In this document: positions 1-64,000 of the stretch, piece by piece
Layout of the letters: each line of letters opens with the position of its first letter
Numbering within the stretch: position 1 is the first letter of the stretch
NCBI GenBank assembly: GCA_949300365.1
Contig: CASGEC010000001.1
Span: 86,545 to 150,544 of the forward strand
DNA from: an uncultured Bacillota bacterium
GTDB lineage: Bacteria; Bacillota_I; Bacilli_A; RFN20; CAG-288
Direction: 5' to 3'
DNA length: 64,000 bases
Translations under genes and position numbers: made by a program
The notes under the pieces: generated by a model
Database searches by the model: none
Told to the model about the DNA's origin: nothing
The model's input: the letters and a program-made list of their open reading frames with translations, nothing else

Positions 1-13
1 TAAGGAGAATTTC

Positions 14-1672
14 ATGGACATTCAGGATATCATCAAGGACGAAATCGCCCGCATTCTCAAGGAACTGGGCACCGAGGTCGACAAGAAGGAAATCCAGCTC
101 ACCCCGAGCGACACAAGGGAACATGGCGACTATATGACGAACATCGCCTTCCGGAAGGCGCGCCTTCTTTCCCTTCCGCCTCTGGCACTGGCAGAGAAAA
201 TCGCCTCCTTGGTCCATCTTGACGGGGTCGAGAAGGTCGAGGCGGTCAAGCCGGGATTCCTCAATTTCTTCCTGAAGTCGGATACCCTCGGCCATATCGT
301 TTCCGACATCCTTGAGAAGAAGGAAAGCTTCGGCAACATCGATCTTGGAAAAGGCGTCAAGATCGACATCGAATATGTCTCCGCAAACCCGACGGGTACC
401 TTGCATCTAGGCCATGCCCGTGGCGCTGCCCTTGGCGATTCCCTAAGCCGGATACTGAAGAAGGCCGGCTATGATGTCACCAGGGAATACTACATCAACG
501 ATGCCGGAAACCAGATCGACCATCTCGGCGAATCCCTCATCGCCCGCTATCTCCAGCTCTTCGGTGTGAAGGCCGAGGTTCCGGAAGACGGCTACCATGG
601 CGAGGAGATCGTCCGCGTCGCCAAGATGCTCAAGGACGAGGTCGGCGACAAGTATGTCAAGGATCCTCAAAGCCATCTGGATTTCTTCAAGAAATACGGA
701 AGCCAGGTCCTCCTGAAGTTCATCAAGGAAGACCTCCACGCCTTCCGCGTCGACCAGGATGTCTATACGTCCGAGAAATCCATCCGGGAAAGAGGAGCGG
801 TCGAGGAAGTCCTGCAAAAGCTCAAGCCCTATTGCTATGAAAGCGAAGGCGCCCTCTTCCTCGACACGAAGAAAGATGGTGACGACAAGGACCGTGTCAT
901 CGTCAAGTCGGATGGCTCCTATACCTATCTGCTTCCCGATATCGCCTACCATGCCGACAAGTTCTCTCGGGGCTTTGACCGCCTCATCGATCTCTTTGGC
1001 GCCGATCACCACGGCTATATCACAAGACTCAAGTCTGCCGTCAAGGATCTTGGCTACGATCCGAGCCGGTTGGACGTCTGCCTTGTCCAGATGGTCCGCC
1101 TGTTCAAGAACGGCGAGGAATTCAAGATGAGCAAGAGGACCGGAAATGCCATCTCGATGAAGGAGCTTGTCGAGGAGTGCGGTGTCGATGCCGTCCGTTA
1201 CTTCTTCGTCTCCCGGAGCGGAACCTCCCACCTGGACTTCGATATCGACCTGGCAAAGACGCTCGGAAGCGAGAACCCGGTCTACTATGCCCAATACACC
1301 CATGCCAGGCTTTGCGGTATCGAGCTCAACGGCAAGTCCTTCTTCCCCATCGATCCTTCCTGCGACAGGCTCGATAGCGAAAGCGAGAAGAGCCTCGTAT
1401 TGATGCTGAAGGACTATCCGGAAGTCATCACCGTCGCTGCCAACGAGCTTGAGCCCTACAAGATCACAAACTACGTCCATTCCCTGGCTATGGCCATCAA
1501 CGACTTCTACACCAAGTGCCGCGTCCTCGATGACAAGGATGTCGCTCTCTCCAAGCAGCGCCTTGCCCTAGTCGAGGCATCCCGTATCGTCCTTGCCGAC
1601 GCTTTGTCCCTGATCGGTGTCTCCGCGCCCGAGAGGATGGTGTCCAAGGACAAGGAAGAGTCCGTCCTTTAG
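14..1672 (+). CDS. argS: arginine--tRNA ligase
   Basis: 552 aa ORF. Class I aminoacyl-tRNA synthetase signatures are present (PTGTLHLGHARGA HIGH-type motif, FKMSKRTG KMSK-type motif), with an ArgRS-like N-terminal add-on and a DALR-type C-terminus. Confidence 0.95.
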   Translation: MDIQDIIKDEIARILKELGTEVDKKEIQLTPSDTREHGDYMTNIAFRKARLLSLPPLALAEKIASLVHLDGVEKVEAVKPGFLNFFLKSDTLGHIVSDILEKKESFGNIDLGKGVKIDIEYVSANPTGTLHLGHARGAALGDSLSRILKKAGYDVTREYYINDAGNQIDHLGESLIARYLQLFGVKAEVPEDGYHGEEIVRVAKMLKDEVGDKYVKDPQSHLDFFKKYGSQVLLKFIKEDLHAFRVDQDVYTSEKSIRERGAVEEVLQKLKPYCYESEGALFLDTKKDGDDKDRVIVKSDGSYTYLLPDIAYHADKFSRGFDRLIDLFGADHHGYITRLKSAVKDLGYDPSRLDVCLVQMVRLFKNGEEFKMSKRTGNAISMKELVEECGVDAVRYFFVSRSGTSHLDFDIDLAKTLGSENPVYYAQYTHARLCGIELNGKSFFPIDPSCDRLDSESEKSLVLMLKDYPEVITVAANELEPYKITNYVHSLAMAINDFYTKCRVLDDKDVALSKQRLALVEASRIVLADALSLIGVSAPERMVSKDKEESVL

Positions 1673-1737
1673 CTCTTGAAGCGAGTATTGTATACTGAAG
1701 TGATTGAATGAAAAACATTGACAAAGGAGATAGAGAA

Positions 1738-2172
1738 ATGCCTGTCAGAAAGTCATTAGTCGAAGCCGCCTATGATGTCCTCAGCCGCCGCTATGAGGAA
1801 AAGAAGGAAAGCGTTCCGATGCCCTTTAGCGACCTGCTTCTTGCCGTCGGCCAGGAAATCGGCATGACCGATGAGAATGACCTCCTCGATATCGCCAGCA
1901 AGTTCTATACCGCCCTGACCGTCGATGGGCGCTTCGTCATCCGGGAGAACAACACCTGGGTCCTCCGCGACCATGAGCTCTTCTCCAACATCCATATCGA
2001 CATGAACGCCGTCTATGTCGACGACGAGGAAGAGGAGAAGGAAGAGGCCGGAGACAACAGCGAAGAAAGCGAAACCGAGGAAGGCGAGGAGAACGAGGAA
2101 GAAGAGGGCGAAGAAGAGGACGGGGAAGAGAAAGAAGACATCCTCTCCGACGACGATTCCGATAACGACTGA
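1738..2172 (+). CDS. rpoE: DNA-directed RNA polymerase delta subunit, with an N-terminal HARE-HTH-like domain and a polyacidic tail
   Basis: The ORF runs 1708-2172. An AAAGGAG ribosome-binding site sits about 8 nt before the ATG at 1738 (M11). The last ~65 residues are almost entirely D/E/S/G, typical of the Firmicutes delta subunit. Confidence 0.8.
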   Translation: MPVRKSLVEAAYDVLSRRYEEKKESVPMPFSDLLLAVGQEIGMTDENDLLDIASKFYTALTVDGRFVIRENNTWVLRDHELFSNIHIDMNAVYVDDEEEEKEEAGDNSEESETEEGEENEEEEGEEEDGEEKEDILSDDDSDND

Positions 2173-2208
2173 TCCGGCCTATCCGGATAGCGCCTCCAGG
2201 AGACAGAA

Positions 2209-3168
2209 ATGGACAACAGAGAACAGATTCGCGATGCCATCTTCCAGGCTATCGAAAGCCACGATTCCATCGTCATCTTCGGTCATATGAACCCCGACGG
2301 CGATTGCGTCGGCTCGGTCATGGGCCTCAAGCATGCCCTTTCGGAACTCTATCCGGAAAAGAAGATCTACGGAGTCGGCACCCATCCGACCTATCTGCCG
2401 ACCTTCATCGAGGAAAGCGACACGATCGAGGATAGCGTCATTTCCGAAAGCCTTGCCATCCTTGTCGATCTTTCCGACTTGGAGAGGGTTGAGGACAAGC
2501 GCATCACCCTTGCCAAGGAAATCGTCTGCTTCGACCACCATGTCGCCGACAAGGAGAGCTATGCCTTTTTGGTCTATCGGGACGTCGAGGCCCCTTCGGC
2601 GACCTTTATCCTCAGCCAGGTGCTTCTGGAGAAGTTCGGCCGTATCCCTGCTAAGGCAGCTCCCTATCTCTTCGTCGGCCTTGTCACCGATACGGGACGC
2701 TTCCAGTACGACTGCTCGCCAAGGACCCTGGAGATGGCTTCCAAGCTGATTTCCTGCGGCGTCGACTACAAGGCTATCTACAAGGACCTTTATCGTCAGA
2801 ACAGCCTTGATCTCCGCTATCGCGCCTACGTCTATGACCACTTCCGCTTCGACGGCCTTGTCAGCTATTGCTGCGTCCCCAAGGCGGACTACGAGAAGCT
2901 GGGACTGACGGCAGGCGAGGCGGGCGGAAAGGTCAACCTTCTTGCCCTTCTTGACAACCATCCCATCTGGGCCTTCTTCTCCGAACAGGAAAGTGGCATC
3001 ATCCGCTGCGAACTGAGAAGCGATGGCTACTACAACGTCCAGGAAGTCGCCAAGCTCTTCGGTGGCGGAGGCCATGTCCCCGCAGCCGGATGCCGGATCG
3101 AATCCTTCGACAGGGTTCCGGAAGTCATCGCCGCCCTCAACAAGGCCACAAGGGTCGAAAATGCCTGA
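2209..3168 (+). CDS. nrnA: DHH-family phosphoesterase, NrnA-like oligoribonuclease / pAp phosphatase
   Basis: 319 aa. It has an N-terminal DHH motif region (IFGHMNPDGDC, CFDHHV) and a DHHA1-like C-terminus with GGGGH. Confidence 0.8.
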   Translation: MDNREQIRDAIFQAIESHDSIVIFGHMNPDGDCVGSVMGLKHALSELYPEKKIYGVGTHPTYLPTFIEESDTIEDSVISESLAILVDLSDLERVEDKRITLAKEIVCFDHHVADKESYAFLVYRDVEAPSATFILSQVLLEKFGRIPAKAAPYLFVGLVTDTGRFQYDCSPRTLEMASKLISCGVDYKAIYKDLYRQNSLDLRYRAYVYDHFRFDGLVSYCCVPKADYEKLGLTAGEAGGKVNLLALLDNHPIWAFFSEQESGIIRCELRSDGYYNVQEVAKLFGGGGHVPAAGCRIESFDRVPEVIAALNKATRVENA

Positions 3169-3961
3169 TACGAATAACATCCTTCAAAGGATGGTCGAAG
3201 CTGGAAGGAAGGCAAGCCTTGAGATCCTAGAGATTTATAGGAAAGGATTTGTCGTCCACAGCAAGGAAGATAGCTCCCCGGTGACGACAGCCGACATCGC
3301 CTCCGACAGGATCATCCGCAAGACGCTTGAGGGAATGGATATCGCCTATCTTTCCGAAGAGGAGGAAGACGACCAAAAACGGCTGACACAGCGTTCTCTC
3401 TTTATCGTCGATCCCTTGGATGGCACCCAGGACTTCGTCAACAGGGACGATTCCTTCTCCGTCAATATCGCCTACGTCGAGGATCACAAGGTCCTGATCG
3501 GCTGTATCTTCCTTCCGACGAAGGACAGCTATTGTTATGCTCTCTCTGGCAAGGGAAGCTATCTTGTCGAAAAGGAACGGGAAAGAAGGATCCATGTCTC
3601 AAACCGCACAAAGGATCTTGTCTATCTTGCTAGCAGAACGCACGAGAACGAGAAGGAAAAGGAAGTCTACGAAAAGCATTCAGAATGGATCTCCCGCGTG
3701 GAAAGGCTCGGCGCTTCCATGAAGGGCGTTTCCTTGGCTTCTGGGGAAGGGGATGCTTCCGTCCGCTTCACCAGCATGACCAAGGAGTGGGATACCTGTG
3801 CGATGGATCTCATCGTAAGGGAGGCCGGCGGAATCTTCCTGGACACGAAGAAAAGACCCTTTACCTACAATCGGAAGGACGTCTACAACCGGGACGGCTA
3901 TGCCATGTTCAACAATCGTCATACCTGTGACCTGCTTCTTCCGGATCCTATTGAAAAATAA
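3161..3961 (+). CDS. 3'(2'),5'-bisphosphate nucleotidase / inositol monophosphatase family protein (CysQ-like)
   Basis: The ATG at 3161 overlaps the nrnA stop (ATGCCTGA). IMPase-family motifs are present (EEEEDD..., DPLDGT, WDTCA). Confidence 0.75.
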   Translation: MPDTNNILQRMVEAGRKASLEILEIYRKGFVVHSKEDSSPVTTADIASDRIIRKTLEGMDIAYLSEEEEDDQKRLTQRSLFIVDPLDGTQDFVNRDDSFSVNIAYVEDHKVLIGCIFLPTKDSYCYALSGKGSYLVEKERERRIHVSNRTKDLVYLASRTHENEKEKEVYEKHSEWISRVERLGASMKGVSLASGEGDASVRFTSMTKEWDTCAMDLIVREAGGIFLDTKKRPFTYNRKDVYNRDGYAMFNNRHTCDLLLPDPIEK

Positions 3962-4036
3962 AAGTTGTCTTATCGAAAAAGGCGCTCTGTCCTCGGATAG
4001 GGCGCCTTTTGTTTGCTGCTTGAATAAGTCCTTTTC

Positions 4037-4693
4037 CTACTTCGTCAGCTTTGCCGTCTTCTCGGCATCCACGGCGAAGGTGGCAAGGCCGGAATCGGTA
4101 AGGGGATGGCTGATGAGCTTCTTCAGGACTTTGTAGGGGACGGTTGCGATATCACTGCCAAGAAGGGCGGCAACTTCGACATGGCGGACGCTGCGGATGG
4201 AGGCGGCGATGATCTTGGTCGGATAGCCAAAGTTGCGCTTCAGGGTGACGATCTCCTCGATGAGCTTTGCGGAATCCCAGCCGTTGTCGTCAAGCCTTCC
4301 CAAGAACGGGGAAAGATAGGTGGCGTGGCTTTCCATGGCAAGGAGGGCCTGGGAGGAAGAGAAGCAGAGGGTGACGTTGGTGGGGATGTTTTCCTTGTAA
4401 AGGGCGTTTGCCACCTTGAGTCCCTCGACGGTCATCGGAAGCTTGATGACGATGTTGCTCGGCTTGATGGCATAGAGCTCATGGGCCTGGGTGAGCATGC
4501 CTTCACAGTCCTCGGCCGTGACCTCGGCGGAGATCGGGCCATCGATGAGCTTGGCGATATGCTCGATGATTTCCTTCTGGCTGAGACCTTCCTTCGCGAT
4601 CAGGGAAGGGTTCGTCGTGACGCCGGAGACGAACGGCCAATGGCTGGCCTCCTCGATTTCCTTCAAGTTTGCCGTATCGATGAATAGTTTCAT
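4037..4693 (-). CDS. transaldolase / fructose-6-phosphate aldolase family
   Basis: 218 aa. It starts MKLFIDTANL...TTNPSL and has the conserved Schiff-base lysine region. The length matches the short Tal/Fsa class. Confidence 0.85.
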   Translation of the reverse strand: MKLFIDTANLKEIEEASHWPFVSGVTTNPSLIAKEGLSQKEIIEHIAKLIDGPISAEVTAEDCEGMLTQAHELYAIKPSNIVIKLPMTVEGLKVANALYKENIPTNVTLCFSSSQALLAMESHATYLSPFLGRLDDNGWDSAKLIEEIVTLKRNFGYPTKIIAASIRSVRHVEVAALLGSDIATVPYKVLKKLISHPLTDSGLATFAVDAEKTAKLTK

Positions 4694-4732
4694 ATCCTTT
4701 TATTACCTCTTCCCTTCATTATAAAACATTCA

Positions 4733-4760
4733 AAGAATAAAAAAAGAGGCCGAAGCCTCT
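4733..4760 (-). terminator. rho-independent terminator after ppa
   Basis: An AGAGGC-CGAA-GCCTCT hairpin is followed by a T-run on the minus strand (seen as an A-run on plus). Confidence 0.6.
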
Positions 4761-5347
4761 CAGATTCTCTTGGGATGCCTGTCGTCGGGGTCGACGATGG
4801 GTTCGTAGGCCTTGAACTTTCCTTCCATGTATTCCTTGTAGGCCTTGATGTCCTTCTCGATGACTTCGATTGCCGACTGCCTGCCCTCGATGGAAGTGAC
4901 GGACGTCTCCTTGCCCTCCAGGGACTTGTAGACACGGAAGAAGTGGCGGATTTCGTTTCCGACATAGTCGGGAAGGTCCTTCATCTCGTTGAAGGCGTTG
5001 TAGAAGGGATCGGAGGTGCAGACGGCGATGATTTTCTCGTCGATGAAGCCCTGGTCCACCATACGGATGATGCCGATAGGACGGGACTCGACCAAGGTCA
5101 GCGGGACAAGGCTCTCCTGGCAGAGGACAAGGACATCCAACGGGTCGTTATCCTCGGCATAGGTCAAAGGAATGAAGCCGTAGTTTGCCGGATAGTAGGT
5201 CGCCGTGTAGAGGACGCGGTCCAGCTTGATGAGACCGGTGGACTTGTCCAGCTCGTATTTGCAGTGGCTACCCTTCGGAATCTCGACGACCGAGGTGAAT
5301 TTCTCGCTGCTGACTCTCTTGGGATCGATATCGTGCCAAATGTTCAT
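4760..5347 (-). CDS. ppa: inorganic pyrophosphatase (family I)
   Basis: 195 aa. Family I PPase motifs are present: DPLDVLVL and the EIPKGS...KYE region. Confidence 0.9.
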
Positions 5348-5378
5348 TTTCTTTCTCCTTGTGTTTGTGTCTTACGCC

Positions 5379-5906
5379 TTAGAGGATGGGGGCGTTCTGG
5401 TATTTCCTGCGGACGAACGGGGCGAGGATGATAAGGCCGAGATAGGAATTGTAGCGGAAGGCGGCCTTGTCGTATTTCCCGTAGGGGGAGGACTTGAGCT
5501 CGTCATGGAGGTGGAGCATCTTGAGGAGGTTCTCCCCCATGGAATCATAGGCAGGATCCTTCTTCGCCACCTTCTTTTCCCGAAGGAACTTCGTGTAGTA
5601 CATGATGAGGAAGTCCGTCTGGTTCTTGACCTTGCTGACATCGACCGGCTTTGTTTCCAAAAGGGTCTTGCTGGAATCCGTCAAAGAAACCATCTCGCTA
5701 GAAAGGTGATAGCCATCGGAAAGAAGCTTCTCCCTCAGCGAAAGGATCGCGTCCATCCTCTCCTTTTCATAGGGGATCAGGGCGACAAGCTCATCGTAGG
5801 CTCTTCCCATGGCTCTCTTCATAAAGAGGAAAAGGACGAGGGCCGAAAGGAGATAGAGGACGATGAGGCAGACGATGACAATGATTACAATGACAAAATT
5901 GGGCAT
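5379..5906 (-). CDS. LemA-like membrane-anchored protein (hypothetical)
   Basis: 175 aa with an N-terminal transmembrane helix. The C-terminal region YNSYLGLIILAPFVRRKY weakly resembles the LemA family. Confidence 0.4.
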   Translation of the reverse strand: MPNFVIVIIVIVCLIVLYLLSALVLFLFMKRAMGRAYDELVALIPYEKERMDAILSLREKLLSDGYHLSSEMVSLTDSSKTLLETKPVDVSKVKNQTDFLIMYYTKFLREKKVAKKDPAYDSMGENLLKMLHLHDELKSSPYGKYDKAAFRYNSYLGLIILAPFVRRKYQNAPIL

Positions 5907-5990
5907 ATATTAAATTAGGTCTTGTCAACTCAATCTAGAATAAGCCAATCGGGGACATAAAACAAGCGTTGTTATGCTACAATTCCAATT

Positions 5991-6707
5991 ATGAAAAACA
6001 AAGAGGATACAAAGGTCAAGGACATCGCCGTACTGATGATGGCTGGAAAGGGAGAGAGGCTCTTCTCCTCCCTTCATGTCAAGAAGCAGTTCTTCAAGCT
6101 GGATGGAAAGGAGCTTTTCCTCTATTCCCTGGAAAGCCTCGCCCTTTCGCAATGCTTCAAGAACATCGTTTTGGTCGTCTCTCCGGAGGACCACGAAAAG
6201 GTTTTGGAGATCGTCAAGAAGGATAAGCTTATCCCTTGGCGGAAGGTAATGATCGTCGATGGCGGAGAATCAAGAAACGAATCCGTCTTCAATGCTTTGA
6301 AAAGCCTGAAGAAACAGAAAGGCAATTTCTTTGTCCTTATCCATGATGCCGCAAGGCCTTTCCTTACTGTCGAGCTGATTGAGAACATCATGTCCAAGAC
6401 CTATCGGGCCGATGCCCTCACCTATTGCCTCCCCCTTGCCGACTCGCTTTTTAGGGATGACAGGCGGGGAATCGCCTATCTGGATCGCAAGGATCTCTAC
6501 CAGGTCCAGACGCCTCAGGTCTTCGACTACCGGAAGCTTCTTTCCCTCTACGAGCAGGGCTATGACCCCAAGGGAACGGACGATTTTTCCAAAGCCGTCC
6601 AGGCCGGATTGAAGTGTCTTCCCGTCCCCGGAGACCTCTCCCTTTTCAAGGTTACGGGGAAGGAAGATTTGGTATTGCTGCGAAAACTGTCGGTTTTCGT
6701 TGATTAG
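5991..6707 (+). CDS. IspD/TarI-family cytidylyltransferase (2-C-methyl-D-erythritol 4-phosphate or ribitol-5-phosphate cytidylyltransferase)
   Basis: 238 aa. It has the IspD-type N-terminus IAVLMMAGKGERL and a nucleotidyltransferase fold. The exact substrate cannot be assigned from sequence. Confidence 0.7.
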   Translation: MKNKEDTKVKDIAVLMMAGKGERLFSSLHVKKQFFKLDGKELFLYSLESLALSQCFKNIVLVVSPEDHEKVLEIVKKDKLIPWRKVMIVDGGESRNESVFNALKSLKKQKGNFFVLIHDAARPFLTVELIENIMSKTYRADALTYCLPLADSLFRDDRRGIAYLDRKDLYQVQTPQVFDYRKLLSLYEQGYDPKGTDDFSKAVQAGLKCLPVPGDLSLFKVTGKEDLVLLRKLSVFVD

Positions 6708-6765
6708 TCAACCCTCTTTATATATATTATTTAGGCGAAAAAATCATATGTCAGGAGGAGACATA

Positions 6766-8052
6766 ATGGTTCATTATTCCAGACATGGGAGCGTCTTCGA
6801 GAGTCTGGATTACTCGGAGATCGACAAGAGGGGCGAGGAGGTCGCCCGCAAGATCCAACAGAAAACAGGCGAGGGAAACGACTTTTTGGGTTGGCTGGAC
6901 TATGCCAGCAAGCTTCCCGAGGAAGAGATCGAAAGGATCGTCGAGACGGCTAAGCACATCCGCGAGAACTACGAAGCGCTTGTAGTCATCGGCATCGGCG
7001 GCTCGTATCTCGGCGCAAGGGCCGTCATCGAGGCCATCAACGGCTTTTTCCCGGACGACAAGTTCGAGATCATCTATCTCGGCAACACGCTTTCCAGCAC
7101 CTATACCTATCAGGTCCTGAGACATCTCAAGGACAAGAGGATTGCCGTCAACGTCATTTCCAAGAGCGGAACGACGACCGAATCGGCCGTTGCCTTCCGT
7201 ATGGTCAAGGAGCGCCTGATCGAGCGTTTCGGCAAGGAATATCTCAAGGATGCCATCTATGCCACGACCGATGACACCCATGGTGCCCTTCATGCCGAGG
7301 CGAAGAAGGAAGGCTATACGACTTTCGTCATTCCCGACGATATCGGTGGCCGTTTCTCCGTCATCACACCGGTCGGCCTTCTTCCGATCGCCTGCGCCAA
7401 TATCGATATCCGCGAGTTCATCCGCGGTGTCCGTGCCGGCGAGAAGGCCTATTCCCTTTCGGACTACCACAAGAATCCAGCCTATCTCTATGGTGCGACG
7501 CGCTACCTTCTCTATTCCCAGAAGAAATTCTCGACCGAGATGTTCATTTCCTATGAGCTTCAGGACAAGATGATCGAGGAATGGCTCAAGCAGCTCTTCG
7601 ATGAGTCCGAAGGAAAGGACGGAAAGGCCCTTCTTTGCGCTTCCGGCGTCTTCACGACCGATCTTCATTCCATGGGCCAGTTCATCCAGCAGGGATCGCA
7701 CGTTCTCTTTGAGACCATCATCAAGGAAAAGCACCCGATTGCCGACCATATCGTCCCTTATGACGAGGAGAATCTCGACAACCTCAACTATCTTGCCGGA
7801 AAGAGGCTCTCCTACATCAATGACCAGGCCTTCCAAGCCACGCTCAAGGCCCATACCGAGGGCCATTCCCCGGCGAACGTCCTGGAAATCGAGAAGATGG
7901 ATCCCTACAACCTCGGCGATCTCTTCTACTTCTTCTTCCGGGCCACGGCCTTCTCGGCCTATCTTCTCGGCGTCAATCCCTTCAACCAGCCCGGTGTCGA
8001 GATCTATAAGAAGAACATGTTCAAGCTTCTTGGGAAACCGGGAGCCGAATGA
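6766..8052 (+). CDS. pgi: glucose-6-phosphate isomerase
   Basis: The ORF runs 6700-8052. GGAGGAG precedes the ATG at 6766. The Firmicutes-type PGI is about 430 aa, with phosphoglucose isomerase motifs (GIGGS...LG, SKSGTT). Confidence 0.9.
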   Translation: MVHYSRHGSVFESLDYSEIDKRGEEVARKIQQKTGEGNDFLGWLDYASKLPEEEIERIVETAKHIRENYEALVVIGIGGSYLGARAVIEAINGFFPDDKFEIIYLGNTLSSTYTYQVLRHLKDKRIAVNVISKSGTTTESAVAFRMVKERLIERFGKEYLKDAIYATTDDTHGALHAEAKKEGYTTFVIPDDIGGRFSVITPVGLLPIACANIDIREFIRGVRAGEKAYSLSDYHKNPAYLYGATRYLLYSQKKFSTEMFISYELQDKMIEEWLKQLFDESEGKDGKALLCASGVFTTDLHSMGQFIQQGSHVLFETIIKEKHPIADHIVPYDEENLDNLNYLAGKRLSYINDQAFQATLKAHTEGHSPANVLEIEKMDPYNLGDLFYFFFRATAFSAYLLGVNPFNQPGVEIYKKNMFKLLGKPGAE

Positions 8053-8232
8053 GAAAACGAAGGCGATGGCTACGGGCTGTCGCCTTTTTCAATGCCGTCT
8101 TCTGGAAAGCGAAGGAAGCCAGACAAAGGACTTCCTAGGCCATGAGGGAAAACTTTTCCTTCCTTGGAAAGTTTGATTTTTCGTCTTGAATAACTGGATT
8201 TGCTTTGCTAGAATAATCGAGCGCTAAATTTC

Positions 8233-8305
8233 GGATGCTTAGCTCAGCTGGAAGAGCATCGCCTTTACACGGCGGAGGTCAGGAGTTCGAGACTCTTAGC
8301 ATCCA
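8233..8305 (+). tRNA. tRNA-Val (anticodon TAC)
   Basis: A hand-folded cloverleaf with a GGATGCT/AGCATCC acceptor stem, anticodon loop TTTACAC, and an encoded CCA. Confidence 0.85.
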
Positions 8306-8336
8306 CCATTGAAAACAAGCGCAGGGAAGTCGAAAT

Positions 8337-8417
8337 GGGCGAGTAGCGAAGTGGCCAAACGCGGCAGACTGTAAATCTGTTCCTTCGGGTTCGGTGGTTC
8401 GAATCCACCCCCGCCCA
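8337..8417 (+). tRNA. tRNA-Tyr (anticodon GTA), long variable arm
   Basis: Closely resembles B. subtilis tRNA-Tyr (TAGCGAAGTGG...ACTGTAAATC...GGTTCGAATCC). There is one A·C mismatch in the acceptor stem. Confidence 0.8.
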
Positions 8418-8462
8418 CCATCCTTCTGATAGCAACGCCTTGCGTTCTATATACGCCTTACT

Positions 8463-8533
8463 TGGGGTATAGCCAAGGGGTAAGGCAACAGACTTTGACT
8501 CTGTCAGCGGTGGTTCGAATCCACCTACCCCAG
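8463..8533 (+). tRNA. tRNA-Gln (anticodon TTG)
   Basis: TGGGGTA/TACCCCA acceptor stem, anticodon loop CTTTGAC, discriminator G and CCA. Confidence 0.85.
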
Positions 8534-8568
8534 CCACTTCTTCTGGTTGGTGCGGAAGACCCTGACCT

Positions 8569-8641
8569 GTCTCGTTAGCTCAGCCGGTAGAGCACGTGAC
8601 TTTTAATCACGGGGCCATGGGTTCGAGTCCCATACGAGACA
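8569..8641 (+). tRNA. tRNA-Lys (anticodon TTT)
   Basis: GTCTCGT/ACGAGAC acceptor stem, anticodon loop CTTTTAA and CCA. Confidence 0.85.
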
Positions 8642-8649
8642 CCACTTCC

Positions 8650-8734
8650 GCCCAGGTGGCGAAATCGGTAGACGCACAGGACTTAAAATCCTGCGGGCTA
8701 ATCACCCGTACCGGTTCGATTCCGGTCCTGGGCA
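8650..8734 (+). tRNA. tRNA-Leu (anticodon TAA), long variable arm
   Basis: GCCCAGG/CCTGGGC acceptor stem, anticodon loop CTTAAAA, an extra arm and CCA. Confidence 0.85.
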
Positions 8735-8751
8735 CCACATAATAAACCGCT

Positions 8752-8780
8752 CCGATGCTTGAAAAGGCATCGGATTTTTT
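8752..8780 (+). terminator. rho-independent terminator after the tRNA cluster
   Basis: A CCGATGC...GCATCGG hairpin followed by TTTTTT. Confidence 0.7.
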
Positions 8781-9088
8781 CTTTCCGGATATCCTCGTAA
8801 GCATTAAAGATATCCACTCTTGACGATTCGAACTCTCGAATGTAAGCGTTAAGGACATCTTAAACTCCCCTTCCGGCATTCCTATCCTCTACGAAGTCAA
8901 ATCATCCGTGGCAGTTGGGTCCTTTCTTTTTTTTAGCCGAAACTCGGATGCCCCAACTGGCTTTTCTTTTGCCGGTTACAGCCAATACATTTTCTACTAT
9001 TCTCTTCTTTGTCGAGGAAAGGTCATCTTTTCTTATCGGATTTTCCTACCATCGCTTATAATGAGCCTGTTGTCAAAACAGAAAAAAC

Positions 9089-10498
9089 ATGAAAGATAAA
9101 TTCAAGGCCCTTGGGGAAAGAATCGTTGAGCAGTACCGCCGCTTCGATGGTTTTCTCGCAAAGATGAACAATCGTTTTCTTTCCTGGTTCCACGACCACG
9201 ATCTTCTGCTTTTCGTCCTTTTGGTCACGATTCTGGGCGTTCTTATGCGCGTCCTTCTCTTCCCCTGTGTCCGCGGCGATTACACGAGCTTCCTCCTTCC
9301 ATGGTACACGAACATCTATGAAAACGGGGCCGATGCCTTGGGAAAGCAGTTCGGGGACTATACGCCGGCCTACAACTATTTCCTTTATCTGATAAGCCTC
9401 TTCGGTTTCGAACCGAACGTGACAATCGATGCTGGATGGACTACTATCGATCCTGTTTTATGGGGTATCAAGACCATCTCCTCTTTGTTTGACTTTGGCA
9501 TTGCCATCTATGCCTATCTCATCACCAAGAGGCTGACGAATTCGACGATCAAGGGAGCATTGGCCTATACCTTTGTCGTCTTCGGCTTGACGGTCTTCCT
9601 CAATTCCTCCTTATGGGGTCAATGCGATGGCATTTATGTCTTCTTCCTTGTAGCATCGATATATTATCTCATTACAAATAGACAACATCTTTCCTTTATA
9701 TTCCTAGGATTGAGCTTCTGCTTTAAACTGCAGGCCATCTTTGTCGTTCCCGCACTGCTTGTCCTGTGGTTGAAGAAACAGGTCAAGCTCCGCTACTTCC
9801 TCTATGTTCCCCTTATCTATTTCATCGCCGCTCTTCCCGCCGCCTGTGCCGCTGGTAGCGAGTTCTGGGTTCGTCTTGGCGAGATTTTCATGGTCTACCC
9901 CAACCAAGTCGTCAATGGCTATACCCAGGTCACCCTCAATGCTGGTTCCTTCTATGCCTTGATCTTCACCAACTTCAAAAACGAAGAATATATCTCTACC
10001 TTTGCCCTCTTCCTAGCCCTTGTCGTCAATGGAACTTTGGCTTTCTTCTTCCAGCGCTACAAGGCGCCTTTCAAGGAGAAGACAATCCTCAAGCTGTTCT
10101 TCGTCTTTTCGATGACGATGCCTTACTTCATGCCCCATATGCATGAAAGGTATTTCTATTTGGCCGATATCCTTGTCGTCCTCTATGTTCTTCTCAATCC
10201 CAAGAAGTTCTATGTCGCCATCCTTGCCATCCTCAATTCCATGATCGGCTACATGGTCTTCCTCTGGAATGTCCCCTTCTTCAATGTCGTCCCGCAGGAT
10301 GGAACCATCACCGATCAGACCAAGGCCCTCTCCTTCCGCTTTGGTGCCATTCTTTATCTTGTCGCCATCATCGTCGTCCTCAAGGAATTCTTCCCGGAGC
10401 TCAAGGAAGAGGATAGGTTGTACCAAGAGAGCAAAAAAGTTTTGTCTTCTGCTCCTTCCGAAAGCATGGAAACACAGCTCCCAAACCCTGAGAAATAA
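9089..10498 (+). CDS. polytopic membrane protein, GT-C-type glycosyltransferase-like (hypothetical)
   Basis: 469 aa with at least 10 predicted transmembrane helices. An acidic or aromatic first external loop (GDYTSFLLPWY, DYTPAYNYF) is reminiscent of GT-C mannosyl- or arabinosyltransferases. No clear SD sequence. Confidence 0.4.
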   Translation: MKDKFKALGERIVEQYRRFDGFLAKMNNRFLSWFHDHDLLLFVLLVTILGVLMRVLLFPCVRGDYTSFLLPWYTNIYENGADALGKQFGDYTPAYNYFLYLISLFGFEPNVTIDAGWTTIDPVLWGIKTISSLFDFGIAIYAYLITKRLTNSTIKGALAYTFVVFGLTVFLNSSLWGQCDGIYVFFLVASIYYLITNRQHLSFIFLGLSFCFKLQAIFVVPALLVLWLKKQVKLRYFLYVPLIYFIAALPAACAAGSEFWVRLGEIFMVYPNQVVNGYTQVTLNAGSFYALIFTNFKNEEYISTFALFLALVVNGTLAFFFQRYKAPFKEKTILKLFFVFSMTMPYFMPHMHERYFYLADILVVLYVLLNPKKFYVAILAILNSMIGYMVFLWNVPFFNVVPQDGTITDQTKALSFRFGAILYLVAIIVVLKEFFPELKEEDRLYQESKKVLSSAPSESMETQLPNPEK

Positions 10499-10677
10499 GT
10501 CTTTCCGGATATCTTTCCTTCTTCCTGAAGCTTTTTCCTTTCTTGTTTTAAGATTGGGGAAATGCGGGAAAGATCTCTCTTTCTTCATGGGCTAAGCAAC
10601 AGCTGCATCAGAAAGGAAAGTAACCGTTTTCCAGAAGGCCATAGCCTGCCTTTTTGAAGACAAAGCCAAGAAAAAAG

Positions 10678-10706
10678 TTGACAAGGGAGATTCGCTCTTT
10701 TATATT
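10678..10706 (+). promoter_or_regulatory. sigma-A-type promoter (TTGACA, 17 nt spacer, TATATT)
   Basis: Consensus -35 and near-consensus -10 elements immediately upstream of the riboswitch leader. Confidence 0.55.
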
Positions 10707-10724
10707 TTGGGGCGTAGAAAAAGT

Positions 10725-10950
10725 TGATTCGAGATAGAGGCGCGGTCGATAAGAGTAGCCGGAACTGGGGGCACCCGATAGGTCCGGCGAAAGGGCAGAC
10801 CGCCGAAACCCTGAAGAGGCATCCGAGGGGATTGGACCATGGAAACAAGATTCCAATGGGCTCTTTGCCGGAAGATAGCCGGCATTGGCGCTATCGGTGT
10901 TTGTCCTTTCTTAACGAAAATGGGCTGCATCGATGCGATGCGGCTTTTTT
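10725..10950 (+). promoter_or_regulatory. lysine riboswitch (L-box) with terminator expression platform
   Basis: GATAGAGGCGCG...AAGAGTAGCC...GAAAGGGCAGACCGCCGAAACCC parallels the B. subtilis lysC leader (GATAGAGGTGCG...AAGAGTATGCC...GAAAGGGGAGCGTCGCCGAAGC). It ends in a 9-bp hairpin plus TTTTTT at about 10924-10950. Confidence 0.75.
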
Positions 10951-10969
10951 ACAGAAAGGACCTCTCTTT

Positions 10970-12730
10970 ATGAGAAGAAAGAATTTCCTCATCGCCTTTG
11001 CTTTCCTCATCCTACCGCTTTTCCTCTCCCTTTTCGGTGTCCCTTCGCCGGAAGGAAAAGCATCCCTTGCCACAAGACGGGATGCTTCGGAAGGATTCAC
11101 CTTTCGGATCGGAATGGAGGCAAACTATCCTTCCTTCAACTGGACGGAGACGGAGAACGACCCTGAGAACAACTACCCCATTGCCGGTCTCACCGGCCAG
11201 TATGCTGGTGGCTATGATGTCCAGGTCGCCCGCTTCATCGCCCAGGACAACGGCTGGAATCTCGAGATCCAGAAGCTGACCTGGGATGGTCTTATCCCAT
11301 CACTGCAAGCCGGGACCATCAATGCGGTCATCGCCGGCATGTCCGATACGGCGGAAAGAAGGCAGTCCATTGACTTCACCGACCCCTACTACACCTCCGA
11401 CCTTGTCATCATCGCGAGAAAGGACGACGACCGCTTTGGCGACAACTTCGATCCGACCACAAGCCAAGGCATGCGCTTCGTCACTCAGCTTAGCACCGTC
11501 GAGGATGAGATCGCCAAGGACTGGGCGGAGAGATACGGGGCCGTCTACGTCAACCCGACAGCGGATTATCCCGTTTCCTTCCTCAACGTCACGCAGAACC
11601 TTGCCGATGCCGTCATCTGCGAATATCCCGTCGCCATGGCGATGATGGACGCCTATCCGATGTTAAGCATGTACACTGTCGACCAGAGCAAGGTCGATTC
11701 CTCCTTCATCGAACAGCTTTCCGTCTCCATCGGTATCGCCAAGAATGACCGGGACGGAATCCTCGATCAGATCAACGCCTCCATTGCTAAGCTCACCGAC
11801 GAAGACAGGAAAGACATGATGGATCAGGCCCTTGAAAGATCCAAGAACCTTCAGAACACGGAGGAGAACACCGAGGGCGAGAGCAACCATCTCGTCTATC
11901 TAATACAGAACTATTGGGTGGAGTTCGGCTATGGCACCCTCAACACCTTGATTCTTGCCGTCGTTGGTACCCTTGTCGGACTTCTGATCGGTATCTTCGT
12001 CAGCCAGGCTCGCAATATCAAGATTGAAAAGAAAGACAACATCTTCATCAAGGGAGCAAAGTATGTCGGCAAATTCCTCTCGTGGCTCTATGTCACCTTC
12101 TTCCGTGCTACCCCGATGATGATCCAGGCGATGATCTTCTTCCTCCTGGGGCCGGCTATCGGCATCATCTGGACGAACCTGTCACCGGCAGGCGATATCG
12201 GTAGGGTCTTCAACGGCTATATGCTCTGCGGTCTTATCGTCATCTGCATCAATACCGGCGCCTATATGACGGAGAACATCAAGTCCGGTCTCAACGGCAT
12301 CGACAAGGGGCAGGAGGAAGCAGCCCGCTCGCTAGGCCTCTCCAAGACGAAGACCCTCTATGGCGTCGTCCTTCCCCAGGCTATCCGCAACGTCCTTCCG
12401 ACCATCGGAAACGAGCTTGTCGTCAACATCAAGGACTCCTCGGTCCTCAATGTCATCGGTCTGACCGAGCTTTACATGACGGCCTCGATTGCTACCAACA
12501 CCAACTACTTCCGCATCGAAGGCTATGTCATCATCTGCCTTATCTATTTGGTTCTCGTTCTCTTCTTCTCCGGCATCCTCAAGCTTCTCTCCAACAAGCT
12601 TTCCTTCCCCGACCAGGTCAATGTCCTCGGTTTCCGCAAGGGAAGAATTTCGAAGTATCTGCAGCGCCTTCATATCACGAAGAGGCAGAAGAGCCTGACA
12701 CAGGGATTGGGAGGAAACGACAATGAGTGA
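10970..12730 (+). CDS. amino-acid ABC transporter, fused substrate-binding domain and permease (polar amino acid/His-Glu-Gln-Arg family); probable lysine importer
   Basis: The ORF runs 10724-12730. ATG at 10970 ([10 protein letters not shown]...) gives a signal peptide. An SBP_bac_3-like domain is followed by a 5-TM permease with the EAA motif ([22 protein letters not shown]). Confidence 0.85.
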
Positions 12731-13463
12731 GAACGAGATTTTGCTTCAAGTCCGCAATCTGAGAAAAAGCTATGACGGCCTTTCCGTCCTCAAGGGCATC
12801 TCCCTGGATGTCCACAAGGGCGATGTCGTCTCCATCATCGGCTCTTCCGGCGGTGGAAAGTCGACCTTCCTGCGTTGCCTCAATTTGCTTGAGGTTCCCG
12901 ATTCCGGAACGCTTCTTTTCAAGGGGGAGGATCTGCTGGATAGGAAGACGGACATCGACAAGGTCCGTACCCATATGGGAATGGTCTTCCAGCAGTTCAA
13001 CCTCTTCGACAACATGGACGTCCTCAAGAACTGCATGTATGCCCAGATGAAGGTCCTCAGGAGAAGCCGTCAAGAGGCAAAGAAAAGGGCCGTTTCCGCC
13101 TTGGAACAGGTCGGGATGGACAAGTTCATGACCCATATGCCAAGGACCCTCTCCGGCGGACAGAAGCAAAGGGTGGCTATTGCCCGCTCCCTGGTCATGG
13201 ATCCGGACATCATGCTCTTCGACGAACCGACATCCGCCTTGGATCCCGAGATGATCGGAGAGGTCCTCAAGGTCATGAAGGATCTTGCCAGGAACGGCAT
13301 GACCATGGTCGTCGTCACCCATGAGCTCTCCTTTGCCAGGAACATCTCCAATCGCGTCGTCTTCTTCGACAATGGCGAGATCGCCGAGGAAGGAAATCCG
13401 GAGGATTTCTTCACCCATCCCAAGACCGAAAGGGCAAAGGCTTTCCTTTCCCGCATCCATTAG
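12723..13463 (+). CDS. amino-acid ABC transporter ATP-binding protein (GlnQ/HisP family)
   Basis: 246 aa with Walker [10 protein letters not shown], signature [13 protein letters not shown], and Walker B/D-loop. It overlaps the permease stop. Confidence 0.9.
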
Positions 13464-13470
13464 CTTTCCC

Positions 13471-13503
13471 GGGACTGTCGTAAGGCAGTCCCATTTCCTT
13501 TTC
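13471..13503 (+). terminator. rho-independent terminator after the ABC operon
   Basis: A GGGACTG...CAGTCCC hairpin followed by a T-rich tract. Confidence 0.6.
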
Positions 13504-13544
13504 CGACTGTTAAGGACAGGTAACCAAAAACGCTGTATTCTCTC

Positions 13545-13660
13545 TTCCCATAGTGCTAGAATCCCTCCCCGAGGGAGTAGGACGCTTCAAAGAAAGCGGC
13601 GGATCAACAAACTGGAGAAATCCTGGTCCGCCTTAATGATCCGAGACTCATATAGGAGCA
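13545..13660 (+). promoter_or_regulatory. candidate yybP-ykoY (Mn2+) riboswitch leader of mntP (weak)
   Basis: A GAGGGAGUAGGACG element resembles the conserved GGGGAGUAG of yybP-ykoY, with an extended -10 TGCTAGAAT upstream. mntP is the classic gene regulated by this riboswitch. The 3' half of the leader matches poorly. Confidence 0.3.
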
Positions 13661-13667
13661 TAGCTAT

Positions 13668-14249
13668 ATGGATTGGATCAATGTTTCTTTGACGTCCGTT
13701 TCGATGGCCGTCGATGCGATGACGGTCGGTGCCGTCGATGGCATCCAGGAAAGAAGGATGCCTCTGTGGAAGGTTCTGCTCATCAGCCTTCTTTTTGGCA
13801 TCATGCAGTTTCTCATGCCGACCATCGGCTATTTCGTCGGCTATTCCTTCCGGGATATCCTGGAAAGCTATATCCCGTGGATTGCCTTTGTTCTTCTGAC
13901 CCTCCTTTCCATCAAGTCCCTTGTCGACTTCATCAAGGACAGGAAGGCGAAGAAGGAAGAGAATCCGAAAGCGGAAGAGACGAGAAAGATCTCGATTCCG
14001 GAAATCCTTCTCCAAGGCGTGGCAACAAGCATCGATGCTTTGTGCATCGGCTTTGTCTATCTCAATCTGGAGATTCCCCAGGCGATGCTTGTCTTCGGCA
14101 TCATCGGCATCGTCACCTTTGCCCTTTCTTTCCTGACGACACTCTTCGGAAGCAAGGTCGCCGGCAAGCTTGAAAAATGGGCGGGTCTTATCTCCGCAAT
14201 CGTCTTCTTCGCCGTCGGCCTCAAGATCCTGCTTGAAGGCGTTCTCTAA
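13668..14249 (+). CDS. mntP: manganese efflux pump MntP family
   Basis: 193 aa. It has a duplicated 3-TM architecture and the MntP/DUF204 N-terminus (MDWINVSLTSVSMAVDAMTVGA). An AGGAG RBS is present. Confidence 0.8.
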   Translation: MDWINVSLTSVSMAVDAMTVGAVDGIQERRMPLWKVLLISLLFGIMQFLMPTIGYFVGYSFRDILESYIPWIAFVLLTLLSIKSLVDFIKDRKAKKEENPKAEETRKISIPEILLQGVATSIDALCIGFVYLNLEIPQAMLVFGIIGIVTFALSFLTTLFGSKVAGKLEKWAGLISAIVFFAVGLKILLEGVL

Positions 14250-14526
14250 AATTTGCTTGGCAAGGAAAAAGAAGAGAATTCCTATTGCTCAAGGCTAAAT
14301 TGTCTTAAAAATCCATGCCTGTTTTCCGAGGTTGGCTTTGGAAGCAGGGTTTATTGATGTCTCTTGTGAATAGGTGCCCGTCTTTCGTATATGAGACTTA
14401 CCGATTGACCTTCGATTGCACAACTCGAGATGGACTCGTTATCCTCCAGAAGGGGTCTTGGATGGTTCATTACGCGCCATTCCGAATACAGGTGCAAACG
14501 AACCCTATTTCGTAATATAGGTTGGG

Positions 14527-14700
14527 CTTCAACGATATCTCCATCAATAGAGATTGACCTTTCCTTGATCTCCTGCGGAGCAAAGGCGACTCCCAGATTG
14601 ATGCAGGCGTAAAACGCATTCTGGTTCTGATATGTCATCTGCCTAAAGGGTATTTGATGATGCCGGGGGTATTATGTTTATTGCGCGCCCTTTCCCACAT
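14527..14700 (-). pseudogene. remnant of a second SirTM-like SIR2 gene (3'-terminal fragment only)
   Basis: The translation MTYQNQNAFYACINLGVAFAPQEIKERSISIDGDIVE is about 60% identical to the C-terminus of the SirTM-like protein at 16207-17049 (QMTYRNLKAIYACVNNGEMYAPKEIADRSVCIDGDIGE). The rest of the gene is absent. Confidence 0.55.
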
Positions 14701-14702
14701 CT

Positions 14703-16030
14703 TTATTTCTCAAGGGATTTCGGGTCAAGCAGAAAATCATAGATGTTTATTGTCAGGATACCATATTCATCATACTGCGTTGGCACCATATCCCTGGTAA
14801 TGATGATTTTCTTGAAGGAATCATCGATCTTCCTGAATGGCCGGATCTCCTGCCATCCGTTTTGTTTCATCCGGCAGGGTGTAGGCGGATTGAATATAGT
14901 ATCTGGAAGAACCAAGATTACATACAAAATCAACTTCCAGCTGCTTACGTGTTACTTTTCCGTTCCGATCTTTTGCGGCGATGGGAACAACGCCTACATC
15001 GACATTGTAACCGCGCATGCGAAGCTCATTGTATATCACGTTTTCCATGGAATGGGTCTGTTCAAACTGACGAAAGGCGATTCTTGCATTCCGCAGTCCT
15101 AGATCCGAAAAGTAATATTTTTTGGGGGTTTCAATATAGGCTTTTCCCTTGATGTCATATCGCTGTGCAGACTCGATCAGGAAGGACTCCTCATAATAAT
15201 CCAAATACTTTTTGATGGTATTGGACGTTATTTTGGATTTCTTCACCGTTCGAAAAGTGTTTTTAAGTTTCTCCGGGTTAGTCAGAGAACCTATCGCAGA
15301 AGAAAGAATGTTCAGTAGATCCTCCAATTCGCCGATATTCTTGACATGATTCCACTGGACTATTTCCCGAATATATATTTCACGGAACAGGTTCTGCAAT
15401 GCCGCAAACTTTATCATTTGCCCCATCCCGCAGGACGACTAGGGGAATGCCACCATAGAGCATATATTCGGACAGTCCCACATACTTATCCCCTTTATAG
15501 ATAGACATGAATTCCGCAAAGCTCAGAGGATACATTGGAACTTCATCGCCACGGCCGGCAAACTCAGTGGCAATATCTTTGGATAGAAGCCTTGCATTGC
15601 TTCCTGTCACAAAGACATCCATATTATCTTTTCGCAGATAGCTGTTCAGGACAGCTTCAAAACAGTCCATCATCTGGATTTCATCCAGCAGCAAATAATA
15701 CATTCCATCGTCAACAGCTTTTGTTCGGACATAAGCCATGAATTTTTCCGGGTCTACGCCACGCTTTTCTTTTTCAATTCCAATAAGGCTTTCGCCGATC
15801 CGGTGCAGGTCGTCCGCTGAGTCGAAGGCAAAACGGATGATATGGCCAGCAGGAACGCCGCTCTTAAGTAGATGATAATAGAAAAGGTTGTTGAGCAGAT
15901 AGGATTTCCCACACCTGCGAATACCCGTAATGACCTTAATGAGTCCGTTGTTCTTTCTTTTTATCAGTTTGTCCAGATAGAAATCTCGGCGAATCTCCAT
16001 ACGGCTACCTCCTGCAAAAGACTTTTGCAA
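14703..16030 (-). pseudogene. DUF4143-containing AAA+ ATPase (COG1373-like), disrupted by at least two frameshifts
   Basis: Three consecutive ORFs in different frames (15380-16030, 14821-15426, 14703-14933) together cover an N-terminal P-loop (GIRRCGKSYLL) and the DUF4143 C-terminal region. They overlap at both junctions. Confidence 0.7.
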
Positions 16031-16206
16031 CCAAACACACTTTTCTGTTCTGTTTTATCGTGAAACAGGCACTTGTTCAATATGCCCGTGTAGACTTAGA
16101 AAAGATTTTTGCAACTTCTTTCATTTTTTCCGTTTTCGATTGCGTATATGCCGGATTCCTTGATCAGGCCATTTTCCTTTTGCGAATCCGTTTTTTCAGA
16201 TATACA

Positions 16207-17049
16207 TCACGCTTGATTTCCATCTAATTCTTTCAACACTTCGCCGATATCTCCGTCAATGCAGACAGACCGGTCTGCGATCTCCTTTGGCGCATACATC
16301 TCACCATTATTGACGCATGCGTATATTGCCTTCAGGTTCCGATAAGTCATCTGCCAGAAGGGGTATTTGATGATTCCGGGAGTGTTGAAGCCGACACCGA
16401 GTTCCAGGAAAAGGACGCGTTTGGTCCTGTTCTCCTCAAGGAAACGGACATAACGATGGTGGGCTCTTATCCACCCCTCGTCTTCGGCAAAGGATCCGTC
16501 GCAGCGGAGGTTCATCGCCATCTCCCTGCCACAGATGGGACAATGGGGAATATCCCTAGTCGGAATCCGATTGTCCTTTATGTCATGGACCATTTTGAGA
16601 ATCCACTTTTTGTTGTCGTATGTCTTTTGATGGCAGGGAAGAGAGCATTGGAACAAGCCATAGTCTCCTTGGGGATAGAAAAGCCTTTCTTTGTCAAAGC
16701 CGGCGAGCTGGAACTGGTGGTCGACATTGGTCGTGATGACAAAATAGTTCCTGTCACGGACAAGGCCGAAAAGGCTTTGATAGAGCCTCTTGGCTCCGCC
16801 TTGATATCTTTCCAGATAGACGAACCGGGACCAATAGGCCCATTTCTCCTCACTTGTCGAAAAGGCGTGGAAACCGGCTGAATACATATCCGTATAGCCA
16901 TAGCGCTCGTGCATCCAGGAGAAGTTATCCAGGAATGTCTTGCCGCCGTATTCGAAACCCGCGGCGGCGGACAAGCCAGCACCGGCCCCGATGACGATTG
17001 CCTCGGATTCAGCGATAAGCTTCTGCAAGAGCTTGGTAGTATGTTTCAT
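16207..17049 (-). CDS. SIR2-family protein, SirTM-like (macrodomain-linked sirtuin; putative protein ADP-ribosyltransferase)
   Basis: 280 aa. Rossmann motif GAGAGLSAAAG, TTNVDHQF, and a Cys pair and Cys cluster (CSLPCHQ...CPICGRE) forming a Zn ribbon. It sits directly downstream of a macrodomain gene and has an AAGGAGG RBS. Confidence 0.75.
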   Translation of the reverse strand: MKHTTKLLQKLIAESEAIVIGAGAGLSAAAGFEYGGKTFLDNFSWMHERYGYTDMYSAGFHAFSTSEEKWAYWSRFVYLERYQGGAKRLYQSLFGLVRDRNYFVITTNVDHQFQLAGFDKERLFYPQGDYGLFQCSLPCHQKTYDNKKWILKMVHDIKDNRIPTRDIPHCPICGREMAMNLRCDGSFAEDEGWIRAHHRYVRFLEENRTKRVLFLELGVGFNTPGIIKYPFWQMTYRNLKAIYACVNNGEMYAPKEIADRSVCIDGDIGEVLKELDGNQA

Positions 17050-17112
17050 AGTCCTCCTTGCTGAAGACGTCGAAGACGACTTTTCCTATTTGGCTTTGCA
17101 AGAGATAGGATT

Positions 17113-17766
17113 TCACGCACGAGATTGCAATCTGACAGGCCGTTTTATGGGAAAGCCATAGAGTCCCGTCGCTATCGAACAGAAGGCGATGCTGCCTAAA
17201 TGAAGCTCGTCCGCCTTTTTGAGGCAACTGAGGTAGCAGCTCCTGAGGTCTTCCTCGTTTTTGGAAGTGACGTTGCTCATAACCTTTGGCCCGACGGTGT
17301 GGAAGAGGTATGTCGCCTTTAGGTTATAGCCCCTGGTCACCTTGACCTGTCCTTCCTTTTCGTCATGGCCTTGTTTTGACATCAGCTTTAGAAGATCCCG
17401 TCTTACCTGAAGGCCGGCTGCGGAATGGATGGCGTTATCGACGCAGCTGTGCAGGGGATGAAAACAGCCAAGCAGCTTCTCGTTTCCGGCATTGACGATG
17501 GCATCGGATCTGAGAAGGGTAATATCGCCAAGAAAGAGGCAGATCCTATCCTGAATGGGGTTGAGGTCATCGACATCGATGATTTTCTTGGTTTCCAATG
17601 TTGTTTGAAGGACTCTGTCCTGCCGGCGATAGAATTCCGCGCTGAGGTTTATGGGCATGGTGATGTTCATCAAGGCGCGCAACTTCAGATCCTCTGGAAG
17701 GGAATTGTCCCAATCGACATTGTTGACCTTCTCAAGGTAGGAAATGCACCACTTTCGATCATCCAT
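17113..17766 (-). CDS. macrodomain protein, sirtuin-linked Zn-binding type (putative ADP-ribosyl hydrolase)
   Basis: 217 aa. The MacroD-like core LGDITLLRSDAIVNAGNEKLLGCFHPLHSCVDNAIHSAAG has its Gly-rich loop replaced by a C/H cluster, as in the macrodomains of SirTM operons. Confidence 0.75.
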   Translation of the reverse strand: MDDRKWCISYLEKVNNVDWDNSLPEDLKLRALMNITMPINLSAEFYRRQDRVLQTTLETKKIIDVDDLNPIQDRICLFLGDITLLRSDAIVNAGNEKLLGCFHPLHSCVDNAIHSAAGLQVRRDLLKLMSKQGHDEKEGQVKVTRGYNLKATYLFHTVGPKVMSNVTSKNEEDLRSCYLSCLKKADELHLGSIAFCSIATGLYGFPIKRPVRLQSRA

Positions 17767-17852
17767 CTTTTCTCTCCTTTGTCTCGGTGTGGAAGGTAAT
17801 AAGGATCCTATCCTATTTCGATAAAGGCCACCTTTTGGGTGGCCAGGATATA

Positions 17853-18641
17853 TTACTCTCCGAAGTAGGCGTTTGCTGTGATATCCAGATAATTCAAGCC
17901 AGAATAGTCTGGATAGGCATTCTTGACCATATTGATGAAGTCGGCCTTATCTTTTGCCTTGGAGGCCATCTTCTTGATGCTTTCGATATAGGCAATCTTG
18001 GTCTTGACGTCGTCTAGGGTTTCCGGCGCGTAGTGGCTGGTCAGGATGATGTCGTAGCCGGCAAGGACAAAGCCTTTCAATTCGCTGATGAGGCTATCGG
18101 CATGTCCGTTTCCGGCGATGATCGAATGGACGTCATGGCAGAGCATATGGGTATAGACGGCATGGAAAGAAGGAAGGACGACATCGAACTCCTCGCCTTT
18201 GGGAAGGAGGGTGAGGGAAATACCATCGAAATTGATGGGGGAGTTAATTTCCTTGTAGTCATCCCTCAGCTCGTCTTGGATCTTGTCGCCAAAGGCCTTG
18301 ACGAAATCATCGAACAGGGTTTTTGGACCACCGCTTCTCAGGGCATGGATGGCATCTTTTTCCGAGCAGAGTGTTGCCTCTGGGAGATAGTCCTTCGGAG
18401 CGACGTGATCGACAAGAAGGATATAGGCCTTACGTATTTTAAGACCTCTTACAAAGGCGTTCAGCTCCGAAACGTTGTCCTTGAAGAGCGGCGCTTCGAT
18501 GGAGACAAGGACATCGCCCTTGCGGATGAGGATGACCTGGTCATCGATGGGATCCTTTGTCTCATAGGCATAAAGCGTTTCCCCTTCCTTTTCGTAGATG
18601 CGCAGTTTTCCGAATGTCAGCTTTTCTTCTCTGATGTTCAT
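17853..18641 (-). CDS. hypothetical protein (possible metal-dependent hydrolase fold)
   Basis: 262 aa with a good RBS (TAGGAGGAAAAG). It contains H/D-rich motifs (HMLCHDVH, GNGHAD) but no confidently recognisable family. Confidence 0.5.
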   Translation of the reverse strand: MNIREEKLTFGKLRIYEKEGETLYAYETKDPIDDQVILIRKGDVLVSIEAPLFKDNVSELNAFVRGLKIRKAYILLVDHVAPKDYLPEATLCSEKDAIHALRSGGPKTLFDDFVKAFGDKIQDELRDDYKEINSPINFDGISLTLLPKGEEFDVVLPSFHAVYTHMLCHDVHSIIAGNGHADSLISELKGFVLAGYDIILTSHYAPETLDDVKTKIAYIESIKKMASKAKDKADFINMVKNAYPDYSGLNYLDITANAYFGE

Positions 18642-18761
18642 TGTCTTTTCCTCCTATCGAGTTACGCCCCTATTCTAGGAATGCGGTAGCAAATGAGGAA
18701 GTACGCACTTTAAAGTGGTATAGTATCTTTTAGGAAACCATAATCGTTAGGGAGGTGGAAA

Positions 18762-19088
18762 ATGATCGATCGGAACGCCTTGCCTGCCTGTCCTGTCGAG
18801 ACAACCTTGAGCATCATCGGGGATAAATGGAAGGTTCTTATCCTTCGGGATCTCTTTACCGGAACGAAAAGATTCAACGAGCTCAAGAAAAGCCTGAAGG
18901 GAATCACCCAGAAGATGCTCACGCAGCAATTGCGGGAAATGGGAGGGGACGGCCTCCTCCATCGGGAAGTCTATCCTGTCGTTCCTCCAAAGGTGGAGTA
19001 TTCCCTGACGGAACTTGGAAAGACACTAAAGCCTGTTATCGACTCCCTTTATGACTGGGGAAGCCGGTTGAAGGAAGGCCGGATTTAG
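18762..19088 (+). CDS. HxlR-family (MarR-like winged-helix) transcriptional regulator
   Basis: 108 aa. The CPVETTLSIIGDKWKVLILRDL...FNEL motif is typical of HxlR/HTH_34. GGAGGTG RBS. Confidence 0.8.
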   Translation: MIDRNALPACPVETTLSIIGDKWKVLILRDLFTGTKRFNELKKSLKGITQKMLTQQLREMGGDGLLHREVYPVVPPKVEYSLTELGKTLKPVIDSLYDWGSRLKEGRI

Positions 19089-19259
19089 TAGTCCTGTGTC
19101 TTTGTCTTTGCGAAGAAGACAGTCCTTTTGCTTTCCTTTTTATACAGTTCTCTTGCCTCACAAGAGAAATTCATTTCAGAAAAAAGAAAATGCCCGATTT
19201 CTCGGGCAGAGAATCATTTTGATACGTTGGTTTGTACCAAAATGCCTGATTTCAATTGG

Positions 19260-19331
<72 letters not shown>

Positions 19332-19447
19332 ATGTAGTGCCTTTTGAGGGCACAGATAAGTATAGGGCCTATGCCCCATGAATGCAAGCCCCAAATCCGA
19401 AAGAAAAAGAAGACAAGGACTCTCCTTTGGAAGTAGAATAGAGAGCT

Positions 19448-20356
19448 ATGAAAGCACTGATCGTCATCAATGGCTATACCGACAATGGATCGCTCTTGAA
19501 GAAGGCAAAACGTCTTGTCGAGGCCTTGGAGGCCGAAAGCATCGCTGCCGACGTCAAAAAGGCAACGCATCTTCTTGTCCTTTCCCAAGGCGACAAGGGA
19601 TGTGTCCTTCCTGAGGGAAAGAAGTATGACTTCTGTCTCTATCTGGATAAGGATGCCTATCTTGCCAAGGCCCTTTCCGAGGAGATGCCTCTCTTCAATT
19701 CCTATCGTTCCCTCGTCCTTTCCGATGACAAGATGAAGACCCTCCAGGCTATCCGGAAAACGGGAATCCAAGCCCCCATGACGATATCCGCTCCGCTTTG
19801 CTATGTGGATAAACCCGATCCAACGGAAGTTTCTTTCTTTCTTCATCATGTGGAAGAAGTCCTTTCCTTCCCGATCGTCTTCAAGGCCTGCCACGGATCC
19901 TTAGGAAGACAGGTCCTTCTTCTCAAGAACGAAAAGGAGCTCTTCCAGTGCTACCAACAGAATAGCCATATCCCCCACCTCTATGAGGAATACCTCTCTT
20001 CCCATCCCGGACAGGACTATCGTCTGTTCGTCGTCGGAGAGAAAGTCATCGCCGCCATGGAAAGGAAGAACGACAAGGATTTCCGATCCAACATCGCCCT
20101 TGGCGGAAAGGGAAGGGACGTGACCAAGACAATTGCCGATTCCTACAAGGATGTCGCTATCCGCGCCTGCAAGGCCTTGGATCTTCTCTATGCCGGCATC
20201 GACATCGCTATCGGAAAGGATGGCGAGCCGATCTTCCTGGAAGCCAACGGCAATGCCTTCTTCTCGGAAATCGAAAAGGTGACCGGGATCGATGTCGCTT
20301 CCTTTGTCGTCAAGGAAGTCCTTGGAAGGCTAAAGGACAAGCGAAGTCAATCTTGA
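19448..20356 (+). CDS. ATP-grasp family ligase (RimK-like)
   Basis: 302 aa with a pre-ATP-grasp N-terminal domain. ATP-grasp motifs are present: PIVFKACHGSLGRQV, DYRLFVVG and the LEANGNA metal-binding region. Confidence 0.7.
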   Translation: MKALIVINGYTDNGSLLKKAKRLVEALEAESIAADVKKATHLLVLSQGDKGCVLPEGKKYDFCLYLDKDAYLAKALSEEMPLFNSYRSLVLSDDKMKTLQAIRKTGIQAPMTISAPLCYVDKPDPTEVSFFLHHVEEVLSFPIVFKACHGSLGRQVLLLKNEKELFQCYQQNSHIPHLYEEYLSSHPGQDYRLFVVGEKVIAAMERKNDKDFRSNIALGGKGRDVTKTIADSYKDVAIRACKALDLLYAGIDIAIGKDGEPIFLEANGNAFFSEIEKVTGIDVASFVVKEVLGRLKDKRSQS

Positions 20357-20380
20357 AAGAAGCCTTTCGGGAGGCAAGAA

Positions 20381-20893
20381 ATGAAGCTCAAGAAGTTCAA
20401 TCGTGAAGATAGCAAGAAGGAGCATGAATTCTTTCAGAACAACGATGCCTATGAAAACGGCTTCGTCAACGATTACAAGGATGTTTCCTATGGGGATTTC
20501 CTAACGCACGCGATTCCGGAGCGTCTGGATGCGGAAAAAGGAATAAACCTCAAAGAAGGTTACGTCCCCGATATCTACTACTTCCTTCTGGATGACGAGG
20601 AGCAGATCGTCGGTGTCTACAAGCTGCGCCTCAGGCTAAACGATTTCCTCAGGAACGGTCCTGGTCATGTCGGCTATATGATCGACAAGGACCATCGTCA
20701 CAGGGGCTATGGAAAAAAGGGTTTGGCCCTTCTTATCGAACTCATCAAGAAGGAAGACCTCATCAAGGAGGATGAGCTCTATTTTGAGACCCACAACGAC
20801 AACGTCTTTTCCATGCGGACGATTCTGGCCAATGGCGGCTATATCCATCATCGAAACGGCAAGTTCACCTATCTGAGAATCAAGCTTCGATAG
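20381..20893 (+). CDS. GNAT-family N-acetyltransferase
   Basis: 170 aa with acetyl-CoA binding motif A (HRHRGYGKKGLALL). GGGAGG RBS. It lies 25 nt downstream of the ATP-grasp gene. Confidence 0.75.
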   Translation: MKLKKFNREDSKKEHEFFQNNDAYENGFVNDYKDVSYGDFLTHAIPERLDAEKGINLKEGYVPDIYYFLLDDEEQIVGVYKLRLRLNDFLRNGPGHVGYMIDKDHRHRGYGKKGLALLIELIKKEDLIKEDELYFETHNDNVFSMRTILANGGYIHHRNGKFTYLRIKLR

Positions 20894-20945
20894 TTTTTCC
20901 TTCCAATCAAAAGGCCTCCCCGCCCGAAGACGGAGAGGCTGTTTT

Positions 20946-22727
20946 TTAGAGTCCTTCGACAAGCGTCTTCCTAAGCATCCTGGACCATTCGGCGCTGTGG
21001 AGTCTTTGTTCCTTGCGCTCACGGCGTCTCTTGAGGACATGTCGTCTTTCCACCTTCAGCGTGATGGCAAGAGCGACAAGGAAGACGACGGCAAGGAGGA
21101 TGACGATATAGGACCAAAGGGGGAGGGAGGTGTTCTTGACCGCTTCCCACATCATCAACAGGGAGGCGTTCTGCTGGGCACCGAAGTCGGCCATGACGGC
21201 AAGGCGCGGAAGGACGCTGCTGTCCGGGTATTGGGTGTCAAACTGCCTGTCCTTCTCCGACGCCGGGAGGCAGAAGATGGCTTCCTTGGAGGCATCGACA
21301 CCCTCGCCGAGCGTCCCTTCGAAGAAGTAGGAGATGTCTTTCTGGTAGTAGCTTTCTTCCTTCTCCTCTTCGCTTAGGGAATAGACATCATCGGGCTTGA
21401 CCAATGTCAGGCCGTCCAATGCGGAGGGATCTTCCTCACCGGTGTCCCAGTAGCGGATATCATACCAGGAGCGGACGAGGTCGAGGATTTCCTGTCCGGC
21501 GATGACGGGCGTGTAGCCGATGTAGTTCATGTTGATGGCGGCGTTGTCCGGACGGGAGAGGAAGTCGACGAACTTCGCGGCCAGTTCCGGATTCTTGGCG
21601 TTCTTGGGAATGACCCAGCCATCGAACCAGATGTTGGCTCCGGAATCGGGAAGGAGGTACTTGAGGATTGTGGGCTCAAAGCCTTCCTCGTCCTCGTGGA
21701 GGAAATTGTTCTCGTCGGCAAGATCCATGGCGAAGGCCGCATCGCCCGACCAGGCGACGTTGATGGCAAAGTACATGCCTCTGGCCATATCGGTCTTTCC
21801 GGAATCGACCTCGAAGCCGAAGGCGTTTTCCTTCAGGGCTTGGAGGTCCTTCTGGACCCTGTCGAGGGTTTCCTGGTCGTGCATGTTGAAGAGCGTGGAG
21901 ACTTTCTCGTTGTAGGTCGCATCGTCATAGGTACCATCATCATGCTTCTTCTTGAGCGTGGAGAAGCCTTCGTACTCCTTGCCATCCAGCTCGAAGTCCT
22001 GATCGTATGTCTTCATGATGCCGACGGCATAGGTATCGCGCATCGAGTCCTTGATGGCAAGAAGGTTCTGGTACTTCTCGCTCCACAGGCTTGTCCAATC
22101 GGAGAGGTCTTCCCGCATCGTGTCCTCGTCGATGCCCCGTTCCTTGACGCCGGAGAAGCCGGGATTGTAGAGGAGGCCGAGGGTTCCCCACATGTAGCCG
22201 CGGGCATAGTCGTTGACGTTGACCGTCTTTCCATCCTTGTCCTTGACCGCGATGGACTCGATCTTGGAGCGGACGAAGGGAGAGACGTATTTGTCGTAGT
22301 TGGGTGTCGAATTCTCCGGGAAGGGCTGGATGAGGTCATCGGCGATCATCTTCTGGATGACGTAGTCGGAGGGGCAGATGACGTCGTACTGGGCCTTTCC
22401 CGTCTTCAGCTCGGCAAGCATCGTCTCGTTGGTGTCGAAGACGGAGTAGTTGACCTTGACGTTGATGCCTTGTTCAAGCATCTCCTTTTCGAACAGGGTA
22501 ACAAGGCCTTGCTCCCCTTCGTCATCGGTGTCGTTGTCCCCGTTGAGATCCTCGTCTTCCTGGATGTAGTCGTCCCAGTTGTAGACGTTCAGGAGGATCG
22601 GGTCGCTTTCTTTTGCATGGAGGATCCTGGCATTCCTGTCGGCAGCCTCCTCAAGCGGAAAGACATTGGCGCCGAGAAGGAGAAGGGCCAAGGCAAAAGG
22701 AATGCACTTCAGCTTTTTCCGATTCAT
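20946..22727 (-). CDS. potD: spermidine/putrescine ABC transporter substrate-binding protein (PotD-like), with a C-terminal TM anchor
   Basis: 593 aa. It has an N-terminal signal peptide, an SBP family 1 fold with acidic insertions, and a C-terminal hydrophobic helix plus basic tail (LPLWSYIVILLAVVFLVALAITLKVERRH). It is the last gene of the pot operon. Confidence 0.75.
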   Translation of the reverse strand: MNRKKLKCIPFALALLLLGANVFPLEEAADRNARILHAKESDPILLNVYNWDDYIQEDEDLNGDNDTDDEGEQGLVTLFEKEMLEQGINVKVNYSVFDTNETMLAELKTGKAQYDVICPSDYVIQKMIADDLIQPFPENSTPNYDKYVSPFVRSKIESIAVKDKDGKTVNVNDYARGYMWGTLGLLYNPGFSGVKERGIDEDTMREDLSDWTSLWSEKYQNLLAIKDSMRDTYAVGIMKTYDQDFELDGKEYEGFSTLKKKHDDGTYDDATYNEKVSTLFNMHDQETLDRVQKDLQALKENAFGFEVDSGKTDMARGMYFAINVAWSGDAAFAMDLADENNFLHEDEEGFEPTILKYLLPDSGANIWFDGWVIPKNAKNPELAAKFVDFLSRPDNAAINMNYIGYTPVIAGQEILDLVRSWYDIRYWDTGEEDPSALDGLTLVKPDDVYSLSEEEKEESYYQKDISYFFEGTLGEGVDASKEAIFCLPASEKDRQFDTQYPDSSVLPRLAVMADFGAQQNASLLMMWEAVKNTSLPLWSYIVILLAVVFLVALAITLKVERRHVLKRRRERKEQRLHSAEWSRMLRKTLVEGL

Positions 22728-23581
22728 TTCGTTGCCCTCCTTTTGGCATGCTTTCCAAGGCCGTCCTTGTTCTTGGCATTGACCTTGATGGAATAGATGA
22801 CGACGATGGCAAGGACGATGAGGAAGATGATCGTCGTCAAGGCGCGCATCTCCGGCGGGACGGCTCCCTTCTTGATCTTGGCCTGGACAAGGGTCGACAG
22901 GGTCTCGATCTGTGCCTGACCGCTCAAGAGGCCCGGACCCCTGGTGAAGGCCGTGACGATGAAGTCATCCAGAGAGAGGGTGAAGGAGAGAAGAAGGCCA
23001 GAGAGGATACCAGGCATGATCTGCGGGACGACGACCTTGTGGAGCGCCTTTGTCGGCGAGCAGCCAAGATCCATCGCCGCTTCGTAAAGGGCAGGATCCA
23101 TCTGCTGGAGCTTCGGCTTGACGTTGAGATAGACAAAGGGCGTGGCAAGGACGCAATGTCCGGCAAGAAGCGTCCAGAAGGAGAAGAGGGAACTGCCGCC
23201 GAAGAAGTTCTGCCCGAGGAAGACGAACATGACCGTCAGGGACATGGCAAGGACGATCTCGGCATTGACGACCGGAATCTGGTTGACGTTCTCGATGAGG
23301 GTCCGGAAGCCCTTCTTGCAATAGTAGACGCCGATCGCGCCAAGGGTTCCCACGACCGTCGAGACAAGGGAAGAGATGGCTGCCAAAATCAGGGTGTTTC
23401 CAAGGGCGACCATGATCTCCTTGTTGGTGAAGAGGTCGGCATAAAGCTGCAAGGAGAAACCCTGCCACTGGCCGGCAAGCTCGGCAGCGGTGAAGGAATA
23501 GACCATCAGATAGAGGACGGGAAGATAGAGAAAAAGAAGGATGATGTAGATATAGCAATAGGAAAGAATCTTCTTTACCAT
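22724..23581 (-). CDS. potC: spermidine/putrescine ABC transporter permease (PotC-like)
   Basis: 285 aa with 6 transmembrane helices and the EAA loop (EAAMDLGCSPTKALHKVVVPQ). Confidence 0.8.
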   Translation of the reverse strand: MVKKILSYCYIYIILLFLYLPVLYLMVYSFTAAELAGQWQGFSLQLYADLFTNKEIMVALGNTLILAAISSLVSTVVGTLGAIGVYYCKKGFRTLIENVNQIPVVNAEIVLAMSLTVMFVFLGQNFFGGSSLFSFWTLLAGHCVLATPFVYLNVKPKLQQMDPALYEAAMDLGCSPTKALHKVVVPQIMPGILSGLLLSFTLSLDDFIVTAFTRGPGLLSGQAQIETLSTLVQAKIKKGAVPPEMRALTTIIFLIVLAIVVIYSIKVNAKNKDGLGKHAKRRATK

Positions 23582-24384
23582 GACGAAGCTCTCCTTTCCC
23601 CACCATCGCCCTGGAATTTATGGGTGGCAAGCATCACCAGGAAGATGATGATCAGCATCAGAAGGGACATGAAGGAACCGCCGTTCCAGTCGGAATTGGA
23701 GAAGGAGAGATAGATGGAGTTTCCAAAGAGCATGATCTTTCCCTCGCTGAGGGTATCGGAGATGACGTAGGAGGAAATGGTCGGCATGAAGACCATCATG
23801 CTCGCCGAGACAATGCCCGGCATCGCCTGCGGGATGATCGACCGTGTGAAGGTGCGGAAGGGATTGCAGCCAAGGTCCTGTGCCGCCTCGATCTGGCTGT
23901 GATCAAGCTTGAGCATCGTCGAATAGAGAGGAAGGATAGTGAAAGGAAGATAGTTGAGTACCATGCCAATCATCGTGCAGAGAAGCGGATGTTCTCCGGT
24001 CGTCGTTCCAATCGCACCCAGGATGACGGAAAGAAGGTCTCTTAGGGCACCGGTACGGAGGACGAAGTTGATCCACATCGGCATGACGAAAAGCATGACG
24101 AGCATATAGTTCTTGTTGATCTTCGGATTGGCAAGGAGGAAGGAAAGCGGGAAGGCGATGACAAGGCAGATGACGGTATTGAAGATGCCGATGAGAAGGG
24201 AGATGAGAAGGACGTTGAGCTTGACCGTCGAGGTGAAGAAGGACTTGAAGGCATCGAGGGTGAAGTAGCCGTTGCTGTCGGTGAAGGCGTAGTAGACGAT
24301 GAAGAGGATCGGGATGAGGATGAAGAGGATGAGGAAGAGCGTGAAGGGTAAGGCCAAGGCCTTGCGGAAAGATTTATATTTCAT
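23575..24384 (-). CDS. potB: spermidine/putrescine ABC transporter permease (PotB-like)
   Basis: 269 aa with 6 transmembrane helices and the EAA loop (EAAQDLGCNPFRTFTRSIIPQ). Confidence 0.8.
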   Translation of the reverse strand: MKYKSFRKALALPFTLFLILFILIPILFIVYYAFTDSNGYFTLDAFKSFFTSTVKLNVLLISLLIGIFNTVICLVIAFPLSFLLANPKINKNYMLVMLFVMPMWINFVLRTGALRDLLSVILGAIGTTTGEHPLLCTMIGMVLNYLPFTILPLYSTMLKLDHSQIEAAQDLGCNPFRTFTRSIIPQAMPGIVSASMMVFMPTISSYVISDTLSEGKIMLFGNSIYLSFSNSDWNGGSFMSLLMLIIIFLVMLATHKFQGDGGERRASSW

Positions 24385-26056
24385 AGTCTTCGATCTCTCC
24401 CTTCAGCTTCAGCTTGATATCTTCCTTGCGGACGGTAAGGCCGACGATATCGCCCGGATTGAAGGTGTAAGGCGTGGCGACGAAGAAGTCCTCCTCGTTC
24501 TCGGTGCGGACCAGGATGAGGTAGTGATCGCCCTTGTAGACGGCCGTGATGACTTCGCCGGTGATGTTGGCCTCGGAGGTATCGTCGGAAATCTGGAGCG
24601 CCCGCGGGTCGATGGTGGCGATGACATCGGCATTGGCAAAGTCGTAGCGCTTCTTGTCATAGGTGACAATGCCGTCCTCGTCGACCGTGGAAGTGGCAAA
24701 GAGGCAGGAGAGGTCGCAATCGAAGGGAGCATCATCGATATAGACGCGATGGTCCTTTCCGATGTAGCTATCGGTATAGACGTTGAGGTCGTTGGCTCTC
24801 TTCATCAAATGGATGCCATCGGGACGGATATCCAGATAGATCGGCTTTTCCTGATCGAAGTCCTTGATGGACTGGGCCAGAAGCTCGTCATGGCCGATCA
24901 TGATGACGTACTGATAGTGGATACCCTTGAAGACCTTGGCGGAAATGCGGCCCTGGATATAGTTCTCCTTGGGCGTGTCGGAAAGGTGGACATCCTCCGG
25001 ACGGACGATGACATCGACCCTTTCGTTGACGGGGAAGTCATCCAGGCAGTCATAGACGTGGTTGAGGAAGCGGACCTTCTTGGGAGCGATGACCGTCGCG
25101 TTGTAGATGTTGGAGGAACCGATGAAGTCGGCGACGAAGGCGTTCTGCGGCTCGTTGTAGATCTCTTCCGGCGTTCCGATCTGCTGGATCACGCCATCGT
25201 TCATGACGATGATCGTATCGGACATGGTCAGGGCCTCTTCCTGATCGTGGGTGACATAGATGAAGGTGATGCCAAGGCGCTTGTGCATTTCCTTGAGCTC
25301 CAACTGCATGTCTTTGCGCATCTTCAGGTCGAGGGCACCAAGAGGCTCGTCCAAAAGAAGGATAAGCGGTTCGCAGGTAATGGCTCTGGCGATGGCGACT
25401 CTTTGCTGCTGGCCACCGGAAAGGGTCGAGATATCCCTGTCTTCCAGTTCGTCGAGGTCGACGACCGAAAGGGCATGGACGACCCTGTCATCGATTTCCT
25501 GCTCGGTGAGATGGCGGAACTTGAATGCCTGGACAGGAGTCTGTAGGACTTCCTGAAGGCGGGACTGGAGTTCCTCAAGCCTCTGCTCCTTCTCTTCCTT
25601 GTTGATGATCTTGTCGTGGCGGATACGGCGGATCTGCCTCTTGAGGTCCTTGGCCTTGGCCTTGTCGACCTTCATGACAGGCTTTCCTTCCTTGTCCGTC
25701 AGGGGCATCGGGATCTTCTTGTTGCGAAGGCCGAAGGCGACGTTGTCATAGACGTCAAGATTGGGGAAGAGGGCATAGTGTTGGAAGACGGTATTGACCG
25801 GTCTTCGATAGGGCGGGATGGTCGTGATATCCTTGCCGTTGAGAAGAATATCTCCAGAAGTCGGAATTTCGAAACCGGCAATCATGCGGAGCGTCGTGGA
25901 CTTTCCGCATCCCGATGGTCCCAGAATGGTGACGAACTCACCTTTCCGGATGTTGAGGTTCATCTTGTCGATGACCGTCGTGCCATCGAAAATCTTCGTC
26001 ACGTTCTTCATCTGGATGATGAAGGAAGATTCGGACTTTCCCTGCAGCTTTTCCAT
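24374..26056 (-). CDS. potA: spermidine/putrescine ABC transporter ATP-binding protein (PotA-like) with an insertion in the NBD and a tandem TOBE-like C-terminal extension
   Basis: The ORF runs 24374-26164. GGGAGGAAACC precedes MEKLQ at 26056. Walker A GPSGCGKST, signature LSGGQQQRVAIAR, a ~70 aa charged insert before the signature, and ~230 aa of C-terminal regulatory domains. Confidence 0.85.
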   Translation of the reverse strand: MEKLQGKSESSFIIQMKNVTKIFDGTTVIDKMNLNIRKGEFVTILGPSGCGKSTTLRMIAGFEIPTSGDILLNGKDITTIPPYRRPVNTVFQHYALFPNLDVYDNVAFGLRNKKIPMPLTDKEGKPVMKVDKAKAKDLKRQIRRIRHDKIINKEEKEQRLEELQSRLQEVLQTPVQAFKFRHLTEQEIDDRVVHALSVVDLDELEDRDISTLSGGQQQRVAIARAITCEPLILLLDEPLGALDLKMRKDMQLELKEMHKRLGITFIYVTHDQEEALTMSDTIIVMNDGVIQQIGTPEEIYNEPQNAFVADFIGSSNIYNATVIAPKKVRFLNHVYDCLDDFPVNERVDVIVRPEDVHLSDTPKENYIQGRISAKVFKGIHYQYVIMIGHDELLAQSIKDFDQEKPIYLDIRPDGIHLMKRANDLNVYTDSYIGKDHRVYIDDAPFDCDLSCLFATSTVDEDGIVTYDKKRYDFANADVIATIDPRALQISDDTSEANITGEVITAVYKGDHYLILVRTENEEDFFVATPYTFNPGDIVGLTVRKEDIKLKLKGEIEDYEI

Positions 26057-26408
26057 TTGGTTTCCTCCCACTTTTTTCGTCAAAAATAAACGTCCAAAAA
26101 TATAGGGTCTACACCCCCAAAATGCAATCCTTTTTTTCAAAAAAAATCCCCCGGGGAAACGCAAACGGAGAGGCTTTCGTTAATCTTCTCAAGTCTGAAA
26201 TCGAAAAGCGTTGCCGTGAATTGTCAATTTCGCTAAAAGCGCATATGAAAAAACCTTTTGAAGAGATACAAAGACGGCACATAAATGTTAAAAAAGTTTT
26301 TTTGCTTGGAAATCGCCGAAAATCGATAAGAGAAATCCATTGAAAAACATTGGCGCTTTTCTTCGCGGAATCTGCTATGATTCTTCTGCTAGTTACGGAG
26401 GTAGGAAA

Positions 26409-27080
26409 ATGGACGGAAACAAATACCAGGCATTCGTCTTCGACATGGACGGAACGATCGTCTGCTCCATCGAGGATATCGGTGACGCAGTCAACTATTC
26501 CTTGGCTTATCACCATCTTCCAACGCATGCCATGTCGGACTATCCGGCCTTCCTCGGAAACGGTTCGGTGAAGCTGATCCAGAGGGCCTTGGGAAAGGAA
26601 CATCAGGACGCTTTCCAGAAGGTCTTCGATACCTATTATGACTATTATCTCAAGCACTATTGTGTCAAGACGCATCCCTATGAAGGCATAGTGGAGAGTC
26701 TTACCTATGCCAAGAAGAAAGGAATCCGTCTATTTGTCTATACCAACAAGCCGGAGAAAATCGCCCTTGAGGTTGCCGATCACTGCTTCGGAAAAGGCTT
26801 CTTCGACAAGATCGTCGGCATTCCTCTCGGTGGCAAGGTCAAACCCGACCCGGAGGCCTTCAACGAGCAGGTGATGAAACCCTATCATCTCGATCCGAAG
26901 GATTGTGCCTACTTCGGCGATTCCGTCACCGATATCCTGACAGCCAAAAACCTCGGCATCACGCATATGTATTCCGTCTCCTGGGGATTCATGGCAAGAG
27001 AAAGGCTTCTTGAAGAAAAGCCCTATCGTCTTCTTGACAAACCCACGGAAATCAAGGACGTCGCCATGGGGACGATTTAG
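26409..27080 (+). CDS. HAD-superfamily hydrolase (phosphoglycolate phosphatase/PpaX-like, subfamily IA)
   Basis: Motif I FVFDMDGTI, motif II TNK, motif III/IV K...GDSVTD. Start at M24 of ORF 26340-27080. Confidence 0.75.
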   Translation: MDGNKYQAFVFDMDGTIVCSIEDIGDAVNYSLAYHHLPTHAMSDYPAFLGNGSVKLIQRALGKEHQDAFQKVFDTYYDYYLKHYCVKTHPYEGIVESLTYAKKKGIRLFVYTNKPEKIALEVADHCFGKGFFDKIVGIPLGGKVKPDPEAFNEQVMKPYHLDPKDCAYFGDSVTDILTAKNLGITHMYSVSWGFMARERLLEEKPYRLLDKPTEIKDVAMGTI

Positions 27081-27085
27081 GCTTT

Positions 27086-29119
27086 TCACTGAAGGTCCGA
27101 AAGGCTTGGCGCTTGGCCGAGCCATTTTCTTTGCACGGTATCCAAAGGAACAAAGCGATAGGGATGGAAACCCGTGATGTTGCTTGCTGCCCGCAGCATG
27201 GCGATCTTCATCGCTTGGTATTTGCCGATGGGGCTGGAGTTGAAGTCATCGACGGGATCCTGCTTCAAATCCAGGGAATAGAGGTAGGGATCGAGGGAGA
27301 AGGATTCTCCGAAGAGGCTCGTTAGGCTGTCTGAGAGGACGACATCGCTTTCGTTGTAGCCACCGCCATTGAAGAAAATCGGGAGATTGAGGTAATTCGT
27401 ATCCTCTTTTTTGGTTAGGACATGGGACTGCTGTTCCTTGATCATCTTCTTCAAGGGCAAATAGTCATCCTCGGTGACGAAGACGGAAAAGCCATCGCCC
27501 AGTCCGCCGTGGGCAAGGATCAGTGCCGCGATGTTTTCCAAAAGCAGGGACTCGAAGGAAAGGTCATCGTATTTCTTCCAATCATAGAAACGGGTATCGC
27601 CATCGACCTCCACCAGGACAGGGTAGGAAGTCCGTGCCATGTTGGAAGGCTGCACATCGCCAAAGTACATGCCCGTGATCAAGGAGAGCAGGGAGGTAAT
27701 GTTGGAATAGAGGAAGCTTCCTTGCGGGATGGTGTCCAAGAAGATGGCGGAAATGCCGGAGTTATAGAAGAAGCAGTCCTTGATGGACATCGAGCCTTTG
27801 TAGACCTTCTTTCCGGAAGCATCAAGGAAACCTTCCGTGTTGGTCAGGCTTTCGGCAATCGTATCAATGGCTGAGGCATAGTCTTCCTTGTCGTAAGAGC
27901 CTTCCTCCACACCGACGAATTCGTTAGCCTGCGTGTTGTAGATCGCCCCATGGGAGAGCAGGGAGTCGGCCCTGTAATCGAATTTGTCCAAGTCCGCAAG
28001 TGTCTGCGGGGCGAGATATTCTTTCGCCGTTGTCTTGTGCTTGACGCCGTTTCCATCCTCGTAGATGACTTCCTTGTTACCGTCGACCTCGTTGAACTCA
28101 TTGCTTCCGGTCTTGACGAGGAATTCCATGGCGTTCTGCAAAAGGCAGTTTTCCACTGTCAGGTCCAGACTGGAGTAGCTCCTGAGGACGTTCCTTCCTT
28201 TTTCGATGACGGAATCCTTGATCTGGATGCCATTGCCGTTTATCTCCATGACAGTCCCCGTATAGGCGAGATTGGAGAGGTTTCCGGCGATGTTGTCGGC
28301 ATTGGCAAAATGGACATCCTCAAGGGTGATGTCGTCTCCTTCCACATAGAAGCCGATGTTGTCCTGGCCATAGAGGGCGAAGATGGGAAGGCCGCTATTC
28401 GTGATTGTGGTTCCGGGCGTGTTCGGGTCTCCAAGGCTGACATAAAGAAGCGGGCCGCGGTAGAGGTCGTTTTCTCCCAGGATGGCATTTGTCGTCTTGT
28501 TTCCGAGGCTGTCGGTGATGGTCTGCTCCTGGGAAGGGTAGCAGAGATCATGAAGGTTGATCTCAAAGCCATTGCCATAGAAATCCTTTTGGATATGGAC
28601 GGCAGCATGGCGGAGAAGGGAGACGGGGGTCTCGGGCTTCTTTTCGTTCCATAGGTCGAGATAGGTGTGGTCGTATGTGGTTTCGAAAGAATAGAGATCC
28701 GAATTCCGGAAAGGCCTGAATGTATTGCCATCCTTTTGGCCAAAGAGGGAGACGTTTTCACTCGATGAAGTGAGATTTCCAGCCTTATCTTGCTTCATTG
28801 ATCCATCGGCATTCATTTGATAGGCTCTATCGAAGTTGAGAAGGTTTTTCCTTAGGACAACAGGGATGCCGGTTGCGGAATCATTTGTTGCCGCCATCAA
28901 GTCCTCATAGTCGTAGACGTTCATGGCCTCCTCGATATCAAATGTGAGCGCCCCGTTCCCTCGGGAAGAAACAGGATTGACGAAGGTGATGGAAGCCTTT
29001 CCTTCCTCAAGGAGCGTGATTTCATGATTGGCAAGATCGACTTCCACATTCTCGCTGCTTTCGACCTGTATCTCGCTTTCCTTGAAGCTTGTCGTTCCGA
29101 AAATATCGATATCAAACAT
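27086..29119 (-). CDS. large hypothetical protein with predicted right-handed parallel beta-helix (pectin-lyase-like) repeats
   Basis: 677 aa. Repeated N-x-x-I/V-x-N-type rungs (VENCLLQN, IKDSVIEKG, IKDCFFYNSG). No signal peptide. The start ATG overlaps the stop of the upstream gene (TGATG). Confidence 0.55.
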   Translation of the reverse strand: MFDIDIFGTTSFKESEIQVESSENVEVDLANHEITLLEEGKASITFVNPVSSRGNGALTFDIEEAMNVYDYEDLMAATNDSATGIPVVLRKNLLNFDRAYQMNADGSMKQDKAGNLTSSSENVSLFGQKDGNTFRPFRNSDLYSFETTYDHTYLDLWNEKKPETPVSLLRHAAVHIQKDFYGNGFEINLHDLCYPSQEQTITDSLGNKTTNAILGENDLYRGPLLYVSLGDPNTPGTTITNSGLPIFALYGQDNIGFYVEGDDITLEDVHFANADNIAGNLSNLAYTGTVMEINGNGIQIKDSVIEKGRNVLRSYSSLDLTVENCLLQNAMEFLVKTGSNEFNEVDGNKEVIYEDGNGVKHKTTAKEYLAPQTLADLDKFDYRADSLLSHGAIYNTQANEFVGVEEGSYDKEDYASAIDTIAESLTNTEGFLDASGKKVYKGSMSIKDCFFYNSGISAIFLDTIPQGSFLYSNITSLLSLITGMYFGDVQPSNMARTSYPVLVEVDGDTRFYDWKKYDDLSFESLLLENIAALILAHGGLGDGFSVFVTEDDYLPLKKMIKEQQSHVLTKKEDTNYLNLPIFFNGGGYNESDVVLSDSLTSLFGESFSLDPYLYSLDLKQDPVDDFNSSPIGKYQAMKIAMLRAASNITGFHPYRFVPLDTVQRKWLGQAPSLSDLQ

Positions 29120-29643
29120 CAGAGAAGCGTCAGGCGTCTTCCTTTCGTAGGCTTGGCGCTGTCATAGAGGCCGACGTGGTTCACGCCAGATATGGATTGG
29201 CTGGAAAAGGGAATCGTCGGTGTGACGATGATGGCTCCGGAATCGCCGACAATCCTGGCCAGGAAGTAGTCGGAGACGTTCTCCTTCTGGTTTCGGCATT
29301 CGACACGGCACGTCCCTTCCTCATGAAAGACAAGATAGCTGTTCTCCCCATCCGACTCAATCGTGGCGATGGCGCTTTCCTCTCTAGTCTCAGGGTCGAG
29401 ACTGGACCAGGCAAGCTCGTTTCCTTCGCTTAGGGGATATTGGTCGTCATAGATGGGCTCTGCCTTGAGAAGTGTCGTTTTCTGGGAAAGGGAAAAAGGA
29501 TTTTCTTCACCGCTTTGGTAATCCCACCGGATTCCGGTGATGTCCGTTTCCACGGAGCGGATGATGACGGTCGAGGTGACGAAGGCGAAGATGGCGATGA
29601 GGAAGGGAAGGAACAGAAGGAAAAGGATCGCTTTCTTTCTCAT
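29119..29643 (-). CDS. membrane-anchored hypothetical protein (N-terminal TM/signal anchor, extracytoplasmic domain)
   Basis: 174 aa starting MRKKAILFLLFLPFLIAIFAFVTS. It is translationally coupled at both ends (ATGA upstream, TGATG downstream). Confidence 0.5.
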   Translation of the reverse strand: MRKKAILFLLFLPFLIAIFAFVTSTVIIRSVETDITGIRWDYQSGEENPFSLSQKTTLLKAEPIYDDQYPLSEGNELAWSSLDPETREESAIATIESDGENSYLVFHEEGTCRVECRNQKENVSDYFLARIVGDSGAIIVTPTIPFSSQSISGVNHVGLYDSAKPTKGRRLTLL

Positions 29644-29975
29644 GATTGCGCCTCCCTTTCATAGCGAAGGAAAAGCTTCTCCATCGTGAGATAGAAATGA
29701 AGGGCAAGGAAACCGGAAAGAAGAAGGAGCAGGATCAAAGTACCAAGATAGAAGGTCAGCACACTTTGGTCGTCGAAGGGTTTGACAAGGGAAAGAAGGA
29801 AGGACAAGGCCAGGAAAAGGACAGGAAGGAGGAAATCCAAGGAGATATGCTGACGATTGGAGGGCACCAAGTCCATATCTTCCGCAACGCCAAGAAGGAC
29901 TTCCTTCGAAAGCTGAGGGAGTACATCAACCATGGGTAATGAGATACTGACCCGCATCCTCGTGATGACCACCAT
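29640..29975 (-). CDS. small two-TM membrane protein (hypothetical; start uncertain)
   Basis: 111 aa with a hydrophobic core (LDFLLPVLFLALSFLLSLV...LGTLILLLLLSGFLALHFYL). Its stop overlaps the start of the next gene. Its 5' end overlaps the annotated histidine kinase start on the other strand, so one of the two starts is wrong. Confidence 0.3.
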   Translation of the reverse strand: MVVITRMRVSISLPMVDVLPQLSKEVLLGVAEDMDLVPSNRQHISLDFLLPVLFLALSFLLSLVKPFDDQSVLTFYLGTLILLLLLSGFLALHFYLTMEKLFLRYEREAQS

Positions 29976-31302
29976 CTTCCTTCCAATGTATCTTTTTGCC
30001 TTCTACACCAAGAGGAGGGAACACTTCGTCTTGAGGACGATCATTTCATTTGCCATCCTTGTCGTTGTTGGTGTCCTTGCCGGAGTTGCCTTCTACTATT
30101 TCTATCGGATTCCATCGATAGCCGAAAACATCATCTGGTATGAGACTGGCTTTTATCTTCTTCTCTTTGTTGGATTCACGGCACTCCTCTGCCTTCCCTT
30201 CGATATGGGACTTTGGGGTCTTCTCTTCTGCTCATCGGCAGGGTACTGCGTTCAGCATATCGGTGCCCGCCTAGGCTCACTTCTGGAACTGGCGCTAGGC
30301 TATTCGATGATGACGGAACCCGTCATTCCTGAGCTTGCTGTCAAGTTCTTGACCTTCTTCCTGAATATTGGACTGAGTTTTGCGGTCTTCTTTTTCCTGA
30401 ATCGGCGGGGTGGGGCAATTGGGAAAGATACGATTGAAAAGATCGCCAATCCACGTCAGGTTCTCATCGCCTCAATCGTCTGCTTCATTATGGTTGGTTA
30501 CAACTCTTTCGGAACCAGTTATGTCACGGCTCCCTACTATTCGGATATGGATAATCTTCTTTTTCGGAACTGTTTTGTCTATGGAACGGTTTTCGTTTGC
30601 ATTACTTCCATAGTGATTGCCTTCCTCTGCCTTGTGGTGGAGTTCAGTTGGTTTATCGGCGGTCGTCTTATCCATCAGAAAGAGATGCTTGAAGGAATGC
30701 TGGAGGATCAGAAGAAAAACCTCGCCCTTGAGGAGGAGGCGACGAAGACCCTTGACGTTGCCGTTCATGACCTAAGGCACCTTATTGGGGATTTCGGAAA
30801 CGATATCGATTCAAAACGAAGAGCGAGGATTCTCAACACCATTAAGACATATGACTCCATCATCAAGACCGGCAACAAGGCCATTGATGTCATTTTGACG
30901 AAGAAGAGCCTCTACTGCTCCGAAAAGAGCATTCGCTTGACATGTTGCCTTGATGGAAAGAGCTTCGATTTCATGGAACCACACGAGCTCTACGCGCTCT
31001 TTGAGAACGCCCTCGACAATGCCATAGAAGCCGTCGAAGGACTGCCCCTTGAAAAAAGAAGTATCAGTGTCACGGAGAAGAGGCAGGGCATGTTCACAAG
31101 CCTTAGGGTGGAAAATTATTGTGACAAGAAGATCACCTTCCAGGATGGCCTGCCGCTGTCGGACAAAAAGGACGAGCACCATGGCTTTGGAATGATGAGC
31201 ATGGACATGATCGCCAGGAAATATGGAGGCAAGCTTGAAGCCAAGAAAGAGGGCGATCTCTTCTCTCTTGAAGTGTTCCTTATTGCCAAGAAAGCCTCTT
31301 AA
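29932..31302 (+). CDS. GHKL-type sensor histidine kinase, AgrC/ComD/LytTR-system (HPK10) family, orphan
   Basis: 456 aa. It has 6-7 N-terminal transmembrane helices, an H-box-like VAVHDLRHLIG, and a C-terminal HATPase_c_5-like domain (ELYALFENALDNAIEAV...HHGFGMMSMDMIARKYGG). No response regulator lies nearby. Confidence 0.65.
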   Translation: MGNEILTRILVMTTIFLPMYLFAFYTKRREHFVLRTIISFAILVVVGVLAGVAFYYFYRIPSIAENIIWYETGFYLLLFVGFTALLCLPFDMGLWGLLFCSSAGYCVQHIGARLGSLLELALGYSMMTEPVIPELAVKFLTFFLNIGLSFAVFFFLNRRGGAIGKDTIEKIANPRQVLIASIVCFIMVGYNSFGTSYVTAPYYSDMDNLLFRNCFVYGTVFVCITSIVIAFLCLVVEFSWFIGGRLIHQKEMLEGMLEDQKKNLALEEEATKTLDVAVHDLRHLIGDFGNDIDSKRRARILNTIKTYDSIIKTGNKAIDVILTKKSLYCSEKSIRLTCCLDGKSFDFMEPHELYALFENALDNAIEAVEGLPLEKRSISVTEKRQGMFTSLRVENYCDKKITFQDGLPLSDKKDEHHGFGMMSMDMIARKYGGKLEAKKEGDLFSLEVFLIAKKAS

Positions 31303-31395
31303 TAGGAAGGAATCTATAGTCGGTAAGCATTTCCTTGTTGCAACAGGGAAAGGGCGTCATTAGAATATCCCTAATCCTCTCGGGAGGCACTTTAT

Positions 31396-31971
31396 ATGAT
31401 CGTAATCACAGGACCGTCGGCTTCCGGAAAGACCGCAACGTGTCTCTTCCTCCAGGCCCATTTCGGTATTCGAAAGGTCGTCACCCATACGACACGTCCG
31501 CTGCGCACGGGTGAGAAAGACGGCATCGACTACCACTTCGTCAGCAAGGAAGAATTCCTGCGAATGAAGGCAAACGATGAATTCATCGAGACGGTTTTCT
31601 ACAACGGAAACTACTATGGAACCTCCCGTAAGGAAGTCCGCATCGACAAGTGCCTTGCCGTCGAGCTCAACGGAGCCAAGGTCTACAAGTCCCTCAATGA
31701 CCCCAGGATCGTCCTCTTCTATCTCTGTGCCAACGAGAAACAGAGAGAGGAAAGGATGAAGGAAAGAGGCGATGCCCCGGAGAAGATCGCCGCCCGCCTT
31801 GTCAACGATCGGGATGCCTTCCATATGGACGAGAGCATGAAGGAGATGGTCGACTGCTTCATCGACACCCAGTCCCATCCACTTGAGGAAGTTAGCCGCA
31901 TCGTCTTCACCAAGTATCTTGAAATCCTCAAGGAGCGGAACATCGAGTTCCATCCGGACTGCTTGGATTAG
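31396..31971 (+). CDS. guanylate kinase-like P-loop kinase (paralog)
   Basis: 191 aa. ITGPSASGKTAT P-loop, VTHTTRPLRTGEKDGIDYHFVS and YNGNYYGTS, as in Gmk. Confidence 0.7.
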   Translation: MIVITGPSASGKTATCLFLQAHFGIRKVVTHTTRPLRTGEKDGIDYHFVSKEEFLRMKANDEFIETVFYNGNYYGTSRKEVRIDKCLAVELNGAKVYKSLNDPRIVLFYLCANEKQREERMKERGDAPEKIAARLVNDRDAFHMDESMKEMVDCFIDTQSHPLEEVSRIVFTKYLEILKERNIEFHPDCLD

Positions 31972-31992
31972 TCTTCAAGGAGATTCTTCTGC

Positions 31993-32013
31993 CACCCGAG
32001 TGGGTGGTTTTTT
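31993..32013 (+). terminator. rho-independent terminator
   Basis: A CCACCC-GAG-TGGGTGG hairpin followed by TTTTTT. Confidence 0.7.
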
Positions 32014-32524
32014 ATTGCCATGAAAAAGAAGAGACAATCCTATGCAGTAATAAGGAAGCGGAGGAAACATGAGGCATAACGGAAAGGGCAAAATATGGCA
32101 TCGCCTGTTTGTCTTCTCGTGTTGAAAATATCCTCTCTTTTGCTTCTGGATGCCTGAATGTACGGAAAGCCGAAGTCTTTTTCAAGTGGAATTTGGAGAT
32201 TCCATGGAAGATAGGCGCCGGCATTCTCTCCGTAGGCTTCTTCTTGGCGGATAGCAACCTGCAATTGGGAATGAGGCTGTTTGGAAAGCAACTTCCATTG
32301 AAATGTACATTGTTAGCGAAAATGGCGATAAATACCTTGTTTTGTACTGCCTAAAAGGCTGTCAAGAAGAAGCATGGATTTCTTTTCCGAGATCCCTTTC
32401 GGTAGAAGGAAAAGGCAAAATAGGCCCAGGGCTTGGCATTCTTTTCGCTAGCGCAGTTTTGCTCTTCCTGAAATTGTTTCCTGCCTTCCGGTTGTCTTGA
32501 AAACCGCCCCTATAATGGGCACAG

Positions 32525-33793
32525 GTGAACGACATGCAAACACAGGACAGAGTGATTCTTGCCATCGATTTGAAGTCTTTCTACGCCTTTGTGGAATGTC
32601 TTGCGAGAGGACTCGATCCCTTCAAGACGCCGCTTGTGGTCGCGGATCTTTCCCGAGGGAATGGGACGATCGTCTTGGCCGCATCGCCCTTTATCCGCAC
32701 GAAATACCATGTCCCTTCCCGCTGTCGGCTAAAGGAGGTCGACAAGTCGATTCCGGGGCTGATCGTGGCTCGGCCCCACATGGAGACCTATCTGGAATAC
32801 AGTGCCAAGGTCAATGCCATCTACTTGGACTATGTCGACGAAAGGGACATGCATGTCTACTCGATCGATGAGTCCTTCCTGGATGTGACCCACTATCTTA
32901 AAAGAAACGGGGATACGCCGGAAAGCTATGCCAGGAAGATCATCAACGACATCCATGACAAGCTCGGCCTAGTGGTGACCTGCGGCATCGGAAGGAATCT
33001 GTTCATGGCAAAGGCCTGCATGGATATCGATGCCAAGAAAAGAAAGGACTTCCTTGCCCGCTGGGACTACAAGGACATTCCCGAAAAGCTCTGGCCGGTC
33101 TCTCCGCTAAGCCACATGTGGGGAATCGGTAGCCGCCTTGAGAAAAGACTCAATGCATTAGGCTTCCATTCGGTCGGGGATATCGCCATGGCCGACAGGA
33201 ACTACCTCATCGCCCGCTTTGGCGTCATCGGCGAGGAAATCTACTATCACGCCTTAGGCTATGACGATGCCAAGATCCAGGAGAAATATGTCCCTAGGGA
33301 AAGCTCCCTCTCTGTCGGCGAGGTCCTCCTTCGGGACTATGGGCACGAGGAAGTCCCGCGTGTTCTCAATGACCTTGCTATCGAGCTTACCGACCGCCTG
33401 CTTGTGGAGAGGAAGAAAGCCAGGGAAGTCATCGTCAGCATCGGCTACAAGGACCATGACGGCTATGCCTTTCGCCTTCTCTTCCAGGATCCGATCGATT
33501 CCCCTCTTGTCCTTGCCCGTGAAGCCATCCGCGCCTTTCTCTCCAAGAAGGAAGAGAAGGAAAGAAGCTACAGGCAGGTCCATTTCGTCGCCGTCGATAC
33601 CGTCTCTGCCGAGTGCTATCAGGGAAGCCTCTTCGAGAATTACGAAAGGGAGAGGAAACAGGCCGATCTGGAGCGGACCTTGATGGCGATAAGGAAGACA
33701 TACGGGACGATGAAGGCCATGCCCTGTTCGGCATTGTGCCTTGGTTCGACGTTCATCCAAAGAGACAACCAGATAGGAGGACACCACAGATGA
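32525..33793 (+). CDS. Y-family translesion DNA polymerase (UmuC/YqjW/UvrX-like)
   Basis: 422 aa. N-terminal ILAIDLKSFYAFVEC with catalytic D/E in palm motifs, followed by little-finger domain. Confidence 0.85.
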   Translation: MNDMQTQDRVILAIDLKSFYAFVECLARGLDPFKTPLVVADLSRGNGTIVLAASPFIRTKYHVPSRCRLKEVDKSIPGLIVARPHMETYLEYSAKVNAIYLDYVDERDMHVYSIDESFLDVTHYLKRNGDTPESYARKIINDIHDKLGLVVTCGIGRNLFMAKACMDIDAKKRKDFLARWDYKDIPEKLWPVSPLSHMWGIGSRLEKRLNALGFHSVGDIAMADRNYLIARFGVIGEEIYYHALGYDDAKIQEKYVPRESSLSVGEVLLRDYGHEEVPRVLNDLAIELTDRLLVERKKAREVIVSIGYKDHDGYAFRLLFQDPIDSPLVLAREAIRAFLSKKEEKERSYRQVHFVAVDTVSAECYQGSLFENYERERKQADLERTLMAIRKTYGTMKAMPCSALCLGSTFIQRDNQIGGHHR

Positions 33794-34095
33794 GAGGCAT
33801 GGCAAAATGGCTGCCGTTTAAGTCCCTGAAGGGGCAGTACGACATTCTCGACAGGGCCAAGAAGGAAAAAAGGAAGGTCAGGCAGCCGGAGCTTTCCGAG
33901 GATGGCCAGGAGGAAATCGACAGGGCCCTCCACCTTCTTCGAAAAGGCGACAGGACCATGGTGACTTTCTATTGCAACGGCGAGATCCTGACGCGCGAGG
34001 AGGTCTTCCTCAGGGCGGACGGACAGGAAAGACGCGTCTATTTCCTCGGCTTTTCCTTGACCTTGGGAAACCTCTTGTCCCTGAAGAAGGCATGA
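33790..34095 (+). CDS. YolD-like protein (partner of UmuC-like polymerases)
   Basis: 101 aa. The ATG overlaps the polymerase stop (ATGA). It has the N-terminal KWLPF motif typical of YolD/YqjX. An alternative start lies at 33799. Confidence 0.6.
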   Translation: MRGMAKWLPFKSLKGQYDILDRAKKEKRKVRQPELSEDGQEEIDRALHLLRKGDRTMVTFYCNGEILTREEVFLRADGQERRVYFLGFSLTLGNLLSLKKA

Positions 34096-34296
34096 CGGAT
34101 TTTCAAAACGGGTTTGCGTTTTGGCCCTTTGCGGAAAAGAAGAGGTGAAGGAGGCAGTGACAAGGAGGAAAGTAATTCTTTACTTCCATGTATAGATTAT
34201 TCTATACTACCTCTTGGCTTTCTTAAGGAAGCCATATACTTTCTTGCCGATCCCTGATGTAGGATCGGCCGAGAAGACCATAGGGAGGTATAACGC

Positions 34297-34578
34297 ATGA
34301 AGAATTACGAAATCATGTACATTCTTGCGCCGACCCTCGATGAAGCTGGTATCAAGACCACAGTCGAGAGCCTTCACAAGATCCTCACCGACAATGGCGC
34401 CAAGATCACCGGCGTCAAGGAGTGGGGCATGAGAGACCTGGCCTATCCGATCAAGAAGCAGACGAAGGGCTATTATGTCGTCGTCAACTTCGATGCCGAG
34501 CCCGTCGCCGTCAGCGAGTTTGACCGCGTCGTCCGGCTGGATGTCAGAGTCTTGAGATTCCTTGTCACTGTCTGCTGA
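34297..34578 (+). CDS. rpsF: 30S ribosomal protein S6
   Basis: 93 aa; MKNYEIMYIL... is canonical S6. Confidence 0.9.
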   Translation: MKNYEIMYILAPTLDEAGIKTTVESLHKILTDNGAKITGVKEWGMRDLAYPIKKQTKGYYVVVNFDAEPVAVSEFDRVVRLDVRVLRFLVTVC

Positions 34579-34600
34579 CAGAATCAAAGGAGAAAAGAAA

Positions 34601-35020
34601 ATGGCTGGACTCAATCGTGTCGTGTTGGTCGGTAGGATGGTTCGCGATCCGGAACTGAAGAGAACGAATTCCGGAACGTCGGTGACCTCCTTCACCATCG
34701 CCGTCGACAATCTCACCAAGGCGGGCAACGAGAAAAGCGCAAGCTTCATCCCCTGCACGTGTTGGAACAAGACTGCCGAGAACGTCGCCAAGTATTGCTC
34801 CAAGGGCACCTTGGTCGGCGTGGACGGAAGGCTCAACCAGAGGAGCTATGAGGACAAGAGCGGACAGAAGCGCTCGGTCGTGGAAGTCATCGCCGAGTCC
34901 GTCCAGTTCCTTGAGCGCAGGACCAACGAGGAGAGCGAGTCTCAGCCCGAAGAAAGCACTGCCAAGAGCACGGTCGCCCATGAGGGCATCGATTCCTCCG
35001 ACGACGACCTGCCCTTCTAG
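34601..35020 (+). CDS. ssb: single-stranded DNA-binding protein
   Basis: An OB-fold N-terminus (MAGLNRVVLVGRMVRDPELKRT), a flexible G/S/E-rich linker, and the acidic tail DDDLPF. Confidence 0.9.
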   Translation: MAGLNRVVLVGRMVRDPELKRTNSGTSVTSFTIAVDNLTKAGNEKSASFIPCTCWNKTAENVAKYCSKGTLVGVDGRLNQRSYEDKSGQKRSVVEVIAESVQFLERRTNEESESQPEESTAKSTVAHEGIDSSDDDLPF

Positions 35021-35057
35021 CCACTCCGAAAGGAATGGCGGAAAGGATTGAACAAGA

Positions 35058-35282
35058 ATGTATCGTAGACCCAAGCCGAGAAAGAAGATCTGCTACTTCT
35101 GCAAGAACCACGTCGACCATGTCGATTACAAGGACGTCGAGCTTCTCAAGAAGTACATCTCTCCTTCCGGAAAGATCACGGCCCGCCGTATCACGGGAAC
35201 CTGCAGCAAGCACCAGAGAATGATCGCCACCGCGATCAAGCGTGCCCGCTTCATGGCTCTCCTTCCTTACGTCGCCGACTAA
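35058..35282 (+). CDS. rpsR: 30S ribosomal protein S18
   Basis: 74 aa; CYFC...VDYKDV...RRITG is the S18 signature. Confidence 0.9.
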
Positions 35283-35304
35283 TCCCAACAGAGGAAAAAA
35301 AGAA

Positions 35305-35334
35305 CCCGGTTTGCATCAGCCGGGTTTTTCTTTT
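35305..35334 (+). terminator. rho-independent terminator after rpsR
   Basis: A CCCGG-TTTGCATCAG-CCGGG hairpin followed by TTTTTCTTTT. Confidence 0.7.
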
Positions 35335-35379
35335 GCCATAGGCACCTGTCGTCTAGGTTTCCTCGATTCAATTCGGCTA

Positions 35380-36051
35380 TCAGTCCAGGCTATCATCGTT
35401 CATGAGAAAATCGTAGATGCTCATCGTCGTTATTCCGTTCTCGTCCCTGGTCACGTCGATAACGTCTTTTACGGCGATGATTTTCTTGAAGGAATCCCTT
35501 ACGTTTGTCAAAGGAAACTTTTCCTGTCGTTGTTTTTCGCTAGTCGGCATGGAAAAGGCGGATTGAATGTAATAGCGTCTGCTTCCGGAATTGGCGATGA
35601 AATCAATCTCATAGGATTTGCGGATTTGTCTATTGTCTGCGTCGGTCTCCCTTCTTTCCACGACGCCGACGTCGACATTGAAACCGCGATAGCGCAGCTC
35701 ATTGTAGATGACGTTTTCTATAAGATGGTTTTCTTCCGTTTGTCGGAAACCAAGTCGGGCATTTCGAAGGCCAATGTCCTTAAAATAGAATCTCATGGGC
35801 GTTCCAAGATACTTTCTGCCTTTCACATCATAGCGATAGGCCTTGGTTATTACCTTTATCATCCCATTGAGCATTTGATTGATCAAATCAGGCAAACACT
35901 TGTGTCTGGTGATTTTCCTTTGATTATTTTTGTCAGTTCTATCACTTTTAGTCAGAGCCACTTCATTGAGAATGTGGATTGTGTCGTGTGCTCTTCTCGT
36001 TGGACCAAGTAGGAAGCTGATGGATGGGGCGGGTAAGGTTTTTCGGAACAA
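35380..36051 (-). pseudogene. truncated DUF4143 ATPase gene (C-terminal half only, no P-loop domain)
   Basis: The 223 aa product aligns (~50% identity) with the C-terminal DUF4143 half of the pseudogene at 14703-16030 (YRYDVKGRKYL..., RYYIQSAFSMP..., IYDFLMNDDSL). There is no room upstream for the AAA domain. Confidence 0.55.
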
Positions 36052-36263
36052 AAAACCACTGCCCCGAACGGAACAGTGGTCATGTGGATTGAAATGCTTC
36101 TACTGAAGGTTGGCCTGGCGGATTGCGGCGCTTTCCTCTCTGAGGGCGAGGAATTCCTCTTCGACGCGTCTTTCCTTCTGGGCCTTTCTTTCGGCCTTTC
36201 TGTCATAAGCCTGTTTTTCTTCGGGACTCATGGCGGCAAGGCGGGCCTGGAGTTCTTCCTCCT

Positions 36264-38087
36264 TCAGACGTTTCTGTTCTTCTTTGCTTGGGCCTCTGCC
36301 TTTCTCTTGGCGTTGGCTTCGGCCTTAAGCGTTCTATCGGCTTCGAACTTCTTTAGCTCTTCTTCAAAGTCGAGTCTCTTGAGTTCACCCGTCTGTTTTC
36401 CTTCCGCGATGAGCCTATCGTACTTGGCGTTGTTTGTCTCGCACCTTTTCCTAAGCAGGGCGATCTTTTCCTGGTGGATGGCTTCCTCGGCCTCGGCCTG
36501 CTCCTTGAGCATGCGCTTGGAAGGTTCGATCCATTCGGCATTGTTCTTGAGGGCAAGGGCCTTCTGATCCTCAAGGATCGCCTTCTTGTCAAGGGCGGAG
36601 AAGTTCTCGACATTCATGAAGAGGAACATGATGGCGATGATCAGATAGCAGAGGGATTCGCCACCGAAGTAGAGGAAGGTATTGGCAAGCTGCTGATTGG
36701 AAACGCTGTTGACGATGGAAGGCATGGTGTTGACGAGGTTGATGATGGCATTGGCAATGCCGGGCATGGCGACCATGATGGAACCATAGACAGCCATCGT
36801 GAAGCCATCGGTTCTCTTTCCATAAAGGGCTTCCTGGTGTTCGAGGACATCGGAGAGAAGGGCCATGGAAATATACATGGCAGGGACGGTTCCAAGGGCC
36901 TTGAGGCAGAAGCTGGCGATGGAGATGCCCCAGACGGCCGTCTCGTTTCCGCTGAAGGGAAGGACGAGGAAGCCAAGACAGCCTAGGACGAAGGCCATGA
37001 TGCCACCGACCTTGATGCAGTTTGCTTTTCCGAACTTGCGGGCAAGGGGCCAGATGACAAGCATGCCAAGGGCAGTCGGAATGGCACCGACCGTGTTGAT
37101 CGTGCCGGAGAGCTTCATGGCACCGTTGGTGAAGGCCTGGGAGAACCAGGAGGCATCGTTGTTCTTGAGCATGCCGCCGAGCTGATAGAGGAAGTAGAAG
37201 ACGATGATGAACCACCAGAACTTGTCCTTGACGCAGATTGTGGCCTGATCCTTCATCGGGATCTTCTTTTCCTGGAGGGCAGGATTGTCGGGATTGGCCA
37301 TGCGGAGCTTGACCTTCTCTTCTGTGATCCTTTCACGCGTGAAGAAGTACTCGATCAGACAGCCGATGAAGAGAGCGGCGATCATGATCACCATGATGAT
37401 GACCCATTTGCCGTTTGCGGCTTCCCTGGCGGCCTCATCGGCAAGCGTGTTGTTCGGTCCAGTCGGAAGAAGGCCGATAGCATCAACAAGGAAGGGGCCG
37501 ATCATGCCGGCAATACCGGAAGCGACAAGCTGGGCAGCATTGGAGGCCGTGGCAAGAAGGGAACGCTTCGAGCCATCCCTCGTGGACAGGTTGACGAGAG
37601 CGGAATGGGACGTGTAGTAGAAAGGATAGGCAAAGGCATAGTAGAGGTTGTAGCCGACGGCGATGAAGATGATCGTCAGCCAATTGGGATTGTCTGCCGT
37701 CGCCCCTTTCGGGAAGGGAACGAGGAAGAGAAGGAGAAGGGCGATAGCAATAAGCGGCATGCCGACGAGGATCAGCGGCCTTGCCTTACCGGCAACGGAA
37801 GGCTTTCTTTCGATCAGCCGGCCAATGGAAAGGTTGCCGATGACGATGATGATGGCCGAAATGATGGGAAGAAGGGTCGGGAAGAGGTTCATCCACTGCC
37901 CGAGGCCAAGGATTCGGACCCAATACTAGGAAAGATAGGTGTTGACGATACCATTAGCCATCAAGGCGAAGGCAGGGCCAAGAAGATAGCCCAAGGCCGT
38001 TTCCGGGAACAGCTTGACATCCGCGGTCTTGACCTTGGTCGAGAGAAGCGGCGTTTCGAAGAGACTCTTCTTCTGCGTTTTTTCCAT
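36264..38087 (-). pseudogene. MFS transporter, GPH (glycoside-pentoside-hexuronide:cation symporter) family, interrupted by one in-frame TAG; unusual charged C-terminal tail
   Basis: ORFs 37926-38168 and 36264-37892 are in the same frame, separated only by TAG at about 37926-37928. The hydrophobic transporter sequence is continuous across the stop (...NGIVNTYLS*YWVRILGLGQWMNLFPTLL...). The C-terminal ~100 aa are K/E/A-rich. Confidence 0.6.
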
Positions 38088-38337
38088 GGGGATTGTCCTT
38101 TCGATTTCCTTTCTGCCGAAAAGGAAAGGAACCTTTCCGACGAACGGCACACGAAACATCGGACTCATTATAAGAAGCGCTTACATTATTACAATTGCAA
38201 TAAATAGCATTAAAGATTGCAAAATATATTTGATTGAAGACGACGGCTTCCCTGACACCGGAAATTTCAGCGGAATCCAGGCCAAGAGAATATCTTTGTT
38301 CTTTCCTTATGGACCAAGACGGGGTAAAATCCATCCT

Positions 38338-39042
38338 ATGAAAAACTATTCGAAGGAACAGGAAACCAGCTTCGCAATCGGCTTCTTCAGCGTCATCCAG
38401 CTTTTGGAAAGCCATCCTGAGAAAGTCGTCTCCGTCTATGTCGCCGAGGATAGCCTAAATAGCGAAGGCTATCAAAAGGTCCTTTCTCTTGTCGACAAGA
38501 AGAAAATCATTGTTTCAACGAAAGCAATCGAAAGAATCAGTAAGAAGGAAAACGGCCATGTCATGGCAGAATTCAAAAAATGGCATGATAATCTCTCTCC
38601 GGAAAAAGACCATTTGGTGATGGTCAACCCGATGGACAAGGGAAACCTCGGAAATGCGGTGCGCTCCCTCTTGGCCTTTGGCTTCCACGACCTTGCCATC
38701 ATCGAGCCCTGCGCCGACGACATGGATCCCAAGACGATCCGTGCTTCCATGGGCGCTCTTTTCCATATTCGCGTCGAGCGTTTCCCGTCTTTTGAGGCCT
38801 ATCTTGCCAAGTATCCGCGTTCCTACTATCCCTTTGTCCTGAGGAACGCCAAGCCGATGAAGGAAGTCGTCTTTTCTTCGCCCCTTGCCCTTGTCTTCGG
38901 AAACGAGGCGACCGGTCTTCCCGATTCCATCCAAAACGAGAACAATGTCTTCATCGAGCAATCCGACGAAGTCGATTCCCTCAACCTGACGACATCGATT
39001 GCCATTGCCCTCTACCGTTTGAGGATGGATAGAGGCTATTAG
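38338..39042 (+). CDS. TrmH/SpoU-family RNA 2'-O-methyltransferase
   Basis: 234 aa from M109 of ORF 38014-39042. SPOUT motifs VNPMDKGNLGNAVRS, LVFGNEATGLP and LNLTTSIAIALY. Confidence 0.8.
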   Translation: MKNYSKEQETSFAIGFFSVIQLLESHPEKVVSVYVAEDSLNSEGYQKVLSLVDKKKIIVSTKAIERISKKENGHVMAEFKKWHDNLSPEKDHLVMVNPMDKGNLGNAVRSLLAFGFHDLAIIEPCADDMDPKTIRASMGALFHIRVERFPSFEAYLAKYPRSYYPFVLRNAKPMKEVVFSSPLALVFGNEATGLPDSIQNENNVFIEQSDEVDSLNLTTSIAIALYRLRMDRGY

Positions 39043-39581
39043 AAAAGCGTCATCTGGTCGCTTCCGCCCTTGACCTTCAGTCCTTCTGCCCGATAGGAAA
39101 GAAGCATTTCCTTTGTTGTCTTTCCTTCCAGATAGGAGCGGACGTTGTCCCGAGGAATAATCAGAGGCATCCTTTTATGGTAGAAGGCAATTTCCTCTTC
39201 GGGTTTTGTCGTGATGATAGCAAATTCGCCGTCCTTGTATATGCCGGCAAGATAGATGATGCCGTCCAATGAAAACTCCCTGTCGATGCCATTTCCATCC
39301 GTCTCGAAGAACGAGGAGCAGAAAAGGACGCAACGCCTTTCCTTAAAGGATGAGAGGAAGAAGTCCTTCTGGTCGATTGTCTCTAGACGGGCATTGAGGA
39401 TCCTTTTCTGGCCGATGCCAAAGCCGAAGGAGAGGGCACGGATATGGTAGCGTCCCTTTTCCAAAACCAGGGCTGGGGCGATCATGCCTTCCGTTATCTC
39501 TTCCTGGAAGTCCTTGTGAAAGCCGGGGATCGTATCGAACTTGTTGAGGACAGCCTTTTCAATGCGATAGCGTCGGCACAT
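39039..39581 (-). CDS. SOS response-associated peptidase (SRAP/YedK/HMCES family), abasic-site processing protein
   Basis: 180 aa. The N-terminal MCRRY carries the catalytic Cys2, on a SRAP/DUF159-like fold. Confidence 0.7.
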   Translation of the reverse strand: MCRRYRIEKAVLNKFDTIPGFHKDFQEEITEGMIAPALVLEKGRYHIRALSFGFGIGQKRILNARLETIDQKDFFLSSFKERRCVLFCSSFFETDGNGIDREFSLDGIIYLAGIYKDGEFAIITTKPEEEIAFYHKRMPLIIPRDNVRSYLEGKTTKEMLLSYRAEGLKVKGGSDQMTLF

Positions 39582-39603
39582 GTCTTTCCCCTCCTTTCGG
39601 CTT

Positions 39604-40254
39604 TCAGGAAAGCGACAGGATGCGACTTGTCAGTTCCTTGACGGAGCAAACGACGTTTCCGGGATTGGCTTCTTCCAGTTTCTTTTGATAGTCCGCGTCA
39701 TGGGAATAGCCGGCGGAGAGAATATCGACCCCGGCCTTCTTCATCGAGTCGACATCGGCAAGGGTATCCCCGACATAGAGAACCTGTTCTCTCTTAAGGC
39801 CGTGTTCATTGATGAGACGGATCATGTTTTCCGGCTTGTTGACACCTTTGAGGCTTCCGGTGTAGCAGGATTGGAAGAAACTGCCTAGGCCAAGCTTTTC
39901 AAGGGACATCCGAAGCGTTTCCTGACTGCGCCCGGTAAGGAGGAAGAGCTTTTTCCCACGCTCCTTGATGGCCTTAAGAAGGGGAAGGATGCCATCGAAG
40001 GAGATGAGAAGATCGTCCTGTCTTTTCCGGTAGTAGTCAAAGAAGAAACGAAGGCCTTCTTCAAGTCTCTCCTGTGGCAGGATCTTCATCAGGATACCGT
40101 CTTCCGTCGGGCCGAAATAGGAAAAGATCTTCTCGGCCGGGAAGTCCTTGTCGGCATAGCGGTGGATGGTTTCGACCATCGTTTCCTTTTCCAGCTCGTT
40201 GGAATCGGCAAGCGTTCCATCAAAATCGAAAACAAAGCACTCTTTCTTTTTCAT
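39604..40254 (-). CDS. HAD-superfamily hydrolase (subfamily IA)
   Basis: 216 aa from the internal ATG of ORF 39604-40656. Motif [13 protein letters not shown], motif II LTGRS, and K...GDTLADVD. Confidence 0.75.
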
Positions 40255-40401
40255 TGCCTTGATTTTAAGCGCGGAAAGGGAAGAAAGAAAGAGGACAATC
40301 AAAGGAAGGAAAGTGGAAGACACCGCATGTCCTTCTTTTTGCGCATTCGGTGGGAATGTTCTTCCCAAGGAATTATAATGATGGGAAAAAGGAGGTCTGC
40401 C

Positions 40402-41661
40402 ATGGAAAGAGAATTCGACTGGAAAGAGGATACGGAAGTCTTTTCCGCCATCGAGAAGGAAAGAGAGAGACAAGAGGATTCCACGGAATTGATTGCCAGT
40501 GAGAACTATGTCTCCCTTGCCGTCCTCAAGGCCCAAGGCAGCGTCCTCACGAACAAATATGCCGAAGGCTATCCCGGGAAAAGATACTATGGTGGCTGTG
40601 GCAACGTCGACACGGTCGAGGATATCGCCCGTGAGAGAGTAAAGAAACTTTTCCATTGCCGTTTTGCCAATGTCCAGCCCTATTCCGGATCCACGGCCAA
40701 CATGGCAGCCATCCGTTCCCTTCTACAACCCGGTGACAGGATCATGGGCATGAGCGTCAATGGCGGTGGCCATCTGACACACGGCTATTCCCTCTCCTTT
40801 TCCGGAAGGGACTATGATTCCAAGTCCTATGATGTCGACAAGGAGACTTTCCTCTTGGATTATGATGCCATCCTCCAACAGGCCCGGACATTCAAGCCCA
40901 AACTGATCGTCTGTGGAGCCAGTGCCTACTCCCGAGCCATCGACTTCAAGGCCTTCCGCCGGATTGCCGATGATGTCGGCGCCTATCTGATGGCGGACAT
41001 CGCCCATATCGCCGGCCTTGTCGCGACGGGAGAGCATGAATCCCCGATTGGCCATGCCGACATCGTCACGTCCACGACGCACAAGACCCTCCGCGGTCCG
41101 CGAGGCGGCTTGATCATGACAAACGATGAGGAACTGGCCAAGAAGATCGACAAGAACGTCTTCCCGGGAATCCAGGGTGGTCCCTTGGAGCATGTCATCG
41201 CCGCCAAGGCTGTCGTCTTCAAGGAAGATCTCTCTTCGGAATACCATGACTACATCCGCCAAGTCGTCAAGAACGCCAAGAGGATGGCGGAGGAATTCGT
41301 CAGCATGGGATACAAGGTCCTCACCGGCGGAACGGACAACCACCTCTTCCTCATCGACGTCCTCTCCTCCAGAAACATCACGGGCATGGCCTGCCAAAAG
41401 CTTTTGGAATCCGTGAACATCACCGCCAACCGGAACTCCATCCCCTTCGATACCCAGAAACCCTATGTCTCCTCCGGCATCCGCATCGGCACGCCGGCCA
41501 TGACGACAAGAGGCTTCACCGAAAAGGAATTCGTCGCTATCGCTCATTTTATCGACGAGGCCATCAAGGCCAAGGACGACTTAAAGAGGCTTGATGAAAT
41601 CAAGGAAGAGGTGACAAGGCTCAATCGACAGTTCCCTCTTCCCTATGAGGCTTTAAAATGA
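40402..41661 (+). CDS. glyA: serine hydroxymethyltransferase
   Basis: 419 aa from the ATG after AAAGGAGG. The PLP-lysine region is [15 protein letters not shown]. Confidence 0.95.
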
Positions 41662-44078
41662 TCCTTTCCCACGATGCCTCCTATGTCCTTATTGCCGATC
41701 CCTGCTATCAGAAAGTCCTCCTTGACCTGAAGGCAAAGGATCCAGGGCTCGACATCAAGATCCTCGATCGGCGCAATGCTATTGGCATGCTCTCCTTGTC
41801 CTATGCCAAGGATCCGATTCCATACCTTCTCCAGAAACGAAAGTTCGGCTACACAAATCTTAAGCAGTTAGCCTATCTTCTTCCATTTGCCGACCTTCCT
41901 AAAGATAGTGAATTTGCAGGCTTGAAAGAGGAGCTTATCCAGAACGGATACCTTGTCCCGGATGCGATTGGACTTTATCAGCTCCATGAAAAGAGCATCG
42001 TCCTTTTTGAGGATGACGAGGACGAGGAACTAAAGCACCTACTGAAGAAGGAAGGCCTCTCCTTTTCGGAGCTCCACTTTAAGGACATCGGCTATCAAAA
42101 GCAATACCAGGACCATCCCACTATTTATCTTTTCCCGGACAAGACACATCAATTTGCTTCCGTCTTTTCCTCCATTCGCCATAAGGTCCTTCTGGAGAAG
42201 AAGGATATCGAAAGTTTCTCCCTTCTTGTCCATGACGACAAGGATCGCTATTTCGTCGATCTCTTCTCCGATCTCTTTGGCATTCCCTGCTTCTTCGACT
42301 ATCGCTATCCGCTTCTGTCCGACGTTTCCGTCAAGAAGGCGATGGATGGCTTTGGAAAGGAAAGGAAAATCGTCTTTCCGGAGGCGCTTGACGAGGGGAC
42401 AAAGAGACTCAAGGAGCTTGTCGATAGTTATGGCCTTGCTGAGATTGCCCAGACGGACTTTGACTACGCTTTCTCCAATCTCATGGAAATCGTCAAGAGC
42501 GAAAGCATCGTCGATGCTCCTAAGGATGGCATTTCGGCAACGACACGGGCGCTTTTTGATAAGTCAAAGACCTATTACGTGACGAATTTCCAGCATGGGG
42601 ACTTCTATGGCGTTTCCAGCGACAAGGGCCTCTTTTCCGATGAGGCGCTTAGGACCATCAAGGCAAATCCCAGCTATGTCAAGACCAAGCTCGACAAGAG
42701 AAAGAAGGAAAACTTCTTCAAGTACATGGACGTCGTCTTCTTCTCCCGCGTCGAGCTCCATCTCTCCGATAAGATCTTCCCTTCCCAGCTTCTTGCCGAA
42801 GTCCCATCCGAAGAAGGAAAGAAGCCTTTCAAGGAGGAAAAGAAGACCCTTTTGGAAGATGGCCTTTATACCAAGAAGGCAAAGGACGTCGTCCTCTCCC
42901 TTCTCAAGGACAAGTATTTCCTTCCGCCCGATAGTGCGTATCGCTGCTATGACAACGCCTATACGGACATCCACATTCCTTCCTTGAAGAATACCTATAA
43001 CATCACCAGCTTTGAAAAATACTATGCCTGTCCCTTCAAGTACTATTTGGACTTTGTCCTTTCCGTGGATAGCGATGATCCCGAGCAGGATTACTTCCAG
43101 AGGAAGTTTGGTAACTTCGTCCATTCTATCTTCGAGAACATCTACGAACAGGACTATGATTTCGATTCCGCCTTCGACAAGGCATGCGTTCTTTTCGAGA
43201 AGGAAAGCCAGGAGAAGCCGGAGATGGCCACAGACGCCAGGGAACGCTTCCTCATTCTTGCCAGCAAGGACTATATCCGCCGCTTCGTCGAGAATGTCCG
43301 CAGGCAAAAGGACCTTCTTTCCTTCGTCAAGGAAGAACACGAAAAACCCATTTCCCTTTCATTCCATTCCGACAAGAGCGGAAGGGACTATCTGGTCAAG
43401 GGAAGGATCGACAAGCTTCTCTACACAAGGTGGAACGATACGACCTACTATTCCATCATCGACTACAAGACGGGAAACGAATTCTTCGACTATCGGACGG
43501 TCTTTTTGGGAAATAGCCTCCAGCTTCCCTTGTATTGCCTGGGTATGGCCGAAAAGGAAAAGGAGGCCCAGTTTGCCCTCTTTGGAATCGAGAAGATCTT
43601 CCGAAAGGGACCTCTTTCCAATGCCAAGACCAATAGCTACGATAGCGAGGTTGTATCAAAGTACATGAAGATCAACGGTATCGCCTTGGATAGTCCTTCC
43701 TTCTTCCACTCCATCGATGCGACGTCATTCAAGGAAGGTCCAAAGGAAGAGCTTTACGCACGCGGCGGAACCTATGTCAACAAAACCCTCTCCTTTACGG
43801 AGGAATCCAGAAAGGGACTCAAAAAAGGCGTCTTCTATTCCTTCCAGGACCTTCTTGCGGATGCCAAGAATGCCGCGATTGAAACCATGGACAAGATAGA
43901 GGACGGAACCTTCCCCATCGCCCCGGCAATCGCCAAGGAAAACGATGTGCCAAGCTGTCAGTACTGCTCCTATCGGGACATTTGCTTCCGCAAGCTTTCC
44001 GACATCCATAACCTCTCCGTGGAAATAAAGAATCACCTTGGATCCTTTGCCACCCAGGACGATGACAAGGAGGAGTGA
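41658..44078 (+). CDS. addB: helicase-nuclease complex subunit B (AddB/RexB-like), short form
   Basis: 806 aa. C-terminal RecB-type nuclease domain with an Fe-S Cys cluster (CPFKYY...[10 protein letters not shown]). It overlaps the glyA stop and addA start. Confidence 0.7.
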
Positions 44079-47000
44079 GCATGCCATTCAACAAGGAACA
44101 GCAGCAGGCCATCGATAGCAAAGTCGACGAGAACGTCCTCATTTCCGCCGGTGCCGGAAGCGGAAAGACGAAGACCCTTTCCAGCAAGGTCTACAAGGTC
44201 TGCGCCATGGACGGCATCAAGCCCAGCCAGCTTTTGGTCTTGACCTTCACCAACAAGGCAGCCTTCGAGATGAAGGAAAGGATCATCGCCCAGTTCCGAG
44301 AGGCCGGCGGCGACAACGATGCCTTGACCGACGAGATCCTCTCCAGCCATATCCAGACCTTCGACTCCTTCTCCCTCTACCTTGTCCAGCAGTACAGCAC
44401 GATCCTCAATGTCCCTTCGACGATATCCATCATGGATGACAATATTCTCACTGCCAAGGCAAACGAGTTCCTCGACGATATCTTCAAGGAGCACTATGAG
44501 AAAAAGGATAGCCGCTTTCAATCCCTTATTGAAAAGTTCAATATGGCAAACGATGCCTCTACCAAGCGGGTCGTCCTCGACTTGGAGAAGAAGCTGAAGA
44601 ACCTCCTTCCCAGCGAGAAGGAAGACTTTGTCCGCCATTATGACCAGAAGTTCCTTAGCAATGATTTCCTCTTGAAAAGGAAGGAAGAATACCTCACCTC
44701 CTTGAAGAAGAAGCTCATCCTCGGCCTAAAGAAGGCTGTCCTTCTTTTCCAGAATGGCGATCCGAATCTGGATATCGATGCCGTCATCGAGAATCTCAAG
44801 CATATCGACTACTCGTGCTCGGACTATCGGAATTTTTCCTTTGGTGAGGAAAAGCTCGATAAGCTCTATCAGCTTGCCTTGTATTGTCTTGATGCCTCCG
44901 AGGATAACTTGATGGAAATGGTCCGTAGCCATACCTCTCTGGACAAGGACATCCAGGATCTTTGGAATGCAAGAGGCTATCCTGCTGGCGTTGAGGACGG
45001 GCCTATCAAGGAGCTTCTCAAGCAATGCTTCAACGTGGTGCGGAGTGCCTTTCGGGACGACTTCCTGATGGTGCTGAAAAAGCTCGGCCCCTTTGACAAG
45101 CAGATCGAGACGATCCTCTCCTTCAAGGAAGACATCCACCTTCTCTTCGACCTTGTGGAGGAACTGGATGTTCGTCTCGAGAAATACAAGTTCCTGTCCA
45201 ATGCCTACTCCTTCCAGGATATCTCCAACATGGCCCTGGCCCTTCTTATCGATCCGAAATACAAGGAGGCAGGCGAGAGCATCAAGAGCCGTTTCCGCTA
45301 TGTCCTTGTCGATGAATACCAGGACACAAACGATTTCCAGGAGGCATTCCTCAACGCCATTTCCCAGAAGGCGACCCTTTTCACCGTCGGCGATGCCAAG
45401 CAGGCAATCTATGGCTTCCGCAATTCCAATTGCCAGCTCTTCCTGGATAGGAAGGCACTCTACGAAAGGACGACGGACGGGAAGCATACCGTCATCGACA
45501 TGAACAAGAACTACCGCTCGGTCGAGAAGATCCTTTCCGATGTCAACGCCATCTTTGAAAACTACATGTCCAAGGAACACGGCGGAATCCTTTATACGGA
45601 CATGGAAAGGCTCGACTACGACAAAAAGGCCGATGTCTATGCCCTGGCTAGGGAAAACGAGAAGGGCGAGTATGGCATCCACATCCTCGACTACAAGGAC
45701 GAGGAAGAGGGCTGCGGAAAGGTTGAGGCGGAATGCCTTACCATCATCAAGGACATCAAGGAGAAGGCCTCTCGTGGCTATCGTGTCCTGGACTTTGTCG
45801 ATGGAAAGCTTGCCCTAAGGCAATGCCACTACAGGGACTTTGCCATCCTTATCCGCAAGCGGAGCCATTTCGATATCTACCAGAAGCTCTTCTTGGACAA
45901 TGCCGTTCCGCTCAACAACGAGATCGAGACGGGCTTTGGCGATATCGACGCCATCCTGACCATCCAGTCCCTCGTTCGCCTTCTTTCCTGGCGCATGGGA
46001 AAAAGCGAGGAAAACGTCCGCCACCTCTATCTCTCCGTCGCCCGAAGCTATCTCTATGGCAAGAAGGAAGGCTATGACGATAAGACCATCTATAAGACAC
46101 TGACGGATGACTTGCTGTGGAAGAAGGATAGGATCCTAAAGGATATCGATACCTTCATCGAAAAGGAAAAGGACCTTCCCTTCTCGCGCATCTTCCTGGA
46201 CATGCTGGAGAGCTTTGGCGTCATCAAGAAGCTTCCCGAGCTTGGCGACGTCAGCAACAACGTCTCCAAGATCGAGTCCTACTATCAGCTTCTTGTCGGA
46301 CAGGAAAACGTCGGCGAGGGCCTATCCGACTTCGTCTCCCTCTTCAAGAGCATCGACAAGTACAAGATCGGCATCTCCGCTTCCTCGGTGACTTCCCTTG
46401 AGGATGCCGTCAGCCTCATGACCATCCACCAGTCCAAGGGCCTTGAGTTCAAACTCGTCTACATGCCCTTGTGCGACAATGCGATGGCCAGCGGAAACAA
46501 TAGGACCAAGCCGGACTATCTCTTCACCAGAAGCTATGGCCTGCTTCTTCCCGACTATGGCTACAACCATCCTATCGATACCTTCCTGACGAATGTCTAT
46601 CTGGAAACGGAAGGGAGCAAGAGCGGGGAAATCAGCGAGCACGTCCGTCTCTTCTATGTCGCCCTCACCCGTCCCAAGGAGACTCTGTATCTTGTCGGAA
46701 GGAAGACGGACGTCTCCAGCAAGAGCAAGGAAAACCTGATGGACATGCTCGACTTCACCTTCCATTACGATGGCATTTCCCAGGAACTCTACGATCGTTT
46801 CCAGTCCCTTTTCGATGTGGGCACGAAGGGCGAATACCATCGCCTCATCCAGCTTAGCGCCAGCCAGGCAAAGGAAAGGCAAGACCTTCTCAACGCCTTT
46901 GACGATGAAGACGAAAGATCGCTTGCGACATTCCTTTTTGATACGCTCGTGATGGAAAGAACAAGGAAGGCAATTTCCGATTGCATCGAAAGCTTCTCCC

Positions 47001-47983
47001 TTGCTATCTATGATTCCCTTGTCGAGGACATTTCCGCTGACGGGAAGAAGGCCATCCAGCTTTTGGTTCACTACTACTCCGGCCTTTCCGTCAAGGATGA
47101 CTTGGATGGCTTCCTTAAGGAAAACGGCGATAGTCTTTCCCGCCTTGCTTTGGCGACGGACAAAAAAACGCTTCTCAAACAGGCACAGGCCTTCCTTTCG
47201 GCCTTGGAGGAGGCAAAGCCCAACGACTTCATCAAGGCGCATCTTGCCTATCAGGATCCCAAGCTTCTCGTCAAGGGGAAGAAGGGGGCAAGCGAGGAAA
47301 AGAACCTTATCTATCGGAAGAAAAGGGCTGTCGTCGCTTTCCTTCCTTCCCTTCTTTTCGTGGGCTTGGGAAGCGCAACGCCGCTTGTCGAGACTTTCTA
47401 TCCGCTCTTCTCACGCAGGACCGTTTCCCTCAAGGGGGATGAGAAGGGACAGCTTTCGACCTACAAGCTTCCTTCCCTTAAGGTGGACGAGAGCGAAATT
47501 GCCTATCCCCAGAGGGAGAAAAAGAGAGCCAGCAAATTCCTTTCCGATGAGGAGAGCCCTCAGGCCGGTCTTCTTGAAAGAGGTACGCTCCTCCACCGGT
47601 ATCTTGAGGTCGTCGACTTCAAGAGCAAGGTCCTACCCCAAGGAATCTTTTCCAGTCCCAAGGATCGGAACATCATCCAAAAAGTCCTTTCCCTTCCTCT
47701 TTTTGAGGACTTGAGCAAGGCGAGGATCTACAAGGAATATCCCTACTATGACAACGTGCTGAAAAGCCAGGGTATCATCGACCTTCTCATCGTCCATGAG
47801 GATCATATCGATATCGTCGACTATAAGCTCAAGAACATCGACGATGAAGCCTACAAAGAACAGCTAAAGACCTATCGAAGGAACATCCTCTCCCTTTTTG
47901 GAAAGGAAAGGAAGGTCCATACCTATCTGCTCTCCATCCTGGAGCATCGCCTGGAAGAGATTCCTGCGGAAGAAGACGACTAG
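44075..47983 (+). CDS. addA: ATP-dependent helicase/nuclease subunit A (AddA/RexA)
   Basis: 1302 aa. UvrD-like SF1 helicase motifs (AGAGSGKT, VDEYQDTN, TIHQSKGLEF) and a C-terminal PD-(D/E)XK nuclease (IDLLIV...VDYKL). Confidence 0.85.
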   Translation: MSMPFNKEQQQAIDSKVDENVLISAGAGSGKTKTLSSKVYKVCAMDGIKPSQLLVLTFTNKAAFEMKERIIAQFREAGGDNDALTDEILSSHIQTFDSFSLYLVQQYSTILNVPSTISIMDDNILTAKANEFLDDIFKEHYEKKDSRFQSLIEKFNMANDASTKRVVLDLEKKLKNLLPSEKEDFVRHYDQKFLSNDFLLKRKEEYLTSLKKKLILGLKKAVLLFQNGDPNLDIDAVIENLKHIDYSCSDYRNFSFGEEKLDKLYQLALYCLDASEDNLMEMVRSHTSLDKDIQDLWNARGYPAGVEDGPIKELLKQCFNVVRSAFRDDFLMVLKKLGPFDKQIETILSFKEDIHLLFDLVEELDVRLEKYKFLSNAYSFQDISNMALALLIDPKYKEAGESIKSRFRYVLVDEYQDTNDFQEAFLNAISQKATLFTVGDAKQAIYGFRNSNCQLFLDRKALYERTTDGKHTVIDMNKNYRSVEKILSDVNAIFENYMSKEHGGILYTDMERLDYDKKADVYALARENEKGEYGIHILDYKDEEEGCGKVEAECLTIIKDIKEKASRGYRVLDFVDGKLALRQCHYRDFAILIRKRSHFDIYQKLFLDNAVPLNNEIETGFGDIDAILTIQSLVRLLSWRMGKSEENVRHLYLSVARSYLYGKKEGYDDKTIYKTLTDDLLWKKDRILKDIDTFIEKEKDLPFSRIFLDMLESFGVIKKLPELGDVSNNVSKIESYYQLLVGQENVGEGLSDFVSLFKSIDKYKIGISASSVTSLEDAVSLMTIHQSKGLEFKLVYMPLCDNAMASGNNRTKPDYLFTRSYGLLLPDYGYNHPIDTFLTNVYLETEGSKSGEISEHVRLFYVALTRPKETLYLVGRKTDVSSKSKENLMDMLDFTFHYDGISQELYDRFQSLFDVGTKGEYHRLIQLSASQAKERQDLLNAFDDEDERSLATFLFDTLVMERTRKAISDCIESFSLAIYDSLVEDISADGKKAIQLLVHYYSGLSVKDDLDGFLKENGDSLSRLALATDKKTLLKQAQAFLSALEEAKPNDFIKAHLAYQDPKLLVKGKKGASEEKNLIYRKKRAVVAFLPSLLFVGLGSATPLVETFYPLFSRRTVSLKGDEKGQLSTYKLPSLKVDESEIAYPQREKKRASKFLSDEESPQAGLLERGTLLHRYLEVVDFKSKVLPQGIFSSPKDRNIIQKVLSLPLFEDLSKARIYKEYPYYDNVLKSQGIIDLLIVHEDHIDIVDYKLKNIDDEAYKEQLKTYRRNILSLFGKERKVHTYLLSILEHRLEEIPAEEDD

Positions 47984-47988
47984 TCCTT

Positions 47989-49851
47989 CTACGCCAGCTC
48001 CCTTCTTCCGGTATAGAGGTCGTAATAGGCCCCCTTCTTTTTCAGAAGCTCGTCCTGGTTTCCCCTTTCGATGATTCTTCCATCGTCCAAGACGCAGATC
48101 TCGTCGGCATCCCGGATGGTGGAAAGGCGGTGGGCGATGACAAGGACGGTCCTTTCTTTCATCAGCTGGGATAGGCCATCATGGATCAGCTTCTCGCTGC
48201 GGGTGTCGATGTTGCTTGTGGCCTCGTCCAAAATCAGGACGGGTGGCTTGTTTAGGGAGGCCCTTGTCAGGCCGAGAAGCTGTCTTTCCCCTTCGGAGAG
48301 ATTGCCGCCATCGTCATGGAGGATGGTGTCGTACTTCTCGGGAAGGCGGCGGATGAAGGAGTCGGCATGGCTTTGGATGCTGGCCTTGTAGACTTCCTCG
48401 TCCGTGGAGTGGAGGCGGACATAGCGGATGTTGTCCTTGACCGAGCCGGTGAAGAGGTGCGTGTCCTGGGTGACCATGGAAATGGCCCTTCTCAGGGATT
48501 CCAATTGGATATGGGTGATGTCGATCCCGTCATAGGTGATCAATCCGCTGTCGATCGGATAGAAGCGGGCAAGAAGGGAGATGATGGTTGTCTTTCCGGC
48601 ACCGGTCGAACCGACGAAGGCAATCTTCTTTCCCGGCGTCGCGACAAAGGAGATGCCCTTCAGGACCGGCTTTCCGGGAACGTAGGAGAAGAAGACGTCC
48701 TTGAAGACGATCTTTCCGACAAGGGGAATGGTCTTGTCGCTTCCCTTCTTCTCCCAGGCGTAGCGCTCCTCAAAGGAAGAACCCTTTCCGACCGGGACAA
48801 GGACGTATTCGCCCCTATCCTCTTCCTCCTTCTCGTCCAGGAAGGCGAAGATCCTTTCCGCTCCGGCACTGGCGGCAAGGATGGAGTTGAGATGCTGGGT
48901 GAAGAAATTGAAGGGCTGGCAGGAGGTGCGGACAAAGACAAGGTAGGATGAAAGGCCGCCAAGTCCCGTGGCGATCATGTTGTTGCAAAGGAAGACGACA
49001 CCCACGACCGCGGAGACGGAGAAGTTCAGATAGCTTAAGGAGACAAAGACCGGGATCGTCAGCTGGGTGAAGAAGAAGGCATTCTCGCTGGCGTTGCGCC
49101 AATTCGTGTTGCCACGAAGGAAACGGGAATAGCTTTCCTCCTCATGGGAGAAGGCCTTGATGACCTTGACGCCGAGGATATCCTCCTCGACGGATGAATT
49201 CACTTCCGAAAGGCCGGCCTGCTGGGCGCGGAAGTATTTCCTGGCCTTGTGGGAATTGAAGAACATGAAGAAGAACATCACGGCGATGAAGAAAAGGACG
49301 ATCAGGGAGAGATAGACATTGATGAGGAAGAGGGAGACGATCGTGCCGACGATGTTGGAAAGGGAGAGGACGATATTGGCAAAGGAATCGTTCATCGCCT
49401 GGACGAGGGAGTCGATGTCGTTGGTGAAATAGGTCATGATCTCTCCGTGGGTATGCTTGTCGAAATAGGCGATGGGAAGCTTCTGCATCTTCGCCATCAA
49501 GTCCCTGCGGATGAGGTAGAGGACCTTCTGCGTCAGGCGGACCATGATCTGGGAATAGAGGACGTTGCTGATGACGCCAAAGAGATAGATGAAGACAAGG
49601 ACAAGCACCTGCCCGGAAAGGATACGGAGCCCTTCCTCAAGGGGTGTTCCGTTTGCGAGGTTTGTCTCCAAAGTATGGATGACGACCGTTCCGGAAAGAT
49701 AGGTGCCAAGGATATTGGCGACACTGGAATAGATGGCAAGGAAGACGACAAGGACAAGGAGGAAAAGGCTCTTTCCCGTGAAGTAGGAGAAGAGGCGCCT
49801 CATGGTTCCGAAGAAGTTCTTCGGCCGGGCGCGGTTCAGGCTTGCTGGCAT
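47989..49851 (-). CDS. ABC exporter, fused permease/ATP-binding protein (type I half-transporter)
   Basis: 620 aa with 6 transmembrane helices plus an NBD (GSTGAGKTT, LSEGERQLLGLTRA). Confidence 0.85.
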   Translation of the reverse strand: MPASLNRARPKNFFGTMRRLFSYFTGKSLFLLVLVVFLAIYSSVANILGTYLSGTVVIHTLETNLANGTPLEEGLRILSGQVLVLVFIYLFGVISNVLYSQIMVRLTQKVLYLIRRDLMAKMQKLPIAYFDKHTHGEIMTYFTNDIDSLVQAMNDSFANIVLSLSNIVGTIVSLFLINVYLSLIVLFFIAVMFFFMFFNSHKARKYFRAQQAGLSEVNSSVEEDILGVKVIKAFSHEEESYSRFLRGNTNWRNASENAFFFTQLTIPVFVSLSYLNFSVSAVVGVVFLCNNMIATGLGGLSSYLVFVRTSCQPFNFFTQHLNSILAASAGAERIFAFLDEKEEEDRGEYVLVPVGKGSSFEERYAWEKKGSDKTIPLVGKIVFKDVFFSYVPGKPVLKGISFVATPGKKIAFVGSTGAGKTTIISLLARFYPIDSGLITYDGIDITHIQLESLRRAISMVTQDTHLFTGSVKDNIRYVRLHSTDEEVYKASIQSHADSFIRRLPEKYDTILHDDGGNLSEGERQLLGLTRASLNKPPVLILDEATSNIDTRSEKLIHDGLSQLMKERTVLVIAHRLSTIRDADEICVLDDGRIIERGNQDELLKKKGAYYDLYTGRRELA

Positions 49852-51617
49852 TCTTTTCCCTCCTCCTGCAGTCGATAGATGTCCTGATAGATGGCGTTCT
49901 CCCTAAGAAGGCTATTGTTGGTTCCGATGCCATCGATATGACCTTGGTCGAGGACGATGATCCTGTCGGCATCCTTGATCGTGGAGACTTTCTGGGCGAT
50001 GACGATCTTCGTCATGTCCGTAAGTTCCTTCCTAAGGTTTTCCTTAAGCTGCCCTTCCGTGATCCTGTCCAAGGCGGAGAAGGAATCGTCAAGGATGAGG
50101 ACCTTCGGCTTCTTGAGGATGGCCCTGGCGATGCAGAGCCTTTGTCTTTGGCCCCCGGAAACGTTCGATCCGGATTGGCCGATCGGCGTATCAAGACCCA
50201 TGGGAAGCTTCTTCAGGACAAAGTCCTTGGAGCAGCAGATATCCAGGGCCTTGAGGATTTCCTCGTCCGTGGCGTTCTTGTTTCCCCAGAGGAGGTTTTC
50301 CCGCACGGTGCCAGCGAAAAGACGCGGGCTTTGGAAGGCGATGGCGACGTTCTTTCTTAGCTCGGCAAGGGGATAGTCGCGGATATCGCGCCCGGCGATG
50401 AGGATCTTTCCCTTGTCGACATCATAGAAACGTTCCAGAAGATAGGCCAAGGTCGACTTGCTGGATCCTGTCTGGCCGATGACGCCGACAAACTGGCCCG
50501 ATTCGACCCTGAAGGAGACATGCTCCAGGACGGCGCTCTCTCCGGAATAGCAGAAGGAGACGTCCTGGAATTCGATGGCGCCGTTTTCGATTTTGTTCCT
50601 GGGGTCGCCGTTATCCTTGATCTCGCTTTCCGTCTCCATGACTTCCTTGATTCGATAAAGGGATGCCTCCGAACGGGTGAAGGACATGAAGACGTTGGAG
50701 ACCATCGTCAGGGAGGCAAGAAGCTGGGCGACATAGCTGAGGAAGGAGGCCATGTCGTTGATGAAAAGGGCATCGTTTGCGCTTAAGGCGAGGTTTCCGC
50801 CGACCAAAAGAATGCCGATTGTGCAGCAATAGGTCATGAACTGCATGATGGCCTGATTGTAGGCGATGAATCCCAAGGACTTCTTGCTGACAGTAGCGAG
50901 GTTGGAATTGACCGTCTGGAATTTCTGGTTTTCGTATCCGGCCTTGTCATTGGCGCGGATGAGCTTCATCGCCACAAGGCTTTCCTGGGTGACCCGGTTG
51001 ATGCTGTCCAAGGATTTCTGGACCTTGAGGAATCTTGGCCGTGCCTTGATGGTCATGAACACCAAGATACCGGCAAGGACAGGAAGGATGATAGCAAAGA
51101 CGACAGAAAGACGTGCAGACATGGTGATGGCAAAGGCGAGAGCAAAAACAAGCTGGATAGGCGAGCGCAAAATGGGGCGCATGACCTGGCAGAAGGTGTC
51201 GGAGACGATCTGGATGTCGTTTGTCATCCTCGTGACGAGGGAATTGGTCCGGAAGCTATCGATGTTGCGGAAGGAGAAGGACTGGATCTTTTTGTACTCG
51301 GCCTTTCTCAGCTCGTATCCGAGGGCCCTTCCCGTCTTGGCGGTGAACTTCGCCGTGATGATGCCAAGGATCAGGGCGACGATGGCAAAGGCGACCATGA
51401 CGCCACCGATCATGAGGACAAAGGGAAGATTCAGGTTGTAGAGGACTTTGCCGTTCTCCTCATAGCGGTCCATGCCGTTTGTGAGAAGGACGTTCATCAA
51501 AAAGGGGATGGAGATTTCAAGGGCGCATTCGGCGACAATGGCAAAACAGGCGGGAAAGAAATAGCGGCGATAGGGCCGGGCATAGGCCCAAAGGTGAAAT
51601 CCATTGGCTTTCTTCAT
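49836..51617 (-). CDS. ABC exporter, fused permease/ATP-binding protein (partner half-transporter)
   Basis: Start at M16 of ORF 49836-51662. 6 transmembrane helices plus an NBD (GQTGSSKST, VSGGQRQRLCIARA). It overlaps the downstream partner gene, consistent with a heterodimer. Confidence 0.85.
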   Translation of the reverse strand: MKKANGFHLWAYARPYRRYFFPACFAIVAECALEISIPFLMNVLLTNGMDRYEENGKVLYNLNLPFVLMIGGVMVAFAIVALILGIITAKFTAKTGRALGYELRKAEYKKIQSFSFRNIDSFRTNSLVTRMTNDIQIVSDTFCQVMRPILRSPIQLVFALAFAITMSARLSVVFAIILPVLAGILVFMTIKARPRFLKVQKSLDSINRVTQESLVAMKLIRANDKAGYENQKFQTVNSNLATVSKKSLGFIAYNQAIMQFMTYCCTIGILLVGGNLALSANDALFINDMASFLSYVAQLLASLTMVSNVFMSFTRSEASLYRIKEVMETESEIKDNGDPRNKIENGAIEFQDVSFCYSGESAVLEHVSFRVESGQFVGVIGQTGSSKSTLAYLLERFYDVDKGKILIAGRDIRDYPLAELRKNVAIAFQSPRLFAGTVRENLLWGNKNATDEEILKALDICCSKDFVLKKLPMGLDTPIGQSGSNVSGGQRQRLCIARAILKKPKVLILDDSFSALDRITEGQLKENLRKELTDMTKIVIAQKVSTIKDADRIIVLDQGHIDGIGTNNSLLRENAIYQDIYRLQEEGKECQQA

Positions 51618-51725
51618 ATGGCCAAATTGTAAGCCAAAGGAAAAACGAATTTCAACGTGCATCCTTGTGGAAATAAAAAGTCTAGTCTCTTATAATTAAG
51701 TTGTTCACGGAGGTTATTAAGAACA

Positions 51726-52283
51726 ATGAAAGATTTGAAGGGTACGCAGACAGAGAAGAATCTCCAGGCTGCCTTTGCCGGAGAGAGCCAGGCCCACACC
51801 AAGTATCGCTATTATTCCGAAGTCGCCACCAAGGAAGGCCACAAGGAATTCGCCGATCTCTTCCTCGAGACCGCCCTCAACGAGAGCGAACATGCCGAGC
51901 TGTGGTTCAAGTATCTCCACGGCGGATCCATCCCCACGACCGAGGTCAACCTCGAGGATGCCGCTGCCGGTGAGAACTATGAGCAGACCCAGATGTATCC
52001 GGAGTTTGCCAGAGTCGCCAGAGAGGAAGGCTTCCCAGAGATCGCTGCCAAGTTCGAACTCGTCGGCAAGATCGAGGCCCGTCACGAAGCCCGCTACAAG
52101 GCGCTTCTTGAAGCCCTGAAGACGGACAAGCTCACCATCAAGGAAGGCGTTGTCGTTGTCTTCAAGTGCCAGGTCTGCGGCCATATCCATGTCGGCAGCA
52201 CCGCTCCCAAGGTCTGCCCCGTCTGCGGCCACAAGAATACCTTCCTTCCCGAAACCCTCTACTACGATTGGAAGGCCGAATAA
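51726..52283 (+). CDS. rbr: rubrerythrin
   Basis: 185 aa. A ferritin-like di-iron domain (E..H pairs) plus a C-terminal rubredoxin-like CxxC...CxxC (CQVCGH...CPVCGH). Confidence 0.9.
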   Translation: MKDLKGTQTEKNLQAAFAGESQAHTKYRYYSEVATKEGHKEFADLFLETALNESEHAELWFKYLHGGSIPTTEVNLEDAAAGENYEQTQMYPEFARVAREEGFPEIAAKFELVGKIEARHEARYKALLEALKTDKLTIKEGVVVVFKCQVCGHIHVGSTAPKVCPVCGHKNTFLPETLYYDWKAE

Positions 52284-52555
52284 GCTTCATCCAAAGTCGA
52301 TTGACCGCTGGGAAACCAGCGGTTTTTCTTATGCCCTGAAAGAATGGAGAGGTATGGCAACAAAAGGAAAATCCCGGTTGTAAATAAAGCCCTTACAATA
52401 TTTGCCAAAATTTCTTAGGAAATGGAAATATAGCGATAAAAAAGGCAATTTACGCCTTTCTTGAATTGAAGTAAAAGTCTATTAACAAGCCGAAATGTAA
52501 GTGCTATCATAATTTCAGGTTCGCTTCTATTCCAATATCGCTAGGAGGAAAATCC

Positions 52556-53749
52556 ATGGAAAAGCAGAAGCAGTATCGAATCGGGACAGAAGAACAACAG
52601 GCCTATCTGAGGGACTATAATTTCCCTCCCAAAGGCTATGGCTTTTTGGAGCCTGGGGTCGTCACTCCCGATTCCAACGATTTTGTCGCCTTCCAAGTCG
52701 CCAAGTCGTTCTATCAGGTCTATCCGGAAGTCTTCAACCTCGCCTACATCGAGAAGAAGACGGGCATCAAGAAAGCCGAGATCAAGAAGAGACTTTCCAA
52801 GATGTACCGCGACCATGAGATCATGCTTGTCTACAATCCGGCCGTCTCGATCATGGGCTGGGGACTCTACTACTGGATTGTCAAGCTGAAAAAGACGGCG
52901 ACGAAGGAAGAGCGCGAGGAACTGACGAAATGGTTCCAGGACAACGACCAGATCTGCACCGGATACATGATGGAGGAAGGCGGGGACTTCGATTACTTCA
53001 ACGGGAACCACATGCGCAACCTCGACAACCTGATCGCCGGCGTGCTCGACAAGTTCCGGAACAAGGACTATATCGAATACGTCCATCTCTGCCCGATCCG
53101 CCGCTGCGTCCGCGAAAGCCATGTCAACCAGTTCGATAGCCGCAAGGATTACCGCCGCTATTGCTGGAGCGAGGAACAGAAGAAGAACGTCCTCAAGTTC
53201 CAGAAGAAGATGGACAAGGACGACTTCGCCATCATCGATGCCATCAACAATACCAAGAGCATCGGCGACATGTTCGACTATGACGTCCTTGCCAAGCTCT
53301 CCGGACTGGATGCCGCGGAGATGAAGCAAAACCTCTGCCGGGTTGTCGACAAGGAAAAGAGCATGCTTCCGATGATCTATTTCAACTATCGGGCCATCGG
53401 CTTGAAGATGCACTTCTTTGCGGTGACGCTCTTCCAGAACACGCCGACCTTCCGCGCCGAGCAGATCCTCGACGAATTGTGCGAGGAAGAGGCTTTCGAG
53501 AACATCTTCGATATCGGCGATGCCCATCACAACTATGTCTTAAGCGCCTATGAGGACATCACGGACATCGATGCCATTCGCAAGAAGATCCTCTCCTATG
53601 GCGAGGTCACGGAAGTCTTGGAGGCCACCTCTCCCAGACAGTTCCGGCGCTGGACATGTCGGCTAGACGAGCAGAACGGCTATTGGGAGGAATGCGTCTT
53701 CACCGACGACGTCCTCTTGGACAGGACGACGGAAAAGGAGGGCAAGTAG
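52556..53749 (+). CDS. hypothetical protein with tandem Lrp/AsnC-like (HTH + RAM) modules
   Basis: 397 aa. Two repeats each resemble an AsnC-type HTH followed by a RAM-type beta-alpha-beta-beta-alpha-beta domain (~res 60-190 and ~210-380), for example DFAIIDAINNTKSIGDMFDYDVLAKLSGLDAAEMKQNLCRVVDKE then IGLKMHFFAVTLFQNTP. The stop is 1 nt before the next ATG. Confidence 0.5.
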   Translation: MEKQKQYRIGTEEQQAYLRDYNFPPKGYGFLEPGVVTPDSNDFVAFQVAKSFYQVYPEVFNLAYIEKKTGIKKAEIKKRLSKMYRDHEIMLVYNPAVSIMGWGLYYWIVKLKKTATKEEREELTKWFQDNDQICTGYMMEEGGDFDYFNGNHMRNLDNLIAGVLDKFRNKDYIEYVHLCPIRRCVRESHVNQFDSRKDYRRYCWSEEQKKNVLKFQKKMDKDDFAIIDAINNTKSIGDMFDYDVLAKLSGLDAAEMKQNLCRVVDKEKSMLPMIYFNYRAIGLKMHFFAVTLFQNTPTFRAEQILDELCEEEAFENIFDIGDAHHNYVLSAYEDITDIDAIRKKILSYGEVTEVLEATSPRQFRRWTCRLDEQNGYWEECVFTDDVLLDRTTEKEGK

Positions 53750-53750
53750 G

Positions 53751-55151
53751 ATGAAAATCGAAAAGGCAAGACCATACGTCGTCAAGAACCTGAAATACGC
53801 GCTCAATCCTTCCTCCATCGCCGTCGTCGGGGCTTCCCGCTATCCGACCAAGGTCGGAAACAAGGTCATCTACGAATTGGTCAAGTGGGGCTACAAGGGA
53901 AAGATCTATCCGGTCAATCCGCGTGCGGATGAGGTCCTCGGCTTCAAGGCCTACCATACCCTGAGGGACATCAAGGACCCTGTCGATCTCGTCTTCGTCG
54001 CCGTTCCGGCGCATCTTGTCCGCTCCATCGTCGAGGATGCTGTCAGCATCAAGGCAAAGATGATGGTCATCGCCACCTCGGCCTTCAAGGAAATCGGAAG
54101 AGGAGAACTGCAGAACGACATCACCGAATATTGCCGGAAGAACGAACTGCCCCTCATCGGCCCCAACCTCGTCGGCATGGGCTCGCCCTATCAGCACTTC
54201 AACTGCGGCTTCATTCCCTATCTCCCTGTCCCGGGACCGGTTGCCATGATCTCCCAGTCGGGCGCCAATCTTCTAGCCGCACTTGGTACCAGCCAGATGA
54301 GTCACTTCGGCATGTCTTTCTTCGTCGGCTTGGGAAACAAGGCGGATGTCGATTTCTCCGAGTTCATCGAATATGCCAATGAAGATCCCAACACCAAATG
54401 CCTTGCCATCTATATCGAGGGACTGGATTCCCCGGAGGCCTTCGTCGATTCCTGTCGCAAGGTCAGCAAGCCGATCGTGGTCATCAAGGTCGGGCGTTCC
54501 AAGATCGGCGTGAAGGCAGCCTTCGCCCACACGGCAAGCGAGAACCCCAACAGCGATGCCTACTACGACAAGATCATCAAAGATGCCGGTGCCATCAGGG
54601 CAACGACGTGGCAGGAATTCCTCGACGTCTCTTTGGCCCTTGGCAATCAGCCTGCCTTGAATGGGGACAACATCGTCATGATCACAAACGGCGGCGGTGC
54701 TGGCCTTCTTAGCTGCGATCACTTCGAGCGTTTAGGCCTTTCTCTCCATGAACTGAAGGAGATCTCGCCGATGCTCGAGCAGAGAATCCGCGCCTATATG
54801 CCGATGTTCGGTTCCCCGCTCAACCCGGTCGATATCTCCGGAACGGCAAGCGTCATCCAGTATAAGGGCGCCTTCCAGCAGGCCTTCCGCGATCCCAATG
54901 TCCATGGCGTCCTCGGCGCTATCTGCCCGACGGCGGTCACCGATGTCCTTGGAACGGCCAAGGCTGCCATTGAGGTCTACGACTCCTGCAAGGAGCTTGG
55001 AAAGCCATTCATCATGATCTGCCAGGGCGGCGAGGAATGCCGTGAAGCCATCATGCTTTTAAGGGATCATGGAATCCCGGCCTATCCCACCGCGGAGCAG
55101 GCTGTCAATGCCATGGTTGCCCTCTATCGCTACGGGACGAGGAAGAAGTAG
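53751..55151 (+). CDS. CoA-binding protein, NDP-forming acyl-CoA synthetase alpha-subunit-like (ACD alpha / Pat N-domain-like), standalone
   Basis: 466 aa. A CoA-binding Rossmann fold (SIAVVGASRYPTKVGNKV...IYPVNP) and a Succ-CoA-ligase-like domain (MISQSGANL, the conserved-His region). No ATP-grasp beta subunit is encoded nearby. Confidence 0.65.
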   Translation: MKIEKARPYVVKNLKYALNPSSIAVVGASRYPTKVGNKVIYELVKWGYKGKIYPVNPRADEVLGFKAYHTLRDIKDPVDLVFVAVPAHLVRSIVEDAVSIKAKMMVIATSAFKEIGRGELQNDITEYCRKNELPLIGPNLVGMGSPYQHFNCGFIPYLPVPGPVAMISQSGANLLAALGTSQMSHFGMSFFVGLGNKADVDFSEFIEYANEDPNTKCLAIYIEGLDSPEAFVDSCRKVSKPIVVIKVGRSKIGVKAAFAHTASENPNSDAYYDKIIKDAGAIRATTWQEFLDVSLALGNQPALNGDNIVMITNGGGAGLLSCDHFERLGLSLHELKEISPMLEQRIRAYMPMFGSPLNPVDISGTASVIQYKGAFQQAFRDPNVHGVLGAICPTAVTDVLGTAKAAIEVYDSCKELGKPFIMICQGGEECREAIMLLRDHGIPAYPTAEQAVNAMVALYRYGTRKK

Positions 55152-55421
55152 TCTTTCCCTTTGAAAAATTGGGCCTTCGTATCCTTTCCGCCAAAGGGTA
55201 TGAGGGCCTTTTTGCGTGGGCTATAGGGGCTTGTGCTTTTTTCCTTGAAAGGGGTTGTTTTTCTCTCCGGGAAGAGGTCTTTTGGGGGTAAGGAAAGGCG
55301 GTTTTTGGTTCCTTTGTTGTAGACGAGCTTGGCTGAAAGTTTTGTCATAATCGGCTATACTGTTAACATAAACCATGCAAAAAGGCAATTCTGTTCGTCG
55401 TTTTGGGAAGGGGAAGGCGCC

Positions 55422-55437
55422 ATGAAAATATTTTCAT
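55422..55437 (+). promoter_or_regulatory. 16-bp perfect palindrome ATGAAAATATTTTCAT, candidate LacI-family operator
   Basis: A perfect inverted repeat resembling a cre/LacI-type half-site arrangement (TGAAAA-TA-TTTTCA), about 70 nt upstream of the LacI-family regulator gene. Confidence 0.4.
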
Positions 55438-55508
55438 AAACGATTGCTTAGTATATATGTTTTCTTTATAATTCTATGTAAAGTGCGTTCATTATTAGGA
55501 GGTTCCGT

Positions 55509-56522
55509 ATGGAAGAAAACAAAAGAATGTTCAAGGACCGCGTGACCATCTATGAGGTCGCCAAGGTCGCCGGTGTCTCTTTGGCTACCGTCTCGAGAGT
55601 CATCAACAATCACCCCAATGTCACGGAAAAGACAAAGAAGGCCGTCAAGGAGGCCATTTCCCGTTTGGGTTACAAGCCTTCTGCCCTGGCCCAAGGCCTT
55701 GCCAACTCGCGTTCCACGAACATCGGTATCATGATTCCTTCCACCGGATATGCCTATGTTTCCAACATGCTCGATGGCATGATCGATATCGCCAAGATCT
55801 ACGGCTATGTCACTTCCATCTTCATTACCAAGAGGACCAAGGAGGATGCGGCCCAGGTCATCGAGTCCTTGATCAAGAGCCATGTCGATGGCGCCGTCAT
55901 CTATGACGATGAGCTCGGCACGGACGAGATCCGCTCCATCCAGAACTATCACATCCCCCTTATCGTCATCGGCCATGACATGAGCGGCGATTCCCTCGGC
56001 TCCATCATCGTCGAATACAAGGACCCCGTCATGGATGTCGTCAAGGAACACCTCCTTGCCGGACACGATGACGTCTATGTCCTGGATATTGTCAACGAGG
56101 GCAAGATGGTCGACGATATTCGCAACGGCCTTTCCGACTTCGCCCAGGCCAATGGCAAGCATATCAACCTGCTCAAGTTCAACGACTCCTATGGCATCGT
56201 CTATGCCGGCATGAAGTCGTTCTTCCGGGAGCATCGCAAAGGCTATTTCGTCGCGCCGAGAGATTCCCTTGCTGCGGCTATCGTCAATGCCGCCATCGAG
56301 AGCGGTCTTCGCGTTCCCGAGGATGTCGAGGTCCTTGCCGAGATCGGATCGAAGTATTCCTACATCATCCGTCCGCAGATCTCTTCCTTCTCCATCGACA
56401 TGTTCAAGGTCGGTTCCATCGCCGTCCGTATGCTGACGAAGCTTCTCAACGATTCTTCCTCCCTCACGGAAAAGACTTTCCGCATCCGCGCCAAATACAA
56501 CAAGAGAGAGACGACGCGTTAG
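55509..56522 (+). CDS. LacI-family transcriptional regulator
   Basis: 337 aa. N-terminal HTH VTIYEVAKVAGVSLATVSRVINN plus a periplasmic-binding-protein-like sugar-binding core. Confidence 0.85.
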   Translation: MEENKRMFKDRVTIYEVAKVAGVSLATVSRVINNHPNVTEKTKKAVKEAISRLGYKPSALAQGLANSRSTNIGIMIPSTGYAYVSNMLDGMIDIAKIYGYVTSIFITKRTKEDAAQVIESLIKSHVDGAVIYDDELGTDEIRSIQNYHIPLIVIGHDMSGDSLGSIIVEYKDPVMDVVKEHLLAGHDDVYVLDIVNEGKMVDDIRNGLSDFAQANGKHINLLKFNDSYGIVYAGMKSFFREHRKGYFVAPRDSLAAAIVNAAIESGLRVPEDVEVLAEIGSKYSYIIRPQISSFSIDMFKVGSIAVRMLTKLLNDSSSLTEKTFRIRAKYNKRETTR

Positions 56523-56543
56523 TCCCTTTTTGTGGAGGTGCTT

Positions 56544-58277
56544 ATGATTGCTTTCCCAATTGTTTTGATGAGTACCGTATCGACAATCCTCGTATCGGTC
56601 CTTGTTCCCGTCTTCGCCATTGCCCTTCTTGTCGGCGTCTTTCTCTTCCTGAGGCGGAAGGCCGTTTCCGGTTACGAGAAGATGGTCTCCGACTATGAAA
56701 GCTATCATGGCCAGCTGACCTCGTCCTGCAAGAACATGGTCAACCGCCTGAAATCCTTGGGCGAGTATTCTCCTTCCTTCCAGAAGTCCTATGAGGAGCG
56801 TAGCAAGCAATATGAGGATATCCTTGAAAGGCGCGACAAGAATCTGCGCCAGTCTCTGGAATCCTTAAGCCAGCTAAGGGAAGGAAAGAACTTCAAGGCT
56901 TTCAAGGGCCTTCTTTCCCAGACCCAGATTTCCCTCAACGACTATGAAAAGGCCGTTTCCAACTTCAACGAGGATCTGACAAGCCTTCTTCGCGATGACA
57001 TCGACACGAGGGACAGCTCCCTGCAATCCAAGAACATGCTCCGCCGCATCCGCGATTTCTATTCCGAGCACGAGGATGATTTGAGGTCGCTTAAGGAGAG
57101 CTTCGAACTGCTTTTTGAAAACGCCGAGTCGACCTTTGCCACTTTCGAGGACGATGTCAACCAGGCCAAGTTCAAGGAAGCCAGGGACCTTCTTCCCAAG
57201 ATCTCCAGCGTCCTTTCGGCCGTTCTTGCAATCCTCGGGGATCTTCCAAGCCTTGTCACCCGCGTCGAGAAAGTCATTCCGGAAAGCCTGAAGGACATGG
57301 AGGAAAAGTACCATGCCATGCTCCAGGAAGGCTTTGTCTTGGATTATCTGAAGGTTCCGGAAGTCCAGACCGAGACGAAGGAAGAACTTACCGACATCCG
57401 CAAGCGCCTCCGCCTTCTGGATACCCGTGGCGTTAAGGGACAGCTCGATAGGATCCAGTCGACCATCACCGATATCCTTGCGAAGTTCGCCGAGGAAAGA
57501 CGGGCCAAGGAGAGCTTCTTGGGAAACCAAGGGGACCTTTCCAATACCTCCTTCGAGCTTGAGAAGCGCTACAGCCGGCACATGAACCAGCTTGCCGAAT
57601 ACCAAAGGACCTATGTCCTGGATCGGAAGTACGTTGAGCAGATGTATGCCCTCAAGGACGATATCGAGAAGATCGGCTTCCTCAAGAGGGACATCGATTC
57701 CTATGTCGAGACGAAGGAAAGACAGCCCTATACCCTTATCACCAAAAGGATATCCGACATGCAGGCCGAGATTTCCAAGATCACGAGGACGATGGACGAC
57801 TATAGCCACTACCTTCAGTCCTTGAAGAACGATAGCCAGGCTATCTACCAGAATCTCCGCGCCCTCTATCTCGGACTGAAGGAAGAACAATGGCATATCC
57901 GCCAGATCAACCTCCCTTCCGTCGAGGAGACCTACAAGAGCCGCTTTGAGAAGCTCTACCGCGATACGAAGGCCATCGATGACATCATCCTCAAGGCCCC
58001 GGTCGACGTTTCCAAGGCCAAGGAAGCCTTCGAACCCTATCGGAAGGAATGCGAGGCGTTGATCAAGGATGTCCAGAACAAGTATGAACAGTGCCAGAAG
58101 GCCGAGCAGTCCTATGTCTATGCCAACGCCTTCCGTCTCGAGTTCTCGGATAGTAGACCCCTTCTTGTCACGGCGGAGAAGGCCTTCAACGAAGGAGACT
58201 TCGATCGTGCCAGCGACGAGGCCCTGAAGGTCGTCCGGATCTTCTCCTCCACAAAGAACAACGACAAAAATGCCTGA
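56544..58277 (+). CDS. ezrA: septation ring formation regulator EzrA
   Basis: A GGAGG RBS 5 nt before the ATG at 56544 (the listed ORF starts at an upstream GTG). A single N-terminal TM helix is followed by ~540 aa of predicted coiled coil. Conserved position ahead of the cysteine desulfurase and thiI. Confidence 0.8.
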   Translation: MIAFPIVLMSTVSTILVSVLVPVFAIALLVGVFLFLRRKAVSGYEKMVSDYESYHGQLTSSCKNMVNRLKSLGEYSPSFQKSYEERSKQYEDILERRDKNLRQSLESLSQLREGKNFKAFKGLLSQTQISLNDYEKAVSNFNEDLTSLLRDDIDTRDSSLQSKNMLRRIRDFYSEHEDDLRSLKESFELLFENAESTFATFEDDVNQAKFKEARDLLPKISSVLSAVLAILGDLPSLVTRVEKVIPESLKDMEEKYHAMLQEGFVLDYLKVPEVQTETKEELTDIRKRLRLLDTRGVKGQLDRIQSTITDILAKFAEERRAKESFLGNQGDLSNTSFELEKRYSRHMNQLAEYQRTYVLDRKYVEQMYALKDDIEKIGFLKRDIDSYVETKERQPYTLITKRISDMQAEISKITRTMDDYSHYLQSLKNDSQAIYQNLRALYLGLKEEQWHIRQINLPSVEETYKSRFEKLYRDTKAIDDIILKAPVDVSKAKEAFEPYRKECEALIKDVQNKYEQCQKAEQSYVYANAFRLEFSDSRPLLVTAEKAFNEGDFDRASDEALKVVRIFSSTKNNDKNA

Positions 58278-59406
58278 TATCTATTTCGATTGCGCATCGA
58301 CGACTCTCCCCGAAAAGGCAGCCCTCGATACTTTCGCGCGTGTCAGCGTCGAGGATTTTGCCAATGCCTCCTCGACCCATGCCTTGGGAAACAAGGCTTC
58401 CCGCATCCTGGAGAAGGCAAGAGAGCAGATCGCATCCTATTTTCATCTGGAACCTTCCGAGGTCATCTTCACCTCCGGAGCGACCGAGGGAAACAACCTC
58501 GCCATCAAAGGCGTAAGCTACCATTGCCGATCCTGGGGAAAGAAAATCCTCACGACAAAGGCCGAGCATCCCTCGGTTCTGAATGTCTATAAGGAACTGG
58601 AAAGGGAAGGCTTCCAAGCCGTCTATATCGACTACGACAAGGAAGGGAACCTCAATCTCCAGCAGCTGGAAAACGCCTTGGACGATTCCGTTTCCCTCGT
58701 TTCCGTGATGGCGGTCAACAACGAGACCGGCTATCTCTTCGATACGAAGAAGGTCTATAGCCTTGTCCATTCCAAGAGCCGGGCCAAGCTTCTTGTCGAT
58801 GCCACGCAAGCCATCGGAAAGGAACCGGTGGATAGCCTCAGCTATGACCTTCTGACTTTCTCCGGTCACAAGATCGGCGGATTGAAAGGCTCGGGTGCCT
58901 TGCTTAAGAGAAAGGACGTCCAGCTGGATGCCCAGATCCTCGGCGGCGGGCAGGAAAGCGGGTTCCGCTCCGGAACGTCGCCTGTTCCTCTGGACTGCTC
59001 CTTGGCGACGGCTCTTCGTCTCTCCTTGAAAAGCCTTCCCGAAAGACGGGAAAACGCCCGCCTTCTCAACGATTTCCTTCGCAAGGGACTTTCCACGATC
59101 GATGAGGCCGTCATCCTCTCTGGTCAGCATGCGACACCCTTCATCCTCTCCTTTGCCCTTCTTCGCCACAAGGGGTCCATCGTCCAGGAGGCCCTCTCGG
59201 CTAAGGGCATCTATGTTTCGACGAAGAGTGCCTGCTCCTCACGGGAGGAAGGCTATTCCTATGTCATCCAAAACGCCGGCTATCCGGAAAGGATCGCCCG
59301 CAATGCCATCCGCCTTTCCTTCTGCGGAAGGGAGACGATCGAGGACGGACGGCTGTTCCTGGAGGGACTCAGGGACGTTCTCTCCACCATTTCCACGGAG
59401 GATTGA
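58270..59406 (+). CDS. cysteine desulfurase (NifS/IscS/NifZ-type)
   Basis: 378 aa. Class V aminotransferase with PLP-lysine SGHKIGGLKG and the catalytic Cys loop region. It overlaps the ezrA stop. Confidence 0.9.
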   Translation: MPDIYFDCASTTLPEKAALDTFARVSVEDFANASSTHALGNKASRILEKAREQIASYFHLEPSEVIFTSGATEGNNLAIKGVSYHCRSWGKKILTTKAEHPSVLNVYKELEREGFQAVYIDYDKEGNLNLQQLENALDDSVSLVSVMAVNNETGYLFDTKKVYSLVHSKSRAKLLVDATQAIGKEPVDSLSYDLLTFSGHKIGGLKGSGALLKRKDVQLDAQILGGGQESGFRSGTSPVPLDCSLATALRLSLKSLPERRENARLLNDFLRKGLSTIDEAVILSGQHATPFILSFALLRHKGSIVQEALSAKGIYVSTKSACSSREEGYSYVIQNAGYPERIARNAIRLSFCGRETIEDGRLFLEGLRDVLSTISTED

Positions 59407-59409
59407 GCT

Positions 59410-60591
59410 ATGGAAAACGACATGATCATCGTCTTCTTCGGCGAACTCTCGACGAAGGGCAAGAACATCATGGATTTCATCCGCCTTCTGGGAAAGAACA
59501 TCCGTTCGACCCTGAAGGATTTTCCCCTTCTCTCCTATGAGGTGAAGAAGGACCACATCTATATTCTCCTCAATGGTACGCCCTACGAGGATGTCAAGAA
59601 GAAGCTCGTCAAGGTTCCCGGCCTTCTTTCCTTTTCCTTGGCCAAGGAAGTCCCAAACGACATCGAGGCCATCAAGGAAGAAGCCCTTGCCCTCTATCGG
59701 AAAAGCCAGGCCAAGACGTTCAAGGCCAACGCACGGCGTGTCGACAAGAACTTTCCCATGCATTCCGATGAGATCAACAGGGCAATCGGGGGCAGGATCC
59801 TTTCGACCTGTCCGGAAAGCCGGGTCGACGTCCACGATCCCGAACTGATGATCCACGTCATGGTCCGCAAGGAAGGGACCTATGTCTACGGCATCAAGGA
59901 AAAGGGACTGGGTGGCTATCCTCTGGGGATCGCCGGAAAGGGATTGATGCTCATTAGCGGTGGTATCGACTCTCCCGTTGCGGCCTTTCTGATGATGAAA
60001 AGGGGCGTGAAGCTCGAGATGATCCACTTTGCCGCACCGCCCTATACTTCCGAAAGGGTCATCGACAAGATCCATGATCTCCTCCATGTCCTCAACGACT
60101 ACCAGGAGGACATCAAGCTCTATGTCGTCCCCTTCACGGATCTGGAGAAGAAGATCTATGAGCTTGCCGGCCCCTCCTATTGCGTGACGATCATGCGCCG
60201 GATGATGATGCGGATCGCGTCGATCCTTGCCAGGAAGCATAACGACCTCGTCCTCTCTAGCGGGGAGTCCATCGGCCAGGTCGCTAGCCAGACCCTCTAT
60301 TCCATCAAGGTGATCGAGGAGGCCTGTTCCCTTCCGATGATGCGTCCTCTTTGCACATACGACAAGAACGAGATTATCGACATCGCCAAGAAAATCGGGA
60401 CATATGACATCTCTATTCGTCCTTACGAGGATTGCTGCACGATCTTCGCCATCAAGGATCCGGTCACGCATCCCAACATGGAAAAGGTCCTTGAGATCGA
60501 GCAGAGCTTCGACTACATGACGATGGTCCATGACTGCGTCGACAACGTCAAGGTCGAGCATGTCTGTCGGAACCAGGAAGAAGAGCTCTAG
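59410..60591 (+). CDS. thiI: tRNA 4-thiouridine(8) synthase ThiI (no rhodanese domain)
   Basis: 393 aa. A THUMP domain plus PP-loop SGGIDSPVAA. Confidence 0.9.
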   Translation: MENDMIIVFFGELSTKGKNIMDFIRLLGKNIRSTLKDFPLLSYEVKKDHIYILLNGTPYEDVKKKLVKVPGLLSFSLAKEVPNDIEAIKEEALALYRKSQAKTFKANARRVDKNFPMHSDEINRAIGGRILSTCPESRVDVHDPELMIHVMVRKEGTYVYGIKEKGLGGYPLGIAGKGLMLISGGIDSPVAAFLMMKRGVKLEMIHFAAPPYTSERVIDKIHDLLHVLNDYQEDIKLYVVPFTDLEKKIYELAGPSYCVTIMRRMMMRIASILARKHNDLVLSSGESIGQVASQTLYSIKVIEEACSLPMMRPLCTYDKNEIIDIAKKIGTYDISIRPYEDCCTIFAIKDPVTHPNMEKVLEIEQSFDYMTMVHDCVDNVKVEHVCRNQEEEL

Positions 60592-60668
60592 TACGAAAAA
60601 GGCGGAACCCGACGGCTCCGCTTTTTTCAATAAAGAAATGGCACCCTTTCGGGTGCCGATTGAGTGAC

Positions 60669-61037
60669 TTACTTCGCCTGACTCTCGGCGATGGCCTTGT
60701 TGGCGATCTCGACCAGGTTGTGGAACTGATCGGGGTTGGTGCCGGCGATTTCGCTGAGCATCTTTCTATTGAGGGCGACGTTGGCAAGCTTCATGCCGAA
60801 CATGAACTTGGAATAGGAGATGCCTTCCAGCTTGCAGGCAGCGGAGATACGACGGATCCACAGCTTGCGGAAGTCCTGCTTTCTCTCCTTGCGGCCGTTG
60901 AAGCTATAGGCGTCCGCGCGCATGACCGACTCTTTGGCGGTCTTGTAAAGTCTATGTCTGGCTCCGAAGAATCCGGAAGCTCTCTTCAGGATACGCTTTC
61001 TGTTGGCGTGTCGGACTGTTCCACCCTTGACTCTCAT
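60669..61037 (-). CDS. rplT: 50S ribosomal protein L20
   Basis: The full-length 122 aa matches L20 (MRVKGG..., RKRILKRASGF). Confidence 0.95.
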   Translation of the reverse strand: MRVKGGTVRHANRKRILKRASGFFGARHRLYKTAKESVMRADAYSFNGRKERKQDFRKLWIRRISAACKLEGISYSKFMFGMKLANVALNRKMLSEIAGTNPDQFHNLVEIANKAIAESQAK

Positions 61038-61056
61038 GGTTTTCTATCCTCCTTGA

Positions 61057-61251
61057 TTACTTGCTGATGAGCTGTCTGACAATCTTGGTCTGGGTCGGCT
61101 TGAGGTATCTGGCCTTGCGATTGTGACGGATCAGCTTGTGGGTCTTGTTGTGGGAAAGGTGAGAGGTGTTCTGGTTCCACTTCTTGACTTCACCATTGGC
61201 GGTGAAACGGAATCTCTTGACGGCGCTGCGCTTGCTCTTCATCTTAGGCAT
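61057..61251 (-). CDS. rpmI: 50S ribosomal protein L35
   Basis: 64 aa, MPKMKSKRSAVKRFRFTANGEVK. Confidence 0.9.
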   Translation of the reverse strand: MPKMKSKRSAVKRFRFTANGEVKKWNQNTSHLSHNKTHKLIRHNRKARYLKPTQTKIVRQLISK

Positions 61252-61816
61252 GCTGATTTCCTCCTGTTTTCTTGATCGGGCTGAGCGTGACGGAGTAGTC
61301 CCTTCCCATTAGTTCCGGCTGCTTGTCGGCGGTCGCATAGTCCTTCACCATCTCAAGGAAGTCCTGCAGAGTTTGCTTGACGATGTCCATTCTCTGCATC
61401 ATTCTTCCCTTGATGAAGACGGCAACCTTGACCTTCATGCCTTCCCCAAGGAATTTGATAGCGGCCTTGGCCTTCGTCTCCAGATCGTGCTTGTCGGTCG
61501 TGGCGGTGAAGCGGATTTCCTTCACGACGGTCTTCTTCTGGTTCTTCTTGGCTTCCCTTTCCTTCTTTCCCTTCTCGAACTTGAACTTTCCGTAGTTGAT
61601 GATCTTGCAGACGGGCGGGTGGGCTTGCGGGCTGACGCAGTAAAGGTCGAGCTGCATGTCCATCGATTTCTGAAGGGCGACTCTGAGGGGAACGACACCA
61701 TAGCTTTCGCCTTCGGGTCCGATCAAGAGGACTTCCTTGAAGTGGATCCTGTCGTTGACCAAGTCACGATCGTAATTGCTTCTGGGACGAAATCCCTGCT
61801 GATAACCGTTATATAT
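61244..61816 (-). CDS. infC: translation initiation factor IF-3 (probable non-ATG, AUA/AUU-type start)
   Basis: IF-3 homology begins about residue 40 of the long ORF (DLVNDRIHFKEVLLIGPEGESYGV...). There is no in-frame ATG with an RBS. GGAGG precedes an ATA codon at 61816. Confidence 0.8.
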   Translation of the reverse strand: MYNGYQQGFRPRSNYDRDLVNDRIHFKEVLLIGPEGESYGVVPLRVALQKSMDMQLDLYCVSPQAHPPVCKIINYGKFKFEKGKKEREAKKNQKKTVVKEIRFTATTDKHDLETKAKAAIKFLGEGMKVKVAVFIKGRMMQRMDIVKQTLQDFLEMVKDYATADKQPELMGRDYSVTLSPIKKTGGNQHA

Positions 61817-62098
61817 AGGGCTGTACCTCCGTGTACTTTGCAAAAAACGGGTCCCCGGAATGAGGACCCGCACTATGCACACGATACGCATAAGCCGATT
61901 GACGGACAAACTATAATCGGCTTAGGGATCAGGCATTTGACCTACCGGAACGGAATCCAGTCAGGTGGGACGGGCGTCCTCTTTCCTATCTCGTTTCAAG
62001 CAAATAGCACTATACCCTTTTGAAGGACGGATGTCAAGAAAAGATAGTCGATTCTTGAAGAGAAATTGTCAGGATGGTAGAATAGACCCGCTTTGTCC

Positions 62099-62171
62099 GG
62101 GCTTATAGCTCAGTTGGGAGAGCGCTTCCTTCACACGGAAGAGGTCAGTGGTCCGATCCCGCTTAAGCCCA
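62099..62171 (+). tRNA. tRNA-Val (anticodon CAC)
   Basis: GGGCTTA/TAAGCCC acceptor stem, anticodon loop TTCACAC, CCA encoded. The T-loop reads TCCGATC (C at position 55), which is atypical. Confidence 0.7.
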
Positions 62172-62294
62172 CCATATTAGAACGACATGTCTGATACAAA
62201 CCTAGTCGATGACTAGGGGCGGTTCAGACTTTTTTTGTTTTAGGCTTAAATAGCGACTTTTAAACTTACGCCGTTGTAACTGCCTAAAGAACTC

Positions 62295-62699
62295 ATGAGA
62301 GTTTTATCTGACTTAAAATATGTCGAACAAATGGGTTATGGAGTGCCTGAAGTTTTAAAGCACTATGATAAGAATGTATTTGATATTGAAGAAAGCTATA
62401 TAAATGTTTCCATACCATATGATGCAGAAGTAATGGCTTCTATGCGTGTTACTAACCTTGGTGCAGAAAATGGTGCAGAAAAGGGTGCAGATAATAATTC
62501 AGAAGAAAATATTATACGAGAGTTAAAAATTAATCCTAAAGTAACAAGAAAAGAATTATCATTAAAACTTCAAATTGGCACAACTTCCGTTTATAGAATT
62601 TTAAATGGATTAAAAGAGAAGAAAAAAATCAAACGTGTTGGTCCTGATAAAGGTGGACATTGGGAAATCGTAGGCAGGGATGAACAATCCGAGAAATAA
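62295..62699 (+). pseudogene. C-terminal fragment of a COG2865-type (AAA_4 / Schlafen-like AlbA_2 + winged-helix) putative regulator, in an AT-rich island
   Basis: The 134 aa product (YGVPEVLKHYD..., KVTRKELSLKLQIGTTSVYRILNGLKEKKKIKRVGPDKGGHWEIV) matches only the last ~130 aa of ~450 aa COG2865 proteins. The local GC content is far below the window average. Confidence 0.45.
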
Positions 62700-63013
62700 T
62701 TTTTAATTTGGAGACAACAATGTTTTTAACTGATTCAATAGATTTAGAAATTTTAAACCCTATATATTTATTGTTTTGGAATAGCTGGAATTGTTTTTTA
62801 TTTACTTTTGATTATTTTAGCTATCATTTTTTATAGAAAAAACATTGTTGAGCATACCGGACAGGCTTTTTGATTCCAATCAATGCTTTTGATGCTCAAA
62901 ATAATACTCTTAGACGACGTGTATGTAACGGATTGGAGGTGACACGACTGTGCCACCTCCCAAAGGTCCTTGTCCGTTTTCGTTCCGGCTTTGTTTCTAT
63001 TGGGTGGAAATCA

Positions 63014-63361
63014 TCAATCCTGTTCCAGGGATACCTTCACACCTTCGATATCGATTGTCCATTCTCCGGACACATCGGGATCATCTGATTCCCTGGCGTA
63101 TTCCCGCAAGGCCTCGGCAATTTTGCTCTTGAGACGGCTATAGACGTTTGAGGCCTCTCTGCGGAAGGCTTCCTTGATGAAGGAATCGGCATTGGTGTAG
63201 TAGAAAACAATCGTGCCACTGACATATACCGTATTGGGGTGGAAGTAGACCCGGACGTCGGGAAATTGGAGACGGGGATCTTTTCCATAGGACCAGCTTC
63301 CCAAATAGACATTTTCCAATGCCTCCATTACGGCATAACGAACGCCAAAACTATCAGCCAT
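63014..63361 (-). CDS. hypothetical protein
   Basis: 115 aa with good codon usage and an AT-rich promoter-like upstream region. No family recognised. Confidence 0.4.
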   Translation of the reverse strand: MADSFGVRYAVMEALENVYLGSWSYGKDPRLQFPDVRVYFHPNTVYVSGTIVFYYTNADSFIKEAFRREASNVYSRLKSKIAEALREYARESDDPDVSGEWTIDIEGVKVSLEQD

Positions 63362-63599
63362 AGTGAAATCCTCCTTTTTTCATTATGAAAGGAGAGTGAA
63401 AACAAGACAATTTAAATGTTTGGAAAACAGGCAAAAAGAGGAAAAATAAAGTTAACAGAATTGAAATGAAGTCAAGAAAACAGGAAAAGGATTAATTAGG
63501 AACCTGTATTCCAAAAGACAAACTGATGTCGGCTTTTCCAGCTCATGACAAAGCATCCTCCAAAAGGAAGTGTGGTAGAATAGCGATGGGGTAAAGAGA

Positions 63600-63995
63600 A
63601 TGCTATTCCTTTCTGAGAATGTGGATATCGCTTTGCTTACGAATACCCTTGTCTATACCTTTGGCATCGCCGGGATTGTCCTTCCCGTGCTTCTTTTTGT
63701 CTTGATGGTTGTCTTTGTCGTCAAGAAAGTCGGTCCGAATCCCTTTTTCGGATTCCGAACCCGCTTTGCCTTGTCCTCTCCGGAAAGATGGAATTGGTGC
63801 AATGGACAGCTTGCCAAGTTCACCTTCCTTTTTGAACCCTTCTTCCTTGTCGTCCACATCATCGTCTTTTCCTTGACCCTTGTCTATTCCTGGCCTTTCT
63901 TCGGTGTGATCCTGACGATGATCTTCGGTGTCTTGTGGATGCTTCCTGTTTGCATCTCTATCCAGGTAGTCGGAAAGAAGAAGTTCAAGGACTGA
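63600..63995 (+). CDS. SdpI/YhfL-family membrane protein
   Basis: 131 aa with 4 transmembrane helices and the family signature GPNPFFGFRTRFALSSPERW. Confidence 0.65.
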   Translation: MLFLSENVDIALLTNTLVYTFGIAGIVLPVLLFVLMVVFVVKKVGPNPFFGFRTRFALSSPERWNWCNGQLAKFTFLFEPFFLVVHIIVFSLTLVYSWPFFGVILTMIFGVLWMLPVCISIQVVGKKKFKD

Positions 63996-64000
63996 TTGTT

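Follow-up and report, generated by a model that had tools for sequence, protein, structure and literature searches.

Three apparent genes in a gut Bacillota genome read as a probable deletion scar and a frameshifted beta-helix pseudogene

In NosDFY, the periplasmic beta-helix protein NosD works together with the ABC-2-type exporter NosFY. A likeness to this system, architectural only, is found in intact relatives of the locus described here, which pair a DrrA/GldA-like ATPase and an ABC-2-type membrane protein with an adjoining extracytoplasmic beta-helix protein. The same relatives resemble tapA-sipW-tasA in that their SipW-type peptidase gene adjoins several secreted proteins with a shared N-terminal motif, and the fold class of the beta-helix protein is common to pectin-lyase-fold enzymes and depolymerases (GH110, the fucoidan lyase FdlA, VexL, pectate lyases and phage tailspikes). 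The locus lies in a 64,000-nt stretch of DNA, hereafter the window, whose host lineage resembles Ca. Enterosoma. The latter belongs to RFN20/CAG-288 (PMC8035907), and the CAG-288 family has been predicted to be peptidoglycan-deficient and reductively evolving (PMC10868615).

A preliminary description of the window singled out three open reading frames (ORFs), given here from the ORF listing:

27086..29119, minus strand, 677-aa ORF
29119..29643, minus strand, 174-aa ORF
29640..29975, minus strand, 111-aa ORF

Their positions and overlaps are as claimed: the 111- and 174-aa ORFs share an ATGA (4-nt overlap at 29640-29643), where the window sequence reads 'caatcATGAgaaag', and the 174- and 677-aa ORFs a TGATG (1-nt overlap at 29119), where it reads 'cttctcTGATGtttgat'. 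A strong GGGAGG stands 7 nt ahead of the 174-aa start, and no comparable ribosome-binding site was found at the usual distance from the 677-aa start, the nearest purine-rich stretch lying about 18 nt upstream; a scan of 26900-30200 for sigma-70-like promoters found none, which by itself is uninformative. Several other impressions were borne out, including the two hydrophobic segments of the 111-aa ORF, the N-terminal anchor of the 174-aa ORF (a predicted transmembrane (TM) helix at residues 3-30) and the beta-helix character of the 677-aa protein, for which the top Foldseek matches, all right-handed beta-helices, are weak. Searches of Pfam and NCBIfam assigned no family to any of the three, in agreement with that description. 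Its preferred reading, a coupled trio of a small membrane protein and a split secreted protein whose export depends on its anchored partner, found no support; the alternative that it also named, a single frameshifted gene, proved correct, the relatives having one protein. The three minus-strand ORFs are not three genes, and the locus is wreckage rather than a system. A deletion scar next to a frameshifted pseudogene is the main explanation of the locus, with a probability of about 85%, and under it the features read as follows:

27086..29643, minus strand, probable pseudogene of an 855-aa TM/Ig/Ig/beta-helix protein, seen by ORF finders as 174 + 677 aa
29155..29156, minus strand, frameshift site, CC versus CCC in all intact alleles (codon 164 Gln, agc gcc Caa gcc)
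27086..27088, minus strand, premature stop, TGA versus GGA (Gly853) in relatives (sequence comparison)
29640..29839, minus strand, permease 3' remnant, 66 codons and stop (BLASTP, blastn, hydropathy)
29831..29839, no strand, deletion junction with 9-bp microhomology GGAAATCCA (comparison with an intact conspecific strain)
29640..29975, minus strand, chimeric, non-genic 111-aa ORF (permease stump plus antisense of regulator/kinase)
29832..29939, plus strand, LytTR response-regulator 3' remnant, 35 codons and stop, with an 8-nt overlap with the kinase start
29932..31302, plus strand, AgrC-like histidine kinase, HATPase_c_5 (Pfam match)
26409..27080, plus strand, convergent HAD hydrolase gene, a conserved downstream neighbour followed by potABCD, which anchors the synteny

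The 174- and 677-aa ORFs are 99% identical to the single 855-aa conspecific protein P0001 and colinear with it, but lie in two frames. Between the window and the conspecific strain L001 (99.7% identity over 18.5 kb), the DNA alignment contains one 1-nt indel inside the gene. The shifted frame continues for 10 codons and ends at the TGA at 29119-29121, and restoring the C in silico yields an 852-aa ORF; a one-base correction does fuse the two ORFs, as the earlier description had allowed for, into the 855-aa protein of the relatives, but the site, 29155-29156, is about 36 nt upstream of the proposed ~29119. The conspecific alleles P0001, P0123, P0124 and P0126 all encode an intact 855-aa protein, with ...SAQAYERKTPDASLMFDIDI... 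spanning the break. All 386 homologues are single proteins of 780-915 aa (query coverage 85-100%), and in a profile search of 1.84 billion representatives, with 444 matches at E<=1e-10, full-length members span profile positions 1-829 unbroken. Since homologues and conspecific alleles are unsplit and one base restores the frame, the 174- and 677-aa ORFs are read as one gene. The early stop costs the last three codons (GKA), the ancestral TAA being at 27077-27079, and the C-terminus is ...Q/H-G-K/R-A in all relatives. The frameshift is also present in a public contig (ERZ16268115 scaffold_0) that matches the window at 100% identity over 10-21 kb; this contig may not be independent, as it possibly comes from the same sample or the same reads. 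The 855-aa gene is, from these comparisons, apparently a pseudogene in the window strain. The 174-aa product, if made, would be a truncated anchor with one complete Ig-like domain, and the 677-aa product, if made by reinitiation, would start inside a broken Ig-like domain with no export signal and would probably remain in the cytoplasm and do nothing.

The two overlaps appear to differ in origin. An ATGA-type overlap between the permease and 855-aa genes is widely conserved in relatives, the upstream partner being only a stump in the window, and the ATGA here is most readily seen as an inheritance of the ancestral coupling of the two genes. The TGATG has no counterpart, the frame being open across this point in relatives and the Met unconserved; it would simply follow from the place where the shifted frame comes to an end.

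The AlphaFold2 model of P0001 (pLDDT 90, pTM 0.89) comprises a helix at residues 3-30, beta domains at 37-142 and 156-243, and a beta-helix at ~260-830; the frameshift falls within the second Ig-like domain (156-243). As Foldseek with the full-length model matched only the two Ig-like domains (including LigA, Sap/EA1 S-layer proteins and intimin), the C-terminal domain was modelled apart. Residues 244-852 of the window's own sequence gave a pLDDT of 93, and for these 609 residues all top Foldseek matches were right-handed parallel beta-helices, at weak scores (best E=3e-3, TM-score ~0.2, 6-13% identity). The pseudogene is thus predicted to retain the family plan of an N-terminal TM helix, two Ig-like domains and a C-terminal beta-helix. 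Neither the window ORFs nor P0001 matched Pfam models (Beta_helix, Pectate_lyase and NosD included) at E<=0.1 to 1, family searches with P0001 in Pfam and NCBIfam returned nothing useful, and a precomputed PF13229 match exists in only two distant homologues. The family is isolated, its profile search reaching only its own 517 cluster representatives.

The pattern of substitution also sets the gene apart from its surroundings. Between the window and L001 the 855-aa gene carries 16 substitutions (13 non-synonymous and 3 synonymous), compared with 17 (7 and 10) in 15 flanking genes totalling 12.2 kb (rate, p=4e-5; N/S, Fisher p=0.03). Within a shared 6.74 kb, 12 of the 16 changes private to the window fall in the gene (p=0.003); as read from alignments, these are nine non-synonymous changes including the nonsense codon, two synonymous changes and the 1-nt deletion. 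Constraint on the window's 855-aa gene is relaxed, its private changes being mostly non-synonymous and exceeding those of the flanks. The substitution counts behind this reading are small. The protein is polymorphic among conspecifics, and diversifying selection or recombination, rather than decay, could account for part of the non-synonymous excess. L001 and L091, both of which bear the deletion, have the gene intact with only two private changes each, so the gene is not obviously useless after the loss of its partners.

The 111-aa ORF is made of two unrelated pieces. BLASTP aligns its residues 46-111 with residues 471-536 of the L003 permease (77% identity, E=3e-29), a segment containing the last two TM segments (residues 471-489 and 497-515) of a 536-aa, 12-TM ABC-2-type permease, and the stop of this remnant overlaps the start of the next gene (ATGA). 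The first 45 codons of the ORF run antisense across the regulator remnant and 44 nt at the start of the kinase gene. Homology to the conspecific L085 in blastn stops exactly at 29839, and GGAAATCCA, with one copy in the window, occurs twice in an intact conspecific strain, at a distance of 16,483 bp; the breakpoints join L092:9900 to window 29831 and L085:3805 to window 29839, and the window is 99.4% identical in nucleotides to the intact-locus conspecific strain. The exact 111-aa protein was not found in the public protein collection, where gene calls have an 80-aa ORF on the opposite strand in its place. The plus-strand ORF that precedes the kinase (97 aa when counted from the first TTG, 80 aa in public calls) was considered as an AgrD-like peptide gene and rejected, as it consists of permease-stump antisense fused to the regulator stump. 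Judged from sequence comparison, the 111-aa ORF is evidently a chimera across the deletion junction and not a gene, and with the same deletion went most of a surface/secretion cluster of 11-12 genes. Elsewhere in the window, no copy of any deleted gene was found.

On the other side of the junction, the regulator remnant matches residues 202-236 of the L090 regulator (63% identity, E=3e-15) and residues 114-148 of the LytTR ORF of the conspecific L092 (97% identity), and its 8-nt overlap with the kinase also occurs in intact relatives. The kinase orthologues in L090 and L092 have a Response_reg/LytTR gene directly ahead. The kinase had been described as an orphan adjoining the trio, and it indeed has no partner here; it is orphaned because the same 16.5-kb deletion took its response regulator, which makes it a recent casualty rather than a designed stand-alone sensor.

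These observations show a short history. In the lineage of the window, recombination between the two copies of GGAAATCCA removed 16,483 bp, so that the 35 codons at the 3' end of the regulator gene now adjoin the 66 at the 3' end of the permease gene; it deprived the kinase of its partner and the 855-aa gene of its operon partners. Afterwards, in the window strain, the 855-aa gene dropped one C from codon 164 and acquired a stop at codon 853.

Other readings of the same features must be weighed against this one. It is unlikely, though deserving of attention, that the frameshift, perhaps together with the codon 853 stop, is a sequencing or assembly error and that the strain encodes an intact 855-aa protein without its operon partners. 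The lesion is a single base in a short CCC run, the source assembly is probably metagenome-derived, the two other deletion strains have the gene intact, and a 4-nt indel in an MFS gene relative to relatives could indicate a consensus of lower quality. However, runs of three bases are not usual hotspots of error, the sequence recurs unchanged on a second contig of different length, and the same allele combines a nonsense substitution with a significant, mostly non-synonymous private excess, unlike consensus errors. The deletion scar and pseudogene remain the preferred explanation.

A functional split protein, with a 174-aa anchored and a 677-aa signal-less beta-helix subunit translated in a coupled manner and assembled or exported jointly and the 111-aa ORF as a third membrane component, is very improbable. 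The stop-start overlaps on which it builds do exist, and the 174-aa ORF retains a TM helix and one complete Ig-like domain, but the break lies inside a folded domain, no split relative appears among 386 + 517 matches except contig-end fragments, and conspecific alleles are unsplit. The 677-aa start Met is unconserved even at 72-84% identity (relatives have A, S or Q) and lacks a ribosome-binding site at the usual distance, and the 111-aa ORF is a deletion chimera overlapping the kinase gene. The trio was not conserved when synteny was checked, as 80 related genomes carry a single ORF behind genes for an ABC ATPase and a 530-aa permease of full length. Programmed -1 ribosomal frameshifting, or slippage during transcription, at the CC site would restore the full-length protein, as a -1 shift at GCC-AAG brings back the wild-type reading; yet the site (agc gcc aag cct) has no X XXY YYZ slippery heptamer, close relatives are in frame and the two-frame arrangement is not conserved. 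Programmed frameshifting was rejected on site sequence and conservation, and restoration by either route is scarcely conceivable.

The parent cluster is known from intact strains. In a conspecific, a minus-strand run comprises GH3, two small secreted proteins, a SipW-type signal peptidase, a membrane AAA+ ATPase, a Zn-ribbon protein, a lipoprotein, proteins of ~263 and ~950 aa, an ABC ATPase, the 536-aa 12-TM ABC-2-type permease and the 855-aa beta-helix protein, and diverges from the LytTR regulator/histidine kinase pair. The ABC ATPase, permease and 855-aa genes occur together in 65-77 of ~80 species loci and in the conspecific L085; in relatives the stop of the permease (~530 aa) abuts or overlaps the 855-aa start, a context absent from the window save for the 66 permease codons. 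The permease family matches ABC2_membrane_4 in 10 of 31 members and ABC_tran_2 in 5 of 31, and the ATPase is closest to DrrA/GldA models. The SipW/archaeal-type signal peptidase I of relatives (TIGR02228, 58-62 bits against a cutoff of 51.85) is also present in the conspecific L092, and its gene falls inside the 16.5-kb deletion, so that the window is without it. Several secreted proteins of the cluster have an N-terminal G-[FY]-[AS]-x-[WFY]-[VI]-[IL] motif in common; the small ones gave no Pfam, NCBIfam or PDB-profile match, and PDB profile searches with the 855-aa family, the permease, the AAA+ protein, its partner and the small secreted proteins returned only noise (nanobodies, zinc ribbons, TMEM87A). 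A reading as a defence system was set aside, PADLOC giving only a partial match of the AAA+ protein to the candidate PDC-M26A (E=6e-43) and generic ATPase matches for the ABC ATPase, with the beta-helix protein, permease and peptidase unmatched. Sub-threshold Cupredoxin_1 matches in the lipoprotein were weighed as a Nos-like clue and dropped.

A literature search on SipW with ABC and beta-helix proteins, on TasA-like clusters and on SipW in these taxa found no description. It is tentatively proposed, as a plausible reading at somewhat less than even odds, that this is a previously undescribed, widely conserved envelope cluster of gut Bacillota that would build or secrete a surface structure. 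Its components would be the SipW-type peptidase, the shared-motif secreted proteins, a membrane McrB-like AAA+ ATPase with its Zn-ribbon partner, the ABC-2 exporter, the TM/Ig/Ig/beta-helix protein and a Flg_new lipoprotein, and its range would take in RFN20, RF39, Acholeplasmatales, Anaeroplasmataceae and MAGs labelled Clostridia or Christensenellaceae. If so, the species has a natural 16.5-kb knock-out allele beside the intact one, which would make strain comparison possible. The role of the intact 855-aa protein is a rather doubtful matter: it might sit on the external face of the membrane in a cell that probably has no wall, anchored there through its N-terminal helix or set free by the SipW-type peptidase, with two Ig-like stalks holding the beta-helix out, and work with the upstream ABC-2 exporter as NosD does with NosFY, in a SipW-dependent surface-protein assembly module. 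This proposed function is drawn from gene order and fold class only. The parent cluster, with no characterised member, occurs in at least 80 species-level genomes and shows a present/deleted polymorphism within one species. For annotation, three "hypothetical proteins" and an 80-aa opposite-strand ORF should give way to a single pseudogene, the remnants of two genes and a deletion junction.

Compared with NosDFY, the cluster has no NosD match by Pfam or PDB search, and NosD lies outside the top 50 fold matches; its permease is a fused 12-TM protein, there is no nosZ, the beta-helix protein brings a TM helix of its own along with two Ig-like domains, and the window keeps only the broken beta-helix gene. 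Unlike tapA-sipW-tasA, it shows no TasA/camelysin homology detectable with Pfam, NCBIfam or PDB profiles and adds an ABC exporter, a membrane McrB-like AAA+ ATPase and a beta-helix protein, and all of its genes but the last have been lost from the window. Matches to pectin-lyase-fold enzymes are weak, with no Pfam match for the window protein and catalytic residues not identified. The closest parallel to the window itself is found in the ordinary pseudogenes and microhomology deletions of reductive genomes, which likewise show a frameshift, a nonsense codon, a non-synonymous excess and a 9-bp direct repeat, with no essential difference; the locus is a case of routine decay in a gut lineage that is probably wall-less and undergoing reductive evolution.

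Three minus-strand open reading frames (ORFs), which the preliminary description had presented as translationally coupled genes, are indeed present in the window, and their junction sequences in the window DNA are caatcATGAgaaag and cttctcTGATGtttgat. Searches of all three against Pfam and NCBIfam found no family. A divergent histidine-kinase gene begins inside the 111-aa ORF on the other strand and shares its first 44 nt with it, which was an early warning sign.

Features of the window around the three ORFs
27086-29119, minus: 677-aa ORF (ORF listing)
27086-27088, minus: second lesion, TGA for GGA at codon 853 (comparison with relatives)
29119-29643, minus: 174-aa ORF (ORF listing)
29155-29156, minus: frameshift, one C of a CCC run missing at codon 164 (DNA alignment)
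29640-29975, minus: 111-aa ORF (ORF listing)
29832-29939, plus: C-terminal 35 codons of a LytTR response regulator, a remnant directly upstream of the kinase gene (homology)
29932-31302, plus: histidine-kinase gene, HATPase_c_5, AgrC-like (Pfam match)

Sequence comparison shows that the 174-aa and 677-aa ORFs are one gene. In a protein search, the 677-aa ORF has 386 homologues; the best 120 are all 780-915 aa long, with none near 677 aa. The top match, the conspecific allele P0001 (855 aa, 99% identity), is identical to the 174-aa ORF over its residues 1-163 and spans the junction as ...LYDSAQAYERKTPDASLMFDIDI.... DNA alignment with L001, the contig encoding P0001, reveals substitutions and a single 1-nt gap, located in the window, which reads agcgccaagcc at this site vs agcgccCaagcc in relatives. 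The shifted frame continues for 10 codons to a TGA overlapping Met176 of the intact protein; because this Met is not conserved (A, S or Q in relatives at 72-84% identity) and the TGA overlaps it by chance, the TGATG "coupling" is accidental. The stop at codon 853 removes the conserved C-terminal GKA. Three further conspecific alleles (P0123, P0124 and P0126) are all intact at 855 aa. The beta-helix proteins form a compact, isolated family: when 1.84 billion cluster representatives were searched with the family profile, 517 matched (444 at E<=1e-10), and full-length members span the entire profile in one stretch.

The AlphaFold2 model of P0001, built with 69 homologues, has a pLDDT of 90 and a pTM of 0.89.

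Predicted architecture of P0001
Residues 3-30: transmembrane (TM) helix
Residues 37-142 and 156-243: two beta-sandwich domains
Residues ~260-830: large beta-rich domain

In Foldseek searches, the N-terminal domain pair resembles tandem Ig-like domains found in surface proteins, namely LigA, intimin and the S-layer proteins Sap and EA1. Window residues 244-852, modelled separately (pLDDT 93), match right-handed beta-helix proteins only, and weakly (among them GH110 at E=3e-3, fucoidan lyase, VexL, pectate lyases and tailspikes), so the initial impression of a beta-helix holds for the fold class. The frameshift lies inside the second Ig-like domain, and neither fragment would therefore carry a whole copy of it. 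The orthologue in Ca. E. merdigallinarum shares 84% identity, and the host resembles Ca. Enterosoma, which has been placed in RFN20, family CAG-288 (PMC8035907). Members of this family are predicted to be deficient in peptidoglycan and to have no sortases (PMC10868615); both traits fit a membrane-anchored, not wall-anchored, surface protein.

The 111-aa ORF is a chimera across a deletion junction. In three related loci (L002, L003 and L004), the gene for a 536-aa multi-pass membrane protein precedes the 855-aa gene with the same ATGA overlap, and residues 46-111 of the ORF match the last 66 residues of this protein (77% identity, E=3e-29). Among 80 species-level genomes, a DrrA/GldA-like ABC ATPase and a ~530-aa permease directly precede the 855-aa gene in 65-77 loci and are missing only in the window type. 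Permease family members match ABC2_membrane_4 (10/31), ABC_tran_2 (5/31) and also 12TM_1; of ~12 hydrophobic segments, the last two are kept in the window stump. On the plus strand, an ORF at 29646-29939 (97 aa if translation begins at the first TTG; annotated as an 80-aa gene in identical public contigs) lies opposite the 111-aa ORF. It was rejected as a signalling-peptide gene, being itself a chimera of permease-stump antisense and regulator stump.

Cluster look-ups revealed that conspecific strains retain the whole locus. Relative to an intact example (ENA ERZ16268102 scaffold_3, as loci L085 and L092; 99.4% nucleotide identity), window homology ends at 29839 for L085 and begins at 29831 for L092, on the kinase side. 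The nine bases common to both alignments, GGAAATCCA, are found in the intact strain at each breakpoint, with 16,483 bp from one copy to the other; the event is a clean microhomology-mediated deletion. The regulator remnant shares 63% identity with its L090 orthologue (E=3e-15) and 97% with the conspecific one.

Genes removed by the deletion, none of which is present elsewhere within the 64-kb window
Most of the response regulator
GH3 gene
Two small secreted proteins
SipW-type signal peptidase (TIGR02228 above cutoff)
624-aa membrane AAA+ ATPase
367-aa Zn-ribbon protein
380-aa lipoprotein
~263-aa protein (presumed from synteny with L003 and L005 rather than from the conspecific loci)
~950-aa protein
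ABC ATPase
Permease codons 1-470

The kinase, correctly described as an orphan, lost its partner in this same 16.5 kb event, which also cut the permease short and left the regulator remnant upstream.

Whether the frameshift is real decay can be weighed against the possibility of a consensus error. The window and L001 differ by 16 substitutions in the beta-helix gene (13 non-synonymous, 3 synonymous), vs 17 (7 non-synonymous, 10 synonymous) in 15 flanking genes over 12.2 kb; both the rate difference (p=4e-5) and a Fisher test of the N/S ratio (p=0.03) rest on small counts. Three conspecifics share 6.74 kb with the window, and there 12 of the 16 changes private to the window fall in this gene (p=0.003, again with small counts), comprising 9 non-synonymous changes including the nonsense codon, 2 synonymous changes and 1 deletion. 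Another public contig, which differs in length, matches the window at 100% identity down to the frameshift, and the two contigs may share an origin; two other deletion strains have the 855-aa gene intact, and the gene is polymorphic among conspecifics. Taken together, a genuine pseudogene has a probability of roughly 0.8, and a consensus error is unlikely. Under either reading the trio is not a system. The proposed split secreted protein is refuted, and the alternative of a frameshifted single gene is upheld and extended; what the window shows here is a pseudogene beside an ordinary deletion scar.

Separately from pseudogenisation, the conspecific alleles (window 27086-29643, P0001, P0123, P0124 and P0126) vary at several surface-loop positions (e.g. 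KQDEDGNLLSS vs KQDKDGNLISS; DLMAATN vs DLVVATN) among near-identical flanking genes, which suggests diversifying selection or recombination at the locus. In the intact-cluster strain, the LytTR regulator (L092:9298-10008) is split into a 78-aa Response_reg and a 148-aa LytTR part, and the GH3 gene (L092:6051-9099) into 760 and 271 aa; genes thus appear to decay frequently in the species. An MFS_2 transporter gene (36264-37892, minus) encodes 542 aa in the window vs 690 aa in the conspecifics L001, L091 and L092, having lost its C-terminal ~150 residues through 4 nt missing at ~36279 in an AGAA-rich stretch, a second frameshift within 18.5 kb otherwise 99.7% identical.

The intact cluster surrounds the beta-helix gene in ~62/80 related loci (L024:2101-13518 and L092:1-5936, for example). 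Its layout is read from relatives in the wider family, and its functional reading is inferred.

Operon components in relatives
Small secreted proteins, one to several
SipW-type peptidase
AAA+ ATPase whose N-terminal part has 5-6 TM segments, with an McrB-like LDEMNISRVEYYFADFLS motif
Partner protein with an invariant YENRF motif and a CxxC...CxxC ribbon
ABC ATPase
Permease
Beta-helix protein
Flg_new lipoprotein

Secreted members share the N-terminal motif G-[FY]-[AS]-x-[WFY]-[VI]-[IL], and the beta-helix protein has a related one, [IL][FL]AFV[TS]. The signal motif also occurs in further cluster members, g263, g950 and giant Flg_new proteins. In some genomes, giant proteins of 1000-1800 aa with Flg_new and MBG repeats and the same motif lie downstream of the cluster (L041:14300-19720; cluster 9 in 10 loci), that of L041 bearing a Hint/intein-like module near its C-terminus. 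The membrane McrB-like AAA+ ATPase partially matches the PADLOC candidate PDC-M26A (E=6e-43), and the transporter encoded in the cluster is an ABC-2 exporter. No description of a beta-helix/SipW cluster was found in the literature, and this uncharacterised parent cluster may merit its own study. We take NosDFY to be its nearest architectural analogue, and every test for NosD membership was negative; likeness to tapA-sipW-tasA is confined to the peptidase together with the signal class dedicated to it.

Follow-up and report, generated by a model that had tools for sequence, protein, structure and literature searches.

Two neighbouring genes, here termed A and B, occur as a conserved, translationally coupled pair across several bacterial phyla and together look like an undescribed enzyme. 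Judging from its sequence, B is the alpha subunit of an NDP-forming acyl-CoA synthetase with its CoA site, phosphate helices, and phosphohistidine intact. A, which precedes it, has a tandem Lrp/AsnC fold (HTH + RAM) according to structure prediction. Under the favoured reading, to which a probability of roughly 40% is assigned, the two proteins make up a self-contained two-subunit enzyme of the ACD superfamily, possibly PPi-forming, with A replacing the ATP-grasp module.

Organization and conservation of the gene pair

In the window (the whole 64,000-nucleotide stretch of DNA that was analysed), the A–B unit and the sites mapped at its boundaries lie on the forward (+) strand. Gene A (52556–53749) encodes a 397 aa protein, predicted to be pseudo-dimeric with two HTH + RAM repeats, and gene B (53751–55151) a 466 aa alpha-type subunit of the NDP-forming acyl-CoA synthetase superfamily, with domains 1, 2, and 5. 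The ATG of B lies 1 nt from the TAG stop of A (53747–53749), confirming the spacing given in the first-pass annotation, and a Shine-Dalgarno (SD) sequence for B (AAGGAGG, 53735–53741) falls within the 3′-terminal coding sequence of A. A rubrerythrin gene (51726–52283) adjoins the pair, as had been pointed out, with two elements in between: a terminator-like hairpin (52303–52324; 9-bp stem with 6 GC pairs, then a T-run), which marks the upstream boundary of the unit, and a separate sigma-70-type promoter-like site (52482–52510; TTAACA-17-TATCAT, extended −10 TG) recognized by consensus match only, at 10/12 positions. A strong intrinsic-terminator-like hairpin (55171–55209; 17-bp stem, then a T-run) closes the unit. 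A and B form their own transcription unit. The rubrerythrin adjacency did not recur in other genomes and is incidental. Around the pair, from about −13 kb to +6 kb, there was no ATP-grasp or GNAT gene, and this genome segment has no pyrophosphatase (PPase) gene.

Of 74 assessable species-representative genomes, 73 had B immediately downstream of A in the same orientation (one being a decayed remnant), with carriers in the Bacillota, Actinomycetota, Chloroflexota, Bacteroidota, Deltaproteobacteria, and Acidobacteriota. Conservation of the pair in at least 43 dereplicated lineages is far beyond chance, and the flanking genes are unrelated from lineage to lineage. The spacing between the A stop and the B start fell between −4 and +2 nt at 62 of the 73 loci and an SD-like sequence occurred within A in 70 of 73 orthologous loci, a cross-phylum coupling that implies stoichiometric co-production of the two proteins. 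A was never intact without B in the orthologue survey. Of 93 assessable loci in a metagenome search anchored on the histidine loop of B, 72 had A upstream. This loop is also found in a sister clade of B that has no adjacent A (21 loci, mostly from one lineage), so that B-type proteins are not strictly dependent on A next door. No natural A–B fusion protein was found. The hosts are gut, oral, rumen, and sediment anaerobes, among them Dielma, Holdemania, Mogibacterium, Eggerthellaceae, Syntrophomonas, and relatives of Clostridium botulinum group II. Mogibacterium pumilum (CP016199), Succiniclasticum (CP181265), Clostridiaceae 35-E11 (CP121688), and C. botulinum (CP070939) are examples of complete genomes with the pair.

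The first-pass annotation had reported no ATP-grasp beta subunit or GNAT domain near the pair, and none was adjacent in ~190 related loci, nor was an ATP-grasp domain present in the precomputed Pfam annotation of eight related loci. It had also named three outcomes that would count against it, namely a failure of the fold prediction for A (treated below), an adjacent beta subunit, and a pair not conserved together; all three results favoured it.

Across ~150 loci, the only recurrent third genes were a sigma-54 enhancer-binding protein (EBP) and a PPase. A dedicated sigma-54 EBP gene was directly upstream of A–B in nine of 43 lineages, with a −24/−12 promoter in 11 of the 14 sigma-54-EBP spacers (background, 0.045 per kb), so that the operon does not require A for its regulation. 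An H+/Na+ ion-pumping PPase was the next gene after B in 5–7 lineages (7/57 dereplicated assessable, plus one further locus), a frequency of only ~12–16% of lineages. These PPases belong to at least three clades and are mutually only 28–50% identical. Hairpins separate them from B, along with a secG-like ORF in one locus (L085), and no sigma-54 promoter was found before the PPase.

Catalytic motifs of protein B

B matched the Pfam families CoA_binding_2 (E = 3.5e-26), Succ_CoA_lig (E = 4.3e-39), and Ligase_CoA_2 (E = 3.7e-20), all well above cut-offs and corresponding to the three-domain alpha architecture (Rossmann domain 1, flavodoxin-like domain 2, and CoA-ligase domain 5). The CoA-binding Rossmann domain (residues 22–139; 53814–54167) contains a GASRYPTKVG motif, the flavodoxin-like domain (residues 161–295; 54231–54635) SQSGA at a phosphate-binding helix tip and KAAFAHTASEN as its histidine loop, and the Ligase_CoA_2 domain (residues 308–462; 54672–55136) the NGGGAG helix tip, NPVD, and a family-specific CQGGEEC. 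The closest solved relative was the ACD1 alpha subunit 4XYL_A (full-length alignment, E = 1.5e-92) from the alpha2beta2 enzyme of Ca. Korarchaeum cryptofilum (4XYL/4XYM; EC 6.2.1.13 superfamily), with which B shares the alpha architecture as well as the loop that binds CoA, the two helix tips that bind phosphate, and the phosphohistidine.

His260 (codon at 54528–54530) aligns with the phosphohistidine of active ACDs, AFAHTAS in B corresponding to AASHTGS in 4XYL, ASSHTGS in 2CSU, and AMSHTGA in 8WZU, in which the phosphohistidine is H256 (PMC11494057), and it is invariant across all B orthologues examined. The ‘power helix’ phosphate tips and loops of 8WZU are G163-A164, G310-G311, P128-C130, G187-K189, and V354-D356 (PMC11494057); B retains SQSGA (168–172), NGGGAG (313–318), GPNLVG (137–142), GLGNKAD (193–199), and NPVD (358–361), all of them conserved. 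Identity among B proteins across phyla is 65–96%. Further, several features set B apart from canonical enzymes, including the invariant KAAFAHTASEN loop compared to the Gly/Ser-rich AASSHTGSxAG, extra conserved cysteines (NCGF, SCDH, and CQGGEEC), and a score of 430.8 bits against the NCBIfam equivalog for acetate-CoA ligase alpha (TIGR02717), under the curated cut-off of 567.15. The operon partner also differs, as ACD1 is paired with an ATP-grasp beta subunit and B with an Lrp/AsnC-fold protein.

Of the two assignments initially offered for B, ACD alpha subunit or Pat N-terminal domain, the first held. Pat/PatZ (9IT0/9ISQ) has the domain 1-2-5 core in common with B (E = 4.7e-43) and provides an example of an ACD-alpha-like module working without ATP synthesis, but PatZ, with LLNTTAG at this site, lacks the catalytic residue and is fused to a GNAT domain, whereas B has no GNAT and resembles active synthetases in keeping the catalytic histidine; a Pat N-terminal-type domain was rejected.

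Fold and conservation of protein A

Searches of A against Pfam and NCBIfam returned no significant match, with nothing at E ≤ 1 for HTH_AsnC-type/HTH_24 and AsnC_trans_reg (Pfam) in the A of the window, and divergent relatives had AsnC-type Pfam matches only below threshold. An AlphaFold2 model (pLDDT 85, pTM 0.83) predicted two repeats, in each of which a beta-alpha-beta-beta-alpha-beta unit comes after a three-helix HTH. The best Foldseek match was NirDL (4CZC, E = 7e-9; 4CH7, E = 2e-8), spanning both halves of A (341–345 aligned columns), followed by ~30 Lrp/AsnC structures that each matched one half (E = 2.5e-4 to 2e-2). A profile search from A through 1.84 billion sequences reached canonical tandem AsnC-type proteins at E ~2e-4. 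The tandem Lrp/AsnC fold proposed in the first-pass annotation, and its likeness to AhbA/B and NirDL, are thus supported by the predicted structure and the fold search, Pfam alone being blind to the fold.

The domains below are delimited on this model. The conserved N-terminal segment (residues 1–40; 52556–52675) has low model confidence (pLDDT < 50 at residues 27–36) and near-invariant G27, E32, P33, G34, and D39, making up a candidate partner-binding segment. It is followed by the first helix-turn-helix (residues 41–86; 52676–52813; helices 41–52, 62–69, and 73–85), with a weak alignment to PH1519, and by the first RAM-like domain (RAM1, residues 87–195; 52814–53140). RAM1 is the most conserved part of A, with the motifs ICTGY, GDFDY, GNHMR, and HLCPIRRxVRE, and holds 31 of the 63 positions that are at least 97% conserved, many of the 63 being Arg, His, or Asp, a pattern suggestive of an enzyme. 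The GNHMR motif (residues 150–154; 53003–53017) is invariant in the B-coupled subfamily; His152 and His177 are not kept in its most divergent member (P0246). The second helix-turn-helix (residues 221–267; 53216–53356), with a weak winged-helix match at 217–266, precedes the second RAM-like domain (residues 268–378; 53357–53689), in which RQFRRW occurs at 361–366. The conserved acidic tail FTDDxLxDRT (residues 379–397; 53690–53746) is disordered in the monomer model (pLDDT < 50 at 381–397), and its motif was present in 61 of 73 A orthologues and absent from types 2 and 3, making it specific to the B-coupled subfamily.

More distant A-like genes adjoin Pta, AckA, and ACP genes or PPDK_N phosphotransferase genes, Pta/AckA being a different route for the same step from acyl-thioester to acyl-phosphate. 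Some other A paralogues carry fused multi-pass membrane domains, and others lie mid-operon between AcpS and AckA. In ‘type 2’ clusters, A-like paralogues occur beside a radical SAM/SPASM enzyme with best, weak matches to AhbD, NirJ2, and AhbC, its AhbD/NirJ-like scores being far under cut-offs. Overall, the sigma-54 activator, PPase, Pta/Ack, and PPDK_N contexts point towards phosphoryl/pyrophosphate chemistry more than towards amino-acid sensing.

Proposed mechanism, alternatives, and significance

The accepted view of the ACD/succinyl-CoA synthetase superfamily is that its members shuffle five domains, among which an ATP-grasp module is always present. In a canonical ACD, the histidine loop carries the phosphate to the ATP-grasp beta subunit, where ATP is made from ADP. 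In the proposed two-subunit enzyme, homology and intact motifs suggest that B would be a complete ‘site I’, binding CoA and the acyl group and interconverting acyl-CoA and phosphate with acid, CoA, and a phosphoryl group, the latter passing from an acyl-phosphate to His260 of the mobile loop. We infer a complex in which A would take the place of the ATP-grasp subunit as the operon partner of B, docking through its conserved disordered N- and C-terminal segments. An Arg/Lys/His cavity of RAM1 (K110, H152, R154, R182, R183, and R186, with R364, R365, and R369) may then form the second site, receiving or gating the phosphoryl group.

The preferred acceptor would be orthophosphate (acyl-CoA + 2 Pi <-> acid + CoA + PPi), and the gene neighbourhoods suggest that the PPi would feed an ion-pumping membrane PPase or PPi-dependent glycolytic enzymes. 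In this specific form, a nucleotide-independent PPi-forming acyl-CoA synthetase with an Lrp/AsnC-fold subunit as second active site and Pi replacing ADP, the proposal is doubtful. Formation of PPi from acetyl phosphate and Pi is known chemistry (EC 2.7.2.12, cited in PMC8863071). The PPi-forming acetate kinase of Entamoeba histolytica is a functional analogue of the proposed step, in which a high-energy phosphoryl group from acyl-phosphate or phosphohistidine is transferred to Pi, and so is pyruvate phosphate dikinase (PPDK) in its Pi/PPi half-reaction. The folds of both enzymes are unrelated to A–B, for which a PPi reaction is deduced from the PPase neighbourhoods only.

It may instead be that B is an ordinary ADP/GDP-forming alpha subunit with an unlinked ATP-grasp beta subunit, and A a non-catalytic accessory subunit whose RAM domains, in line with the sensing role suggested in the first-pass annotation, respond to an amino acid or other small ligand and tune B allosterically. 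Unlinked alpha and beta genes have a precedent in the Pyrococcus furiosus ACS, amino acids are ligands of Lrp/AsnC RAM domains (2P6T, 2EFQ, and 9W4W are among the fold matches of A), the B sister clade lives without A, one distant A-like gene overlaps a gene resembling glutamate dehydrogenase, and many of the hosts are amino-acid fermenters. This arrangement is nonetheless judged unlikely, as it leaves the PPase neighbours and the Pta/Ack and PPDK_N contexts unexplained, and the sub-cut-off TIGR02717 score, the departure of the invariant B loop from the canonical one, and ~190 neighbourhoods with no beta gene all argue against it.

Lower odds still are given to A being a ligand-responsive transcription factor acting on its own operon, with B as the regulated enzyme and no A–B complex. 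Each half of A has the HTH + RAM fold of Lrp/AsnC regulators (PH1519/FL11, NMB0573, E. coli Lrp, and AsnC) and a GDFDF strand motif in common with their RAM-domain core, the third helices of both HTH motifs are basic (AEIKKRLSKMYRD) and may still bind DNA, A comes first in the unit, and some sources label its orthologues ‘AsnC family transcriptional regulator’. A differs from these regulators, however, in being a tandem fusion below Pfam thresholds, far more conserved than is usual for a regulator, and translationally coupled to an enzyme across phyla, without which it is never intact. No conserved operator-like motif was found upstream of A in five lineages, and the nine lineages with a separate dedicated sigma-54 activator and promoter, the membrane-fused and mid-operon paralogues, and a tandem architecture shared with the enzymes NirDL and AhbA/B also count against a regulatory role.

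In those enzymes (NirDL, 4CZC/4CH7; AhbA/AhbB, 4CZD), tandem or heterodimeric HTH + RAM modules like those of A show a transcription-factor fold serving as an enzyme, and their family-defining catalytic motif, HxYxR, is located in the beta-sheet domain (PMC4145669). That A is a cofactor-independent decarboxylase of this type, acting on a tetrapyrrole or other polycarboxylate with B handling a CoA ester in the same pathway, is very improbable and a siroheme decarboxylase was rejected, since HxYxR occurs in 0/77 A-family sequences, identity to NirDL is ~11%, no ahbC/ahbD/nirJ or other haem or sirohaem synthesis gene was found in any A–B neighbourhood examined, and A has extra conserved terminal segments and a coupled CoA enzyme, even though NirDL is its best structural match, conserved Arg and His lie on its RAM-domain strands, and type 2 paralogues adjoin a radical SAM/SPASM enzyme.

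If A and B do act as one enzyme, the pairing of a widespread, catalytically intact alpha subunit with a protein of transcription-factor fold would solve the second half-reaction in a new way and would be only the second known case of the Lrp/AsnC fold in an enzyme, after sirohaem decarboxylase. The current annotation as ‘AsnC family regulator’ and ‘acetate-CoA ligase family protein’ misleads metabolic reconstructions. A recent preprint recognizes only three routes of acetate/acetyl-CoA interconversion (PMC13404658), and a PPi-forming A–B would add a fourth way of linking acyl-CoA with free acid. The origin of catabolic PPi has been presented as an open problem in C. thermocellum (PMC8863071), a species that is not among the genomes found with the pair. 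Should the PPi reading hold, A–B would supply fermentative and syntrophic anaerobes with stoichiometric catabolic PPi for ion-pumping PPases, PPi-phosphofructokinase, and PPDK, and would be a candidate source of catabolic PPi in anaerobes with PPi-dependent glycolysis.

Locus and conservation of the pair

Protein A, a 397 aa pseudo-dimeric Lrp/AsnC-fold protein, is encoded at 52556–53749 (+) of the window and protein B, a 466 aa alpha-type subunit of an NDP-forming acyl-CoA synthetase (ACD), at 53751–55151 (+), exactly as delimited in the first-pass annotation. A single nucleotide separates the TAG stop of A from the ATG of B, and a ribosome-binding site for B (AAGGAGG) is embedded in the last codons of A. 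Based on a terminator-like hairpin 3' of the upstream rubrerythrin gene (52303–52324), a sigma-70-type promoter-like site with an extended -10 (52482–52510), and a terminator with a 17-bp stem 3' of B (55171–55209), A and B are predicted to constitute a self-contained bicistronic unit. A linkage to rubrerythrin was ruled out, as its gene forms a transcription unit of its own and is not a recurring neighbour in other loci. The leader of A had no match to an Rfam family, no riboswitch or leader RNA was found ahead of A in the window or in five related loci, and a search for a conserved operator upstream of A returned only AT-rich common k-mers. From about -13 kb to +6 kb, the neighbouring genes in the window encode an AddAB-type helicase-nuclease, two ABC exporters, rubrerythrin, a LacI regulator, EzrA, a class V aminotransferase, ThiI, and ribosomal protein L20; neither an ATP-grasp beta subunit nor a GNAT domain occurs among them, in line with the initial reading. 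The G+C content of the window dips to 0.40 at 62001–64000 and 0.45 at 14001–16000, compared to a mean of about 0.52.

Scanning one genome per species identified 78 loci distributed across the Bacillota (Erysipelotrichia, Clostridia, Negativicutes), Actinomycetota, Chloroflexota, Bacteroidota, Deltaproteobacteria, and Acidobacteriota. Complete genomes with the pair include those of Mogibacterium pumilum (NZ_CP016199), Succiniclasticum (CP181265), Clostridiaceae bacterium 35-E11 (CP121688), C. botulinum (CP070939), Dielma fastidiosa, and Eubacterium saphenum. Excluding three loci at contig ends and L086, where B is present and A only partly aligned, 74 were assessable. The expectation that the pair would be conserved was borne out, with B directly downstream of A on the same strand in 73 of these (including the deletion remnant L089), and the single locus without B has a truncated A. 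The A stop and B start lie -4 to +2 nt apart in 62 of the 73 loci, and 70 loci have an SD-like sequence ahead of B. The locus nearest to that of the window is L018, where A and B are each 96% identical to their counterparts. Two loci are decayed: in L089 (6001–6746) a large internal deletion joins A residues 5–180 straight to B residues 391–466, and in L087 (6001–6903) A is truncated and B is missing.

The converse test, using metagenome contigs anchored on the histidine loop of B, recovered 107 B-type loci, with A adjacent in 72, no A in 21, and the remaining 14 cut by contig ends. A is essentially never found intact without B, while B-type proteins can exist without an adjacent A. Apparent natural A–B fusions were rejected as tblastn artefacts that read through a stop codon, and none occurred among the 78 A-family representatives. 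No cassette was found on plasmids, and the sole ‘phage’ record is an unannotated contig from human faeces (GenBank MT837909.1, hit H1, ‘Bacteriophage sp.’, 6 kb; A homologue at 1703–2851, 55% identity, 97% of the query), probably a misfiled bacterial contig.

Structure and conserved features of A and B

Protein A had no significant match in Pfam or NCBIfam, and among PDB sequences a profile search came no closer than E about 1, to the Lrp/AsnC protein PH1519. An AlphaFold2 model generated from an alignment of 26 homologues was confident (pLDDT 85, pTM 0.83) and consists of two repeats, each with three helices followed by a beta-alpha-beta-beta-alpha-beta unit. The best Foldseek match in the PDB was the sirohaem decarboxylase NirDL, which aligns to both halves of A (4CZC, E = 7e-9, about 11% identity), followed by about thirty single-module Lrp/AsnC regulators that each match one half of A. 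A HMMER search through all 1.84 billion representatives defined a small and discrete family (78 representatives), the outer edge of which reaches canonical tandem AsnC-type proteins. The tandem Lrp/AsnC structure proposed from the sequence was therefore correct: A shares the fold of the Lrp/AsnC proteins and NirDL without passing the sequence and motif tests of either.

Among 74 orthologues, 63 positions of A are ≥97% conserved and half of these fall in the first RAM-like domain (RAM1), including the elements ICTGY, GDFDF, GNHMR, and P180-R182-R183-R186; arginines 364, 365, and 369 are likewise invariant. Conservation extends to the N-terminal 40 residues and to an acidic tail (FTDDxLxDRT), the latter found only in the B-coupled subfamily, although both segments are disordered in the monomer model, as would be expected if they fold onto a partner. 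Many orthologues (as in L001, L003, L005, and L007) carry a short Cys-rich stretch beyond the FTDDxLQDRT tail (e.g., VICPNCKD, YTCPFSCS, VRCCNSV), possibly a small element that binds metal or has a redox role; A of the window has no such extension.

Protein B possesses the CoA_binding_2, Succ_CoA_lig, and Ligase_CoA_2 domains (Pfam) that correspond to the domain 1-2-5 architecture of an ACD alpha subunit, and among solved structures it is closest to the ACD1 alpha subunit (4XYL_A, E = 1.5e-92, alignment spanning residues 13–463). His260 in the swinging loop aligns with H256 of 8WZU, the phosphate-binding helix tips are SQSGA (168–172) and NGGGAG (313–318), and the GPN, GLGNK, and NPVD loops are all present, such that every catalytic element assigned in the structural literature on ACDs (PMC11494057) is found and site I is intact. 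Of the two relatives initially considered for B, the ACD alpha subunit was supported and the Pat N-terminal domain was not, as PatZ lacks a histidine at the position matching His260 and B lacks a GNAT domain. The score of B against the curated ‘acetate-CoA ligase alpha’ family (430.8 bits) is below the cut-off (567.15), and B belongs to a distinct clade recognizable by an invariant KAAFAHTASEN loop, NFNCGFIPYLP, and CQGGxEC. Identity in B is 76% between the window and C. botulinum and 65–96% over six phyla. Four cysteines conserved in this clade, Cys152 (NCGF), Cys322 (SCDH, beside the phosphate-binding helix), Cys424, and Cys430 (CQGGEEC), are missing from the canonical ACD alpha sequences in the alignment.

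The 21 B-type loci without A are mostly from one lineage (median 94% identity among themselves, about 63% to B of the window), and this sister clade keeps the KAAFAHTASEN loop and CQGGxEC motif. In L193 (1992–11393) and about 20 similar metagenome loci (L101, L106, L165, L187, L194, and others), B is flanked by a type I GAPDH on one side and an unannotated two-TM 366 aa protein and a 500 aa Usp-domain protein on the other, with HydE, Ldh_2, and a SCIFF maturase also among the common neighbours. The 366 aa protein is neither A-like nor ATP-grasp. As the loci are mostly from one lineage, the common context is probably synteny of housekeeping genes, and an ‘operon’ acting as a functional system was ruled out.

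Recurrent neighbours and distant relatives

The genes flanking A–B vary from lineage to lineage. Unbiased clustering of flanking ORFs across 43 dereplicated lineages identified only two specific recurrent neighbours, a sigma-54 enhancer-binding protein (EBP) and a membrane-integral H+/Na+-pyrophosphatase (PPase), neither of which occurs within the 64 kb of the window. The EBP (about 655 aa, sensor-PAS-AAA+-HTH_8) is directly upstream on the same strand in nine lineages, and a canonical -24/-12 element (TGGYA-N7-TTGCW) lies 80–370 nt before A in 11 of the 14 EBP loci (L067–L071, L073, L074, L080, L082, L085, L086, L088, L090, and L092), against a background of 0.045 per kb. In these genomes, A–B is the payload of a dedicated activator; Syntrophomonas wolfei subsp. 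methylbutyratica and Clostridium sediminicola are examples of strains bearing the EBP. The EBP is DhaR/PrdR-like with an unassigned N-terminal sensor domain, and a further DhaR/PrdR-like EBP occurs in L011 (1530–2963). The A–B operon is missing from the main text and supplement of a sigma-54 regulon reconstruction published for Clostridiales.

At eight loci, a PPase gene (Pfam H_PPase, E as low as 3e-287) follows B immediately and in the same orientation; these represent seven of 57 dereplicated assessable lineages and one locus whose flanks are short. Among the carriers are Syntrophomonas wolfei subsp. methylbutyratica, a Peptococcaceae MAG, Anaerovorax odorimutans, an uncultured Clostridium, a Bacteroidales MAG, and two metagenome contigs; Sedimentibacter keeps only a PPase fragment. 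The PPases belong to at least three clades with a mutual identity of only 28–50%, indicating that the juxtaposition arose more than once, and by a rough estimate chance would put a given single-copy gene directly next door in only a few of every ten thousand genomes. The spacers between B and the PPase hold hairpins and no sigma-54 promoter, and in L085 a secG-like ORF intervenes. A hexapeptide-repeat acetyltransferase-like gene (family judged by sequence only) was set aside as a partner, as its positions vary among the five lineages and its recurrence was regarded as chance. In L003, a Eubacterium saphenum-type locus, a ribosome hibernation factor gene is preceded at 7491–7644 by a raiA RNA motif (Rfam RF03072, 120.5 bits), which is unrelated to A–B.

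Among the distant relatives of A, the divergent member P0246 again overlaps an ACD-alpha-like gene by 4 nt, and P0250, P0252, P0256, and P0257 occur in a recurring ‘type 2’ cluster (L014, 3086–11549; L015, 2–7964; L009, 2726–10940; partial in L012 and L010). This cluster encodes a membrane-anchored A-like paralogue (619 aa) with a weak ECF S-component/CD3073-like N-terminus, a soluble A-like protein, a radical SAM/SPASM enzyme (best weak matches AhbD, PqqE, and NirJ2), ACP, holo-ACP synthase, phosphotransacetylase (Pta), AckA, and a second, degenerate Ack-like kinase gene, and looks like an undescribed ACP-linked system generating acyl-phosphate. P0248 (429 aa; L017, 354–7942) overlaps a glutamate-dehydrogenase-like gene by 4 nt, after which come two genes for PPDK_N (PEP/pyruvate-binding, ATP-grasp-type) proteins, one fused to a nucleotidyltransferase domain. 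Pta/Ack perform the acyl-thioester to acyl-phosphate to phosphoryl-transfer chemistry of ACDs using unrelated folds, and in the PPDK_N domain phosphohistidine chemistry meets Pi/PPi. The common denominator of A-like proteins is therefore closeness to acyl-phosphate or phosphohistidine enzymes.

A putative two-subunit enzyme

The best composite explanation, to which we assign a probability of roughly 40%, is that A and B form a two-subunit enzyme. B would convert acyl-CoA and Pi to the acid and CoA, capturing the phosphoryl group on His260, and the basic RAM1 cavity of A would provide the second site in place of the ATP-grasp subunit of canonical enzymes, with orthophosphate, the acceptor we favour, yielding PPi. 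The physical partnership of A with B, as opposed to a role for A as a classical transcription factor, is probable; the PPi reaction specifically is a tentative proposal that may well be wrong. Pi as the acceptor requires no nucleotide-binding fold, and PPi formation would be thermodynamically favourable, as standard values are about -32 to -36 kJ/mol for the thioester and about -20 kJ/mol for PPi. A PPi product would also account for the PPase neighbours of B. Chemical precedent exists in the PPi-forming acetate kinase (EC 2.7.2.12, cited in PMC8863071).

Two rival readings are still live. In one, A would act as an allosteric sensor of a ligand, attached to an ordinary ACD whose beta subunit is unlinked. 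B is homologous to, and by its sequence should work like, an ACD alpha subunit, but the pair differs from a canonical ACD holoenzyme in having no adjacent ATP-grasp and a family score below threshold, and we consider this arrangement less probable than the composite explanation. The other rival, that A is a transcription factor, as its Lrp/AsnC fold might imply, is less likely still, weakened by the dedicated sigma-54 activator of some lineages. An assignment of A as a sirohaem decarboxylase was rejected, and a NirDL-like decarboxylase role is very improbable despite the shared fold, as HxYxR, the defining motif of sirohaem decarboxylase (PMC4145669), is found in 0 of 77 family members and the pair has no haem genes nearby.

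No description of the A–B pair, of orphan ACD alpha subunits, or of a Pi/PPi-linked acyl-CoA synthetase was found in the roughly 8 million papers covered. The inducer sensed by the EBP would reveal the pathway of A–B, and the PPi reaction, if confirmed, would be a new enzyme activity.
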